This document shows, in pieces, positions 1 to 64,000 of a stretch of 64,000 nt of DNA. The DNA comes from Macrostomum hystrix (Eukaryota; Animalia; Platyhelminthes): contig CATNEN010000039.1 of the NCBI GenBank assembly GCA_950097015.1, positions 15,500,001 through 15,564,000 on the forward strand. Direction: 5' to 3'. The notes below the pieces were generated by a model. The model was given only the letters and a program-made list of their open reading frames with translations. It did no database searches and was not told the origin of the DNA. The translations under genes were made by a program, and so were the position numbers. Position 1 is the stretch's first letter, and every line of letters begins with the position of its first letter.

Positions 1-1630
1 TCCGTCACAGCTTTTTGCCCTGCCATTAGCGTAGTCAGTTCCTGTCCTGTTGAAGCGCACCTGAAAGTTAGGGTGAAGCAGGACTCGGACGCAGTCTCGG
101 ACATGCTGCTGCCAGTTATTGCTGCGCTGCTTCTTCAGGTAGGCAACCTGTAAATGTATTTATTAAGTTTCTTATTCAGGGACTATAAGACAAAAGGACG
201 CTACACTACTAAATAGAATAGGGCGATTTAACACAAGTGAGATGGAAATTCCGCAGCTTCAGTTTAGTTAAAAAAATCACGTCAACGTCTTAACGATGGC
301 GAGTTTTAGTTGTTAGCTCGTATTGATCCTAGCAACAGTGATAAAAAATTTCTATATGAAATATTAGCTTTTCAATTTCAGTGGAAAGTAATTCGACAAA
401 ATATAACTCATAGCACTCATATGCGAATTTTTTTAACATCAGCTTATTCACTGCATTGGATCCGACCAGCTGGCCACGATGGAAAACAGAAAATACTCAC
501 AACAGTCTTCCGAAAATCATCGTCTTTGATTTTTTGCTCGAAGTCTAGGTAATCTTCGAAGCTTTCAATTGGAAGACAGCTGATGACACCAGAGTCCTGG
601 CTACGGTCATCCGGCAAAGAGTTGAGCTTTTCTGACAGTTTGGCCAGCTGGCGAATTATGATTGCATTTTGAAATACAATACCTGAAATATAAGAATGTA
701 CATGCAACTAGAATTAAAAAATTACAGTAAGATTGCATTCCACATGACGTACATTCAATTGAATTTCTATTATTAGTATTCAGTCAACATACCCTGGACT
801 GAAAATAGGTCGACATTTTCTAATGCAAAATTGGCCGCCATTTCAGACACGATTGATTTGACGCTTGTTTGGTATTGACCTCGAACATTTCTTACTAAAC
901 TGCCGTTCGAAGACTGATACGCAGCAGAGCTTGTTAAAGTGCTGTCAACACCATTCGCACTATTTGTGGCAGTTTCCGAATTACGACTTACAGGTGTTGT
1001 AGCCGACGGATTCGCGTCAAAACGGGCGCCACTAGACCGTCTGCTGGGACCAGCACCGGAAGCAGATGAAAAGGGAGGCAGCGGGGGAGGTGGAGGCAGC
1101 TTTGGAGTCAAAGATACAGAAAATGCCAGTTGAGAAGATAAAGTATGATTCGGTCTCTCCGGTGAACGCACGCCCCGGCAATCGTTGCTTGCGTTTACTT
1201 CAGAATCTGTCTCTTCAGCTGATGTAGTATTGCCCGTCGGCATCCGCAGCAGTGACTGAGAAATATTAGAAGAATAAAAATTGTATTATGAGAAAAGGCA
1301 GGAAAAAAGCAGTCATTGACAGCAATTAAAAATCAAGACAATTGTAAACGTACGTGCATACTCGGCAAAGAAATCCGTTTGTCACTAGAAGGTCGCCGCG
1401 AGAATTGTTTTAGAAGTTGCTCGATTGTATAGTTATAGGGCGGCAGTTTAGCGTTAACACAGTGGTTCATAATTGTCTTTAGCAAATCTAGGTCTTTAGA
1501 AACGGCAATGACAATAGCGGAATACATGTCGCCATCATAGGAGACTCTAGTTTTAAGATCTTGGGTAGTTGTGCTATTTTCCGAAATAGAGTGGACAAGC
1601 GTATCAGTCAGTAGAGATTTGTCTTCTTCA
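1..1630 (-). CDS. DUF4806-like CACTA accessory protein, multi-exon, runs off window start; 5' end uncertain
   Basis: Phase-compatible GT-AG exons ~1630-1354, 1255-793, 682-501, 147-<1. Spliced product reads LPIESFEDYLDFEQKIKDDDFRKTV|VAYLKKQRSNNWQQHVRDCVRVLLHPNFQVRFNRTG, resembling DUF4806 proteins of animal EnSpm elements. Confidence 0.6.
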
Positions 1631-1952
1631 GTTATGTAGAATGTTTTGTAGCAAAAAACACAAATTAGATATGATTTTAAATTTGTAAAAGCAAAAAGCA
1701 CATAAATATAGATATAAACATATTAATATGCAAATAAATTTCTAAATACTATAGGCCCTTAAAATGTTGCAATCCTTTATGCAATTGATTATATTAGGCT
1801 TATGGGCTATAACTAGCTAATGATTCATTAAATTTTGTCTCTAAATAATTACAATTATGTATCTAAATTTTATTTACTTATAAAATGGAGTACTTATTGA
1901 CATGGCCACTGTGCAGGCTCTCATTGTCACAGCTGCCGTGTCTCCAGTGTGG

Positions 1953-2317
1953 CCATAGTCAAGAAGGTGGCACAATGTGCACTGACAAATTTTTTGTCTC
2001 TCCCAAAATTGAGTGCCATGCATTGACACAAAACCCTATGTGCGCTTACTTGGAACAAAAGTTTGAAGGACCAAAGAAAAAGTCCCGTGGACCTTTTCTT
2101 TTCTATCTCCTCAAAATATTCACAAATATTCCAAATTTTTACCTTTGCCCTACTTACATTGCCAAGTTTTACCAATTATATTACCAATTTTACACCACAT
2201 TGTGCACCAATATGCGCCAAGACCCTTTGTGTGCACTGCACTTATGCGCTATTGTGTGCAAAAAATGCATCTATGCTCCAGAATTTTCTAACCAAATTTC
2301 CACCTTTCTGACTATGG
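1953..2317. mobile_element. MITE (365 bp), CCATAGTC termini, 8-bp TSD; superfamily unassigned
   Basis: TIR ccatagtcaagaaggtgg / ccacctttctgactatgg; TSD cagtgtgg at 1945-1952 and 2318-2325. Confidence 0.9.
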
Positions 2318-3299
2318 CAGTGTGGGAGCTTTCTATTTTAGGGACACAGCTACTGTGTTTATAAGCTTCAATATTATAGACATGGTGGCTATGTCTTTAA
2401 GATGATGCTACACAATAATAGAGACATGGCTGCCATACCTATAAGCTTTCACATTATAGACACGGCTGCCATGTCTCTAAGTGTGGCGTTTATAAAAAGC
2501 CCATGAAATGGGACTTTATAATATAGAGTATTAATAAACCCGAGCAACATTTTTACGTATGGTTACGTCCATGATACGTATCCAGGAGGAAATTCATTTG
2601 GTTTCACGTCCGTTTTCCCGTTCGTCTCCCCAACGTTCCCATGACGAAATTTTGTTACGTATTGTGAATGTCTTTGCACGACATGCAGGAATCCATGCGT
2701 GCAGTGCAGCGCGCCATCCTAATTCCACGAACAGCCTAATTTTAAGGTGTCGCACAACTAAATCCCGTACCAATTCAATACAAATACACGTACGCCTTTA
2801 AATGCACTTAAAGAACAAATTAAAATAAGGCAAAATATCTGATCATCAACCCCATCCCAAAAAAGCACGCTACTTTTATTTATACGAATAGCCATGCCTA
2901 TTTGCTACCGCTTCCGCCAATACCAATAAATATGAATCTAAAGTAAAAATTCCATTTCAGCGAAGAAGTGTTATAAAATTTAAGGAGCTTTATAAATTGA
3001 ATGTACGCAACAATGTTTATTGATTTAGTGTTTCCAGCTCGCTCGGGAGCTACGCAGCTCCCAAATTCAGATCAGAAGCAATTAATTAATTCATTCATTC
3101 ATTCACACATGCTACAACACTACGAGCTTTATATTTTTCCATAGCAAAATTGGGTAAAATTCAGATTAAACGATTTCAATGAGCAATGAGCAATTTACGA
3201 AAACTAAAAGGGGACATGATCGGAAAAGATAGAATATTCTTGGAGAGCATATGTTCTTGCGGCCACCAGCTACCCGCTACCAGGACGAATGATAATTCC

Positions 3300-3393
3300 A
3301 GGTTTCCACTCCCACATTGGTCTTTTTCCAGTTTTTTCTACTGTTTTGGGGGTTTCCAGGTTTTTCCAGATTTTCCAGGTTGCGGACACCCTG
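3300..3393 (-). mobile_element. Single hAT-like terminus fragment
   Basis: Reverse strand begins CAGGGTGTCCGCAACCTGGAAAA with subterminal CTGGAAA repeats; partner end not found. Confidence 0.45.
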
Positions 3394-3489
3394 TACGGTG
3401 GTAGATATAAATACTTCTTTGGTACAAAAGTCTCACAAGCGACTGATCCCGAGTGTACATATCTCATCTAATCAGTCATTCACTGTTAC

Positions 3490-5655
3490 TTATTGTCCGG
3501 CCTCCTTACTGCCGTCGTCATTACCCTCGTCGCCATCATCGTCCGGCTCCACGCTGCCGCGGTCTTCTTCCTCGTCGCCATCATCGTCCGGCTCCATGCT
3601 GCCGCGGTCTTCTTCCTCGTCGCCATCATAGTCCGACTCCACGCTGCCGCGGTCTTCTTCCTCGTCGCGATCATCGCCCGGCTCCATGCTCCCGCCGTCT
3701 TCCTCATCCATCTTCTCTTCATCGTTGGTATCGTCGCCCCGCTCATCATCTTCTCTCGTCTCGTTGTCACGATCGTCATCTATTGTCTCTCCTAGACGCT
3801 CCGCCCTCTTTGTCATCCGCTTCAATATTCCTCCGATAAATGCAGACGGAGTAGTAGTTCCTAATTGACGCTTAAAATGCTTTCTCTCAGTGATAATCTC
3901 TGCAAATTAATGTTATAATTGTATCAATATTTTTAGTGCATAATATCTTCAAAGTTGCCTCAACACTACAGAAACTCACTTGATAGGCACTCCACAATTG
4001 GTTGGGCAATCTAGCCTTGCCTCGACGGCCCTGAATGTTGAAATGTTTTAGAACGCCTGGCCTTGCTGTGAACTCCAGCATTGAAACTACTGCGTCAGTC
4101 AGCTTCGGTATATCAGACTTAGCAATGCAGTATTGAATCTAAAACAAAAAAATAGTATAATTATATATTTATTACATTTTTCCGATCTTGATCTGGTAAT
4201 ATAAATGGCCTAATTAAGTACATAAAGAAATCGGCGGCAGCGTAATTAGCTGCTTACAATCAACTTACGTATTCGGCACGGACGTCTTCTTTTTCATCTA
4301 GCAACTGTGAGAAAGCCTCGAAAGCTCTGCGCGTTCGGACGGGCAACATGGTTAGAGAATCTGGGATGTCGATTTGCTGTCTTCCACTTGCAACTAGAGT
4401 CTTGAGCTCGAGTATATGCTCAAGTAGGAGGCCTATCCATTCTGTAATATAATAGTCAGTGAAATTGTAAATAATCAAAATGCAATACAAGGTCAGTGGT
4501 GACACAAATGCTGAACGACTTACTTTCAAGATGCTTGCAATGACACGGAGCTGTTGAAGTAGATGCCGCTGGCTCCAGACGAGCAGATAGGGCAGCTAGT
4601 GAATGAGCAGTAGAAGCAGCACCAGCCAGTGGACGAGCTGAAGCAGAGCTAGCTTGCGGACGAGCTGAAGCAGAGCTAGCTTGCGGACGAGCTGAAGCAG
4701 AGCTAGCTTGCGGACGAGCAGAAGCAGAGCTAGCTTGCGGACGAGCTGAAGCAGAGCTAGCTTGCGGACGAGCAGAAGCAGAGCTAGCTTGCGGACGAGC
4801 TGAAGCAGAGCTAGCTTGCGGACGAGCTGAAGCAGAGCTAGCTTGCGGACGAGCAGGAGAAGCAGCACCAGCTTGCGGACGAGCAGGAGAAGCAGCACCA
4901 GCTTGCGGACGAGCAGGAGAAGCAGCACCAGCTTGCGGACGAGCAGGAGAAGCAGCACCAGCTTGCGGACGAGCAGGAGAAGCAGCACCAGCTTGCGGAC
5001 GAGCAGGAGAAGCAGCACCAGCTTGCGGACGAGCAAAAGCAGAGCTAGCTTGCGGACGAGCAGGAGAAGCAGCACCAGCTTGTTGAAAGGCAGAATTAGT
5101 AGCACAGGCTTGCGGGAGGTCAGAAGCACCAACAGTCTGCTCCTTATGTGAGGACGATGCAGCAGCTGATTTAAGTGAGCAACCAGTAGGTGGAGACGGA
5201 CAAACAAAGGTTGGACACTTTTTTGCTTGCTTAGGTGTAGTGCTAGTAGTGTTGGAGTCAATAAAATATTCAACAGATCGTCGCTTTCGCTTAGAACTTG
5301 TGTCTGTGTCCGAAAACGTCCCAGAGTCTTTGGAGCGTCGCAGACGGTAAAGCAGGTACTCTAAGTCGTCTAAATTAAGTATTGGACACATTAGATAGTT
5401 TAAAAAACATAAAATGTAACAAAAATACAATATTTTAAACATTAACATACCGTTTTCCAAGTGGATTTTTAAGACATTAAATGAGGGCCAGTCCTTGCCT
5501 ACTTCGGCACTTTTTTTCACAAGACGTAAGAAAGATGCATTTAGAGCATCATGAAAATTGTTAGGTAGAAAAGCAGTTTGCTTATCATTAGCTAACCAGG
5601 TGAGTGGCAACACAACTGAGCCATCATCAAACTCAGCAAGAGCAAATCGCTTCAT
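3490..5655 (-). CDS. DUF4806-like CACTA accessory protein (5 exons) with A/S/P/R/Q repeat linker and acidic tail
   Basis: Exons 5655-5451, 5369-4524, 4441-4269, 4138-3980 join in phase. N-terminus MKRFALAEFDDGSVVLPLTWL and LPVRTRRAFEAFSQLL...FNIQGRRGK motifs are typical. Last acceptor (~3899/3897) is ambiguous, so the acidic tail to 3490 is less certain. Confidence 0.7.
3520..3700. repeat. 48-bp tandem repeat (~4 copies), probably coding (EPDDDGDEEEDRGSV/M)
   Basis: Repeated ctcgtcgccatcatcgtccggctccacgctgccgcggtcttcttc. Confidence 0.85.
4630..5080. repeat. Coding minisatellite, 27-bp and 30-bp units (ASSASARPQ / AGAASPARPQ)
   Basis: Near-perfect in-frame tandem units within exon 2 of the DUF4806-like gene. 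Confidence 0.95.
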
Positions 5656-5738
5656 TGTACTGAAATAAAATACTAAGGGCCTGGGCAAGCAAGATAATAA
5701 TTTAAAGATCTAACTTGTACATCAAGGAATGCTTACAC

Positions 5739-7859
5739 CTAAAATAGACCTTCAGTATGCCTTAGTGGGCAGGTCATCCATTCATTGAATGTTTCATGCA
5801 GTGGAATGGCCATTACTTTGGCATATACATTAGACAAGTTAACCTTGGTTAGTTTTTTTGACAGATTTCGCACTCCAAGTATTCCTAAGTCAGAGGAGCT
5901 AAGCACACAGTTGTAAAAAGAGCGCTTTTCTGTAAACCGTTGAGCAACCAACCAGATACCATGAGCATCTTTAATAATGTTGCATACTTTGAGAACATTT
6001 CCATTTTGAGTGCTAATATAGCTATCACGGCGCCCTAGTCTGATGCAAGTGAAGCCAAAGTTCAAACACTTAAATTGGCACACATCACTGACATTTGTAT
6101 CTATAGGAAGCACATTGCTGCTATGCTCCTTAGAGAGTTCAGGTTTTGAAGAGGTTGGCTTGCACTGACCTAAACATTGACCTTGTTCAAATACTCTGGC
6201 AACTGCTTGCTGAAGTGGCAAATTTGGCGTTCGCACTAGCCGCTTCACAAAGCACATGAAATTTTCAAACTGGAAGCAGCTGACTTCATCTATATTATTG
6301 TGGGCAAGAACATCCTCAACCAAGTGTAACAATGAATGAACATTGTACACAGCAAATTGACAACCAAACAATTGGATGCCTCCTGTTATGAAGCTGCGAC
6401 AAAGCTGACGCAAGTAGGCTATATATTCACCACTAAGATCCTTAATGTTAAGCAAAGTTACAATTACATGAAATGACAACAATAGGCTTTGAAATTCTAG
6501 ATTTTCTACTGTTGAGCTAAAAATGAAAGGGGCCAAGTACAAAAAAAACTGGCGGACAACAGTAGCTTTCCACATTCCTAAGTGCTGTAGAAGAGATGGC
6601 TTACGAGAAAAGTCACTAGGGATATAAAGCCGAATGTGTAATAACAACCTGTCTATCTGACTAATAATTCCTTGGGATACTTTAAATGGCTTGGGTCCTT
6701 CTTTCAGAAGCTTTAAAAGCATAGGGCCAATGCCACGATAAAGTAAATGCATAGGATCACAAGGAAAGCCATTGACCATATCTATAGCTAGATCCTCAAA
6801 AGGTGAGGCTGCATGGTGGTGCTCTGGTTGCAACTTCAAACGAAATGAACTATCAGTTCGAATAGCAGCATCAAGTTCAAGAAAAACTACTGCCCTTCCC
6901 TTGTTCAGGGTCTGAACATATTCAGTGGTACCGTTTTGTTCACAATGGTCACAGCCAAAGAATGCACTATGTGCCTTTACACATTTAACAAATCTACGAG
7001 CTGGAGTGTCACATATGACATAGTCTAGAATAACCTTGCGTTTTTTCCCAAGAAAACATTTGACAGAAGCAAGGACTTGCAACTCAGCAATAAGTGGTCG
7101 AAGAAATTCTTCAGCACTCTGGGGCTTTTTCTCTCCATAATATAGACCAACAAGAAATGTAGATGAAGGAATATTAGATAATGCAGCAACAATAGGCCAA
7201 AAACCACTGACAGAACTATTAAAAATTGGCAATCCATCGACACAAAGTATTATGTGTATTTCATCCAAATTAAAAATAGTATTATCTTGTTCTTTTAACT
7301 TAAAAACTTCACTAATACCATTTTCAACACCAAAATGTTGATATTTTCCTGGTTGGACATCAACTAGATTTGATTTGCCTTTACACTGAAGCAAAGTTCG
7401 AGGATCTGTTGGCAGCATAGGGTGATATGGTTTTAAAACTTTCAGCATATCTTTGATTGCAGCATGAGTAACATTGTGGTCAATAAAAACGCTTCGAAGT
7501 CTATTAGCTAAATCAAGGTCTTGTTCAAAACTGTCATCATCAGCACTTGAGTCTTTTTCTGAATCTGAATCATCTTCACAATCAATATTAGATGCTAGGC
7601 CTACTGAATCATTGTCACTCTCTTCAAGATTTCTAACTGTTTGCTCCCAGTTTATAGGCCCATTGTCACTCTGATCTTGCTCTCTAGGTTGTAAATTTGA
7701 TTCTTGATCATCATGGCTAGGCCTAGATTCAACTTCTTGATTGTGGTATTCAGCCATGATGATGTCTTGCTGATCAATTGTGTCATCTTCACTGCTACTA
7801 GAATTTGTGACAACACATATTTTCATCAAACTTTTGGATTGCTGTTTGAATGACTGCAT
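5739..7859 (-). CDS. CACTA/EnSpm transposase, 706 aa, uninterrupted ORF
   Basis: Motifs LPTDPRTLL, VDGLPIF..FWPI, CDTPAR...H.AFFGCDHC, DPMH, WKAT, YNVHSLLHL, SCFQFEN. Confidence 0.92.
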   Translation of the reverse strand: MQSFKQQSKSLMKICVVTNSSSSEDDTIDQQDIIMAEYHNQEVESRPSHDDQESNLQPREQDQSDNGPINWEQTVRNLEESDNDSVGLASNIDCEDDSDSEKDSSADDDSFEQDLDLANRLRSVFIDHNVTHAAIKDMLKVLKPYHPMLPTDPRTLLQCKGKSNLVDVQPGKYQHFGVENGISEVFKLKEQDNTIFNLDEIHIILCVDGLPIFNSSVSGFWPIVAALSNIPSSTFLVGLYYGEKKPQSAEEFLRPLIAELQVLASVKCFLGKKRKVILDYVICDTPARRFVKCVKAHSAFFGCDHCEQNGTTEYVQTLNKGRAVVFLELDAAIRTDSSFRLKLQPEHHHAASPFEDLAIDMVNGFPCDPMHLLYRGIGPMLLKLLKEGPKPFKVSQGIISQIDRLLLHIRLYIPSDFSRKPSLLQHLGMWKATVVRQFFLYLAPFIFSSTVENLEFQSLLLSFHVIVTLLNIKDLSGEYIAYLRQLCRSFITGGIQLFGCQFAVYNVHSLLHLVEDVLAHNNIDEVSCFQFENFMCFVKRLVRTPNLPLQQAVARVFEQGQCLGQCKPTSSKPELSKEHSSNVLPIDTNVSDVCQFKCLNFGFTCIRLGRRDSYISTQNGNVLKVCNIIKDAHGIWLVAQRFTEKRSFYNCVLSSSDLGILGVRNLSKKLTKVNLSNVYAKVMAIPLHETFNEWMTCPLRHTEGLF

Positions 7860-8727
7860 TGTTCAGTGACTAGGTTTTCTATAAGTATAAGCCTTGAAGA
7901 GACAAATTAAAGATGTTTATGAAAATTAGAAAATTAGCTCTCAATAAAAGTCACTTTAAATTTATACTGTATTGCAAACTGTGAAATCAGTTATTATTAT
8001 ACCTAGCTAGTTACAATTATCAGTGTTATCACTAACACTAACTACCCAATTGATAAATTACATTATAAAAAATTGACATTGTAGGCCTATTGTATGGAGA
8101 AATACTAAAATGTAGTCATGGCATGTAAACTAGTAAAGAAAAACAGATTTAACATAAAGAATAGTGCTTCGGATTTTACTAGCTTATGTAACTATTATTT
8201 GCTATTACAATTTGAATTACACCACCAAGTGTTGCTGAGAATAAGTAATAATTCTAATTATTAGAATTAATTATTTCTAATTCAGATGGTAAAGGTGTAA
8301 CGGAAAGCGGAAAATTTTGAGACAGCGAGACACGCACGAAAAGTGGTTTAAATTTTTTCAACACAAACAAATCTGAATTTGTAATTCAAAAATCTATACA
8401 CAATATTATTACTTACATTTCCAAAACCATTTTATTTATTTCTTTAATTATTTTTCTTGCAATATCCCATAAATTAAATTTTCTTTCGTCTTGGTTTTTG
8501 TACGCGTTCTCTTATACGAATCTGTTTCGTATTCTATGGAACCTATTTTTTCTAGGTCCCAAAAAGCTAACTAAGACATGCTGAAATTCTCGTTTAGCAT
8601 ATACTTCCTATAAAGCACAGTATTATCGATCACTAGTAAAGTAAAAAGGGAACTAAAATGCATGTTGAAAATTGGTGATGTAGTTACGTACGGGAGACCC
8701 ATGGGCAACGTAAAAATGTTGCTCGGG

Positions 8728-10021
8728 AGACATGGTGTCAATTTGGGCTTGAGCAAGACGGCAAGCAAGGTGCCTTCCTTTTTCGGGTAGAAAAAAACAG
8801 AAAACAAATTTTCCACATAACACCAAGCAGCACAAGATGCATATATTCTGGTGGGAAACTAGATCGCAGAGGCACAATTGAAACTAGAGGAGAGAGGCCA
8901 TTCTGATTGTTTTCTAAGTTTTTTGCATAGGAAGCGTCCGACCGAATTGGGCTGCCGGTTCCAACAAAAGCAACGCGATTAGAGTGATATTCTCCTTTTT
9001 GTTGGCAGTAGCCACACCCATAGTAACCCGTGTGGGACTTAATGCACTGAAGGAACGCACGGGCAGAAGCATCACAAACAAACACTATTTTAGCTAGACA
9101 AAAGCTGCAATTCTGTAGAATGAACATTTCATGTCTTTGAAGATCTGAGATCATATCCAGCAGGGGCACGATCAATTTTTGAAGGTCCGGTTTTCCGAGT
9201 CCAGCATACAATCCTAATGGGAAAGGTCCCTCATTGTTAATGAGCACTAGTATAGGCCAGAGACCATAGTTGGAGCCAGAAAAAAGTGGCAGACCGTCTA
9301 CGTTAATTAAAAGAGTTAGAGGAATTATATGCCTAGCAAGGTTGTAGGACTTGAATGCTCTCTTTCTTAAAAGCAGACTGATGGTCTCCGTGAGAGAAAA
9401 ATGGGCGTACTTGGAGTGGCTTACTTCGACGCTGTGGGCGACTCCATCAGGTTCCTCATGCATTGTTCGAAGTAGGTGGACGCTCGGAGGACAGTCAATT
9501 CCATGCTTGCGAAGAATGGACAACAGCAGTTGCATTTTATTGCGCGACAAATTGCAAGCTAAGTAGAAAAAGTACAAGTCCATTGCCAAATTAGGACTCG
9601 TCTCCTGACTTGCGGGTGGAGATAAATCTTCAATAAACTCTAGCACATTGGCACTTGCATCTTCAAAGATTACTTCGCCTTCGTCGCTGCTTGGCTCCGC
9701 ATCTTCGGGTAAAGCTGAGGGCTGCGAGGCACATGTTCCTTCGATTGACGGGCAGCTCGAAGGGCAGCCCAGCTCTGAGAAACCAGGAACTGAGGTCAGG
9801 GACAGGACTGAGGCGCCGCCGTCGCACAAATCAGAGGCACCGGAGTCGTCGATTAGGGAGTTGGCCTCTGCCAGTTCAGAGACACCTGGTCTGTCAGTGC
9901 TGTCACTAAGCCCCACCTCTGGGGCAGAAGACACGTCAGGGTCAGACGATTGCTCCAATACAAAATCGATTTCGGAAGCTGTTTTTCTTTTCGCAGCACG
10001 ACGCAGTTGGCGGAAGCTCAT
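8728..10021 (-). pseudogene. Truncated CACTA transposase (element 2)
   Basis: NVDGLPLF..LWPI, CDASAR..HTGYYGCGYC, EYMHLVLLGV; probable frameshift near 8780, then cut by the element-1 TIR at 8727. Confidence 0.85.
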
Positions 10022-10896
10022 TGTACTGAAGGCTGAAACTATGTCATGTGTATTCGGTTATAGACAGAATAAATGAAGCTACTGGATACAAAGTCAAAAC
10101 CCAACTAGAATTCGATTTTTTGCTGACCTATCAGTCTGCACAATGTCAGAGAAGGGAATTCGGCTCAAAAATTAGCATGATAACTAATAAAACACACTTA
10201 GACAAAATGAAACTCATTTAAGCTCCAGATATAAGTCATAATTCATACTCGATAATTGACACATTTCATAGAAGGCTTCCTTAGGTTAAGACTAAACTAA
10301 GATTAACTAAGATTAAACTAAGAACCCAAAGGCCAAGACTTGCTGCGCAAGTGTCTTATACCTAGTCTAGTATAAGTATAGTCTTGATGCCCAGTTGTTG
10401 TATTACAATATAAATAATGCCAGATCAATATCTCACAATACCTAGCCATATAGTCCATATAGAGTTTTGCAAGATAAGGGTCTTTGTATAATACTATAAT
10501 TACTAGTCCTAAAAGGAACTAATAGTGCTTTGTATTAGCAACCAAACCAATAGATATTGGGGCACTGGTTAAGCTTCTATCATTTAATTATTTTTTTTTC
10601 AAAGCTATACCAAAAATTGTTTTCTTATTATGTAATATATTTCATCATTTTAACTATATCTTCATATATTTTCTATTTAGATTAGGCTGCTCTTAGTCTT
10701 AGATTTAGATATAAAGTTCTAATTATATCATCAATCATTATCATAAAAGGTATTTCTATTTGAATAGAAGACTTCTTCAAAGTTAAAACATATAATTTTA
10801 GGCTTTAGACATTGGTGCAAATTTAAATTCAAAATAATTAAGCAAAGATAAAGAATCTTAGTCATTGCCATTGGCCTATTCATTGCCAATATAGCC

Positions 10897-11130
10897 ACAT
10901 AGTCAAGAAAGTGTCTATTTGCCTAGAAAATTCTGTGACACAACAGTGTCTGCTTTATGAGCCACTGGCACATATGGTGCACAAAATGGTTTGAAGCATA
11001 GACTAGTAGCATACTCAATACAGAGGTTTTGTAATATAGACCAATATAGTGCATATGGCATAGAGAATGGTTTGAAATATGTTCCAATAGACCAATAATG
11101 GGATATATATGGTGCATAAAAAATGTTGGC
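10897..11130. mobile_element. Degenerate one-ended copy of the CCATAGTC MITE family
   Basis: acatagtcaagaaagtgtctatttgcctagaaaattctg resembles the reverse complement of the 2317 end (ccatagtcagaaaggtggaaatttggttagaaaattctg); extent approximate. Confidence 0.45.
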
Positions 11131-12024
11131 AGGATTTGAGGTTCTGATTTTCAGTATAAAAGAAAGTGATAATAAATGATTTAAATTAAATAAAACAATA
11201 AGGAGATATAAAAATAATCATTTTATTAATATTTATATTTTAAAGTCCTAATAATAATAAAAATTTTGCTTTTATATAAGTTATATAATGAGAGCACATA
11301 GTTTTTCATTTTGCTTTGTTCAAATTCACTTTAAAGATGAATTTGTTTTCCATGTTTCTCAGAAACTGTTTTATTGGCAAACGCAACAAATTTTTTCTTG
11401 GAGCATGCTTTTTGGCATATATGGCACAATTTTATTTTTTCTCTTTGGTGCATGGTGCACAACTATTTTTTATCATGAAAAATGTTCCAGTTATGACGAA
11501 GTTTCGGTCCCAATGTATAGGCGTAGCGGTTCGGTCTATTTGAATAGCAGTAAGGTAAATTGTTATTCGGCAGTAAATTGGGTCTTCAAATAACGAGATC
11601 GCTTAACGGTGAATGCTGGCTATATGACTTAGAGATATGTTAGATGAATCAAGATTCACTTGAAAGCAGTTACGGCTACAGTTGAAATTAGCCAGACTTA
11701 AATAATAGCCAGCACTCAGTCGTAGAACCAGAACCAGGCACGGGGGAGCCTTCCTGGAAAGGCCTAATTAGCACATTTGAATACGAACTACGACTATGTA
11801 GTACACTAAAACAAAACCATTATAAATATATATGGAAAACCGAAGAAATATCCCTAACAAATATAGCTAACGAAAATAATGCACTTAATTAGAAATAGCA
11901 TATTAAAATTACATTAAATTAGAGAGACAACGTCACACAGTATATACTTGGACACCTTCCTAACTATGATATTGCCATAGGGCCTAGCCTATATTATAGC
12001 ATTTATATTCAGGACAAAATTTGA

Positions 12025-12163
12025 GTAAATTTAACTTTTAACTTTTATTAACGAAGTTAAATTTATTTTTTTTAAGTTAACTAAAGTTAAAGTTAAAGTT
12101 AAAGTTTTTTGTTAACGCTTATTAACTTAACGAAGTTAAAAAATCTAACAATGCCCAACACTG
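12025..12163 (-). mobile_element. hAT-like MITE end with AAGTTA subterminal repeats
   Basis: Reverse strand starts CAGTGTTGGGC; many aagtta(a) motifs; other end not seen. Confidence 0.45.
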
Positions 12164-12202
12164 CATAAATATAGTCTTTACTCTTTACTAAATTCAGAAA
12201 AA

Positions 12203-12637
12203 TCACTTCAAAAAATAGTGACAAAGCATAATCAGCCGGGACAGTGTCCTGTCTGACAACCGGGACCTGACCTTTGATAGAAAAAGGCCACTAGCAGAAA
12301 ATGACCGCTCGGCTTCAACACTTGTTGGCGGAATTAGTAGAAGCTTATCGAAAAGCTGTGTCAGCAGTGTTCCCCGCTGATGCGCAATGCGAAGGAACTC
12401 CAGTTCACGGCCAATGCGACTCTCCAGAGTTGAGCATACTTGCAGTTGCAGTTGAGGACTTTTGTTGCCAGTTATTTTTTCTCCAAAGTGCAAAAATTGT
12501 GACTCTGAGACATAATTTAAATAAAAAACCCATTAAAAACCGTCAAAAAACCGGACAAAAAAACGTTTTTTTTAGAACCGGTTTTCCTGCTAAAAACCGT
12601 TTTTTTAAACCGGTTTTAAAACCGGTTGGCATCCCTA
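12203..12637 (-). mobile_element. Internally deleted hAT element: terminus plus C-terminal dimerisation-domain remnant
   Basis: Terminus TAGGGATGCCAACCGG (reverse) with AACCG subterminal repeats, joined to PPTSVEAERSFSASG...RSRLSD (12203-~12470). Confidence 0.8.
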
Positions 12638-12835
12638 GTTCCTACCTCTTGAAGCATTTCGTAAGTTTTCTTGCATTGCCTGATGGACAATTAAGGACGT
12701 GCAAACAAAGGGGAAAATCTTTTTGTAAATCTGTATTTTAAGATCTAATTTGTAGGTTTTTTTAGATCTAGAGATTAGAGAATTATCCTGTGCTTGTTGT
12801 AAAGTGGGCACTGAAAATTAATATAATCTGTTTTG

Positions 12836-15800
12836 CAAGGACTACTTAAGTATCGTTTATAGAAGGACGCTGCACTCGCGGTTCGTGTAATTTTTTTTGA
12901 AGGCCAATTTTCGCCGAAAAATACATTAACGAGATACAAAAAATTCACGATTTTCATCTTCAATGGCTTGCTCAGACTGACTACAACCCTGCTGAAAAGA
13001 AAAAACTGCTGAAACTTATCAAAAAGACCTAGTGTATTCGCTCCTCTATTGTATTTCGCCAAGTTAGTGTCCTTGACACGTTTACTTTTAAATACTTCGT
13101 ATTTTTTCGAGGGTTTTCAATTCTGTAATGTTAAATGTTAAAGGTTGGATTAAAGTGTTAGTTTCTCTCAATAATCAGTAGTTTCTTTAGCATTCTATGA
13201 TGACTGCTTTCTATGTCTTTATTTGTTTGGTAAATTTAAATTAGCTATAGACATTCTATATTAAATGTTAGTCTATACCCTGGCTATGCCTGATATATAA
13301 TAATATCTAGGGCCTACTATGCTTTTTTAGCATGTTCTACAAAAATGTTGTGTAGAAAGGACCTACTGATTAGTTTATGAGTAGATCGTTATAAAGTATT
13401 ATTCTTAATTTGAAGGTAGATAGATATTAGATACTTGCATATTGTATAGAAGGTACTAATTTTACTATTCTGTCAAATATCTGTAGATTAGGCTTCTTAA
13501 ACGGTTCTACTGGATACAAAAGTTCTATTTTCAGACTTGTCTTGAAACTTTATATTTTATTTAAATGATAGGCCTAACAACATATTGAATTTATTTCTGC
13601 TGTTTGGAGAGCAGTTTTTTAACCTAGTCTAGTTTAATGGAACCAAGATATATTCAATACTCAGGCCTTGCATTGAATTTAAAATATAAATATTTATATA
13701 TAGAAAGTGATTCTAAAGGAAAATGCGTATAATAGACTTTAGAAGACAAATTTTCAACTTTAGTAATACTATTGAAGTGATTTAGTATAGAATTGATTAT
13801 ATTGGCCTGTTGGGATAAAAGCAATACAGTATTGTAGCAATTTTTTTACTAGATATAATGTATAGAAGCTGTATATATTTCTTTTTGTTAGCTTCAGAAT
13901 TTCTGCAATGCCAATGAAATGCTGTCTTCCAAAGTGTACAAGTAACTACAAATCTGGTGAGAAGGTGACAGTGTATAGCTTTCCAAAGGATAAAGAAGAC
14001 TACAGCATGTGGATCCGAGCTTTGCCACCAAATGTTAAGGTACGGTGCTATTGCTGCTATTGCATATTCTTGTCTTGCTTAATTCACATGCTAATGGAAC
14101 ATTAGTACAATATGATATAATACTTACTGTTTTAGAGTCCATCTAAATACATGGGCATTTGCCAAAAACATTGGCCAACAAATGCACCAATGTTAAAGGT
14201 CAAGCGATTCATGCGCCCTATGGACCCACCAAGTGTATTCCCAAATCTTCCAACAGGCTCTCTTCGCCTGACTGAGCCAAGTAAGTATATCTCATAGCAA
14301 GGTTAAATATTACAGTTTGTACCAAATGATAGGCTTTCTATAATATTTTACTTAATTAAGTTTTTGTCTGATTTCATACCTTACATATTATTATTCTTAC
14401 TTCAGAGCACTCTAGAGATGTTCAACGCCGCGGTATTCTGTTAAACCAGCGGGCTCAAATTGCTGATGAAATGGACTCATTCAATGAGACTGATCGGATT
14501 CACTCATGGAGTTCCTTTGTTGAGAAATCTGCCACCCTTGACTTCGTTGCAAATGAGTGGATAGTGCAGCGTGACGAATCATGTGTGCGATTTGTCCTTC
14601 TTTGGGAACTAAGAGTTGAATGCTCAATTTCAGTCATGTCCGACTTTTCTGTTATTGCAAATCGTCATAACACCCCAGTGTCAGTGTCTGAGCTGCTGGG
14701 TTTTCAACATCGACTTGAGCGCTACAGCCAATTGGAAGCAGTACAAAATAAAGTTCGACAAGCTGAAGTAAATCCAATCAAGGAATTCAATGCATATTTG
14801 GACGCACTACAGCCACTTTGTCAGGAGCTGCAGAACCCGCGCCATTCATTCCTTGTTCGACAGCTGCAACTGAGTGTTGTTCAGCATCATGGCGTACGGT
14901 ATGCTGCAAATGATATAATGACAGCTGCCAGAATGTACTTCACCAGTCGTGCTGGCTATCGTGCAATGAGAGAGTTCGCCTGTCTACCACATCCAGACAC
15001 TCTCAAACGTCATCTGGGTGGACTTGGCAGCATTGGAACCGACACCGACTGTCAGCAAATTGTCAAGTCGAATTTCGAATACAACACACCGTCTCAGTGC
15101 CTGTGCTCAATCATCTTTGATGAAGTGTATGTGCAACCTTCACTTCGTCTCAAAGGTGTCCATGTAGTTGGCTTTGCTGAGGATGTTCCACAGAAGCTTG
15201 CTCGGACTATTCTCGCCATTATGGTAAAACCATTTATGGGCGCACCTGCGTTTGTTGCCAGACTTGTGCCAATCTATAGTTTACAGCCTGCTTTTTTACA
15301 CAGACAGGTTGTACGACTTATTGAAATTGTCCACGGCTGTGGTGGTACAGTTGTGAGCTTGATTTGCGATAATCACTTCACTAACCAGAACTGTTTCAAA
15401 CTGTTTCATTGCGACACAAACACACCATGGCTTGCCGAAAACCCTGCAGACGCAGAGAAACCATTGTTTCTGTTGTTTGACACAGTGCATTTGTTTAAGA
15501 ATATAAGAAATAATTGGTTCACTCAAGCGCACAAGGAGATCGATTTTCACCCATCAGCAGATAAGCAGGAACGTGTTTGCCGAGCACGCTGGAATGATAT
15601 TGTTGAAATCGAGGAGCGATCCCGTGGACAAGTAGTTCGCCCGACTTCAGTCAACTCTGTCGCGTGCAATCCGTCTCCACTGGAGCGACAAAAGGTGTCA
15701 CTAGTTGTCGACATCTTCAACGAGAAGACGGTTGCCGCACTTCGTGTTAACGGTCGCCATGACTCAGCCGACTTTGTGGACCATGTGGTCACCTTTTGGA

Positions 15801-17851
15801 AAATAGTTAATGTTAAATCACCAGAATCACACGTTGCCTTGAATGACAAACTTAGGGCTCCAATTACGTCGGAAGAATCTAGCAGCTTGACACATTTACT
15901 TAATTTCTCCGCACTGGTGGAGCGCATGCCGGGTGGACGAGGTGCGGGACGCGGTCGGTCGCTCACCACAGAGACGCGCAACGCTTTAATCCAGACAACA
16001 AGAGGTCTGGTGGGCCTCAGCAGACACCTTCTAACCAACCATCGATTTTCTTACGTTCTTCTTGGTGAGTTCTTTGCATTATTTACATGCAGCAATCAGT
16101 TTTTGAATAATTGTTGCTAGGGAATGAATTTAATGAATTGTGGGGATGCAGGTCACGGCTATCTAATGGGTCACGAAATTGTCTTTAAGGTGTACTGCAA
16201 TCAGACAGATTGGAGGCCGAGTTCGCTCTCTACCGCCAGGGCCACGGCGGGTGTTACTACATAACAGTCGAGCAAGTTATGGCCAGTGCTCGGCTGCACC
16301 GAATGAAATTGTACGGAGCGCTTCAGAACAGCTTTGAGGCTCATGAGCCGGCGACATGCTGTTCCGATGGGATGAAGGACTCTGATCTAGAGGTGTTTGA
16401 TCAGCTTCAAGACAAGATCAGCCACAATACAGATGAGGAGAATGCTTCTTTGTACTATATTTCCGGTTACGTTGCTGCTAAAGAGCATCTTCCAGAAGTT
16501 TTTGAAGCATTTGCAACTGAGTTTCCTGGCGGTAGCGAATTTACATCGCTGCTATCTCGTGGCAAGCTCCGGCACCCGCCAGAGTGGCTTTTAGTTTTCT
16601 CCAGCCTGTGCTATGCTTTTTTCTCCTCTGTCAAGATCCACTGCGTCAACTATTGTGTCCGATCTTTTATTAACGTTTTTGAAGCTTTCATGGATGTAAC
16701 TGTTTCAGATCCAGCTCAGGTTAGCCGCATTTCCAGGAGGTTAGCTAACACATTTTTTAAAGGACTCGTGCGTCGTGATTCGGACCATGTACGAGAGACG
16801 CCCGGCAGTGGACGGCGTCTGCGAAAGTTAGCATCAAGTTAGTTATGAGCTGTTTGTACGCTTTTTGAGAAATCCGTGACATTCTATCAACACACCGAGT
16901 TCGTATAAAACTTGAACACCCATTGTACACTTAGACACCTCTAATTTAAACAAACGAAGTGGACACTGGAAAATATCGAAATATCCAACCAAAAATGCAA
17001 TAAGCCAAAATCGGAGGCAACATAGCTCGTAGAATTGAAGCGAACATTGTTAATTGATTGAGCATGTAATTTGACCCATAGTCCATGGTTGTCCATGTTT
17101 TATACAGACCCAATTCACATTCACGTCATTGAATATGCTTATGCTTTCATAAGTTGGTTTATGCATCTGTTGCTGCTTTCATACGTTGGTTTAAACATTT
17201 GTTGCTGCTTTCATAAGTTGGTTTCTGCATTTTACTGCTGTTGCCTACCCAATAGTTGCCACAGTTTCTATACACTATACACTATACACAGTCTTATATT
17301 TGCAGCCTTACATACATATTTGCCTTACTGTAGCTATCAATTGAGATTAAAGTACAATGAGCTGCTGTGCAACAAGCAACCAGTTCAGTTCAACATTTTT
17401 TGTTTCCAGTCCAACAACGATACATCGATTGTTATCAGCACTGGCATTGTGCCAGTTTCTCTGCTTTTGCTCTTTGTTATTTTATTGTTGAAAAGATCAG
17501 GGATGGCTTTTGAAAAGTACAGACTGACGGGCTTCGTTCTTTGTTAATCTCATCTCATTTTAATTGGATTACATTAGCTCAATTGTCGGAATTATCCTTT
17601 AAATATCCTAGCTTTATTGTTCTATAATAAAGAAGGGGGTAACAGTACCTTGCTGTACATTTCTCGCGAGTACATGTAGTTGCAGCCGAAACTGTTCACT
17701 CATCTAAAAGAGGAATAAATTCTGAGCAACCCCGTGAAAAAACTAGACCTCTACATGCAACCATTTAAAAATAACAGCATTTTGAAAAATGGCCTTCAAA
17801 AAAATCTACACCATTCGGGAGTGCAGCGTCCTTCTACTTAAGTAGTCCTTG
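12836..17851 (+). mobile_element. Complete P-superfamily DNA transposon (5016 bp)
   Basis: CAAGGACTACTTAAGTA TIRs extending imperfectly to ~75 bp; 8-bp TSD ctgttttg at 12828-12835 and 17852-17859. Confidence 0.95.
13908..16842 (+). CDS. THAP-domain P-element transposase, 4 exons, 862 aa
   Basis: Exons 13908-14039, 14136-14280, 14406-16064, 16190-16842 splice in phase (2589 nt). THAP (CCLPKC..FP..W..ICQKHW), FDEVY, CDNH, FDTVHLFKNIRNNW, LQSDRLEAEF..RQ. Confidence 0.93.
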
Positions 17852-18149
17852 CTGTTTTGTCTTCTTAATTGTTGCTAATTGACATTCCCAACAACTAGAA
17901 AGTGACGATCAAGCATCACGAATAGTATATCCATCAAATTCAGATGTCCGAAAACCAACAGCCTACATCAGCAGACTGTTGTATGGAAACTTGAATTATT
18001 GAAATATTAAATTCATTAAAGCATATAAAACTTATCAAGTTTACATTTGCTACTATCAAGTCTTGTCAAGTGAGGCAAGTTTATTCTTACTTGCAAGTCT
18101 TAGTAAGGTTAATATAGCCATAATGTGCGACTTGCAAGTCTTAGAAAGT

Positions 18150-18826
18150 ATAGCAATATTTTTTCCCGGGATACGTCATACTCGTTGGACAGATTAGGAC
18201 AACTCATGAGGCCCACAATAACATGAAATGAAATACACCAATCCAACAGACTATCATGACTAATATGAGGAATTAGAACAAATGGTAACAGGTATAGATA
18301 GAAAAGTCTAATGAAAGTTGCTTTCCATAAGTGCAGATGTTGAAGAGGAGCTGGCTTGCGTTGAAAATCAGATGGAATATATGGTCTAGTGTGCATAAGA
18401 TGAGCATTCACTTGATTTTGCATAGACTGAGACAATTTATAGGGCCGGATACCCTCTCTAAGCATTTTCAGACCTTTCAGACCTTGGGGCAGGTGTAATA
18501 AATTATTATTAATCAATTAGACCTTTCAGACCAATGCCTTTCCAAAAGGCATGCACAGGATCACAGCAAAAAATAAGATCATATCAATGTTTAATTTTTC
18601 TAGTACAGAATGACAATAGTGATGCCTTGGATAATGCTGTTCCCTAAAATATTGATCTGTTCTGAGTTCTGCCCTTGTATCAAGAAAAACTACACACTTG
18701 CCTTTATTACATGTCTTCTCATAGTCAGTTGTCCCCTCCTGAACACAGCGATCACATCCTTCAAAGCCATTAGGACTTTTGATACACTTGACAAAATTTC
18801 GTGCTGGAGTGTCACACAGAAAGTGG
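18150..18826 (-). pseudogene. Degraded CACTA transposase (element 3), related to the 5739-7859 transposase
   Basis: CDTPARNFVKCIK..GCDRC and YIPSDFQRKP..WKAT in different frames; interrupted by a LINE. Confidence 0.85.
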
Positions 18827-19283
18827 TCGGTGGTCGAGACCGTCCTGTTGTACAACGCCGAGACTTGGACGCTGACGGATTCGCTAGAACAGCAAGTCAA
18901 CGCGGCGCACGCTGGCCTGCTGCGTGCCGCCTTTAAGATCAGCGACGAGCGGATCACTAACGCGGTACTCTATCGCCGCGCCGGCCTGGCCCGTCCAAGT
19001 GAACTGCTGCGACTTCGGCGACTCCAGCTGGCAGGCCACATCATCCGCGCCGAGTCCTACTGCCCGCAGCCGGTGCAGGAGGTGCTGCTGCTAACGCTGC
19101 AGGCACCCTACCGGCGCGGCCAGGCCCGAACTCGGCGTTTCGTCGACTGCCTGCTGGCCGATGCTGGCGCCCCGGACACTGCCGGCGGTGCGGCCTTTGT
19201 CCGCGCCCAGGCTCTGAAGCGTGCACTGTGACGCTGCCTTTTCCACCTGACAGCGTACTTTGTTGTTGTTTTTGTTGTTGTTA
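18824..19283 (+). mobile_element. 5'-truncated RTE-clade non-LTR retrotransposon
   Basis: VETVLLYNAETWTLT..ITN..LY..RRLQLAGHIIR..RRGQAR C-terminus, stop at 19231, short 3'UTR and (TGT)n tail; GC-rich relative to flanks. Confidence 0.85.
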
Positions 19284-19779
19284 TATTGCATCATGTTTTT
19301 CTTTAGAACCCATCAAGAAGCCAAGATAATAAGATAATGTAGCTTTTACTCAAGCTATCATTCTAATGTATGTAGTTTTTAGAGTGTTATTTGTTGTTCT
19401 AGTGTTATTTTAAATGTTGTTTTTAGAGTGGTAACTAGTAAACCAAATTCTAATACAGTGCTAGCTAGCCATATAATAGACACAAATACTGGGTGACTGA
19501 CTGACTCTGACGGAAGGCTCCTGCTTTGGCTATGTCTGCTTCTTTGTTGCCATTTTACATAAGCAAAACTGTATAGGCGCGGGTGAGGTAAGCACTCAAC
19601 AAACTGAACAAAGGTAAATGAGGAACACGTAACAACTGGTACAACAAAATATTGTACAATAAATGGAACCAATAGGAGTGTTACTTAGATCATGAAAACG
19701 TAATTAACGATCGTTCTAGCATATAGGTGTATTATTAGAATATTTTATGCGATTTTCAATCACAATCCTTTTTTGTATT

Positions 19780-20035
19780 TTAAACTTTAAAAAACGTGTT
19801 TTTTTTCGGAAACGTCAGGAGACGTATGGGGACGTTGTGGATTACAGTATAATTTATTTATTTTTTTAGATCGTCTCGAATTTATTAAAAAAACCTAGCG
19901 CTTTCCATGTGAATGCTTAATGATCTTCTCTCAACAAGTTTTTGCGAGTTAAACTGTGTTTTTACAACATTTTTTGTCTACGTCTTTTGGAGACCAATGG
20001 GGACCAAATGTGGATACGTCTCAATGTTATACGGG
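19780..20035 (-). mobile_element. CACTA 5' terminus, probably of element 3
   Basis: Reverse strand CCCGTATAACATT resembles the element-1 TIR; ACGT-rich subterminal motifs. Confidence 0.55.
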
Positions 20036-21584
20036 TTGGACTGCTTTTACAGGAAATGCTCTCTTCCTTGAATTTCGGGCTCCCTACAGCGGATTTAATT
20101 GACTATTAACTTTATTTGGCTCCCATTTTGTGGACTGACCAGGACGCCGTGCACCCCTGAATTTCTACCCCAGCTCTGTGACGCTGATTACCCATTTTTC
20201 ACGGACATTGGTCCCAACAACCACTCTTATTACAAGACTTGGACACAAATAGGACTATGCTGATGGCCTTACTGGGGGGGTTAAGGGCTCGAGGGTCACG
20301 CTTAAATGTTTTTTTGTTTTTTGTATTTTTTTCTGTTTTATTTCGTCTTTGGCTCTTCTGCTTCTTCTCTTGCCCCCAATGGGAGTGGATCTGAGAGTTC
20401 CTTAGCTCGGTCCGACCTCAGACCACTGCCCAGGGGCTCTCCTGATCTTGTGTTTGTTTGCCTCATTCTCTACTCTTGTCCAACCTTTCCTCTCGTCTCT
20501 CCTATCTTGAGAGGATCTCTCGTATCTCCTTTCCATTTTTCCCTTTGTAATAAAATTAATGTCCTAGCTAGAGCATGAGGAATTTTAAGCTAGCGACTAT
20601 TCACTATTCACCGGGGTCGGTGTCCTACCAATCGTTTCAATAGCAGCAGGGAAATCTGGAATTAAATAGCGTTAGAGACTGTGGTAGCGAGCGAAGCGGA
20701 ATAGATAAGCGATGAGACCCGTGTGTCGTCCTCCGGCCCGGTGAAACTCCCAATGAAAAAGAATAACACAGTATGAACGCGAAGACTCGAATAAATTGAT
20801 TAGGAGTGAGTTAATCTGTTGTGACTCGCTAAGATTCCAGAAAATAATAGGAATTGATTTGAATCTCGCTTACTTGATTTAAAAGTTACACTGACAGAAT
20901 AAGGATGTTCACACGGAAATAAATTATAGCGCGCTCACAGTGAGAAGCAAAGTTTGGTCTAACAAATTGGATATAACAATTTTACTTAAACTGGCCTAAT
21001 CCGCGCCCTACTCTTCCCGAGAGGCTCCGGTTGTCTCTGCTTTCAGCGCTGCCTCGACAGATCCTATCGGTTGGCACTCCTTCTGCCTGACGGCGAAGTC
21101 TCCGAAGAGAGCACGTACTGACTTCGACAACAAGCGCCTATCTAGACCACCCTTGTCAGCGGCGCACTCTCAAGACGCGTAGCGCCGAAAGCTACCTAAC
21201 TGAACCCTAGTCGACAATGACTTTCGCCATCTTGCCATATCTGACTTACAAAATCGTGCACTTTTTGCAAAGAAAGTATAAGATCTGACTTGAGTTTTCT
21301 TGACCGATCTGGCAAGATATTACAAGAAAAGTAGTCAGATCTGGCAAGATCGTTTAAGAATACAATAAGATCTGTTAAGATTTTTGCAAGAATTTATAGT
21401 GACGGATCCCGATTTTCATGCACTTTGAATTATTGAAATTATTAGGAAGAACGTTCAAATTAAGAAAGCAAGTCAGTTTTCAAGAGACGATAAGTGCTTA
21501 AAACCTTATTGGTTCTCATACGGATCCTTAATTCGATATAATCCTTAAATCTTAATCCATAATCCTTTAATTCTTGCCTTAGGA

Positions 21585-21875
21585 ATAGGCAATGTGAATA
21601 GGCAATGCGAATGCTACATGAATTGGCAACGCAACGTGAATAGGCAATGCGAATGGGCAGTGTGTATAGGCAACGTGAATAGGCAATGTGAATGCTACAT
21701 TAATTGGCAACGCAACGTGTATAGGCAACGTGAATAGGCGACGTGAATAGGCAACGTGAATGCTACATGAATTGGCAACGCAACGTGAATAGGCAATGCG
21801 AATGGGCAGTGTGTATAGGCAACGTGAATAGGCAATGTGAATGCTACATGAATGGGCAACGCAACGCAACGGGAA
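21585..21875. repeat. ~13-bp minisatellite (aggcaacgtgaat)
   Basis: Degenerate tandem units visible. Confidence 0.85.
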
Positions 21876-21889
21876 TGAGCAATGACAGT

Positions 21890-22390
21890 TTAATTATGTT
21901 CATTTAGTAGCAAAATAGGTGCGACAAAAGTAATTTTCGAGTTCGCTAAAGGGATTAGTACACACTTTCGGCGTAGATATCTGCAGTCGACCTTTAACTG
22001 GTCCTCAGAGATCGGGACATCTTGTCGATCCCGCTCGAGAACGAACAGATCGATTAGCGGCACATCAGTGCACATGCTGAAATGCGTCTGAAAATGTGTC
22101 GCTTTGGGGAGAGGAGCAACTGTAGCGACCGTTTCGGATTCAAACTTTAGAATCGTGCCAAAGCATCTCGCGTTCGAATCGGGCTGCTGATACTCGCAGA
22201 TATAACTGACAGATGAACCTTTGCGCTTATTGCTGATACTGTGAAAAGAGATGCCATTAATCTTCATTGATTCAGGTGTCCGGCGTGATCGGCCTCGGCT
22301 CGCCTTTCTTCCTTGAATAAACCGAAATGTTTGAGCCGCTCGAGGACTTTTGATGAAAAACCAATCAAGCAGCAACATGCTTCTGCTCAT
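21890..22390 (-). pseudogene. Probable C-terminal remnant of a CACTA transposase
   Basis: INGISFHSISNKRKGSSVSYI...FGTILKF...KCVLIP resembles C-termini of animal EnSpm transposases; lies near the element-4 end. Confidence 0.55.
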
Positions 22391-22905
22391 TTTCGTTGAC
22401 CAAAACCGTTGCTCCCTAAGAAAATAAAGAAAAGGAAATAAAGTTATTAAGGAACCTATATACAGATATTAAAGCCAAAATTTCATGCAATGTGAAAATG
22501 AAAATGTTACTAAGTTGCTTAATTTGCTAAAAATGCCTTTACCTAGCTAAGCTATGCCTATTGCTTTGCTATTTGCTATAGCATGTTACACTTTACTTTT
22601 TAAATCAAAAGTTAATAAAGATTACCTAGTCAAGAAAGATGCACTTATGGTTGGGGTTATGGATAGAGTGATAAAAGTATATTGTAATTGAGTTAAACTG
22701 AACATTGCTAGTAATATAGATGCATACAAAATTTTAGGCATATGTATTATATAATCTGAACTATAGCTGCCCAATCATTACACAATTTCCCTTGAATTCA
22801 GCTAAAAATTTTTTTCCTTAAAAATCAAGTAGCAAAAACAACCAGCATAGCATCTAGATACACATAAAAGATGCATAGATTCACTAAAAGATTCACTACC
22901 TTATC

Positions 22906-23186
22906 CATACATGCGCAACACCCGGCCGACCCGGCCGAACCGGCCGGGTGAAACGAGGGCTAAGCAAGGTAAGTCGCAAAAACCAATTGACCAAGCGCAA
23001 AAAAATCAAAGGGGGGACCAAGGGACAAAAAAGGAAGGCGTGAAGAAAAGGAAAAAGGGGAGAGAAAAAGAGAGCAAATGAGAGCAAACTAAGTCGTAAA
23101 TAGAGCAATGAAACGAACTAAGTCGCAAATGAGAGCAAAAACTAAGTCGCACGGCCGGCTAAGATTCGGGAGGTTGCGCATGTATG
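22906..23186. mobile_element. hAT-type MITE (281 bp)
   Basis: 14-bp TIR CATACATGCGCAAC; 8-bp TSD accttatc at 22898-22905 and 23187-23194. Confidence 0.92.
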
Positions 23187-24564
23187 ACCTTATCTCTAGT
23201 GTAAGTGAATTAAGCCAAGTGACAGGCACAAAAATAAGAAGGGTTAAATGACAATGTACATATTTTTAACCCCATTTAATATCAAATATATAAATATGAT
23301 TACCTTATATAAGCTATATAGTTCAATATAGGTTGCTTCTCTAAAATTATATCTGCAACTTTGGGTTTTCTTGACCATTTTTATAGGCAACACACTTACT
23401 AGAGTTTTTATTAGATAAAATGTAGGGGTCAGGCAATATCACTTTTAGAGAGTTGATCAAGATTCAAGATTAGTGCATTAGGCCTATGAGTGTAAAATAG
23501 TAAAAAAGACTGTTGACTGAAATTAACAATCATAATCATCAAACAGTATCTAGTGCTTATTTACTCTAGTCCAGTATATATTATGATTCTACAAAGTTTC
23601 TTCCTGGAACCCATCACTTGCATATAAAAGAGAACTTTTTTGCTAATTTTTTCTAAAGTTGTGAAGAAGTACAACTGTAGACTAAATAAAATTATAAAAT
23701 AAAATCTTGAATCTTAACCTTTTTTGAGATCTCAAAACCAAGATTGAGATTGAAAAAAGTGCCAAGATCACTATGATTGAGATTTAGATATCGTCCAACC
23801 TCTAATAAAATGGTAGTCCTATGACCACTCTGAACTAATAATGGCTTACATGTATATATAGCCAATGGAAACAGCAGTGATTACCAAGGTTGCACTGATC
23901 CATGTCTACATGCATAATGTTGAAAGTTAGTTAACTTTTTTTGCTTAAATAATTAGGCCTAACTAAGGGTAATACTGAATTGATAAATAACTAACGGTAT
24001 TAATAAAATATTGAATAATAATAGGTCTAACACTAAACTAAATATCAGTTGCTATTTATTAGCACTAGTTTCTGAAAAATAGCCGTAGTTGTTGAGATAT
24101 TTAACCTAATTACTAGAATTACTAGAGAAAATTTCGAAAAAAAACAATAATCATTTTATTAGGGTAATGTATCATCAACCCATAGTCAGGAAGGTGGCCT
24201 CTGAGGCGGAAAATTCCGGCGCACACAAAGGGTCTCGGAGCACATCGGCGCACAAGTGCGGCACACACAAAGGGTCTCGGCGCATTGGCTCATAAGCTGC
24301 AGTACACACTATAAATTCCAAGAAGTCGTAATTTGTCGTAAATTGCATATTTGTTATTCTAACGGCATTTTTCAAATATTGAAATTGTTCATAATTTTTT
24401 AAATTGTATGATTGAACATCTTGTATCATTGTCGTAACTCGTAAATATTTTTCGTATTTCCTGTTTCCCATCAACTGTCCGAACTGTGTTACAACTTACA
24501 ATTACTGCTTTCGTTTCGATTCAGTTTTTTTCAATATTACATATAAATCTGCGATCTGTGAATG

Positions 24565-25217
24565 TGATGTAGACCGATTTCAAAACCGAAAAACCGCCAA
24601 TTTTGTTTTAATACACGTAAAATGCAATTATTTGTTTTAAATGCGAAAATCTTTTATATTTTGTTTTAATACACGTAAAATACAATTATTTGTTTTAAAT
24701 GCGGAAATACGTTGTTTTAATAGGGTATAATTATTTGTTTTAAATGATACGTTTTTGGGTATAAATACAGGAGTAAAATTGAGAGGAAAACTAACCTTGT
24801 TCAACGCAGTTGACAACAAAGTTCGTATAACATACTCAGAATCGTGTTCTTTCATTCTTTTAAAACATACGGAGACAAATACCAAGAAAGATTCAAGAGA
24901 AAGAAAGATATAGAAAGTATTGCTGTACACTTGAGATCATTGGTAACGCTCTTTGGAAAGCCTATACTCAGAAATACATCCATGCGATAATTAATCGGCC
25001 AGAATAACTAAATACGCTACCTTAGACCAACTAAAGACGATATTCAAAGATAACTAAATACGCTACCAAGAAATTCTTTTGGATATATAGAATACATTCT
25101 CAGAAATTAATTCTAAGAAACATTAACAGTAAAGATTACAACAACTTTGGGAACAGCAGTGGGATTCGCATTATTGGAAATAAAATTTAGTAATAATATA
25201 GACAGAGGCCTACAACA
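24565..25217 (+). repeat. 5' LTR
   Basis: TGATGTAG...CTACAACA; no difference from 29511-30163 seen by eye. Confidence 0.95.
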
Positions 25218-25221
25218 ACTT

Positions 25222-25239
25222 TGGTGGCAGCGGTGGGAT
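25222..25239 (+). promoter_or_regulatory. Primer binding site, tRNA-Leu
   Basis: TGGTGGCAGCGGTGGGAT, complementary to the 3' 18 nt of metazoan tRNA-Leu (…AUCCCACCGCUGCCACCA), 4 nt after the LTR. Confidence 0.9.
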
Positions 25240-25278
25240 CTCAAGAACAGCGTGAAAGTAATAGAACAGTACTCAGAA

Positions 25279-25557
25279 ATGTCACCTCTAATTCTGATCT
25301 TAATGGTCATGATGAACCAGCAGCCAGGTCTCCCATCACTATTCGGAAGTCAGCAGGAGACAGTAAAGAAGACAGCAGGAAGAGGAAGAAGAGAGCATGA
25401 AACGATCACAAAGGACAATTTCCACATGTTTAACAGATGCTACATGTGCGGAACTCCAGGAACAGCAACAGTGAGGAGAACTGAAGAGGAATTAAGGAAC
25501 ATGAGACCAGGTTACCACATATGCAAAGTAATCCTGAGACGATATGAGAATAAGTAA
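25279..25557 (+). CDS. Small orphan ORF (92 aa) with CxxC...HxC motif
   Basis: First ATG after the PBS; CYMCG…HIC; coding-like composition in an AT-rich context. Confidence 0.4.
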   Translation: MSPLILILMVMMNQQPGLPSLFGSQQETVKKTAGRGRREHETITKDNFHMFNRCYMCGTPGTATVRRTEEELRNMRPGYHICKVILRRYENK

Positions 25558-25953
25558 AGGATTAATTGAGGTCTTAGCGCGATTAATTGTAAATAAACTA
25601 CTTGTACATAGATTGCTTACAAATAAAAATATGCAAAAAAGAATATAAAAATTATAAAAAGATAAATAAATAAATAGAAGTGCTTGACCATACACAGACA
25701 AAGTTACAAACAAATCACATACACACACGCGCATCAATTAATGAAAAGTACAAAGATGAGACGACGTGAATTCGGTGAAAACGAGAAGTCATTGTGAGAA
25801 TTAGAAGTCATTGTGACAACGAGAAGTCATGAGAAATATTTGAGAAGTTGTTGACAAAATTAAGAGTGCAAGAGGTACGCTTAACCTGGCCAGCTTAAAG
25901 TTCTGACCCAGCTACCAAATGCAAAGAAACAGAAAATAGAATCCAAAGACGAA

Positions 25954-28140
25954 TTGAAGGAAGACAGCCCGACAGTGGACAGTCAGCTAGGACTGATTCA
26001 GCCGTTAGAAGTACAGAGAACCTGCGAGACCGACACCGACATTCCCACCAATATGGTCGACGGCCGTCGTGTCACTGTCCCAGGAATCGAAGAAGAGATG
26101 CCAGCAAAACAGTTGACTAGCGGAAGCTCACTGAAGCATCAAAGCTGTCAGACTGACCTGGAAATTCTCAAGGAGCCGAAAGTGCAAGAAGAAGACGATG
26201 ACGATGAAGAAGAATTCGAGGATGCCAGAGATTATTTCGAAGACGAAGAAGTTGAGGAAGAGAGATGTCGGAAACTTCTTACTGACTATCTCGAGGTTCC
26301 ACTAAAGAAGGAGCAGTTGGTTCAAGCCCAGCAAGAAGACTCCTCTGTGAGAACACTGATAGATTGGAAGAAGAGTGCAGTAGAGAAACCGACAGAAGAC
26401 AAAGTGTCAGAGGAATTGAAGAAGATGGTGAAGTACTATGAGCAGATGAAGTTCGAAGACGATTTATTGACAATCCAAGAAGAGGGAGTCAGAAAAGTCG
26501 TGTTACCGAAGAATATCGAGGAAGCTGTATTCAGAGAGTTACATGATAGTCCTTTAGCAGGTCACCTAGGCCGTGACAAAACCACGCAGAGAGTGCGTGA
26601 GCGGTTCTGGAGACCCGGACTGGTAACTGCAGTAGAAAAGTACATTTCGGAATGTATAACTTGCTTAGAGAGCAAAGCGGGACATCGGATCCCAGCACCT
26701 GTGCAGAATTTTCCTATTTGTGAGCCGTTTGAACGTCTTCATTTAGATTTTATTGGCCCTGTGTCCAAGGACAGCCGAAGAGGACATAAGTATGTGTTGA
26801 CAATAGTGGACAGTACTACTAGATTTCCATTCGCGTTTCCAACAAGAAATCAGAAATCAGACACCGTTATTAAAATACTACAAGAGAGAGTGTTCGCAGA
26901 ATACGGACAGTGTAAATGGATACACACTGATAACGGAAAATCATTCACTAGCCGACAGTTTCAATCCTTCTGTGAGCTGTATGGGATTAAGCATACATGC
27001 ACTACACCCTACCATGCTCAGAGTAACGGTCTAGTTGAAAGATTTAACGGTCAAATCAAATCGATTGTGACATGTCTAATCAACAAAGATCACTCAGACT
27101 GGGATCTAATGATTCCAGCCGCGCTTGTAACAGTGCGTACGAGTGTAAATCAAACTACCGGATATTCGCCTCATTATCTTCTATTTGGGCGTGAAGCAAC
27201 TTTGCCCATAGACAATATCATTAAGAGACCACATGAATTCGCTAATTATCCCAGCTATGTGAAAAATCATGCAGAAAGACTGGAAAAAGCTACTAAGATC
27301 GTCAATAAGAAATTGGAAAAGATCCATGAACAAAGGAAAGAAAAAGCCGACTGTGCAAAGAAACCTAAAGAGATTGCCATTGGAGGAATTGTCTTATTAA
27401 ATAATCCACAATTACAGCAGGAAGAAAGCCATAAGTTCCACAGAAAGAAACGAGCAGCCTATCGAGTACTTGCCAAATTATCCGACACAGTCTATCGAGT
27501 GCAAAGAGAAGTTAATGGAGAAAGAGTAGGAGATAAACTTATTGTCCACAGAAATAATATCACACCAGTGCCGAATTCAACAATCTCATTAACAGACACG
27601 AATAAAGTCACACAGCCAAAACATAAGGGAGGTCAAAGCAATAATCACAGCACACAGCCAAAACATAAGGGAGGTCAAGTAACTTCAAAGAAAATTATTC
27701 CGAAAGTAATCCTTATTAACGAAGAAGAAGAATCCGAAGAAGACGAAAGAATAAGGTGGAGAGCAAATGCTGGAGATAGTGAATCTGACATCGAAATTGA
27801 CCAAGAGCCAGAGCAGAGTGAAAGTGAAGAAAGCGAAGATGGAGATGACTCAGAAGAGACAGAGCCTGCGATAGAAGAAAATGTACAGTCCGAAGATGAG
27901 CCTGCAGAGAATGAACAACAAGAAATCGAACAGTCAGAAGGGGAGAGCGAAAACAATGTACATACCGAGAGAGCTCACGGCTACAACCTACGACCAAGGC
28001 ATGAGCAGCCTAGCCAGCCTAGACCCCATGAGTCAGGCAATGCGAGAGGAGGGTTGCGTCACACCCAGCCAGGCTCACAAGGTTTTGTGCCCCGCGAGCG
28101 ATATCGACGATACATACCCCACGGAGAGGGCGAACAATAG
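25954..28140 (+). CDS. Gypsy-type integrase (HHCC + DDE core) with acidic extensions; true start uncertain (frame open from 25885, first ATG at 26053)
   Basis: HDSPLAGHLGRDKT..CITC, LHLDFIGP, TDNGKSF, YHAQSNGLVERFN, TGYSP..LLFGR, YNLRPR. Confidence 0.93.
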   Translation: MKEDSPTVDSQLGLIQPLEVQRTCETDTDIPTNMVDGRRVTVPGIEEEMPAKQLTSGSSLKHQSCQTDLEILKEPKVQEEDDDDEEEFEDARDYFEDEEVEEERCRKLLTDYLEVPLKKEQLVQAQQEDSSVRTLIDWKKSAVEKPTEDKVSEELKKMVKYYEQMKFEDDLLTIQEEGVRKVVLPKNIEEAVFRELHDSPLAGHLGRDKTTQRVRERFWRPGLVTAVEKYISECITCLESKAGHRIPAPVQNFPICEPFERLHLDFIGPVSKDSRRGHKYVLTIVDSTTRFPFAFPTRNQKSDTVIKILQERVFAEYGQCKWIHTDNGKSFTSRQFQSFCELYGIKHTCTTPYHAQSNGLVERFNGQIKSIVTCLINKDHSDWDLMIPAALVTVRTSVNQTTGYSPHYLLFGREATLPIDNIIKRPHEFANYPSYVKNHAERLEKATKIVNKKLEKIHEQRKEKADCAKKPKEIAIGGIVLLNNPQLQQEESHKFHRKKRAAYRVLAKLSDTVYRVQREVNGERVGDKLIVHRNNITPVPNSTISLTDTNKVTQPKHKGGQSNNHSTQPKHKGGQVTSKKIIPKVILINEEEESEEDERIRWRANAGDSESDIEIDQEPEQSESEESEDGDDSEETEPAIEENVQSEDEPAENEQQEIEQSEGESENNVHTERAHGYNLRPRHEQPSQPRPHESGNARGGLRHTQPGSQGFVPRERYRRYIPHGEGEQ

Positions 28141-28537
28141 GCTATTACATAACAGTGGGAGGCCAATTTATTGAGATTGCCATTTAATCCTGTGTAATCT
28201 GATTAATCTGCAAATCAATACTTAAGATAATCTGCAATAAAAACTAAGCCATAAAAGTTATCAAAAAAGTATAAAAACATAACTACTCAGAAAATCATAA
28301 TCTATAAAAAGAGTATAAACATGAAAATATTGGACTAAGAAATAATGTCAGTAACTAAAATCAAAGTTGGTGACTTATTAAATCAAAAAGTAAAGGTGTC
28401 AAAAGTGGCCCTCAGTCGGAGTGGGGGGGGCTGGACACAATGATGCGGTCCAGTTCGGACCCCATATCCTCAGACCACCAGAGTCAGAGATTGGAACTAA
28501 AATATAGCCGTCACCATACTCAGACCTATTCTTAGAT

Positions 28538-29242
28538 ATGGATCAAGACCTAGACAACTTCCTTGAAAGCCTATTGAGTGAGGATCAGCCTAAAGAGAAC
28601 CAAGGATTACCGGCTCCGGAGCGCCAGTCTACTCGGCCCAAACCACCACCGAGCATGCCAGCAAAACGGCCGAGGATTCCATCACCGGTTGGTGTCAAGC
28701 AGACGAAAGTCATTGATCGCCCGCCAGACCAGCCGCCGAAAGTACTACGAGTCAGCATCGGTGGAGCCACAGCTAAACCTTCATCATTGCCTGGAGGAGC
28801 AGCAGCGGCCCCGCCTGTCCGGTCAGCTCGACAATCGGCAGGACCAGCAGGGCAACCGAACCCGACACCCAGGGAGTCGACCCCGGTCAGGACGGACCTG
28901 CGACAGCAGCTGCAGCCAGGTCCCACCAGCAACGAGGATGACGAGCGCGACCAGCTGGTACATGAATTCAAGTGGTATTTACTGCGCGTCGCCAGCCCGA
29001 CATTTGATCAACAGTACCCGCAAAGGTCTGGTGTGTGGCCGAACGTCCGGACCATGAAGGAACGGTTCAATCGAGACCAGGCCGTGGGAATCCTACAGGA
29101 TGCAGCGCAGGGAGTACATAAAGCGCTGCCTTCCATCGAACGGACTGTTTTCCGCCAGACGATTAACGTGGAACTGTGCTGGCTATTCTGTCAGATAGGA
29201 TGGAAATACTATCGTGATCTGCCGGCTCCATGTGAATTTTAA
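28538..29242 (+). CDS. Orphan ORF3 of the LTR element (234 aa; Pro-rich N-half, predicted helical C-half)
   Basis: ATG-to-stop, GC-rich ORF between integrase and PPT; no family recognised. Confidence 0.6.
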   Translation: MDQDLDNFLESLLSEDQPKENQGLPAPERQSTRPKPPPSMPAKRPRIPSPVGVKQTKVIDRPPDQPPKVLRVSIGGATAKPSSLPGGAAAAPPVRSARQSAGPAGQPNPTPRESTPVRTDLRQQLQPGPTSNEDDERDQLVHEFKWYLLRVASPTFDQQYPQRSGVWPNVRTMKERFNRDQAVGILQDAAQGVHKALPSIERTVFRQTINVELCWLFCQIGWKYYRDLPAPCEF

Positions 29243-29498
29243 AAAGGTGAAATTGACTATTATAAGCAGAATTAACAATACCTCTAGTACTATTCTCATT
29301 TATATGTTGTCTTTTTCTAGCAGTCTATCATTTCGCTATCTTTATTACTATGTGTCTAGCTTATTATTTGGATTATGTCATGTTATTGTATTATTATTGC
29401 CAAATGTTGCATATATCTATTTTTACTAAATGCTTGCTACAATATGTACATAGAATTCTTTTTCTCACTTGCTGCGCGCATTCAAAAAATGAATTATT

Positions 29499-29510
29499 AG
29501 GGAGGTCAGT
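29499..29510 (+). promoter_or_regulatory. Polypurine tract region
   Basis: agggaggtcagt immediately before the 3' LTR. Confidence 0.6.
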
Positions 29511-30163
29511 TGATGTAGACCGATTTCAAAACCGAAAAACCGCCAATTTTGTTTTAATACACGTAAAATGCAATTATTTGTTTTAAATGCGAAAATCTTT
29601 TATATTTTGTTTTAATACACGTAAAATACAATTATTTGTTTTAAATGCGGAAATACGTTGTTTTAATAGGGTATAATTATTTGTTTTAAATGATACGTTT
29701 TTGGGTATAAATACAGGAGTAAAATTGAGAGGAAAACTAACCTTGTTCAACGCAGTTGACAACAAAGTTCGTATAACATACTCAGAATCGTGTTCTTTCA
29801 TTCTTTTAAAACATACGGAGACAAATACCAAGAAAGATTCAAGAGAAAGAAAGATATAGAAAGTATTGCTGTACACTTGAGATCATTGGTAACGCTCTTT
29901 GGAAAGCCTATACTCAGAAATACATCCATGCGATAATTAATCGGCCAGAATAACTAAATACGCTACCTTAGACCAACTAAAGACGATATTCAAAGATAAC
30001 TAAATACGCTACCAAGAAATTCTTTTGGATATATAGAATACATTCTCAGAAATTAATTCTAAGAAACATTAACAGTAAAGATTACAACAACTTTGGGAAC
30101 AGCAGTGGGATTCGCATTATTGGAAATAAAATTTAGTAATAATATAGACAGAGGCCTACAACA
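29511..30163 (+). repeat. 3' LTR
   Basis: Direct repeat of 24565-25217 (offset 4946). Confidence 0.95.
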
Positions 30164-33100
30164 AATGCGATAACCTAACTGTATGATGAATGTATTTTAT
30201 TTCGTAACATTAATACATAATATAACCCTTAGGTTAACATAGGGTGCTTTCCTGTGTAGGGTCAGGGCTAAGGAACAGAAACAGCGCATAGACGGCACAC
30301 AGATGGCGCACAGACGGCGCACAGATTGTCCCTCCAAAATTTATTCCGGCGCACACTCTGCCACCTTCCTGACTATGGTCATCAACCAGTGTACTTCAAA
30401 ACTGAACAAAAATTTTGACTCTTTCCTTGGTCTCGTGCAAGACAGAAACAAGCTAGTGTGTTTCATAGAACATCTAATTAGAAAGTTGAAGAAATTATCT
30501 ACAAGCTGAGGCATGATGTTCAATGAAGCATTAGGAGGAAAAAAAGATATTGATGTTTCAGTAGAATTTTTTATTGCAAAAGCATACTTTTTGACAACAA
30601 TTTTTCAGTAGGTACTTTAGACAAAGATTGTATGTGGTTGCTTGCCAATAGCCAATTAAATGACCATAAATGTAGTTATTTATAGAGCATGAAAAATGCT
30701 TTCAAATGACATAATCTATGATACACTCCTTAAAATAAGATTAAACCACTCACTCAAATTGTAAAACCAAACATCAAATTCTCTGTTTGGTTTGAAGATA
30801 CATAAAAATCATTGTTTGGTTTTAGATAAAAAGCAGGAATAACTTTTGTCTATTTGACAAAATAGCAAAAGCAGAAACTTTTTAGAAAGATGTAACTGTT
30901 TTCTATAACTTGGATTTTGATTTATCATCATATCTTAAATAGAAAATCTGTAGCTTAGGTTTGAAGTTAAAAAATAAACATTCTTGTTTGGTTGATGATA
31001 CATTACCCTATATATAATAATGATGGTAAATTATTGAACTGTTCTTAAATTATGACATGCATGTATTTGATTATATTTTTTCTTCTGTTTTAATAATAAT
31101 TGGTAAGTTTTTTATGATTCCCAGAATACATTTTATAATTTGTACTTAACCTAATTGTTGAATACAAAATGTTAGCCCTGATCATTTTTTATGTAGATTG
31201 GTATATGGCAAGAAATATTCACTTATGTCCAGCATATACTCTGCCATGACAATCCAGAGTATGGATGGAATATATATCGTCTTAAGACTAAATTGTTAAG
31301 CAATAGAAAATCAAGGAATCTCAAGTTTTTATTTAAGCTAATATAAAACATACTACCAGCTTATACAGTTAATAATATTGCTTAGTTATAACATGTTTAT
31401 AATTCTTAACATTAGAGTTAGACAGCCTAAAGATCTAGGCCCATAGCCGCCTAGATATCAAACAAGCCTATGCACTATACTACAGTCTAACATGCAATGG
31501 CTCACAGCACTCCAACGTAGGCGCTCTTCTGCTGAATATGTCTCGAATCGGCCATCACTCAGTTTTAAAGTCTGACTAAAGTACTTAGTACTATTATACC
31601 ACAATATGCAGTATGTTGAGTTCAATTTAATCTCCTGGACTCGAGTTAGTGGATTCTGTCTTAATAGCCTTTTTGAGGAGGAAGATTTGGGCGTGGTAGT
31701 GATTGAGCTCTGCATTGGAGCGGTATGTTTGATATGCAACAGAATAAATGCCTACAATATGCGAGATTTAGAAATTAGAAATCCAGGACAGCAGTAAAGT
31801 AAAGAAAGTGTAAAGTAAAGAATATATAATTTATGTGATGTATGTGATAAATAAAAGAAAAAGAATAGCGAGAAAAAGCTGGCAAAAATGTTCAAATGTT
31901 AGGTGTTAAAACAAAAACAGTTAATTATCTATAATCGCGGCCCTTGTACGTTAGACAAATGTGCATATATATTTCGCTTAAATAGTTTCTTATTACTTAT
32001 TTTTTAATTTTAATGGTGTTTGTGGTTTACCAACGAACACTGGAATCTGCCAGTTTTATACAAATTGCACAATATGTTCAGTTCTAGGGAAAGAATATTT
32101 AAAATACCTGTTGAACGGTATCGTTCGAAATCGTTATGCATGTATCGTTATGCATGTGTGCACTTAAATATTCGCTATATACAATGTTAACTTCGGAAAA
32201 TATTAAATGTACAAATTATTTTGCATACTTATCAGGTTGACTTGTCAGATCTGACCATATCTGTGAAAAAACCAAAAAAAGTAAACTGAATGACTATACC
32301 AAAAATTTTATTGTTTCTCACTTCCAAAATGTTGTAAATCATTTATGAACTGACTTTTCAAGACAATAGTTGTTGGTGAAAACATTATTTTTTTATTTAC
32401 TATAGCTGTGACATCTTACTGTCTCTTGCCGGATCTGATCATATCTGTCAAGAAACCCAAAGGAAGCAGACTTAATGACAATTAGAAAAAATGGAATTTT
32501 TTTACTACAAGAATAACTGCAACACAGTTAAATTTGTTTTTTTGGTAGCCGTGACAGTTAGCGCATATTTTATTTTCTTACCTATTCCTAACAGATCTTA
32601 GCAGTTCTGCCAAGATTTTATAGGATAAGTCAGATCTTACAAGGCAGAATGTAAGATTGTCAACTAGGGAACAAGCGGAGCGTGGTCGGGCGGGGAGAGA
32701 CAAAAAAAGTGGACTGGTTTGCACGTGCTTCTCACAGTGTGAGGCGAATTGCGGAGAACGATAAAAGTCACTGCAAAAGCACGCTTCCTTTTATAGAGTC
32801 ATTTTAACCCCAAATTAGGTCGATCGGCGAGGTGGATGCCTGGCTGTAGCTTGAGCCAAGGCGAAAAATCACAGTAGACTTGCGACCGCCGTTCTGAGCC
32901 CCGGGGTCGCTTCTTGCCGAGGGTAGACAGGTAGTGAGGCCCGGTCGCTCGCTGATTGGCCGGGACTGTAGCTCAGGGGTAGCGCTCGCGGGGTGGTGGG
33001 CGTCCGTTCTCCCGGTTGGTCCGGCCCGGCTTGGCGTGGGTGACTTTTAGCAAAAAAACACGTGTCTAAAAATAAGTATTGAATAATAACACGGGGAGAT

Positions 33101-35154
33101 AGAAGGGCAAACAAGCTGACACTACACCTTCCTGTAGATATTCTTGCCGTCTTTTTTATACGTGAATAAATGTGTACTGTACAAAGTTGTAAGTTGCCGG
33201 TGGCCGCTTTGAACTATGAACAACGCAACTCCAAATGGTTACAAGGCCTATTTTGAGCAATTAACGAACCGAGCGCACAGGTCTGGCCGCCAATCACCGT
33301 AATTGTGTATTCATACAAGCTGGTCCAATCAGCGTACAATGCTCTATTTGAATATTATACAGTAAAATAAGTATTAAAAGAGCAAAATACAATAAACACA
33401 ATACAGCGGGGAGAAGTACGGTACGAATGCAGTACATAATAATATAATAACATCGTGAACAAAAAATATGAAATGGAAAATACAAATAATAATATTTAAA
33501 ATAGCAGGTGTAATAAAATATAATGATTTAGAATCAATTCATTATTACGAAATTCGATTAGTAGTCAGTTCTTGGAGTTAGCGCTGCGCACTCTGACTTC
33601 AGGATTATATAGCTGTTAGCATAATAGAATTGTAGCTCGTTAGTAAAAATGTTGCTTGCATAGAATACTTATCTTTTGAGCTTAAGTTAGTCAGCAATTT
33701 CAAAGCAATTACGTCAGCTAATAGTCCCGAGCGGCGCAGCAATTGACTATAAATACTTGTCTATTTAACTTGAATGACTATACATAAGTTAATCGGTTCA
33801 CAAGCAACTACACTTAACCGTCACGCCAGTTACTTCGCTTAAAGACGCAAATACAGCGCAATTAACGTATTTTAGATAAAAAGGAAATACATGCAGTATA
33901 ACAATACTATAAATTAAGTAATAAGCGCCGTACAATATAACAGGAGAGTAATAATTAAATACAATGCAAAAATAAGTTGTAACATAAGGGCACAATAACT
34001 TTTAATAATAATTAAAAGCGTACTAATTCAATTTAATTTAATTAATTTGCGATACAAAAATACATTACACAGGAGCATCATACCACAGTTAGAAATCGCA
34101 TCTTTACTTCGTTTTTTATTTTGCTGTACGATTGCATCATTCTAATGCAGCAATTTTTAGCGTATTTATGTTCTAGTATAGTGACGTTTATCGAACTTTC
34201 GATTTCATATCTATTTTGCTTTGATTTTGCTGAAAGTTTTTCCTGGTACTGATCCTGGTACTGCCTGGACTGGACCGTACCGTACTGGAAGTATAGACGT
34301 GTGGGAAACATCCTTTGTTGTTGTTGTATTAAAAGTCCTCTACAAACATTTCTTGTATATTGTACTAACTTATTGTAATTCATCTTTTTACCTCTATTTT
34401 GACATACATTGTCAATCTGTAGGCCTATCCAGACCTCCATTTATAGGCACCATATATTTAATTTTATATACAATTGAAAAATCATTTTATGAGTTCTCTA
34501 ATAGTGAAAGTCATAAAATTACTTTTGTAGTTCTATTAGCTTTGCTGTGAAGGCAAAACTAGGAAGTAGAAGAAAGAAAAGATATATCCAGGTACAAGAT
34601 GTACATCATTAAGTTTTTATTTAGCTTTAGACTGTTAGCTATAATTAATATTCATTAATAAAATTGTGCTGATCAGGCTCTAGTTTTTAGCAGTCTTTAT
34701 GTCTGATAATTGTATACTGTTAGCATTAGCAAGCAAGTAAATTGAATAAGTAGCAGAGCACTTATCACATTTGTCTCTTGCACCATAGTCTCTAAGTTTG
34801 ATTCTACAGCAGTGCCAAATTTATTTGGGGCACAGCTACAGAGAAAAGGCTTAGAGGCTTGTTGTGAAATTTATGCCTTTGAGAGCCAACCTCCAAGACA
34901 CATTAAAGTGCACACTCCTTTACAATGAAAAAGTTAGGGTAGATGTACATACCTGTGTGAGTATGTGCCTGTGTGATTAGAAGTCAGCAGAATTTGCAGA
35001 AATGCCTCCCCACTTGCTATGGGTCTAGTGTCACTAAATGATGTGCTATTGTCTGCAGCCCTCCTGCAATTATTATATTATTAGCAAGCAAGTGTATTAT
35101 GATTACCTATCTGCTATAGCCATATTCATTCAACCAAATCACTGAAATCTCCAG

Positions 35155-38100
35155 GCGCAGCAGTTGAAAATCTCCTATCCGAGCTTTCCTCGTGATGAGT
35201 CCATTGTGGACGACTTCTTTGGTGTGAAAGTTACAGATCCATATCGTGCACTGGAGGATAGCAGTAGTCCAAAAACAAAGAGCTTTGTAGATGCACAAAA
35301 TCAAGTGTTCAATAATTTCCTGGCCAATAGTCCAGACCGTGAGAAGCTGCGGCAGTGCCTAACTGATTTGAAGGATTATCCTAGATACTCGGTCACATTT
35401 CGGGAAGGTGACAATTATTTTAACTGGTACAATTCTGGTCTGCAGGCTCAGTCAGTACTGAAAGTTTGCAATGGCTACAATGGAGAGTCAAGAGTGCTGC
35501 TGGATCCTAACAGCTTAGCTGATGATGGCACTGTGTCTGTTGGACAGGTAAACTTTTTGCATGAAACACCTCTTTATCAAATTAGGCTTTTTTCTTTGAT
35601 TGTTCCTAATCATTAACTTGATTTTCCTAAACAATCACCAGTTTTCCACAATTATTTACATATTTTACTCAATAATTGTCCTAATTATTTACTTGATTTA
35701 TTTGACAGAGTAGAAAGACCATAGGCGCATTTCATATTCCCACTGCCTACTTCACAGTAGCTCCCAAACCAAATGAACCAATTTCGTGAAAATGAAAGTC
35801 CACAATTTAAATTACCCCCGAGGACTTTTAACTGCTAATCATTCACCTGAATGTCCCAATAATTCACCTGAATGTCCCAATAATTCACTTGAATGTCCCA
35901 ATAATTCACCTGAATGTCCCAATAATTCACCTGAATGTCCCAATAATTCACCTGAATATCCCAATAATTCACCTGAATTCCACAATCATTCACCTGAATG
36001 TCCCAATCATTCACATGAATTCCACAATCATTCACCTGAATATCTCAATCATTCACCTGAATATTCTAATCATTCACCTGAATATTCTAATCATTCACAT
36101 GAATTCCACAATCATTCACCTGAATATCTCAATCATTCACCCGAATATTCTAATCATTCACCTGAATATTCTAATCATTCACCTGAATATTCTAATCATT
36201 CACCTGAATATTCTAATCATTCACCTGAATATCCCAGTCATTCAACTAAATATCCCAGTCCACCTGAATGTCCCAGTCATTCACCTGAATGTCCCAATCA
36301 TTTACATGAATTCCACAATCATTCACCTGAATATCCCAGTCATTCACCTGAATATCTCAATCATTCACCTGAATATCCTAGTCATTCACCTGAATATCTC
36401 AATCATTCACCTGAATATTCTAATCATTCACCTGAATATTCTAATCATTCACCTGAATTCTCCAATCATTCACCAGAATATCCCAATTATTCATCTGAAT
36501 TCATCAATCAGAGCCATCCATGTCATCCTGTCACTCCGCAGGTGTCAGTTAGTCGCGATGGCTCAATCCTAGCCTATTCATTGTCGAATTGTGGCCTAGA
36601 CTGGCAAACAATTAGTTTTAAACGCGTTTCGGATGGCTCGGATCTGCCAGATCGCCTAGAGAAGGTAAAGTGTAGCGGCATCTCTTGGACAGCAGACGGA
36701 GCCGGGGTATTCTACAGCTGCTTTCCGCACGCTCAACTCGCATCGGACGGCGCCACAGGCGAAATGGATTTAAATCACAAGCTGATGTATCACAGGCTAG
36801 GCGAGGCGCAACAATCCAATGATCGATTGTGCGCGGAATTTCCCGACGCTCCTAAATGGTTAATTTCGGCTAACGTTAGCGATTGCGGCCAATACGCTTT
36901 GATTTCTGTTCACGAGGGTTGCAAGCCGGCTAATCAATTGCACGTTTGCCGACTAGCCAAGGATTGCCCGAATGGCGTTGGGGCAAGTAGCGGGCTGTTG
37001 CCCTACACTGTGGTGTCCGATACTTTCGATGCCAGCTATCATTATATTACTAATGACGGCCCGCTGTTCTATCTGATGACTAACGGAGAGGCGCCTAGAA
37101 ATAGGTGAGTCAAGAGTTATCATTAAGAAGTCCAGAAGAATTGTATGGGGAAATCCCTTCCCATTCTCTTCGGAAATCCCATAGGATTACCTTGGGAAAT
37201 CCCGTGGATTACCTTGAAAAATACCATAGGATTACCTTGGGAAATCCCGTGGATTACCTTGAAAAATACCATAGGATTACCTTGGGAAATCCCGTAGGAT
37301 AACCTTGATAAATCCTGTAGGATTAACTTGGGAAATCCCGTAGGATTACATAAAAAGTAGCTTAAAAGCTTAGTTTCAATCGCTGCTCTGAAACGCTTCG
37401 CACAGAATCGTAACTTTCTGCCTGGACACAATGCGCTGGCTTGAGCTGGTTCCGCAGCACAAAACAGACGTGCTAAGCACCGTAGCCTGCGTCAATCGCT
37501 CCTTGATCCTGTCTTACCGCCGCAACGTGCAAGACGTCCTGCTGGTCACTGACCTGTTAAACAGACAGGCCTGGCGTCGAATCGAATTCGGCTTGGGTAC
37601 AGTCGGCGCGATCTCCGCCAATCGGTGGCACAACGAGCTGTTCTTCTCCTATAGCAGCTTCCTGACGCCTAGCAACCAGTATCGGGTTGAGTTCACGCCA
37701 GACGGCGACTTTACTACTGAACTGATTCGAATATCTTCTCCAAAGGGATTCAATGCGGCTGAATATACCGAAGAGCAGGTCAGTGTTGCTGGTTTAGAAT
37801 TCTTAAATCCTAAGATTTAAATCCCAAAATCAATGACGAATCCCATGATTTAGATCCCAAAATCAATGACGAATCCCATGATTTACAACCCAAAATCAAT
37901 GACGAATCCCATGATTTACAACCCAAAATCAATGACGAATCCCATGATTTACAACCCACAATCAATGACGAATCCCATGATTTACAACCCAAAATCAATG
38001 ACGAATCCCATGATTTACAACCCACAATCAATGACGAATCCCATGATTTACAACCCAAAATCAATGACGAATTCCATGATTTACAACCCACAATCAATGA

Positions 38101-40939
38101 CGAATCCCATGATTTACAACCCACAATCAATGACGAATCCCATGATTTACAATCCAAAATCGATGAGGAAACCCAAAATCCCATGATGTTATTAAAAATC
38201 TTTTTACCTTTGTGCAGGTATTCTACTCGTCCAAAGACGGCACCAGGGTGCCAATGTTTATAGTTCGACATCGCGATTTAAAGGGCCTTGCGCCTTGCCT
38301 GCTATACGGCTACGGCGGCTTCAATTACAGCCTAATGCCCTATTTCAGCACCGACCGGCTGCCGTTGTTGCGCAATTATCGCTGTTCTTTCGCCATCGCC
38401 AATATTCGTGGCGGAGATGAATTTGGCGAGGAATGGCACCAAGGCGGCTGTTTGATGAATAAACAGAATTGCTTCGACGATTTCATCGCCGCCGGAGAGT
38501 ATCTCATTGCAGAGGGCGTTGCTCTGCCAGACAAGCTAGTCATTGAAGGCGCCAGCAATGGTGGTCTGCTAGTGGCCGCATGCGCTCTGCAACGGCCGGA
38601 TCTGTTTGCTGGCGTGATCTGCAGTATGGGCGTGTTGGATATGCTTCGATTTCATCGGTGAGTTCGCAAATCCTCAGTAGAAAATGCTTCCCGATCTTCG
38701 GCGTAGCCAATGCTTGCTGATCCTCATATTGAGTAGCCAATCGAGATCCCACAATAGAGCCGCCAATTATCCCAGATCCCACGATAGAGTCGCCAATCGA
38801 GATCCCACAATAGATTCGCCAATTATCCCAGATCCCACAATAGAGTAGCCAATCGAGATCCCACAATAGATTCGCCAATTATCCCAGATCCCACAATAGA
38901 GTCGCAAATCCTCCCAGATCCCACAATAGAGTCGCCAATCTTCCCAGATCACACAATAGAGTCGCGAATCTTCCCAGATCACACAATAGAGTTGCCAATC
39001 TTCCCAGATCACACAATAGAGTTGCCAATCTTCCCAGATCACACAATAGAGTTGCCAATCTTCCCAGATCACACAATAGAGTTGCCAATCTTCCCAGATC
39101 ACACAATAGAGTTGCCAATCTTCCCAGATCCCACAATAGAGTCGCCAATTATCTCAGATCCCACAATAGAGTCGCCAATTATCTCCCAGATCCCACAATA
39201 GAGTCGCCAATTATCCCAGATCCCACAATAGATTTGCCAATTATCCCAGATCCCACAATAGAGTCGTGAATCCTCTCAGATCCCACAATAGAGTCGCCAA
39301 TTATCCCAGATCCCACAATACAGTCACCAATTATCTCCCAGATCCCTCAATAGAGTCGCCAATTATCCCAGATCCCACAATAGAGTCGCCAATTATCTCA
39401 GATCCCACAATACAGTCACCACTTATCTCCCAGATCCCTCAATAGAGTCGCCAATTATCCCAGATCCCACAATAGATTTGCCAATTATCCCAGATCCCAC
39501 AATAGAGTCGTGAATCCTCTCAGATCCCACAATAGAGTCGCCAATTATCCCAGATCCCACAATAGAGTTGCCAATTATCTCAGATCCCACAATACAGTCA
39601 CCAATTATCACAGATCCCACAATACAGTCACCAATTATCTCAGATCCCACAATACAGTCACCAATTATCTCAGATCCCACAATAGAGTCGCCAATTATCT
39701 CAGATCCCACAATAGAGTCGCCAATTATCTCAGATCCCACAATAGAGTCGCCAATTATCTCAGATCCCACAATAGAGTCGCCAATTATCTCAGATCCCAC
39801 AATAGAGTCGCCAATTATCTCAGATCCCACAATAGAGTCGCCAATTATCTCAGATCCCACAATAGAGTCGCCAATTATCTCAGATCCCACAATAGAGTTG
39901 CCAATTATCTCAGATCCCACAATAGAGTCGCCAATCATCCCAGATCCCACAATAGAGTCGTGAATCCTCTCAGATCCCACAATAGAGTCGCCAATCATCC
40001 CAGATCCCACAATAGAGTCGTGAATCCTCTCAGATCCCACAATAGAGTCGCGAATCCTCCCAGATCCCACAATAGAGTCGCGAATCCTCCTAGATCCCAC
40101 AATAGAGTCGCCAATCTTCCCAGATTCCACAATAGAGTCGCCAATCTTCCCAGATTCCACAATAGAGTCGCCAATCTTCCCAGATTCCACAATAGAGTCG
40201 CCAATTATCTCAGATCCCACAATAGAGTCGCAAATTATCCCAGATCCTACAATTGAGTCGCGAATCCTCCGAGATCCCACAATAGAGTTGCCAATCCTCC
40301 CAGATCCCACAATAGAGTCGCGAATCCTCCGAGATCCCACAATAGAGTCGCCAATCATCCCAGATCCCACAATAGAGTCGCCAATCATCCCAGATCCCAC
40401 AATAGAGTCGCCAATTATCCCAGATCCCACAGTAGAGTCCCCAATTATCCCAGATCCCACAAAAGAGTCGCCAATCTTCCCAGATCCCACATTAGAGTCC
40501 CCAAATATCCTAGATCCCACTGTAGATTGTCCTCGCTTGTCAGCCGTCGCCGAACTTTCACCGTCGCAGGTTCACCGTCGGGCACAACTGGGTGTCGGAC
40601 TACGGCTGCCCAGACGGCAGCGAGTCAGAGTTTCGCTATATCTACGCCTATTCGCCTTTGCACAATGTCGCCAGAGTAGCTAAGCAGGCGCCGGCTAAAT
40701 TCCCGGCCCTATTAATCATGACGGCTAGTCACGACGATCGCGTTCTGGCATTGCACAGTCTGAAATTCATCGCCGAGGTGCAGCACCAGCTGGGCAGCCA
40801 GACTGACAGACCTCTGCTGGCTCGAGTTGAGACTAAAGACGGCCATGGCTTCGGCCGGCCGCTTAACAAGGCTATTGAAGAACGGTCTGATGTCTACTGC
40901 TTCATGCAGCAGTGCCTGGCTTTGGTGTGGCGCGACTGA
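35155..40939 (+). CDS. PREP: Prolyl oligopeptidase (S9A), 5 exons, 712 residues, initiator ATG not present in the first visible exon
   Basis: Exons 35155-35547, 36542-37104, 37406-37778, 38218-38657, 40570-40939 all in phase. [30 protein letters not shown] (Ser), HDDRV (Asp), GHG (His). Confidence 0.95.
35837..36500. repeat. 21-bp intronic minisatellite (aatcattcacctgaatattct)
   Basis: Tandem array in PREP intron 1. Confidence 0.95.
37174..37345. repeat. 45-bp intronic tandem repeat
   Basis: cataggattaccttgggaaatcccgtggattaccttgaaaaatac units in PREP intron 2. Confidence 0.85.
37812..38186. repeat. 33-bp intronic minisatellite
   Basis: aatcaatgacgaatcccatgatttacaacccaa units in PREP intron 3. 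Confidence 0.95.
38730..40525. repeat. 30-bp intronic minisatellite
   Basis: ccaattatctcagatcccacaatagagtcg units in PREP intron 4. Confidence 0.95.
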
Positions 40940-41454
40940 ACTCTGATTACTCCGGGGTAGGTCAGTGGATGGATAGAAAGATCATTGAGACATCATTTTT
41001 TCTGTTTTTATTCTGACTGGAAAGTTTCTTTTTGCTCCCTATATCCCCTGTTATCTTTCTAATCAACCTTTTAAATGTGTTTTGCTGTCGAAGAGTTGTT
41101 GTCCTAACTGTACCGCAGCTCTATATGTCAATAATTTATCAACCTTTTTTCTCCATGAAATTCTAGTTCTCAAATTTTCTTTCTCTATCCGGATGCAATT
41201 TTAACCGCATTAGCTTGATCTAATTTAGAAATATAATTATGCACTTCTTCAAGAAGAAGCGTCTACTACATCACTTCAGATCGCTTAATCGTCAGTTTAT
41301 TATAAGGCACTAGACACACATTCAAAATCATCCACGTTTTTTTCATGACTTGCTTATTTTTTGTTTTGTTTTATACACTGACAAACTAGGACAACATATG
41401 CAGGTAGGTATATACATATAGCTTTGCAATGCTTAAAGATAAGAGTCTCTACTC

Positions 41455-43178
41455 TTAGTGGGAAACCCTATCGAGAATCTCTTCCCTTAGTGGGAAACCC
41501 TATCGAGAATCTCTTCCCTTAGTGGGAAATCCAATCAGGAATCTCTTCCCTTTTGGGAAATCCAATCAGGAATCTCTTCCTTAGTGGGAAATCCAATCGA
41601 GAATCTCTTCCCTTAGTGAGAAATCCAATCAGGAATCTCTTCCCTTAGTGGGAAACCCTATCGAGAATCTCTTCCCTTAGTGGGAAATCCAATCAGGAAT
41701 CTCTTCCCTTTTGGGAAATCCAATCAGGAATCTCTTCCTTAGTGGGAAATCCAATCGAGAATCTCTTCCCTTAGTGGGAAATCGAATCAGGAATCTCTTC
41801 CCTTAGTGAGAAATCCAATCAGGAATCTCTTCCCTTAGTGGGAAATCCAATCAGGAATCTCTTCCCTTAGTGAGAAATCCAATCAGGAATCTCTTCCCTT
41901 AGTGAGAAATCCAATCAGGAATCTCTTCCCTTAGTGAGAAATCCAATCAGGAATCTCTTCCCTTAGTGAGAAATCCAATCAGGAATCTCTTCCCTTAGTG
42001 AGAAATCCAATCAGGAATCTCTTCCCTTAGTGAGAAATCCAATCGAGAATCTCTTCCCTTAGTGGGAAATCCCATCAGGAATCTCTTCCCTTAGTGGGAA
42101 ATCCCATCAGGAATCTCTTCCCTTGGTGGGAAATCCAATCAGGAAATCTCTTCCCTTAGTGGGAAACCCAATCGAGAATCTCTTCCCTTAGTGGGAAACC
42201 CAATCGAGAATCTCTTCCCTTAGTGGGAAATCCAATCAGGAATCTATTCCCTTAGTGGGAAATCCAATCAGGAATCTCTTCCCTTAGTGGGAAATCCAAT
42301 CCATAATCTCTTCCCTTAGTGAGGAAATCCAATCGATTATCTCTTCCCTTAGTGGGAAATCCAATCAGGAATCTATTCCCTTAGTGGGAAATCCAATCAG
42401 GAATCTCTTCCCTTAGTGGGAAATCCAATCGATAATCTCTTCCCTTAGTGGGAAATCCAATCGATAATCTCTTCCCTTCGTGGGAAATTCAATCGATAAT
42501 CTCTTCCCTTCGTGGGAAATCCAAGCGAGAATCTCTTCCCTTAGTGGGAAATCCAATCGAGAATCTCTTCCCTTCGTGGGAAATCCAATCGATAATCTCT
42601 TCCCTTAGTGGGAAATCCAATCAGGAATCTCTTCCCTTCATGGGAAATCCAATCGATAATCTCTTCCCTTAGTGAGGAAATCCAATCGAGAATCTCTTCC
42701 CTTAGTGGGAAATCCAATCGAGAATCTCTTCCCTTCGTGGGAAATCCAATCGATAATCTCTTCCCTTAGTGGGAAATCCAATCAGGAATCTCTTCCCTTC
42801 ATGGGAAATCCAATCGATAATCTCTTCCCTTAGTGAGGAAATCCAATCGAGAATCTCTTCCCTTAGTGAGGAAATCCAATCGAGAATCTCTTCCCTTAGT
42901 GGGAAATCCAATCAGGAATCTCTTCCCTTAGTGGGAAATCCAATCGAGAATCTCTTCCCTTAGTGGGAAATCCAATCGATAATCTCTTCCCTTCGTGGGA
43001 AATCCAATCGATAATCTCTTCGCTTCGTGGGAAATCCAATCGATAATTTCTTCCCTTAGTGGGAAATCCAAGCGGGAATCTCTTCCCTTGGTGTGAAATC
43101 CAATCGATAATTTCTTCCCTTAGTGGGAAATCCAATCGAGAATCTCTTCCCTTAGTGCGAAATCCAATCAGGAATCTT
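41455..43178. repeat. 32-bp minisatellite between convergent genes
   Basis: gggaaatccaatcaggaatctcttcccttagt units. Confidence 0.95.
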
Positions 43179-43664
43179 TTTATTAGTTTCGTTAATACGG
43201 CGGGAATCTCGTCGCAAGGCAAACTGAAGCGGTCCGCTTAACTTAGACTTTCTCAGGACTTTACTTTGAAAAAAAAGCACGAGAAAAAAATGAAACGCAA
43301 AGTAATGCTGCTTTTAATATATTAGAAACACTAGCATGGAAAAATGTCGCTTGGTTTGAGTTACATGACGCAATTGAATACTTTCTATCGAGGCTAACAA
43401 AACAGCTTCATCAATTTCGATTGCTACAAATCACTAGACATCTATCACAATTTCAAGTGCGATCCTACATGTACACGAAGTCATGGAGGGTAAAAAGATG
43501 GAAATGAAAAAATAAGAGTGAAATAGACAACCCACAGAAAACTAATAATACACTTGTCGTATGCGTCGTATAGAGAATACTAACTGCACTACTAACAGCA
43601 GAGTAAGAAGTAAATTCATATAAAAGCGTCAGGATTTTCATTTAAAACGATGCTCAGTCTGTTA

Positions 43665-46600
43665 TCAAACTTCGCTTCCAACGTCAAGTCGAGCCCACGG
43701 ATTGACGAAGCAGGCGGCTGCGTCCGTGGCTGTCGCCGAGGCGACCGCGGCAGCGCCCGGCAGCGGCAACGGTCCCTCGTTCTGTTCCCCAAGCTGCTGC
43801 TGCTGTTGCAGAAGAGTCGACTGCAGCAGCTCCGGCGGCGGCGGAGGAAGCAGCGATGAAGAAGCGGCGGATTCAAGGTCGACATCGAAGTCGACGGCAG
43901 CGCCGCAGCTGGTGGTGCGCGGTGGTGGCACCGGCGGTCCCGGACGATGCCGTTGAGGCTGCGTCAAAGTTGCAGACGCCTGATTGAGTGTGATGATGGC
44001 ACTCAGTGTTGTTAGAGACGTAGAGAAGTCACGATATCCCGTTTTTAATCCTCTATTGATGTCGATATTAAACATCGGGGTTGAATAATCAGAATATAAA
44101 TTCCTAGGGTTTGTAGTGCCGTTGTTTCAGGCTGGTTTGGTTGGCTCTGCCTTGCCCTCCACTCACCCTCCTCACCCGTCCCCGCCACCTGATTGGCTGG
44201 GCGCCGGCGTTAACCCTTACCCCAGCCCGGCGTGGCTTTCCCCCTCCCGCCAATCAGCTCAGCGTAGCTTTGCTCGTCCACCTGGACAGCGGGCACAACC
44301 CTACCTCCCCCGCGCGTTGTTGGCTTTACTTTAGTGGTTGGTGCGCCGCCTCCCGTGTCTTACCGCTCTATCCGTCAGGGTGTAGGGCATGAATTGTTTA
44401 TTTTATGTTTATTTGAACTATCGCCACGGTCTTTCTACTGTTAATAGGTCCGTAGGCCGGGAATCCGACCACAGTCAATACAGGTTTGTCATTTTTATAG
44501 AATGATTAGAAATTGCTCACCTTCGTTGAGACCTGACGCTGGGGCGGCTGCGGATGCTGCAGTTTTCGACGCTGCCTTCGGCGACCTTCGGCCCGAGATT
44601 CGAACTCAGCCTCGTAGTAGTTCGACGCCTCCTCTTCTTCCTCCGCTTCGTCGTCGACTTCTTCTTCCTCTACGTCCTCGTCGTCGTCAAACACTTGCCG
44701 GTCGCCAACCTCGGCCGACTGGCTGCAGAGTCGCAGCTCCAGCTGGCTGGACACCGATGGCTCCCGGCTGCTATCGTTTGAGCCCAGTGAGCTGCCTGAA
44801 GGCTCTCGACAATTTCGCTGCCTCTCGGCGTCGACCTCGACTTCGGCGACAGTGACAGAAGCGGCTGGGGTGACTGCGGCGGCCGAAGTTAATGATGAAG
44901 CCGTTGAAGTCGAAGAAGACGATGACGTGTTGCCGGACTCCTCGCTGACGGTGCTCAGTGCAGCTCCGCTGGCTCCGACGCTCCCAATGCTGGAGGCGAT
45001 CATCAGCGAACTGTTGAGGCTTGTCGACACTGACGGAGCTGCTGCTGCAGCTGAAGCTACGGTTAGAGGCGTTATGACCTCTTCTGCAGCAGCAGCTGCT
45101 TTGTGCAGCTGCAGCTGCTGTTGCTGAGGAATCAGCGGTGGCGATTGTGGAGGCGGTGGAGGCGACACGACAGCAGCCTGAATTTCGTTACCAACAGATT
45201 CGATTACTTCAGCGTCGCTTCCAAAATGATTGCCATCATCGAAGCCGTTCAGGCCGTCAATATCGTCCAGCTCCACCAGCGAGCCGCCAGTCTTGGGCGT
45301 GGCCAGGGCGCTCTCCAGCCGGCTGACTGAGCGCGGCCGACGCATCCCGCCGCACCAGTCGTCGTTTTCGACATCGGCGTCGAGTTCGACATCCTCGTCC
45401 GAAGTCATCGTAGCTACGACGTGACCGACAGCGTGCTCGTCAAGCTCGTCCAGGCTGTCGTCTCCACGGCGATGTGCACTGGCGGCAGCTGCAGCGGCGG
45501 CGGCGGCGGCGGCGGCGGCAGCGACGGCGGCTGGAGTTGGGCAGCAGCAGCTGTTGACGTAGGCCTGGGTGCTGGCGAGACGCTCCAACGATTCTAGAGG
45601 CGGTGGGGTGGTTGCGCCTTCGCCGTCGAATTCGCCTTCGCCATCCTCGCCATAGCCGTCGGGTCCGTCGCCGTATTCGACTCGCCGATCAGGAAGCGAT
45701 CTCGTGCGAAGCGAGGACACTCGACATCGACGCCAGGCTGCGTCGATATCGGCGTCGGGGTCGGTGTCAACGAAATCATCGGCGAAATCGAGCGGCGGCG
45801 GTGGCAACGGCGGGGAGGACGACAATATCGATTGCTGCTGCTGCTGAAGTTTGGGCGGCTTTGGCGGCGGTTGCGGTGGCTGCCGATTCTGCTGCTTCTG
45901 CTGCATGGCGGGCATTGTGGCCGACAAGCCGGTAGCAAATCTTGGATCTTCGTCCAAGTATGACATGGACAGTGGCGGCATTGAAGTTGGTGGTGACGTC
46001 ACCGGCTGCTGCTTCTGCTGCTGCGGCGTGGCCAGCGGATGTAACGGAAGCAGTGTGTGTGAGCCGCGAGATCCGGTAGAAGCAGCTCGAGAACCGCGGC
46101 CACTAAGCGCGGCTGCGGCCGCCATGGCTGCGGCTGCGGTGGCTGATAATGTGCCAGCTCGTCTGGCACCGCCCGGAGACCGGCTGGGAAGGGAGCGGGA
46201 GCTCCTAGGGAAATAAGTATGCGGGTGCAAGAGCTGCGTTTCTGAAATGGTTCAAACTGAGTCGATGTTCTTCAGAACCTGGTCCTTGATGAGCTACAGA
46301 ATCCGGTCCTCAATGAGCTACAGAATCCGGTCCTCAATGAGCTACAGAATCTGGTCCTCAATGAGCTACAGAATCTGGTCCTCAATGAGCTACAGAATCC
46401 GGTCCTCAATGAGCTACAGAATCTGGTCCTCAATGAGCTACAGAATCTGGTCCTCAATGAGCTACAGAATCTGGTCCTCAATGAGCTACAGAATCTGGTC
46501 CTCAATGAGCTACAGAATCTGGTCCTCAATGAGCTACAGAATCCGGTCCTTGACGGGCTACAGAATCTGGTCCTCAATGAGCTACAGAATCTAGTCCTCA

Positions 46601-49600
46601 ATGAGCTACAGAATCCGGTCCTCAATGAGCTACAGAATCCGGTCCTCAATGAGCTACAGAATCTGGTCCTCAGTGAGCTACAGAATCCGGTCCTCAATGA
46701 GCTACAGAATCTGGTCCTTAATGAGCTACAGAATCCGGTCCTCAATGAGCTACAGAATCTGGTCCTCAATGAGCTACAGAATCTGGTCCTCAATGAGCTA
46801 CATAATCCGGTCCTCCATGAGCTACAGAATCTGGTCCTCAATGAGCTACAGAATCTGGTCCTCAATGAGCTACAGAATCTGGTCCTCAATGAGCTACAGA
46901 ATCCGGTCCTCCATGAGCTACAGAATCTAGTCCTCAATGAGCTACAGAATCCGGTCCTCAATGAGCTACAGAATCTGGTCCTCAATGAGCTACAGAATCT
47001 GGTCCTCAATGAGCTACAGAATCCGGTCCTCCATGAGCTACAGAATCCGGTCCTCAATGAGCTACAGAATCCGGTCCTTGACGGGCTACAGAATCTGGTC
47101 CTCAATGAGCTACAGAATCTAGTCCTCAATGAGCTACAGAATCCGGTCCTCAATGAGCTACAGAATCCGGTCCTCAATGAGCTACAGAATCCGGTCCTCA
47201 ATGAGCTACAGAATCTGGTCCTCAGTGAGCTACAGAATCCGGTCCTCAATGAGCTACAGAATCTGGTCCTCAATGAGCTACAGAATCCGGTCCTGAATGA
47301 GCTACAGAATCTGGTCCTCAATGAGCTACAGAATCTGGTCCTCAATGAGCTACAGAATTCGGTCCTCCATGAGCTACAGAATCTGGTCCTCAATGAGCTA
47401 CAGAATCTAGTCCTCAATGAGCTACAGAATCCGGTCCTCAATGAGCTACAGAATCCGGTCCTCAATGAGCTACAGAATCTGGTCCTCAGTGAGCTACAGA
47501 ATCCGGTCCTCAATGAGCTACAGAATCTGGTCCTTAATGAGCTACAGAATCCGGTCCTCAATGAGCTACAGAATCTGGTCCTCAATGAGCTACAGAATCT
47601 GGTCCTCAATGAGCTACATAATCCGGTCCTCCATGAGCTACAGAATCTGGTCCTCAATGAGCTACAGAATCTGGTCCTCAATGAGCTACAGAATCTGGTC
47701 CTCAATGAGCTACAGAATCCGGTCCTCCATGAGCTACAGAATCTAGTCCTCAATGAGCTACAGAATCCGGTCCTCAATGAGCTACAGAATCTGGTCCTCA
47801 ATGAGCTACAGAATCTGGTCCTCAATGAGCTACAGAATCCGGTCCTCCATGAGCTACAGAATCCGGTCCTCAATGAGCTACAGAATCCGGTCCTTGACGG
47901 GCTACAGAATCTGGTCCTCAATGAGCTACAGAATCTAGTCCTCAATGAGCTACAGAATCCGGTCCTCAATGAGCTACAGAATCCGGTCCTCAATGAGCTA
48001 CAGAATCCGGTCCTCCATGAGCTACAGAATCCGGTCCTCAATGAGCTACAGAATCCGGTCCTCAATGAGCTTCAAAATGTTCCTTATTCAGCATCTTCAG
48101 CATTCAATCTAAAAAGGCAAATGGGAGACGAGGTAGATAATCCCTTAATTCCTTAATTTGGCAGAATCGTTTTTCCCGTCTTTCTTGCCTTCAGTATCCA
48201 GGCGTTAGATTACCGCTTTAATCCTGCTTCTTTTAGTGCCATTGCTTTGCTTAATAAGTCAAAGAGAATATTTAGCTATTTAGCTAGAGAACTATTTAGC
48301 TATTTCAGGTTTAAGCGGCAGTTTCAATCTTATCTAACAGTTTTTTCCCTAGCTGCTGCTCCTAGTGGTAGGCATTGAGGGGCTAGGTTTGTACTTTATC
48401 AATCTCCCATGGCGAGAGTAAGGTTCAATGGTTCTCACCAATCGGAACATGGCCGCCTGATGTAATAATTTTCGCGTACAAATTCCAGCAACTGTTTCTG
48501 TGTGCGGCCGCAGTACCTGCAACACAAATAATTGCAGGTTAATTACAGCTGTCAGTCTGTGCTTTAGCACCTGTGCTTTAGCACCTGGAAGTCTTAACTG
48601 ACACGTACAGTAACACTCTAACACTCTAGTGTTAGAAATTTATGATACAAAAATTGTACAGCTCGTTTTCGCAGCAATAAGCTATTAATCGTACTTTTGA
48701 TCCCAAAAACACGACCTGATTGAGTAATCTCCAGTAACTTCTAACTTACGGGCGCCTCAAGAAAAATAATTTTTATTTAGTATAATCCCAACTGATCCTT
48801 CAGAATTATCCCAACTGATCCTTCAGAATTATCCCTACTGATCCTTCAGAATTATCCCAACTGATCCTTCAGAATTATCCCTACTGATCCTTCAGAATTA
48901 TCCCAACTGATCCTTCAGAATTATCCCTACTGATCCTTCAGAATTATCCCAACTGATCCTTCTGAATTTTCCAAAATGATCCAGCTTGAAACTGCCCAAA
49001 TTATCCCACGAGACTGCAGGAGATCTCACCTGAACGAGGATCCCTTGGACACAACTTTACTCCTCGCCCTGAGCTGTGGCCGAGCTGATTGACACCTGAA
49101 AAAGGTGTGATGCTCGATGCACTTCTTCCAAAAGTGCTTGCACTCAACCCTGCTGTCAAAGTAGAAGTCTATGGCGTCCTTGTAAAAGCTCTGAAATTAT
49201 TATAAGAAAGTTATTTTGGTAAATTTGAACCAGCAATTTTAGTGGAAACAATTTTTTAAGTGTGCGGCGCGTCTATAAGAAACTTTAAAGATTGAGATTA
49301 CTGGGTAGAGTTTTGGCTTAATGAGAACAGTTCTGCTCAACGGAGAGCTTCATGATTCTGTTTCAGACCGGGCCCCTGCTAAATACAGCGTTTGTGAAGT
49401 TCATATTTATCTCTACCTTGTCATCTCATCTCTCCTGTGTCTCATCTCTCTCGTGCCTTATCTCTCCCGTGTCTCATCTCTCCCTTGTCTGGTATCTCTC
49501 GTGTCTTATCTCTCCCTTGTCTGGTATCTCCCGTGTCTCATCTCTCCCTTGTCTCATCTCTCCCTTGTCTGGTATCTCCCGTGTCTCATCTCTCCCTTGT

Positions 49601-52600
49601 CTCATCTCTCCCTTGTCTGGTATCTCCCGTGTCTCATCTCTCCCTTGTCTGGTATCTTCCGAGTCTTATCTCTCCCTTGTCTGGTCTCTCCCGTGTCTCA
49701 TCTCTCCCATGTCTCATCTCTCCCCTGTCTCATCTCTCCCCTGTCTCATCTCTCCCATGTCTCATCTCTCATGTCTCTCCCGAGTCTCATGTCTCCAGTG
49801 TCTCATCTCTCCTATGTCTCATCTCTCCCCTGTCTCATCTCTGCCCTGTCTCATCTCTCCCCTGTCTCATCTCTCCCTTGTCTGGTATCTCTCGTGTCTT
49901 ATCTCTCCCTTGTCTGGTATCTCCCGTGTCTCATCTCTCCCGTGTCTCATCTCTCCCTTGTCTGGTATCTCCCGTGTCTCATCTCTCCCTAGTCTGGTAT
50001 CTCCCTTGTCTGGTCTCTCCCGTGTCTCATCTCTCCCCTGTCTCATCTCTCCCCTGTCTCATCTCTCCCCTGTCTCATCTCTCCCATGTCTCATCTCTGC
50101 CCTGTCTCATCTCTCCCCTGTCTCATCTCTCATGTCTCTCCCGAGTCTCATGTCTCCAGTATCTCATCTCTCCCCTGTCTCATCTCTCCCCTGTCTCATC
50201 TCTCCCATGTCTCATCTCTACCCTGTCTCATCTCTGCCCTGTCTCATCTCTCCCCTGTCTCATCTCTCATGTCTCCAGTGTCTCATCTCTCCCATGTCTC
50301 ATCTCTCCCCTGTCTCATCTCTGCCCTGTCTCATCTCTCCCCTGTCTCATCTCTCCCCTGTCTCATCTCTGCCCTGTCTCATCTCTGCCCTGTCTCATCT
50401 CTCATGTCTCTCCCGAGTCTCATGTCTCCAGTATCTCATCTCTCCCCTGTCTCATCTCTCCCCTGTCTCATCTCTCCCATGTCTCATCTCTACCCTGTCT
50501 CATCTCTGCCCTGTCTCATCTCTCCCCTGTCTCATCTCTCATGTCTCCAGTGTCTCATCTCTCCCATGTCTCATCTCTCCCCTGTCTCATCTCTCCCCTG
50601 TCTCATCTCTGCCCTGTCTCATCTCTCCCCTGTCTCATCTCTCCCCTGTCTCATCTCTGCCCTGTCTCATCTCTGCCCTGTCTCATCTCTGCCCTGTCTC
50701 ATCTCTCCCCTGTCTCATCTCTGCCCTGTCTCATCTCTCCCCTGTCTCATCTCTCATGTCTCTCCCGAGTCTCATGTCTCCAGTGTCTCATCTCTCCCAT
50801 GTCTCATCTCTACCCTGTCTCATCTCTGCCCTGTCTCATCTCTCCCCTGTCTCATCTCTCCCCTGTCTCATCTCTCCCTTGTCTGGTATCTCTCGTGTCT
50901 TATCTCTCCCTTGTCTGGTATCTCCCGTGTCTCATCTCTCCCGTGTCTCATCTCTCCCTTGTCTGGTATCTCCCGTGTCTCATCTCTCCCTAGTCTGGTA
51001 TCTCCCTTGTCTGGTCTCTCCCGTGTCTCATCTCTCCCCTGTCTCATCTCTCCCCTGTCTCATCTCTCCCCTGTCTCATCTCTCCCATGTCTCATCTCTG
51101 CCCTGTCTCATCTCTCCCCTGTCTCATCTCTCATGTCTCTCCCGAGTCTCATGTCTCCAGTATCTCATCTCTCCCCTGTCTCATCTCTCCCATGTCTCAT
51201 CTCTACCCTGTCTCATCTCTGCCCTGTCTCATCTCTCCCCTGTCTCATCTCTCATGTCTCCAGTGTCTCATCTCTCCCATGTCTCATCTCTGCCCTGTCT
51301 CATCTCTCCCCTGTCTCATCTCTGCCCTGTCTCATCTCTGCCCTGTCTCATCTCTCCCCTGTCTCATCTCTCATGTCTCCAGTGTCTCATCTCTCCCATG
51401 TCTCATCTCTGCCCTGTCTCATCTCTCCCCTGTCTCATCTCTCATGTCTCCAGTGTCTCATCTCTCCCATGTCTCATCTCTGCCCTGTCTCATCTCTCCC
51501 CTGTCTCATCTCTGCCCTGTCTCATCTCTGCCCTGTCTCATCTCTCCCCTGTCTCATCTCTGCCCTGTCTCATCTCTCCCCTGTCTCATCTCTGCCCTGT
51601 CTCATCTCTCCCCTGTCTCATCTCTGCCCTGTCTCATCTCTCCCCTGTCTCATCTCTCATGTCTCTCCCGAGTCTCATGTCTCCAGTGTCTCATCTCTCC
51701 CATGTCTCATCTCTGCCCTGTCTCATCTCTCCCCTGTCTCATCTCTCCCCTGTCTCATCTCTACCCTGTCTCATCTCTGCCCTGTCTCATCTCTCCCCTG
51801 TCTCATCTCTCCCCTGTCTCATCTCTCATGTCTCTCCCGAGTCTCATGTCTCCAGTGTCTCATCTCTGCCCTGTCTCATCTCCTGTGTGTCATCTCTCCC
51901 CTGTCTCATCTCTCGCGCGTCTCATCTCTCCCGTGATTAATCTCTTCTGCTTTGAATACGACCCACTTCCCATACTCATAAATTACTATTGTTTGCCTCC
52001 TAAATGTTACGTAATTTTAGATTCCTTTGAAAAAATGCAATATCTCTCCGATACAGGAATGCGATAGGGGTATTGAGTACAGAAAGTTTCAAATATGTTA
52101 TGCCGCTATACAATGGAAATTGTGTTTGTTGTGAGTGACGCCGATTGGGTAAATCAGTGACGAAAGTTAGTGAAGTGAAGACAGAGTGCAGAAAAAATAT
52201 TTGTTGTAAATATAGAAAGCATAATATTCAATTAGTATTATTATTAATCGAAGGCATTGGTATATGAGAATGACAGAAACACACAGAGAAGTGACAAAGT
52301 GCCAATCACGCTGGAGTCAGGAGGAGAACATTTTCGGCCTTATTTCCAAGAAAATCCAAGCGAGAGAAAGTCCACTTCTCAAACTCCTTATTCGTGTTAG
52401 TCCACTTTACTCCAATCTAAAGTCATATTCCATCCCAACTCCGTCACTCAACACTTTGGCCGCTTCAGCTGAGGTGAAAATAACATAGATGTATTATTCA
52501 ATGCCTCATTTCAGTTCGCTTAACAAGCTTTACTTTTTATCACAGATTTTCCATCCGCTCTCTGCTCTGCATTCCGACGCGTGCACTTTTTCCTTGTGCT

Positions 52601-55600
52601 CAAGAATTTGAGTGCTCAAAGCGTCGATGGCTTCTATTTACAACTCTCGCCGGATAATGTAGCTTTGGTAAGTGTGTCGTTTGGCGAAGAAAGGATTAAG
52701 GAAGAAGAAAAAGCTCATCCTATTGGATTCCTGAGAGTCTCCGCTTATCTGATTGGGTTCCTGAGAGTCTCCGCTTATCAGATCGGGTTCCTGAGAGTCT
52801 CCGCACATCTGATTGGGTTCCTGAGAGTCTCCGCTTATCTGATTGGGTTCCTGAGAGTCTCCGCTTATCTGATTGGGTTCCTGAGAGTCTCCGCTTATCT
52901 GATTTGGTTCCTGAGAGTCTCCGCACATCTGATTGGGTTCCTGAGAGTCTCCGCACATCTGATTGGGTTCCTGAGAGTCTCCGCACATCTGATTTGGTTC
53001 CTGAGAGTCTCCGCACATCTGATTGGGTTCCTGAGAGTCTCCGCACATCTGATTGGGTTCCCGAGAGTCTCCGCTTATCTGATTGGGTTCCCGAGAGTCT
53101 CCGCACATCTGATTTGGTTCCTGAGAGTCTCCGCTTATCTGATTTGGTTCCTGAGAGTCTCCGCACATCTGATTGGGTTCCTGAGAGTCTCCGCTTATCT
53201 GATTGGGTTCCTGAGAGTCTCCGCTTATCTGATTGGGTTCCTGAGAGTCTCCGCTTATCTGATTGGGTTCCTGAGAGTCTCCGCACATCTGATTGGGTTC
53301 CTGAGAGTCTCCGCTTATCTGATTGGGTTCCTGAGAGTCTCCGCTTATCTGATTGGGTTCCTGAGAGTCTCCGCACATCTGATTGGGTTCCTGAGAGTCT
53401 CCGCTTATCTGATTGGGTTCCTGAGAGTCTCCGCACATCTGATTGGGTTCCTGAGAGTCTCCGCTTATCTGATTGGGTTCCTGAGAGTCTCCGCACATCT
53501 GATTGGGTTCCTGAGAGTCTCCGCACATCTGATTGGGTTCCTGAGAGTCTCCGCACATCTGATTTGGTTCCTGAGAGTCTCCGCTTATCTGATTGGGTTC
53601 CTGAGAGTCTCCGCTTATCTGATTGGGTTCCCGAGAGTCTCCGCTTATCTGATTGGGTTCCTGAGAGTCTCCGCTTATCTGATTGGGTTCCTGATTGAGT
53701 CTCCGCACATCCGTTTCCTGCAGCTCATCGTTACTGCGCTCTTTGTTTTAACCAGTCGTGGTTTCCCAGGTGTGGTGTGGTACACAACTAGTTATTTAAC
53801 AGGTAGTTCACAAAGCAAATACACACACGTCTAAGTAAGGCAACGACACAATGCGCGCAAAAAAACATTTCGATTTAAATAGAAAAGAATGGATTTGATT
53901 TAGACTTGAAAAACTATTGTGTATAAGCAGCTGCGGCAGTGGCGGCGGGTGTGACGTGGGTAAGGGGCATTGTACTGAGATACAGGGCTCTCTCACAAAG
54001 TCCCTGATGTAATTTGGCATGCTGGCCAAATAGTCCTTGTCACTGGCCTGCAACAGAAAGTTTGGCAATGAATTTGCTACAAAAAATCTTCACCACTAAA
54101 AGCAGAAGAACTCGTAGATATAGATTTTTGTCCAGATGTGACCGGATTTCCACAATCGCAAATGTTCATTTCTTGACGAGGATGAGAATGATGATGAGAA
54201 TAAAGCGATGCGATTAGTCAAGATTTTGCCGTCACAGACATTCTACAAAGAAATTGATTTCCCGACGATTGGGGAGAATCAGATTGAGAGAGAGAAAATC
54301 TGAAAAGAGGGGAAATTTCTCCCTGCCTCCCCTCTAGAAAACGTGGCGCTTCTTTGGTGGAAGGCGCACAGAAGTCCTGCTTGTATTTCGAGGGGGGAAT
54401 AGCGGAGATTAACAAAATCCTGCTCCCAAGATTGCAAATAAATCCTACAAGAAAGAGACTGGATTTCACATCATCGAAATGGTCCGGAGTTCTGTTCCAT
54501 CTAATGATTGCTATTCCAATAGCTACGAGTAGCTACGAAGCAGACGAGATAGCACGAGACTTTTGCGTGATGCCTCACTGTCTGACACCTACCTCAATCC
54601 CCTGCCATTAACCTCGCTCCCTGGCAGCCACCTCACATCCCTGGCAACCAACTCACTCCCCTGGCAACCAATTCACCTCCCGACATCCAGCTCACTCAGT
54701 GGTACCCACCTTACTGAGTACCACTCCCTCCCACCCACCCCAGTCCCTCGCACCCACCTCACTCCCTCGTACCCACCTCACTCCCTCGCACCCACCTTTC
54801 TCCCCTGACACTCACCTCCCTCCCTATACCATTGGCACTCATTTTACTCCCTACATGCCTGGTACCCCCTCTTAGATAAGTCTAGTGTAAAATGACAATG
54901 ACCCGCCTCATTTAAATTCATATGCAACACTGAAAAGTTAGCCAAGTTAACAGCCAGAAACATTGCTCACTATGCTCACATTTGTCTCCGGGTGCAGTTT
55001 AACTAAAAACTTCTTCCTCTTGAAGCTAAGCTTTCGCACCTTGGCCCAGTTGAAACAATTGATGCGAACAGTGCCCTGAAACACTAGCACGCCTGTGTGT
55101 GCCACGGCTAGGCTTAACGGCAGGCCGTCTCTGTCCTGAAATTACAGGTGCAATCTGCTGGTTTGAGGCTTTTTTCTGAATATAAAAATTGGATAACTCA
55201 CGTGAGCAGGGTGTAGTCTGATGCCATACAGATCAACCTTTCTAACAGTATCCAACAGGCTGTATTCTGCATCTTCAGGTGTCAGACCGCTGAAAAAATA
55301 AATAACAATTGATTGCTCATTTACATTTCAGCCCCTCACCCGATAAGCGATGGTCCAACCCCTCACTCTGATAAGCGATGGTCCAACCCCTCATTCTGAT
55401 AATCGATGGTCCAACCCCTCATCCTGATAAGCGATGGTCCAACCCCTCATCCTGATAAGCGACGGTCCAACCCCTCACTTTGATAAGCGATGGTCCAACC
55501 CCTCACTCTGATAAGCGATGGTCCAACCCCTCACCCTGATAAGCGACGGTCCAACCCCTCACTTTGATAAGCGATGGTCCAACCCCTCACTCTGATAAGC

Positions 55601-58600
55601 GATGGTCCAACCCCTCACCCTGATAAGCGATGGTCCAACCCCTCACTCTGATAAGCGATGGTCCAACCCCTCACTCTGATAAGCGATGGTCTCACACCGC
55701 CCTATTAAGCAATTTTTCCACCCCTCGCCACTCTGAATTGCTACTTACATGTGGGCCCTGTGATACTCCATGACTTTTTTTAAAAGCTCTTCGGTGACAG
55801 GACTTGGTAACACTTTTAGGCGGGTGAGGTAGAGAGTGTCAAGGTATTCTTCTTCCAAGAAGTCGCCAATCTCCGCTGAAATTCAAATTCGATCGAGCAG
55901 TAAATTTACGTAATCTCAGGACGTGAGGTGGGTGTTATTTTTAACGATCGAATCTTCGTTCGATTTGTATGGCCAAATCGAACGAAGAAAATAATGAAAA
56001 GAATATTGTTCAATATAGGCACAGACAAGCCATTTGGTCGTAATTGAGTTTGACAAAGAAGGATCGATAATAAGCCTAAATAGAAATGGATGGGCCCTTG
56101 TAAACTAACTCGTTACTTCAGAGGACTCGCTGATGACAAATGACGATGACAAATTGTGACTAGTCCTAGTCTCTCGGCCAGGCGTACCAGAAAGAAGAAA
56201 AAGAACTGCCTACATTGGCCGTCCTCCACTTCCATGAGTATGACGGATTTAAAATGGAGGCCAGGACGGTATGAGGAGAACTACGAAGCGACCATTCCCA
56301 TTTCCTTCTAGAAGGAGCCGGAAAATTGCATTTTCCACTTGAGCTGAAACGCCGGCAATTAGCAATAAGTCAGTAGAAGTCTAAACTCGTTGGCATTAGC
56401 TCTGTGCCTATTGCCTGGGCATTGAAGGAACACTGCTGTGGTCACTCGCTCCAGAGCCCCACTGAGGAACTGAACAAGCCAAATGATTTTGGTGAAGCGC
56501 AGATAATGCTTTGACCACAAATGGGAATTCCATTTTATAACTGGGATAACTCTGCAGGCGTAACCGCACGGGAAGAGGAGGCGAATCCCTCGTATCCCTT
56601 TTCAACATGCTAAACTAAAGATAAGCAGTAATGTACTTTAACAGGATCCTCACTGATAGATCTGAGTGTGAAGGATCTGGCCTCACTGAAGGACCTGAGG
56701 TGGCCTCACTGAAGGACCTGAAGTGGCCTCACCGAAGGACCTGAGGTGGCCTCACTAAAGGGTCTGAGGTGGCCTCTCTGATAGATCTGAGGTGGCCTCA
56801 CTGAAGGATCTGAGGTGGACTCACTGAAGCACCTGAGGTAGACTTGCTGAAGGATCTGAGGTGGACTCACTGAACGATCTGAGGGTGAAGGATCTGAGGT
56901 GGACTCACTGAAGCACCTGAGGTGGCCTCACTGAAGCACCTGACGTGGCCTCACTGAAGGACCTGAGGTGGCCTCACTGAAGGGTCTGAGGTGGCCTCTC
57001 TGATAGATCTGAGGTGGACTCACTGAAGGACCTGAAGTGGCCTCACCGAAGGACCTGAGGTGGCCTCACTAAAGGGTCTGAGGTGGCCTCTCTGATAGAT
57101 CTGAGGTGGCCTCACTGAAGGATCTGAGGTGGACTCACTGATGGATCTGAGGTGGACTCACTGAAGCACCTGAGGTAGACTTGCTGAAGGATCTGAGGTG
57201 GACTCACTGAACGATCTGAGGGTGAAGGATCTGAGGTGGACTCACTGAAGCACCTGAGGTGGCCTCACTGAAGGACCTGAGGTGGCCTCACTGAAGGACC
57301 TGAGGGTGAAGGATCTAAAGTGGACTCACTGAAGGACCTGAGGTGGACTCACTGAAGGATCTGAGGTGGACTCACTGAAGGATCTGAGGTGGACTCACTG
57401 AAGGATCTAAGGCGTCCTCACTGAAGGATCTGAGGTGGCCTCACCGAAGGATCTGAGGTGGCCTCACCGAAGGATCTGAGGTGGCCTCACTGAAGGATCT
57501 GAGGTGGCCTCACTGAAGGATCTGAGGTCGACTCTCCGAAGGATCTGAGGTGGCCTCACTGAAGGATCTGAGGTGGCCTCACCGAAGGATCTGAGGTGGC
57601 CTCACCGAAGGATCTGAGGTGGCCTCACTGAAGGATCTGAGGTCGACTCTCCGAAGGATCTGAGGTGGCCTCACTGAAGGATCTGAGGTCGACTCTCCGA
57701 AGGATCTGAGGTGGCCTCACTGAAGGATCTGAGGTGGCCTCACCGAAGGATCTGAGGTGGCCTCACTGAAGGATCTGAGGTGGCCTCACCGAAGGATCTG
57801 AGGTGGCCTCACTGAAGGATCTGAGGTGGACTCACTGAAGGATCTGAGGTGGCCTCACCGAAGGATCTGAGGTGGCCTCACTGAAGGATCTGAGGTCGAC
57901 TCTCCGAAGGATCTGAGGTGGACTCACTGAAGGATCTGAGGTGGCCTCACTGAAGGATCTGAGGTCGACTCTCCGAAGGACCTGAGGTGGACTCACTGAA
58001 GGATCTGAGGTGGCCTCACTGAAGGATCTGAGGTCGACTCTCCGAAGGATCTGAGGTGGCCTCACTGAAGGATCTGAGGTCGACTCTCCGAAGGATCTGA
58101 GGTGGCCTCACTGAAGGACCTGAGGTGGCCTCACCGAAGGATCTGAGGTGGCCTCACTGAAGGACCTGAGGGTGAAGGATCTAAAGTGGACTCACTGAAG
58201 GACCTGAGGTGGACTCACTGAAGGATCTGAGGTGGACTCACTGAAGGATCTGAGGTGGACTCACTGAAGGATCTAAGGCGTCCTCACTGAAGGATCTGAG
58301 GTGGCCTCACCGAAGGATCTGAGGTGGCCTCACCGAAGGATCTGAGGTGGCCTCACTGAAGGATCTGAGGTGGCCTCACTGAAGGATCTGAGGTCGACTC
58401 TCCGAAGGATCTGAGGTGGCCTCACTGAAGGATCTGAGGTGGCCTCACCGAAGGATCTGAGGTGGCCTCACTGAAGGATCTGAGGTGGCCTCACCGAAGG
58501 ATCTGAGGTGGCCTCACTGAAGGATCTGAGGTCGACTCTCCGAAGGATCTGAGGTGGCCTCACTGAAGGATCTGAGGTCGACTCTCCGAAGGATCTGAGG

Positions 58601-61600
58601 TGGCCTCACTGAAGGATCTGAGGTCGACTCTCCGAAGGATCTGAGGTGGCCTCACTGAAGGATCTAAGGTGGCCTCACCGAAGGATCTGAGGTGGCCTCA
58701 CTGAAGGATCTGAGGTGGCCTCACTAATATATTGGGAGCACTGAAAGATCATTTCTATTTAAGCACAACGACAGAGCGCGGTCAGTCAGATACGGCAGGA
58801 ATAATGGTGACCAATGCCCTAATCCTAAAGCTGTAAAAAGCTCGTAAATCACGACCTGCGGAGATAAACGACTAGAGCCTTGCTCGGATGCGAAGGAATA
58901 CGTGAGCCTCTGTGCTGTGCTTAAAAACAGATTTAAGATTGAGGCTGGCGTAAGAGACAGAAAGTCAGAGTCAAGAGATTAGATAAGCTAGCTTTATAAT
59001 GCTGAGGTATAGTGAATTCCCAAATACTGAGATGAATCAGAATGGCTTCGCTGTGTAGTTTGAAAGACAATTTTTCTCAAATCCTTCAGTGAGTCCACCT
59101 TAGATCCTTCACCCTCAGATCCTTCAGTGAGTCCACCTCAGGTCCTTCAGTGAGTCCACCTCAAATCCTTCAGTGAGTCCACCTCAGATCCATCAGTGAG
59201 TCCACCTTAGATCCTTCACCCTCAGATCCTTCAGTGAGTCCACCTTAGATCCTTCACCCTCAGATCCTTCAGTGAGTCCACCTCAGATCCTTCAGTGAGT
59301 CCACCTTAGATCCTTCACCCTCAGATCCTTCAGTGAGTCCACCTCAAATCCTTCAGTGAGTCCACCTCAGGTCCTTCAGTGAGTCGACCTCAAATCCTTC
59401 AGTGAGTCCACCTCAGATCCTTCAGTGAGTCCACCTCAAATCCTTCAGTGAGTCCACCTCAGATCCTTCACCCTCAGATCGTTCAGTGAGTCCACCTCAG
59501 ATCCTTCAGCAAGTCTACCTCAGGTGCTTCAGTGAGTCCACCTCAGATCCTTCAGTGAGTCCACCTCAGATCCTTCAGTGAGGCCACCTCAGATCCGTCA
59601 CACTCAGATCCGTCACACTCAGATCCGTCACACTCAGATCCTTCACACTCAGATCCGTCACACTCAGATCCGTCACACTCAGATCCCTCACACTCAGATC
59701 CCTCACACTCAGATCCGTCACACTCAGATCCGTCACACTCAGATCCTTCACACTCAGATCCGTCACACTCAGATCCGTCACACTCAGATCCGTCACACTC
59801 AGATCCGTCACACTCAGATCCGTCACACTCAGATCCCTCACACTCAGATCCGTCACACTCAGATCCCTCACACTCAGATCCGTCACACTCAGATCCCTCA
59901 CACTCAGATCCGTCACACTCAGATCCGTCACACTCAGATCCCTCACACTCAGATCCGTCACACTCAGATCCGTCACACTCAGATCCGTCACACTCAGATC
60001 CCTCACACTCAGATCCGTCACACTCAGATCCGTCACACTCAGATCCGTCACACTCAGATCCCTCACACTCAGATCCGTCACACTCAGATCCGTCACACTC
60101 AGATCCCTCACACTCAGATCCCTCACACTCAGATCCCATAAAACGCATAGTTGCATGCTTATGCTATAGCTCTTGTCTGTTAGGGAATGAACTCTGATAC
60201 AGTGGGACTGCCACAGAAGTGCATTAGGCCTATGCCACATGCCTAGCACTAGTTGCCCGACTCTGTAAGCGAGAGCTTTGGAAAAAATTGATGATAAAAA
60301 CTTTCATTCGCAGGCCGAAACATTTCCTAACACCATCAGGCTCGCTTTAATTCCACAGCCCTCTATATCCTGGCAGAAGTTTTCCAGTTGTCAACATTGA
60401 TCCCTTGTGCAATTTTAAAATTTCTCGAAGCTTAAAAATGACTATGGCCAAGCCATAATAATGTCTGAAATATGTGTTGTCTGCCTCTGTCTGAATCATG
60501 TCAGCAATTAAAACTAGAGAAAGTCAAATGCCGAATCGAATTTCGCTGGCCAAATTATTTTAGCTCTATTTGATGACGATTGATTAGCGCTAGAGAACTT
60601 TCCACTTTACATTTTGGAGCTCTTACCGATTATCTCTCGTTTGCACTTTTATCACTCTATCTTATACCTAGGACAAACACTTCACTACTCGACCCCAAGG
60701 ACAGCCACCCCAATTATCGACCGTATCGACAACCACCTCACTCCTCGCACCCAAGGACAGTCAACCCACTTATCGACCGAATAGACAACCACCTCACTCC
60801 ACAAAGCTAAGGACAGACACCCCACTTATCGACAGTATGGACATCCACCTCACTCCTCGACCCTAAGGACAGCCACCCCACTTATCGACAGTATGGACAT
60901 CCACCTCACTCCTCGACCCTAAGGACAGCCACCCCACTTATCGACAGTATGGACATCCACCTCACTCCTAGACCCTAAGGACAGCCACCCCACTTATCGA
61001 CAGTATGGATATCCACCTAAGTACTCGACCCTAAGGACAGCCACCCCACTTATCGGCCCCATAGACGAAAGCCACACTCCTGGACACTAATAAACTCACC
61101 TTGAACGAGGTAAGAGGCCAACAGGGCGGCAGTGTTGTCGCAGCACGGCAGCAGACCGTTGACAATGTCGCGTTTGATTTGCAATGAGAATAGAAACCTG
61201 TGGAATTTCCGGCCGTTGGGAAAACATATCTCACCATGGCGGCAAAATTAAGAGAAAAGAGAAGACAGGTATCGGAAGAAGAGGAAGAGAGTTTCAAGGA
61301 GGGGAAGAGATTTGGATGGAGGGGAAGAGATTTGGATGGAGGGGAAGATAGCTGGATGGATGGGAGAGAGCTGGATGGATGGGAGAGAGCTGGATGGATG
61401 GGAGAGAGCTGGATGGATGGGAGAGAGCTGGATGGATGGGAAGAGAGCTGGATGGATGGGAGAGAGCTGGATGGATGGGAGAGAGCTGGATGGATGGGAA
61501 GAGAGCTGGATGGATGGGAAGAGAGCTGGATGGATGAGAGAGAGCTGGATGGATGGGAGAGAGCTGGATGGATGGGAGAGAGCTGGATGGATGGGAAGAG

Positions 61601-63773
61601 AGCTGGATGGATGGGAAGAGAGCTGGATGGATGGGAGAGAGCTGGATGGATGGGAAGAGAGTTGGATGGATGGGAGAGAGCTGGATGGATGGGAAGAGAG
61701 CTGGATGGATGGGAGAGAGCTGGATGGATGGGAGAGAGCTGGATGGATGGAAAGAGAGCTGGATGGATGGGAAGAGAGCTGGATAGATGGGAAGAGAGCT
61801 GGATGGAGGGGAAGAGAGCTGGATGGATGGGAAGAGAGCTGGATGGATGGGAGAGAGCTGGATGGATGGGAAGAGAGTGGAGCAGAATTTCCACAGCTAT
61901 CCACAGTGGTGACGCATGAACTAGTTATGGCAGTAATACACGGCGAACAAGGTAGGCCGTCAAAGATAAGAGTAGAAAATATTGAAAGGCAAAGAATCGA
62001 GTGCATAGTGTCCTGTCCTCTCCTGTCTGGCAGCGTGTGCCCCAGACAACAATGATCGATGAATCAGTCATCGGATTGGGACTGCATAGTGGGCAATGGG
62101 AGCCGTATCTGCTGGGAGGACTGGGAGCTGGGATAGAGAGTTTAGAGATGGGAAAATTCAGGAAGAGAAACTCAGGCGTGAATCGTGGGCCAGCGAAGGA
62201 TATTCTTGTTAATGCAGAATTTGGGGATATCTGCGCACGCTGCCCCTGTTCCTTCTAGGACATATAGAATTCTAATCGATACACGCGAGGGGCAAAGAGA
62301 TATAGGAATAGTTTTGAGTGAGGCACTGCAGGAGGCATGGGGTCCCTTGGTTTAGCTTCTCTTCGAACCGAATCTCTATTTAATATCGCCTATTCGCTTG
62401 CATGCTATTGGATTGCGCACAACATTTATCCCCTAAATTATAGGGAAACTTTACATTATAGCGCCCTGCAGCCCATATGGAATCCGTGCGGCAGTTTTTC
62501 GAGGTCCTGATTTTTCAATCCCATCGAATTGCATTGCTAAGGGAGGCAAAAAGTGCATTTCACACTGCTTCGCTTAGCTTTCAAAGTTCTGTTAAACCAC
62601 AAAATTCTCTCTTTCCCTCCATCCAACTCTCTTCCCCTCCTTGAAACTCTCTTCCGCCTTCATCCAACTCTCTTCCCCTCCACCCAACTCTCTTCCCCTT
62701 CATCCAACTCTCTTCCCCTCCATTCAACTCTCTTCCCCTCCATTCAACTCTCTTTCCATCCTTGAAACTCTCTTCCGCCTTCATCCAACTCTCTTCCTCT
62801 CCACCCAACTCTCTTCCCCTCCACCCAACTCTCTTCACCTCCACCCAACTCTCTTCCCCTTCATCCAACTCTCTTCCTCTCCACCCAACTCTCTTCCCCT
62901 CCACCCAACTCTCTTCACCTCCACCCAACTCTCTTCCCCTTCATCCAACTCTTTTCTCCTTCATCCAACTCTTTTCTCCTTCATCCAACTCTCTTCCCCT
63001 CCATTCAACTCTCTTCCCCTCCATTCAACTCTCTTCCCCTCCATTCAACTCTCTTCCCCTCCATTCAACTCTCTTCCCCTCCATTCAACTCTCTTCCCCT
63101 CCATTCAACTCTCATTCCCCTCCATTCAACTCTCTTCCCATCCATCCAACTCTCTTCCCCTCCATCCAACTCTCTTCCCCTTCATCCAACTCTCCTCCTC
63201 TCCATTCCACTCTATTCCCCTCCATTCCACTCTATTCCCCTCCATTCAACTCTATTCCCCTCCATTCAACTCTCTTCCCCTCCATTCAACTCTCTTCCCC
63301 TCCATTCAACTCTCTTCCCCTCCATTCAACTCTCATTCCCCTCCATTCAACTCTCTTCCCATCCATCCAACTCTCTTCCCCTCCATCCAACTCTCTTCCC
63401 CTTCATCCAACTCTCCTCCTCTCCATTCCACTCTATTCCCCTCCATTCCACTCTATTCCCCTCCATTCAACTCTATTCCCCTCCATTCAACTCTCTTCCA
63501 CTCCATCCAACTCTCTTCCCCACCATCCAACTCATTTCCCTACTCTAAACTTTCTTCCCATCCTTGAAACTCTCTTCCCTTTCATCCAGTTCTCATTCTA
63601 TCGCACTATACTAAAAAAGCATTCAGTACATGTAGACCACTCAGCACTCACCTTGAGAACTCGTCCTCGAGCAGGTGCGGATCTGGCGGGTAGAACTTCA
63701 CCGAGAAGTAGAAAACCAGCTCGGTTGATGAAGGACACTGCTTGGGCAGTGTTTTTGTGTGATCTAGCCAGCA
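43665..63773 (-). CDS. FARP/FRMD7-like FERM + FERM-adjacent protein with long low-complexity tail; 5' exons outside window
   Basis: In-phase exons 63773-63652, 61197-61100, 55875-55749, 55289-55202, 55135-54980, 49190-49030, 48516-48439, 46204-44521, 43979-43665. Motifs [64 protein letters not shown]. The last two acceptors are inferred from phase. Confidence 0.88.
46274..48070. repeat. 24-bp intronic minisatellite
   Basis: gagctacagaatcYggtcctcaat units. Confidence 0.95.
48785..48965. repeat. 23-bp intronic minisatellite
   Basis: cagaattatcccWactgatcctt units. Confidence 0.9.
49422..51935. repeat. 16-bp pyrimidine-rich intronic minisatellite
   Basis: tctcatctctcccctg units. Confidence 0.95.
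52718..53710. repeat. 30-bp intronic minisatellite, highly homogeneous
   Basis: gattgggttcctgagagtctccgc(tt/ac)atct units. Confidence 0.95.
55333..55690. repeat. 28-bp intronic minisatellite
   Basis: ctgataagcgatggtccaacccctcact units. Confidence 0.95.
56655..58725 (+). repeat. 23-bp minisatellite (left arm of inverted pair)
   Basis: gaaggatctgaggtggcctcact units. Confidence 0.95.
59078..60137 (-). repeat. Inverted 23-bp array grading into a 15-bp array (right arm)
   Basis: agtgagtccacctcagatccttc to ~59595, then cacactcagatccgt units. Confidence 0.95.
60690..61065. repeat. 56-bp intronic tandem repeat
   Basis: ctaaggacagccaccccacttatcgacagtatggacatccacctcactcctcgacc units. Confidence 0.9.
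61283..61878 (+). repeat. 19-20-bp purine-rich minisatellite (left arm of second inverted pair)
   Basis: gctggatggatgggaagaga units. Confidence 0.95.
62605..63590 (-). repeat. 20-bp pyrimidine-rich minisatellite (right arm, complementary to 61283-61878)
   Basis: ccatYcaactctcttcccct units. Confidence 0.95.
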
Positions 63774-64000
63774 CTGGAAGTCGCCCAATTCGGACAGGTT
63801 TGAGGCGAGCAATTTAGCAAAGAGTGGAACTTTAAAATGTGACTTGTCCAGCTACTTCTAAAAGCTTTAGTGGCAGCTTAGCTTTGCTTAATTGACGGCC
63901 TCTACACAAAAAACGAAAACTTTTTCAGTTGAAGGGGAAGAATAAATTTAGGTGTCTTGTCAGCCCTGTGGAAAGTTTCAAATTACTGATTGAGAAACAT

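Follow-up and report, generated by a model that had tools for sequence, protein, structure and literature searches.

Anatomy of the element and its carrier

The window, a 64,000-nucleotide stretch of Macrostomum hystrix DNA, contains a defective derivative of a Ty3/Gypsy retrotransposon of this flatworm, inserted within a DNA transposon. The features of the insertion and of its host are as follows.

21205-32669, no strand assigned: carrier, a non-coding DNA transposon with terminal inverted repeats (TIRs) that hosts the LTR element; ends CCCTAGTCGACAAT... and ...ATTGTCAACTAGGG
24561-24564, + strand: 5' target-site duplication, AATG
24565-25217, + strand: 5' LTR, TG...CA, 653 bp, 100% identical to the 3' LTR
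25222-25239, + strand: primer-binding site (PBS), 18 nt, TGGTGGCAGCGGTGGGAT, separated from the 5' LTR by the 4-nt spacer ACTT
25279-25557, + strand: small ORF, 92 aa, from the first ATG after the LTR (12 open genome copies, dN/dS, alignment)
25954-28140, + strand: integrase ORF, equivalent to residues 883-1610 of the sibling pol (Pfam, 99.5% nucleotide identity to the sibling, tblastn)
about 26506-26679, + strand: integrase HHCC motif, within the integrase ORF
about 26722-27015, + strand: integrase DDE core, within the integrase ORF
27505-28140, + strand: integrase C-terminal domain and acidic tail, within the integrase ORF, the N-terminal part of which is formed by the linker between RNase H and integrase (RH-IN linker)
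28538-29242, + strand: ORF3, 234 aa, accessory gene that occurs in autonomous as well as non-autonomous members of this Gypsy clade
29499-29505, + strand: candidate polypurine tract (PPT) AGGGAGG, read from the sequence, ending 5 nt 5' of the 3' LTR
29511-30163, + strand: 3' LTR, 653 bp, 100% identical to the 5' LTR
30164-30167, + strand: 3' target-site duplication, AATG

The termini are those of a Ty3/Gypsy element, with LTRs running from TG to CA, a short target-site duplication, and a tRNA PBS beside the 5' LTR. A sequence-only reading of this DNA had described apparently identical 653-bp LTRs, a 4-bp duplication, and a perfect PBS, and all three were confirmed: the LTRs are identical at every position, AATG stands on both sides, and the 18-nt PBS is perfectly complementary to the 3' end of a tRNA, CCA included. 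The primer is presumably tRNA-Leu(AAG); the 20-mer TTCGAATCCCACCGCTGCCA occurs 7 times in the genome versus 0 times in the control. The PPT named in the same reading corresponds to a purine run that does exist, but the run is short, and AGGGAGG is a weak, if plausible, putative PPT. DNA-level recombination following insertion would also leave these LTRs and this duplication.

The interior contains the three ORFs of that reading, except that the 728-aa ORF has no ATG start, the ORF finder having taken a TTG. Pfam identified Integrase_H2C2, rve, and Integrase_p58_C, and no other domain, in the 728-aa ORF, and returned no match for the 92-aa or the 234-aa ORF. The reported lack of gag, protease (PR), reverse transcriptase (RT), and RNase H holds as well, both by Pfam and by tblastn with the gag and pol of a full-length sibling, of which only pol residues 875-1610 match the element. 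With LTRs, PBS, and PPT intact and its own gag, PR, and RT missing, the element has the composition of a non-autonomous LTR retrotransposon. These data support a very young element that depends on Gag, PR, and RT supplied in trans.

The carrier has spread together with its passenger. Copies of its 6.5-kb unit, in which a solo LTR takes the place of the full element, lie at C1:25.65 Mb and C3:15.26 Mb with at least 99.9% identity; as read from match tables, they have different flanks and 2-bp duplications. No ORF of the carrier matched Pfam. The two other 100% LTR matches in the genome are these solo LTRs, which belong to the window element's own insertion and have the same flanks and the same AATG. 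Their interpretation as independent insertions was rejected, since the flanks are shared with the insertion in the window. Extra identical LTRs can thus represent one insertion moved by another transposon.

Two parents of the element

A full-length sibling is located at C38:15042542-15050888 and encodes gag-PR-RT-RH-IN and the same ORF3, so that an autonomous partner with matching LTRs exists in the genome. It is 98-99% identical to the window element over element positions 1-693 and 1368-5599, and its LTRs are 98.6-98.9% identical to those in the window. Between the matching blocks, the sibling carries gag, with a CCHC knuckle, and PR-RT-RH. Its pol domains (gag-asp_proteas 136-224, RVT_1 480-640, RT_RNaseH 740-840, H2C2 1067-1124, and rve 1139-1236) follow the PR-RT-RNase H-IN order of Ty3/Gypsy elements (Metaviridae), of which the window element retains the integrase part alone. 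By Pfam, the integrase C-terminus contains no chromodomain of the kind found in chromoviruses, and instead ends in Integrase_p58_C and an acidic tail. ORF3 has neither a Pfam nor a fold match that would mark it as an errantivirus-like envelope glycoprotein, with its signal peptide, transmembrane anchor, and fusion domain; its structural model shows a proline-rich disordered center and a four-helix bundle.

The segment from gag to RNase H, 3.4 kb in length, has been exchanged for about 690 bp (674 bp between the sibling-matching blocks) that bear the 92-aa ORF.

25246-25931, + strand: cassette replacing gag-PR-RT-RH, missing from the C38 sibling and common to non-autonomous small-ORF elements
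25929-25943, + strand: A-rich 3' crossover interval of about 11-15 bp, in which cassette and sibling homologies overlap

The cassette has no match in the sibling and matches small-ORF elements only. Its closest counterpart in the genome, C14:172663-173389, is 85% identical, and at least 10 further loci reach 67-75%; the exact donor was not found in the assembly, the C14 copy being the nearest. Read contigs give the only hints of a cassette copy about 99% identical, and their depth does not measure copy number. On the 5' side, the parents change at the PBS and leader. At the 3' side, homology of the sibling type begins at 25932 and that of the cassette type stops at 25942, which places the breakpoint in an interval of at most 15 bp. 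The junction between cassette and integrase occurs once in the 220-Mb assembly, a count that applies to this single assembly, the read contigs being uninformative on further hybrid copies in other individuals.

The integrase differs from that of the sibling, the sole comparison, at 11 of 2184 nucleotides (8 non-synonymous and 3 synonymous changes, too few for a selection test). Because so few positions differ from a complete sibling, the intactness of the integrase reflects youth rather than selection; where the LTRs of a copy are identical, the intactness of its genes carries no information on selection. The long acidic N-terminal extension noted in the sequence-only reading is the native RH-IN linker of the sibling pol. 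The first in-frame ATG of the integrase frame lies at 26053 and is preceded by 16 other ATGs, and the frame has no plausible or usable start codon. Readthrough from the 92-aa ORF was considered and discarded; the two share a frame, but stop codons intervene. The window element encodes no protease to release an integrase. We infer that the integrase is an unexpressed passenger.

The small ORF and its lineage

The 92-aa ORF, previously listed as an orphan, is the most informative part of the element. It begins within a few nucleotides of where the partner gag starts, and its product is hydrophobic at the N-terminus, includes a GRGRR stretch, and carries the invariant residues H49, C54, C57, H80, and C82. 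The genome contains 12 open copies, with dN/dS values of 0.10-0.43 and dS above 1 between lineages. Because 12 copies are open, dN/dS is 0.1-0.4, and synonymous sites are saturated between lineages, the small ORF is a real gene, and it is under selection. The cassettes themselves diverged anciently from one another and are under purifying selection.

Searches for relatives of the small protein returned little. Among 1.84 billion representative proteins there was one relative only, P0001, and a homologous-protein search gave no candidates. In the ESM Atlas, matches were to unrelated zinc ribbons only, with scores of at most 0.80; Pfam found nothing with the single sequence or with all 8 alignment members. 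A PDB sequence search yielded nothing significant, the retroviral nucleocapsid p11 at E = 1.9 being a lead only, and the AlphaFold2 model was poor (pLDDT 48). Alignment with the sibling gag by hhalign gave a probability of 1.8%, and likeness to the gag zinc knuckle is limited to CYxCG. By Pfam and hhalign, the retained ORF is thus not a recognizable gag. The small protein may be a reduced nucleocapsid-like RNA-binding factor that would aid the entry of cassette RNA into the particles of a partner.

The 92-aa ORF marks a lineage of non-autonomous Gypsy elements that combine a small ORF, the C-terminal tail of pol, and ORF3. Their layout comprises LTR, PBS, a first ORF of about 95 aa (92-104), and then the pol C-tail and ORF3. 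The window copy fits the small-ORF consensus (NQQP...GRG...ETITKDNFHMFNRCYxCGTPG...RPGYHVC) and differs from the other elements only by also keeping an integrase. In their flanks, the small-ORF elements share 94-100% identity with three different subfamilies of autonomous partners (A, A2, and A3). In the leader and from pol residue 1399 on, members of the G2 lineage share 94-97% identity with autonomous partners at C29, C41, and C25; for the G3 lineage, identity with its partners at C38:25.04 Mb and C1 is 99-100%, the partners of both lineages being known here from match tables. The cassette is missing from the partners of both lineages, which give the window hybrid a precedent within this genome. 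G3 elements have kept a fragment of the pre-integrase linker and have lost the integrase core.

ORF3 has 80 matches in the genome at about 60 loci, as grouped from the match table, with pN of 0.3-0.4 versus pS of 0.7-0.9. Its AlphaFold2 model contains a confident four-helix C-terminal domain; searches by sequence homology, in the ESM Atlas, and by fold against the PDB and BFVD libraries all found nothing. In a copy at C24, the integrase is 98.6% identical to that of the window element, but ORF3 is only 52% identical.

It is the small-ORF cassette, and not the integrase, that is worth following, as a strongly constrained small protein preserved across lineages with saturated dS, while the rest of the element is swapped with three autonomous partners. 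As a tentative reading, and one that may well be wrong, the cassette could be a long-lived selfish satellite of flatworm Gypsy elements, a module that encodes a minimal zinc-binding, nucleocapsid-like protein as its only cis-acting protein in place of Gag. It would persist by switching templates in shared particles again and again, each time joining the LTRs and 3' genes of the autonomous subfamily then active, and the window element would be such a change of backbone caught in the act. If the small protein is indeed a packaging or RNA-binding factor, it would offer a compact natural example of the minimal needs of a retroelement RNA for being copied by the machinery of others.

Origin of the hybrid and comparison with known systems

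Based on these data, the window element is probably a single, very recent non-autonomous Ty3/Gypsy recombinant, in which an RT template switch joined a co-packaged autonomous RNA and a small-ORF RNA. One particle would have contained two RNAs, one from the autonomous family A (gag-PR-RT-RH-IN and ORF3) and one from a dependent element with the small-ORF cassette in place of gag-pol. Minus-strand synthesis would have started from the 3' end of the A RNA and proceeded through U3, ORF3, and integrase, before jumping in the RH-IN linker, at the A-rich microhomology of about 11-15 nt, onto the cassette RNA and continuing to its PBS. Plus-strand transfer would then have installed a PBS derived from the primer tRNA, followed by integration, with a 4-bp duplication, inside the TIR DNA transposon. 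Later spread of the carrier, with collapse to solo LTRs in two of three copies, would complete the sequence of events. No second switch is required, because the 5' parent change sits at the PBS. The PBS of the C38 sibling and of the relative L042 matches the tRNA for 12 nt only (TGGTGGCAGCGG, then AAAGGAT), and that of the read contigs is also imperfect; the perfect 18-nt match in the window would be explained by copying from the primer tRNA, and this PBS looks freshly copied.

The sequence-only reading had proposed a stable integrase-only family, or one half of a bipartite retrotransposon supplying integrase, rather than a one-off deletion. Neither proposal is supported: the junction is unique in the assembly, which contains only one copy of the 5.6-kb structure (the LTRs at C1 and C3 carry the same AATG instead of distinct duplications), and the partners found, at C38 and C24, themselves carry integrase, with none lacking it. 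A full-length gag-pol relative does exist in the C38 sibling, but its relation to the element is not a clean internal deletion, which is ruled out by the foreign sequence occupying the replaced segment. The event was probably a one-off hybrid and not the founding of a family. A wider role for the hybrid, as founder or member of a small replicating family that pairs integrase with the small ORF and has undergone more than one round of retrotransposition, its integrase acting in trans or in cis, would come close to the sequence-only proposal and seems rather unlikely. Read contigs of several runs do contain the same junction with the PBS AAAGGAT and cassette SNPs (25410 and 25431) absent from the window; they could represent a progenitor, from which the window copy would descend, its tRNA-perfect PBS having been regained, and G3 shows that an earlier ancestor with cassette and pre-integrase linker existed. 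Against this, there is one copy in the assembly, the integrase changes are 8 non-synonymous versus 3 synonymous, start context and protease are lacking, and G3 has lost the integrase core. Moreover, the contig variants may stem from the cassette donor or from graph simplification, and majority rule demonstrably drops window-private letters elsewhere. The absence of such letters from read contigs was also considered as a sign of a second hybrid copy and rejected, since majority rule explains it, the sibling and the C24 copy having the same letters there.

It is distinctly unlikely that a complete family-A element inserted here and later had its gag-to-RNase H segment swapped in the DNA, with a genomic small-ORF element as donor for ectopic gene conversion or microhomology-mediated repair. 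Such a swap keeps the identical LTRs and duplication equally well, and mosaicism is common in the family, as the C24 copy illustrates. However, a 3' homology of just about 11-15 bp is typical of RT template switching but little suited to gene conversion, the 5' parent change coincides with the PBS, a natural strand-transfer point, and there is no donor nearby. A false join of two repeat families during assembly is very improbable. The region is repeat-rich and the 3' junction lies where two repeat families meet, but public short-read contigs span it: X2 (25876-26121) does so with 0 differences, X1 (25218-25961) stops at precisely the point expected of a k = 31 unitig, and LTRs, duplication, and PBS are coherent. 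The assembly error raised as an alternative in the sequence-only reading is thus largely ruled out.

Dependent LTR elements are usually regarded as non-coding or gag-only. TR-GAG elements, for instance, are terminal-repeat retrotransposons with gag alone. The small-ORF elements resemble them in being non-autonomous with the first and main ORF at the gag position, but their ORF of 92-104 aa shows no detectable homology to gag, lacks a capsid domain, and has a C2HC motif that is degenerate at best. The retroviral PBS reverts to the sequence of the primer tRNA. With retroviral copy-choice recombinants, the window element shares short-homology breakpoints, a change of parent at the PBS, and a PBS that equals the tRNA exactly; the mechanism proposed here is deduced from sequence alone. 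Recombinants of the retroviral kind arise by copy-choice between co-packaged RNAs (PMC3187697).

A survey of sugar beet described partly coding non-autonomous LTR families that retain POL remnants, including integrase, without GAG, and also reported solo LTRs and chimeric elements attributed to template switching (PMC13570524). Like those defective, LARD-like derivatives, the window element keeps LTR, PBS, and PPT, lacks gag and RT, and needs an autonomous partner with similar LTRs; unlike them, its integrase is intact, rather than decayed, and 99.5% identical to that of the partner, a cassette with a selected protein replaces the missing genes, and the host is a flatworm and not a plant (PMC13570524). 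Partnerships of autonomous and non-autonomous LTR elements with recombination are reported for Athila in Arabidopsis (PMC2410132) and Cereba/Quinta in einkorn (PMC11302176). The dependent lineages there likewise share LTRs and 3' regions with their partners, matched by recombination; the flatworm elements differ in that one ancient cassette, with a protein of its own, sits on three backbones (A, A2, and A3) with flanks 94-100% identical to theirs.

Architecture of the element and its full-length sibling

The Ty3/Gypsy LTR retrotransposon at 24565–30163 is a young, single, non-autonomous recombinant. The window spans C39:15500001–15564000 in a 220-Mb assembly (42 contigs, abbreviated C1, C3, and so on). 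The assembly was searched, and the LTR pair, target-site duplication, primer-binding site (PBS), purine run, and three ORFs described in the sequence-only reading were all confirmed on the sequence:

24565–25217 and 29511–30163: 653-bp LTRs, 100% identical, starting with TG and ending with CA
Either side of the element: AATG duplication
Directly after the spacer ACTT: PBS TGGTGGCAGCGGTGGGAT, complementary to a tRNA 3′ end
25279–25557: small ORF, 92 aa, the first ATG downstream of the LTR
Interior: long integrase ORF, 728 aa, and ORF3, 234 aa
5 nt upstream of the 3′ LTR: short purine run

The 20-nt genomic form of the matching tRNA 3′ end occurs seven times in the genome, and we take the primer to be tRNA-Leu. 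The only Pfam matches in the interior, Integrase_H2C2, rve, and Integrase_p58_C, all fall within the long ORF.

Among further genome matches to the LTR, one pair bounds an 8.35-kb element (C38:15042542–15050888), the sibling, which is 98–99% identical to the window element over element positions 1–693 and 1368–5599 and also contains ORF3. Its middle part encodes gag (334 aa, including a CCHC knuckle), and its pol (1610 aa) comprises protease (PR), RT, RNase H (RH), and integrase (IN) in Gypsy order. The long ORF corresponds to sibling pol residues 883–1610, and comparison of the two integrases over 2184 nt shows 11 differences, including 8 non-synonymous ones. In the sibling, a linker separates RNase H (up to about residue 840) from the HHCC finger (from residue 1067), and the acidic N-terminal extension of the integrase is this native RH–IN linker.

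Element positions 694–1367 (25258–25931) have no counterpart in the sibling. A clean internal deletion does not describe this interval, because it holds sequence foreign to the sibling that is found at at least 11 other loci (85% at C14:172663, 67–75% at the remainder). This segment, the cassette, carries the small ORF in place of gag–PR–RT–RH.

A third family member (C24:2394487–2404515) is mosaic and interrupted by an insertion; the insert of ~1.5 kb lies in the protease region and carries a 391-aa ORF resembling a DNA transposase. Its integrase is 98.6% identical to that of the window element and its ORF3 only 52%, which makes it, too, a mosaic produced by recombination. Separately, at C38:33129260–33148459 related Gypsy units follow one another in tandem: four ORF3 and three gag matches are spaced at an exact 6162-bp period, and the units presumably share LTRs.

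Copy number and integrity of the cassette–integrase junction

An integrase-only family, as suggested from the sequence, would have several copies with distinct target-site duplications. Instead, the cassette–integrase junction occurs once in the assembly, and the two further 100% LTR matches, on C1 and C3, share the flanks and AATG of the window copy. A TIR DNA transposon, found at three loci with at least 99.9% identity, makes up the whole interval 21205–32669, and two of the three copies hold a solo LTR. The common flanks and duplication within a carrier at three loci indicate one LTR-element insertion event. The carrier is 6.5 kb and non-coding, with ends CCCTAGTCGACAAT.../...ATTGTCAACTAGGG; its other copies (C1:25650000–25657000 and C3:15260000–15267000) are flanked by the 2-bp duplications TA and TA, and the window copy by AA. 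The C1 and C3 copies have already collapsed to a solo LTR, though the LTRs are without substitutions.

Nor was an assembly collapse borne out: contigs from two public sequencing runs cross the junction (X2, 25876–26121, without differences; X1, 25218–25961), so it is no mis-join. From 26428 on, the read contigs lack the letters private to the window; since the sibling and C24 copy agree at all such positions, this reflects majority rule in contig building rather than absence. Within the cassette, the read contigs carry an AAAGGAT PBS and two SNPs, and in X2 and a third run, X3, the summed depth over its 5′ part is 6–10 times that over the integrase, contig depth not being copy number. There are hints of a near-identical cassette donor family in other samples. 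Contigs of three runs also join 26003 to 26095, with a shorter side of only 26 nt, skipping 91 nt of the acidic RH–IN linker (26004–26094); they probably derive from a different copy of the family that varies in length here.

The small ORF and its cassette on three backbones

The small ORF is a gene. Twelve copies in the genome are open and two are fragments, with dS of 0.8 to >1.6 (saturated), dN of 0.04–0.23, and dN/dS of 0.10–0.43 between lineages. Residues invariant in the alignment include N13, Q14, Q15, P16, G34, R35, G36, H49, C54, C57, H80, and C82. A far more divergent open homologue (C1:13084995–13085243; 49% identity) has the zinc pattern CFFCAKPG...GHKC, and a broken fragment lies at C5:1901078–1901212. 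When a profile was run against 1.84 billion representative proteins, the one relative recovered was an 87-aa protein from a 962-bp Logan contig, and family, fold, and structure searches (Pfam, ESM Atlas, PDB sequences, AlphaFold2, hhalign) gave no assignment. Based on a basic GRGRR stretch, a C-x2-C...H-x-C pattern with a CYxCG opening as in gag knuckles, and the usual gag position of the ORF, our working guess is a putative reduced nucleocapsid-like RNA binder.

At all other cassette loci, an LTR and PBS lie upstream of the segment, and a spacer of ~0.6–0.8 kb is followed by only the last ~200 pol codons and then ORF3. These loci are non-autonomous elements whose gag-to-integrase part has been taken over by the cassette. 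Small-ORF elements have moved, 99%-identical copies being found in different flanks. Two of them lie in tandem (C1:27409050–27416393), head-to-tail with a period of 3998 bp, where the ORF3 end of one unit runs into the next unit's LTR. In the nearest cassette relative, L042 on C14, an extra decayed copy of the LTR end, ACTT, and PBS, GAGGCCTGTAACAACTTTGGTGGCATTGT, lies upstream of the real one (L042 ~1400–1480; C14:172560–172640).

The autonomous partners of cassette elements were compared from match tables. Lineage G2 (e.g., C1:24243029) is 94% identical to autonomous elements on C29, C25, C41, and C39 over ~140 nt up to the gag start and 94–97% identical from pol residue 1399 on; its intervening 1.08 kb is absent from these partners. 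In lineage G3 (C15, C12), the 49-nt leader is 100% identical to autonomous C38:25.04 Mb and two C1 sites, and 855 bp of pol tail into ORF3 are 99–100% identical to the C38 and C1 partners. Synonymous divergence between cassettes of different backbones is saturated, which, with the near-identical flanks, indicates that flanks are refreshed from the current partner and the cassette is inherited. G3 also retains ~130–180 nt of the pre-HHCC linker, which in autonomous relatives sits 1.2 kb upstream of the tail, indicating an ancestor with the architecture of the window element that later lost the integrase core. The dN/dS of <1 in the pol tail and ORF3 may reflect selection in autonomous partners only.

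Recombination breakpoints and the integrase

On the 5′ side, the window element tracks the sibling through the LTR and is of cassette type from ~25246, the switch lying at the PBS and leader. The PBS match to the tRNA is 18 nt and perfect in the window element; in the sibling, L042, and the read contigs it is 12 nt followed by AAAGGAT. On the 3′ side, sibling-type homology begins at 25932 and cassette-type homology extends to 25942. A single copy-choice jump during minus-strand synthesis would join sibling-type and cassette-type templates, followed by ordinary plus-strand transfer with a tRNA-copied PBS; we infer, rather than observe, that these two steps would account for the whole structure. 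The model builds on the established course of retroviral replication (for recombination, PMC3187697).

Most likely, the integrase rides along as a passenger: 16 ATGs precede its first in-frame ATG, stop codons lie between the small ORF and the integrase frame, and the element has no protease to release it. A limited literature search found no description of a dependent Gypsy lineage with its own constrained non-gag mini-protein moving between partner backbones. Documented cases (e.g., PMC13570524) include non-autonomous LTR elements that are partly coding, chimeras formed by template switching, and solo LTRs.
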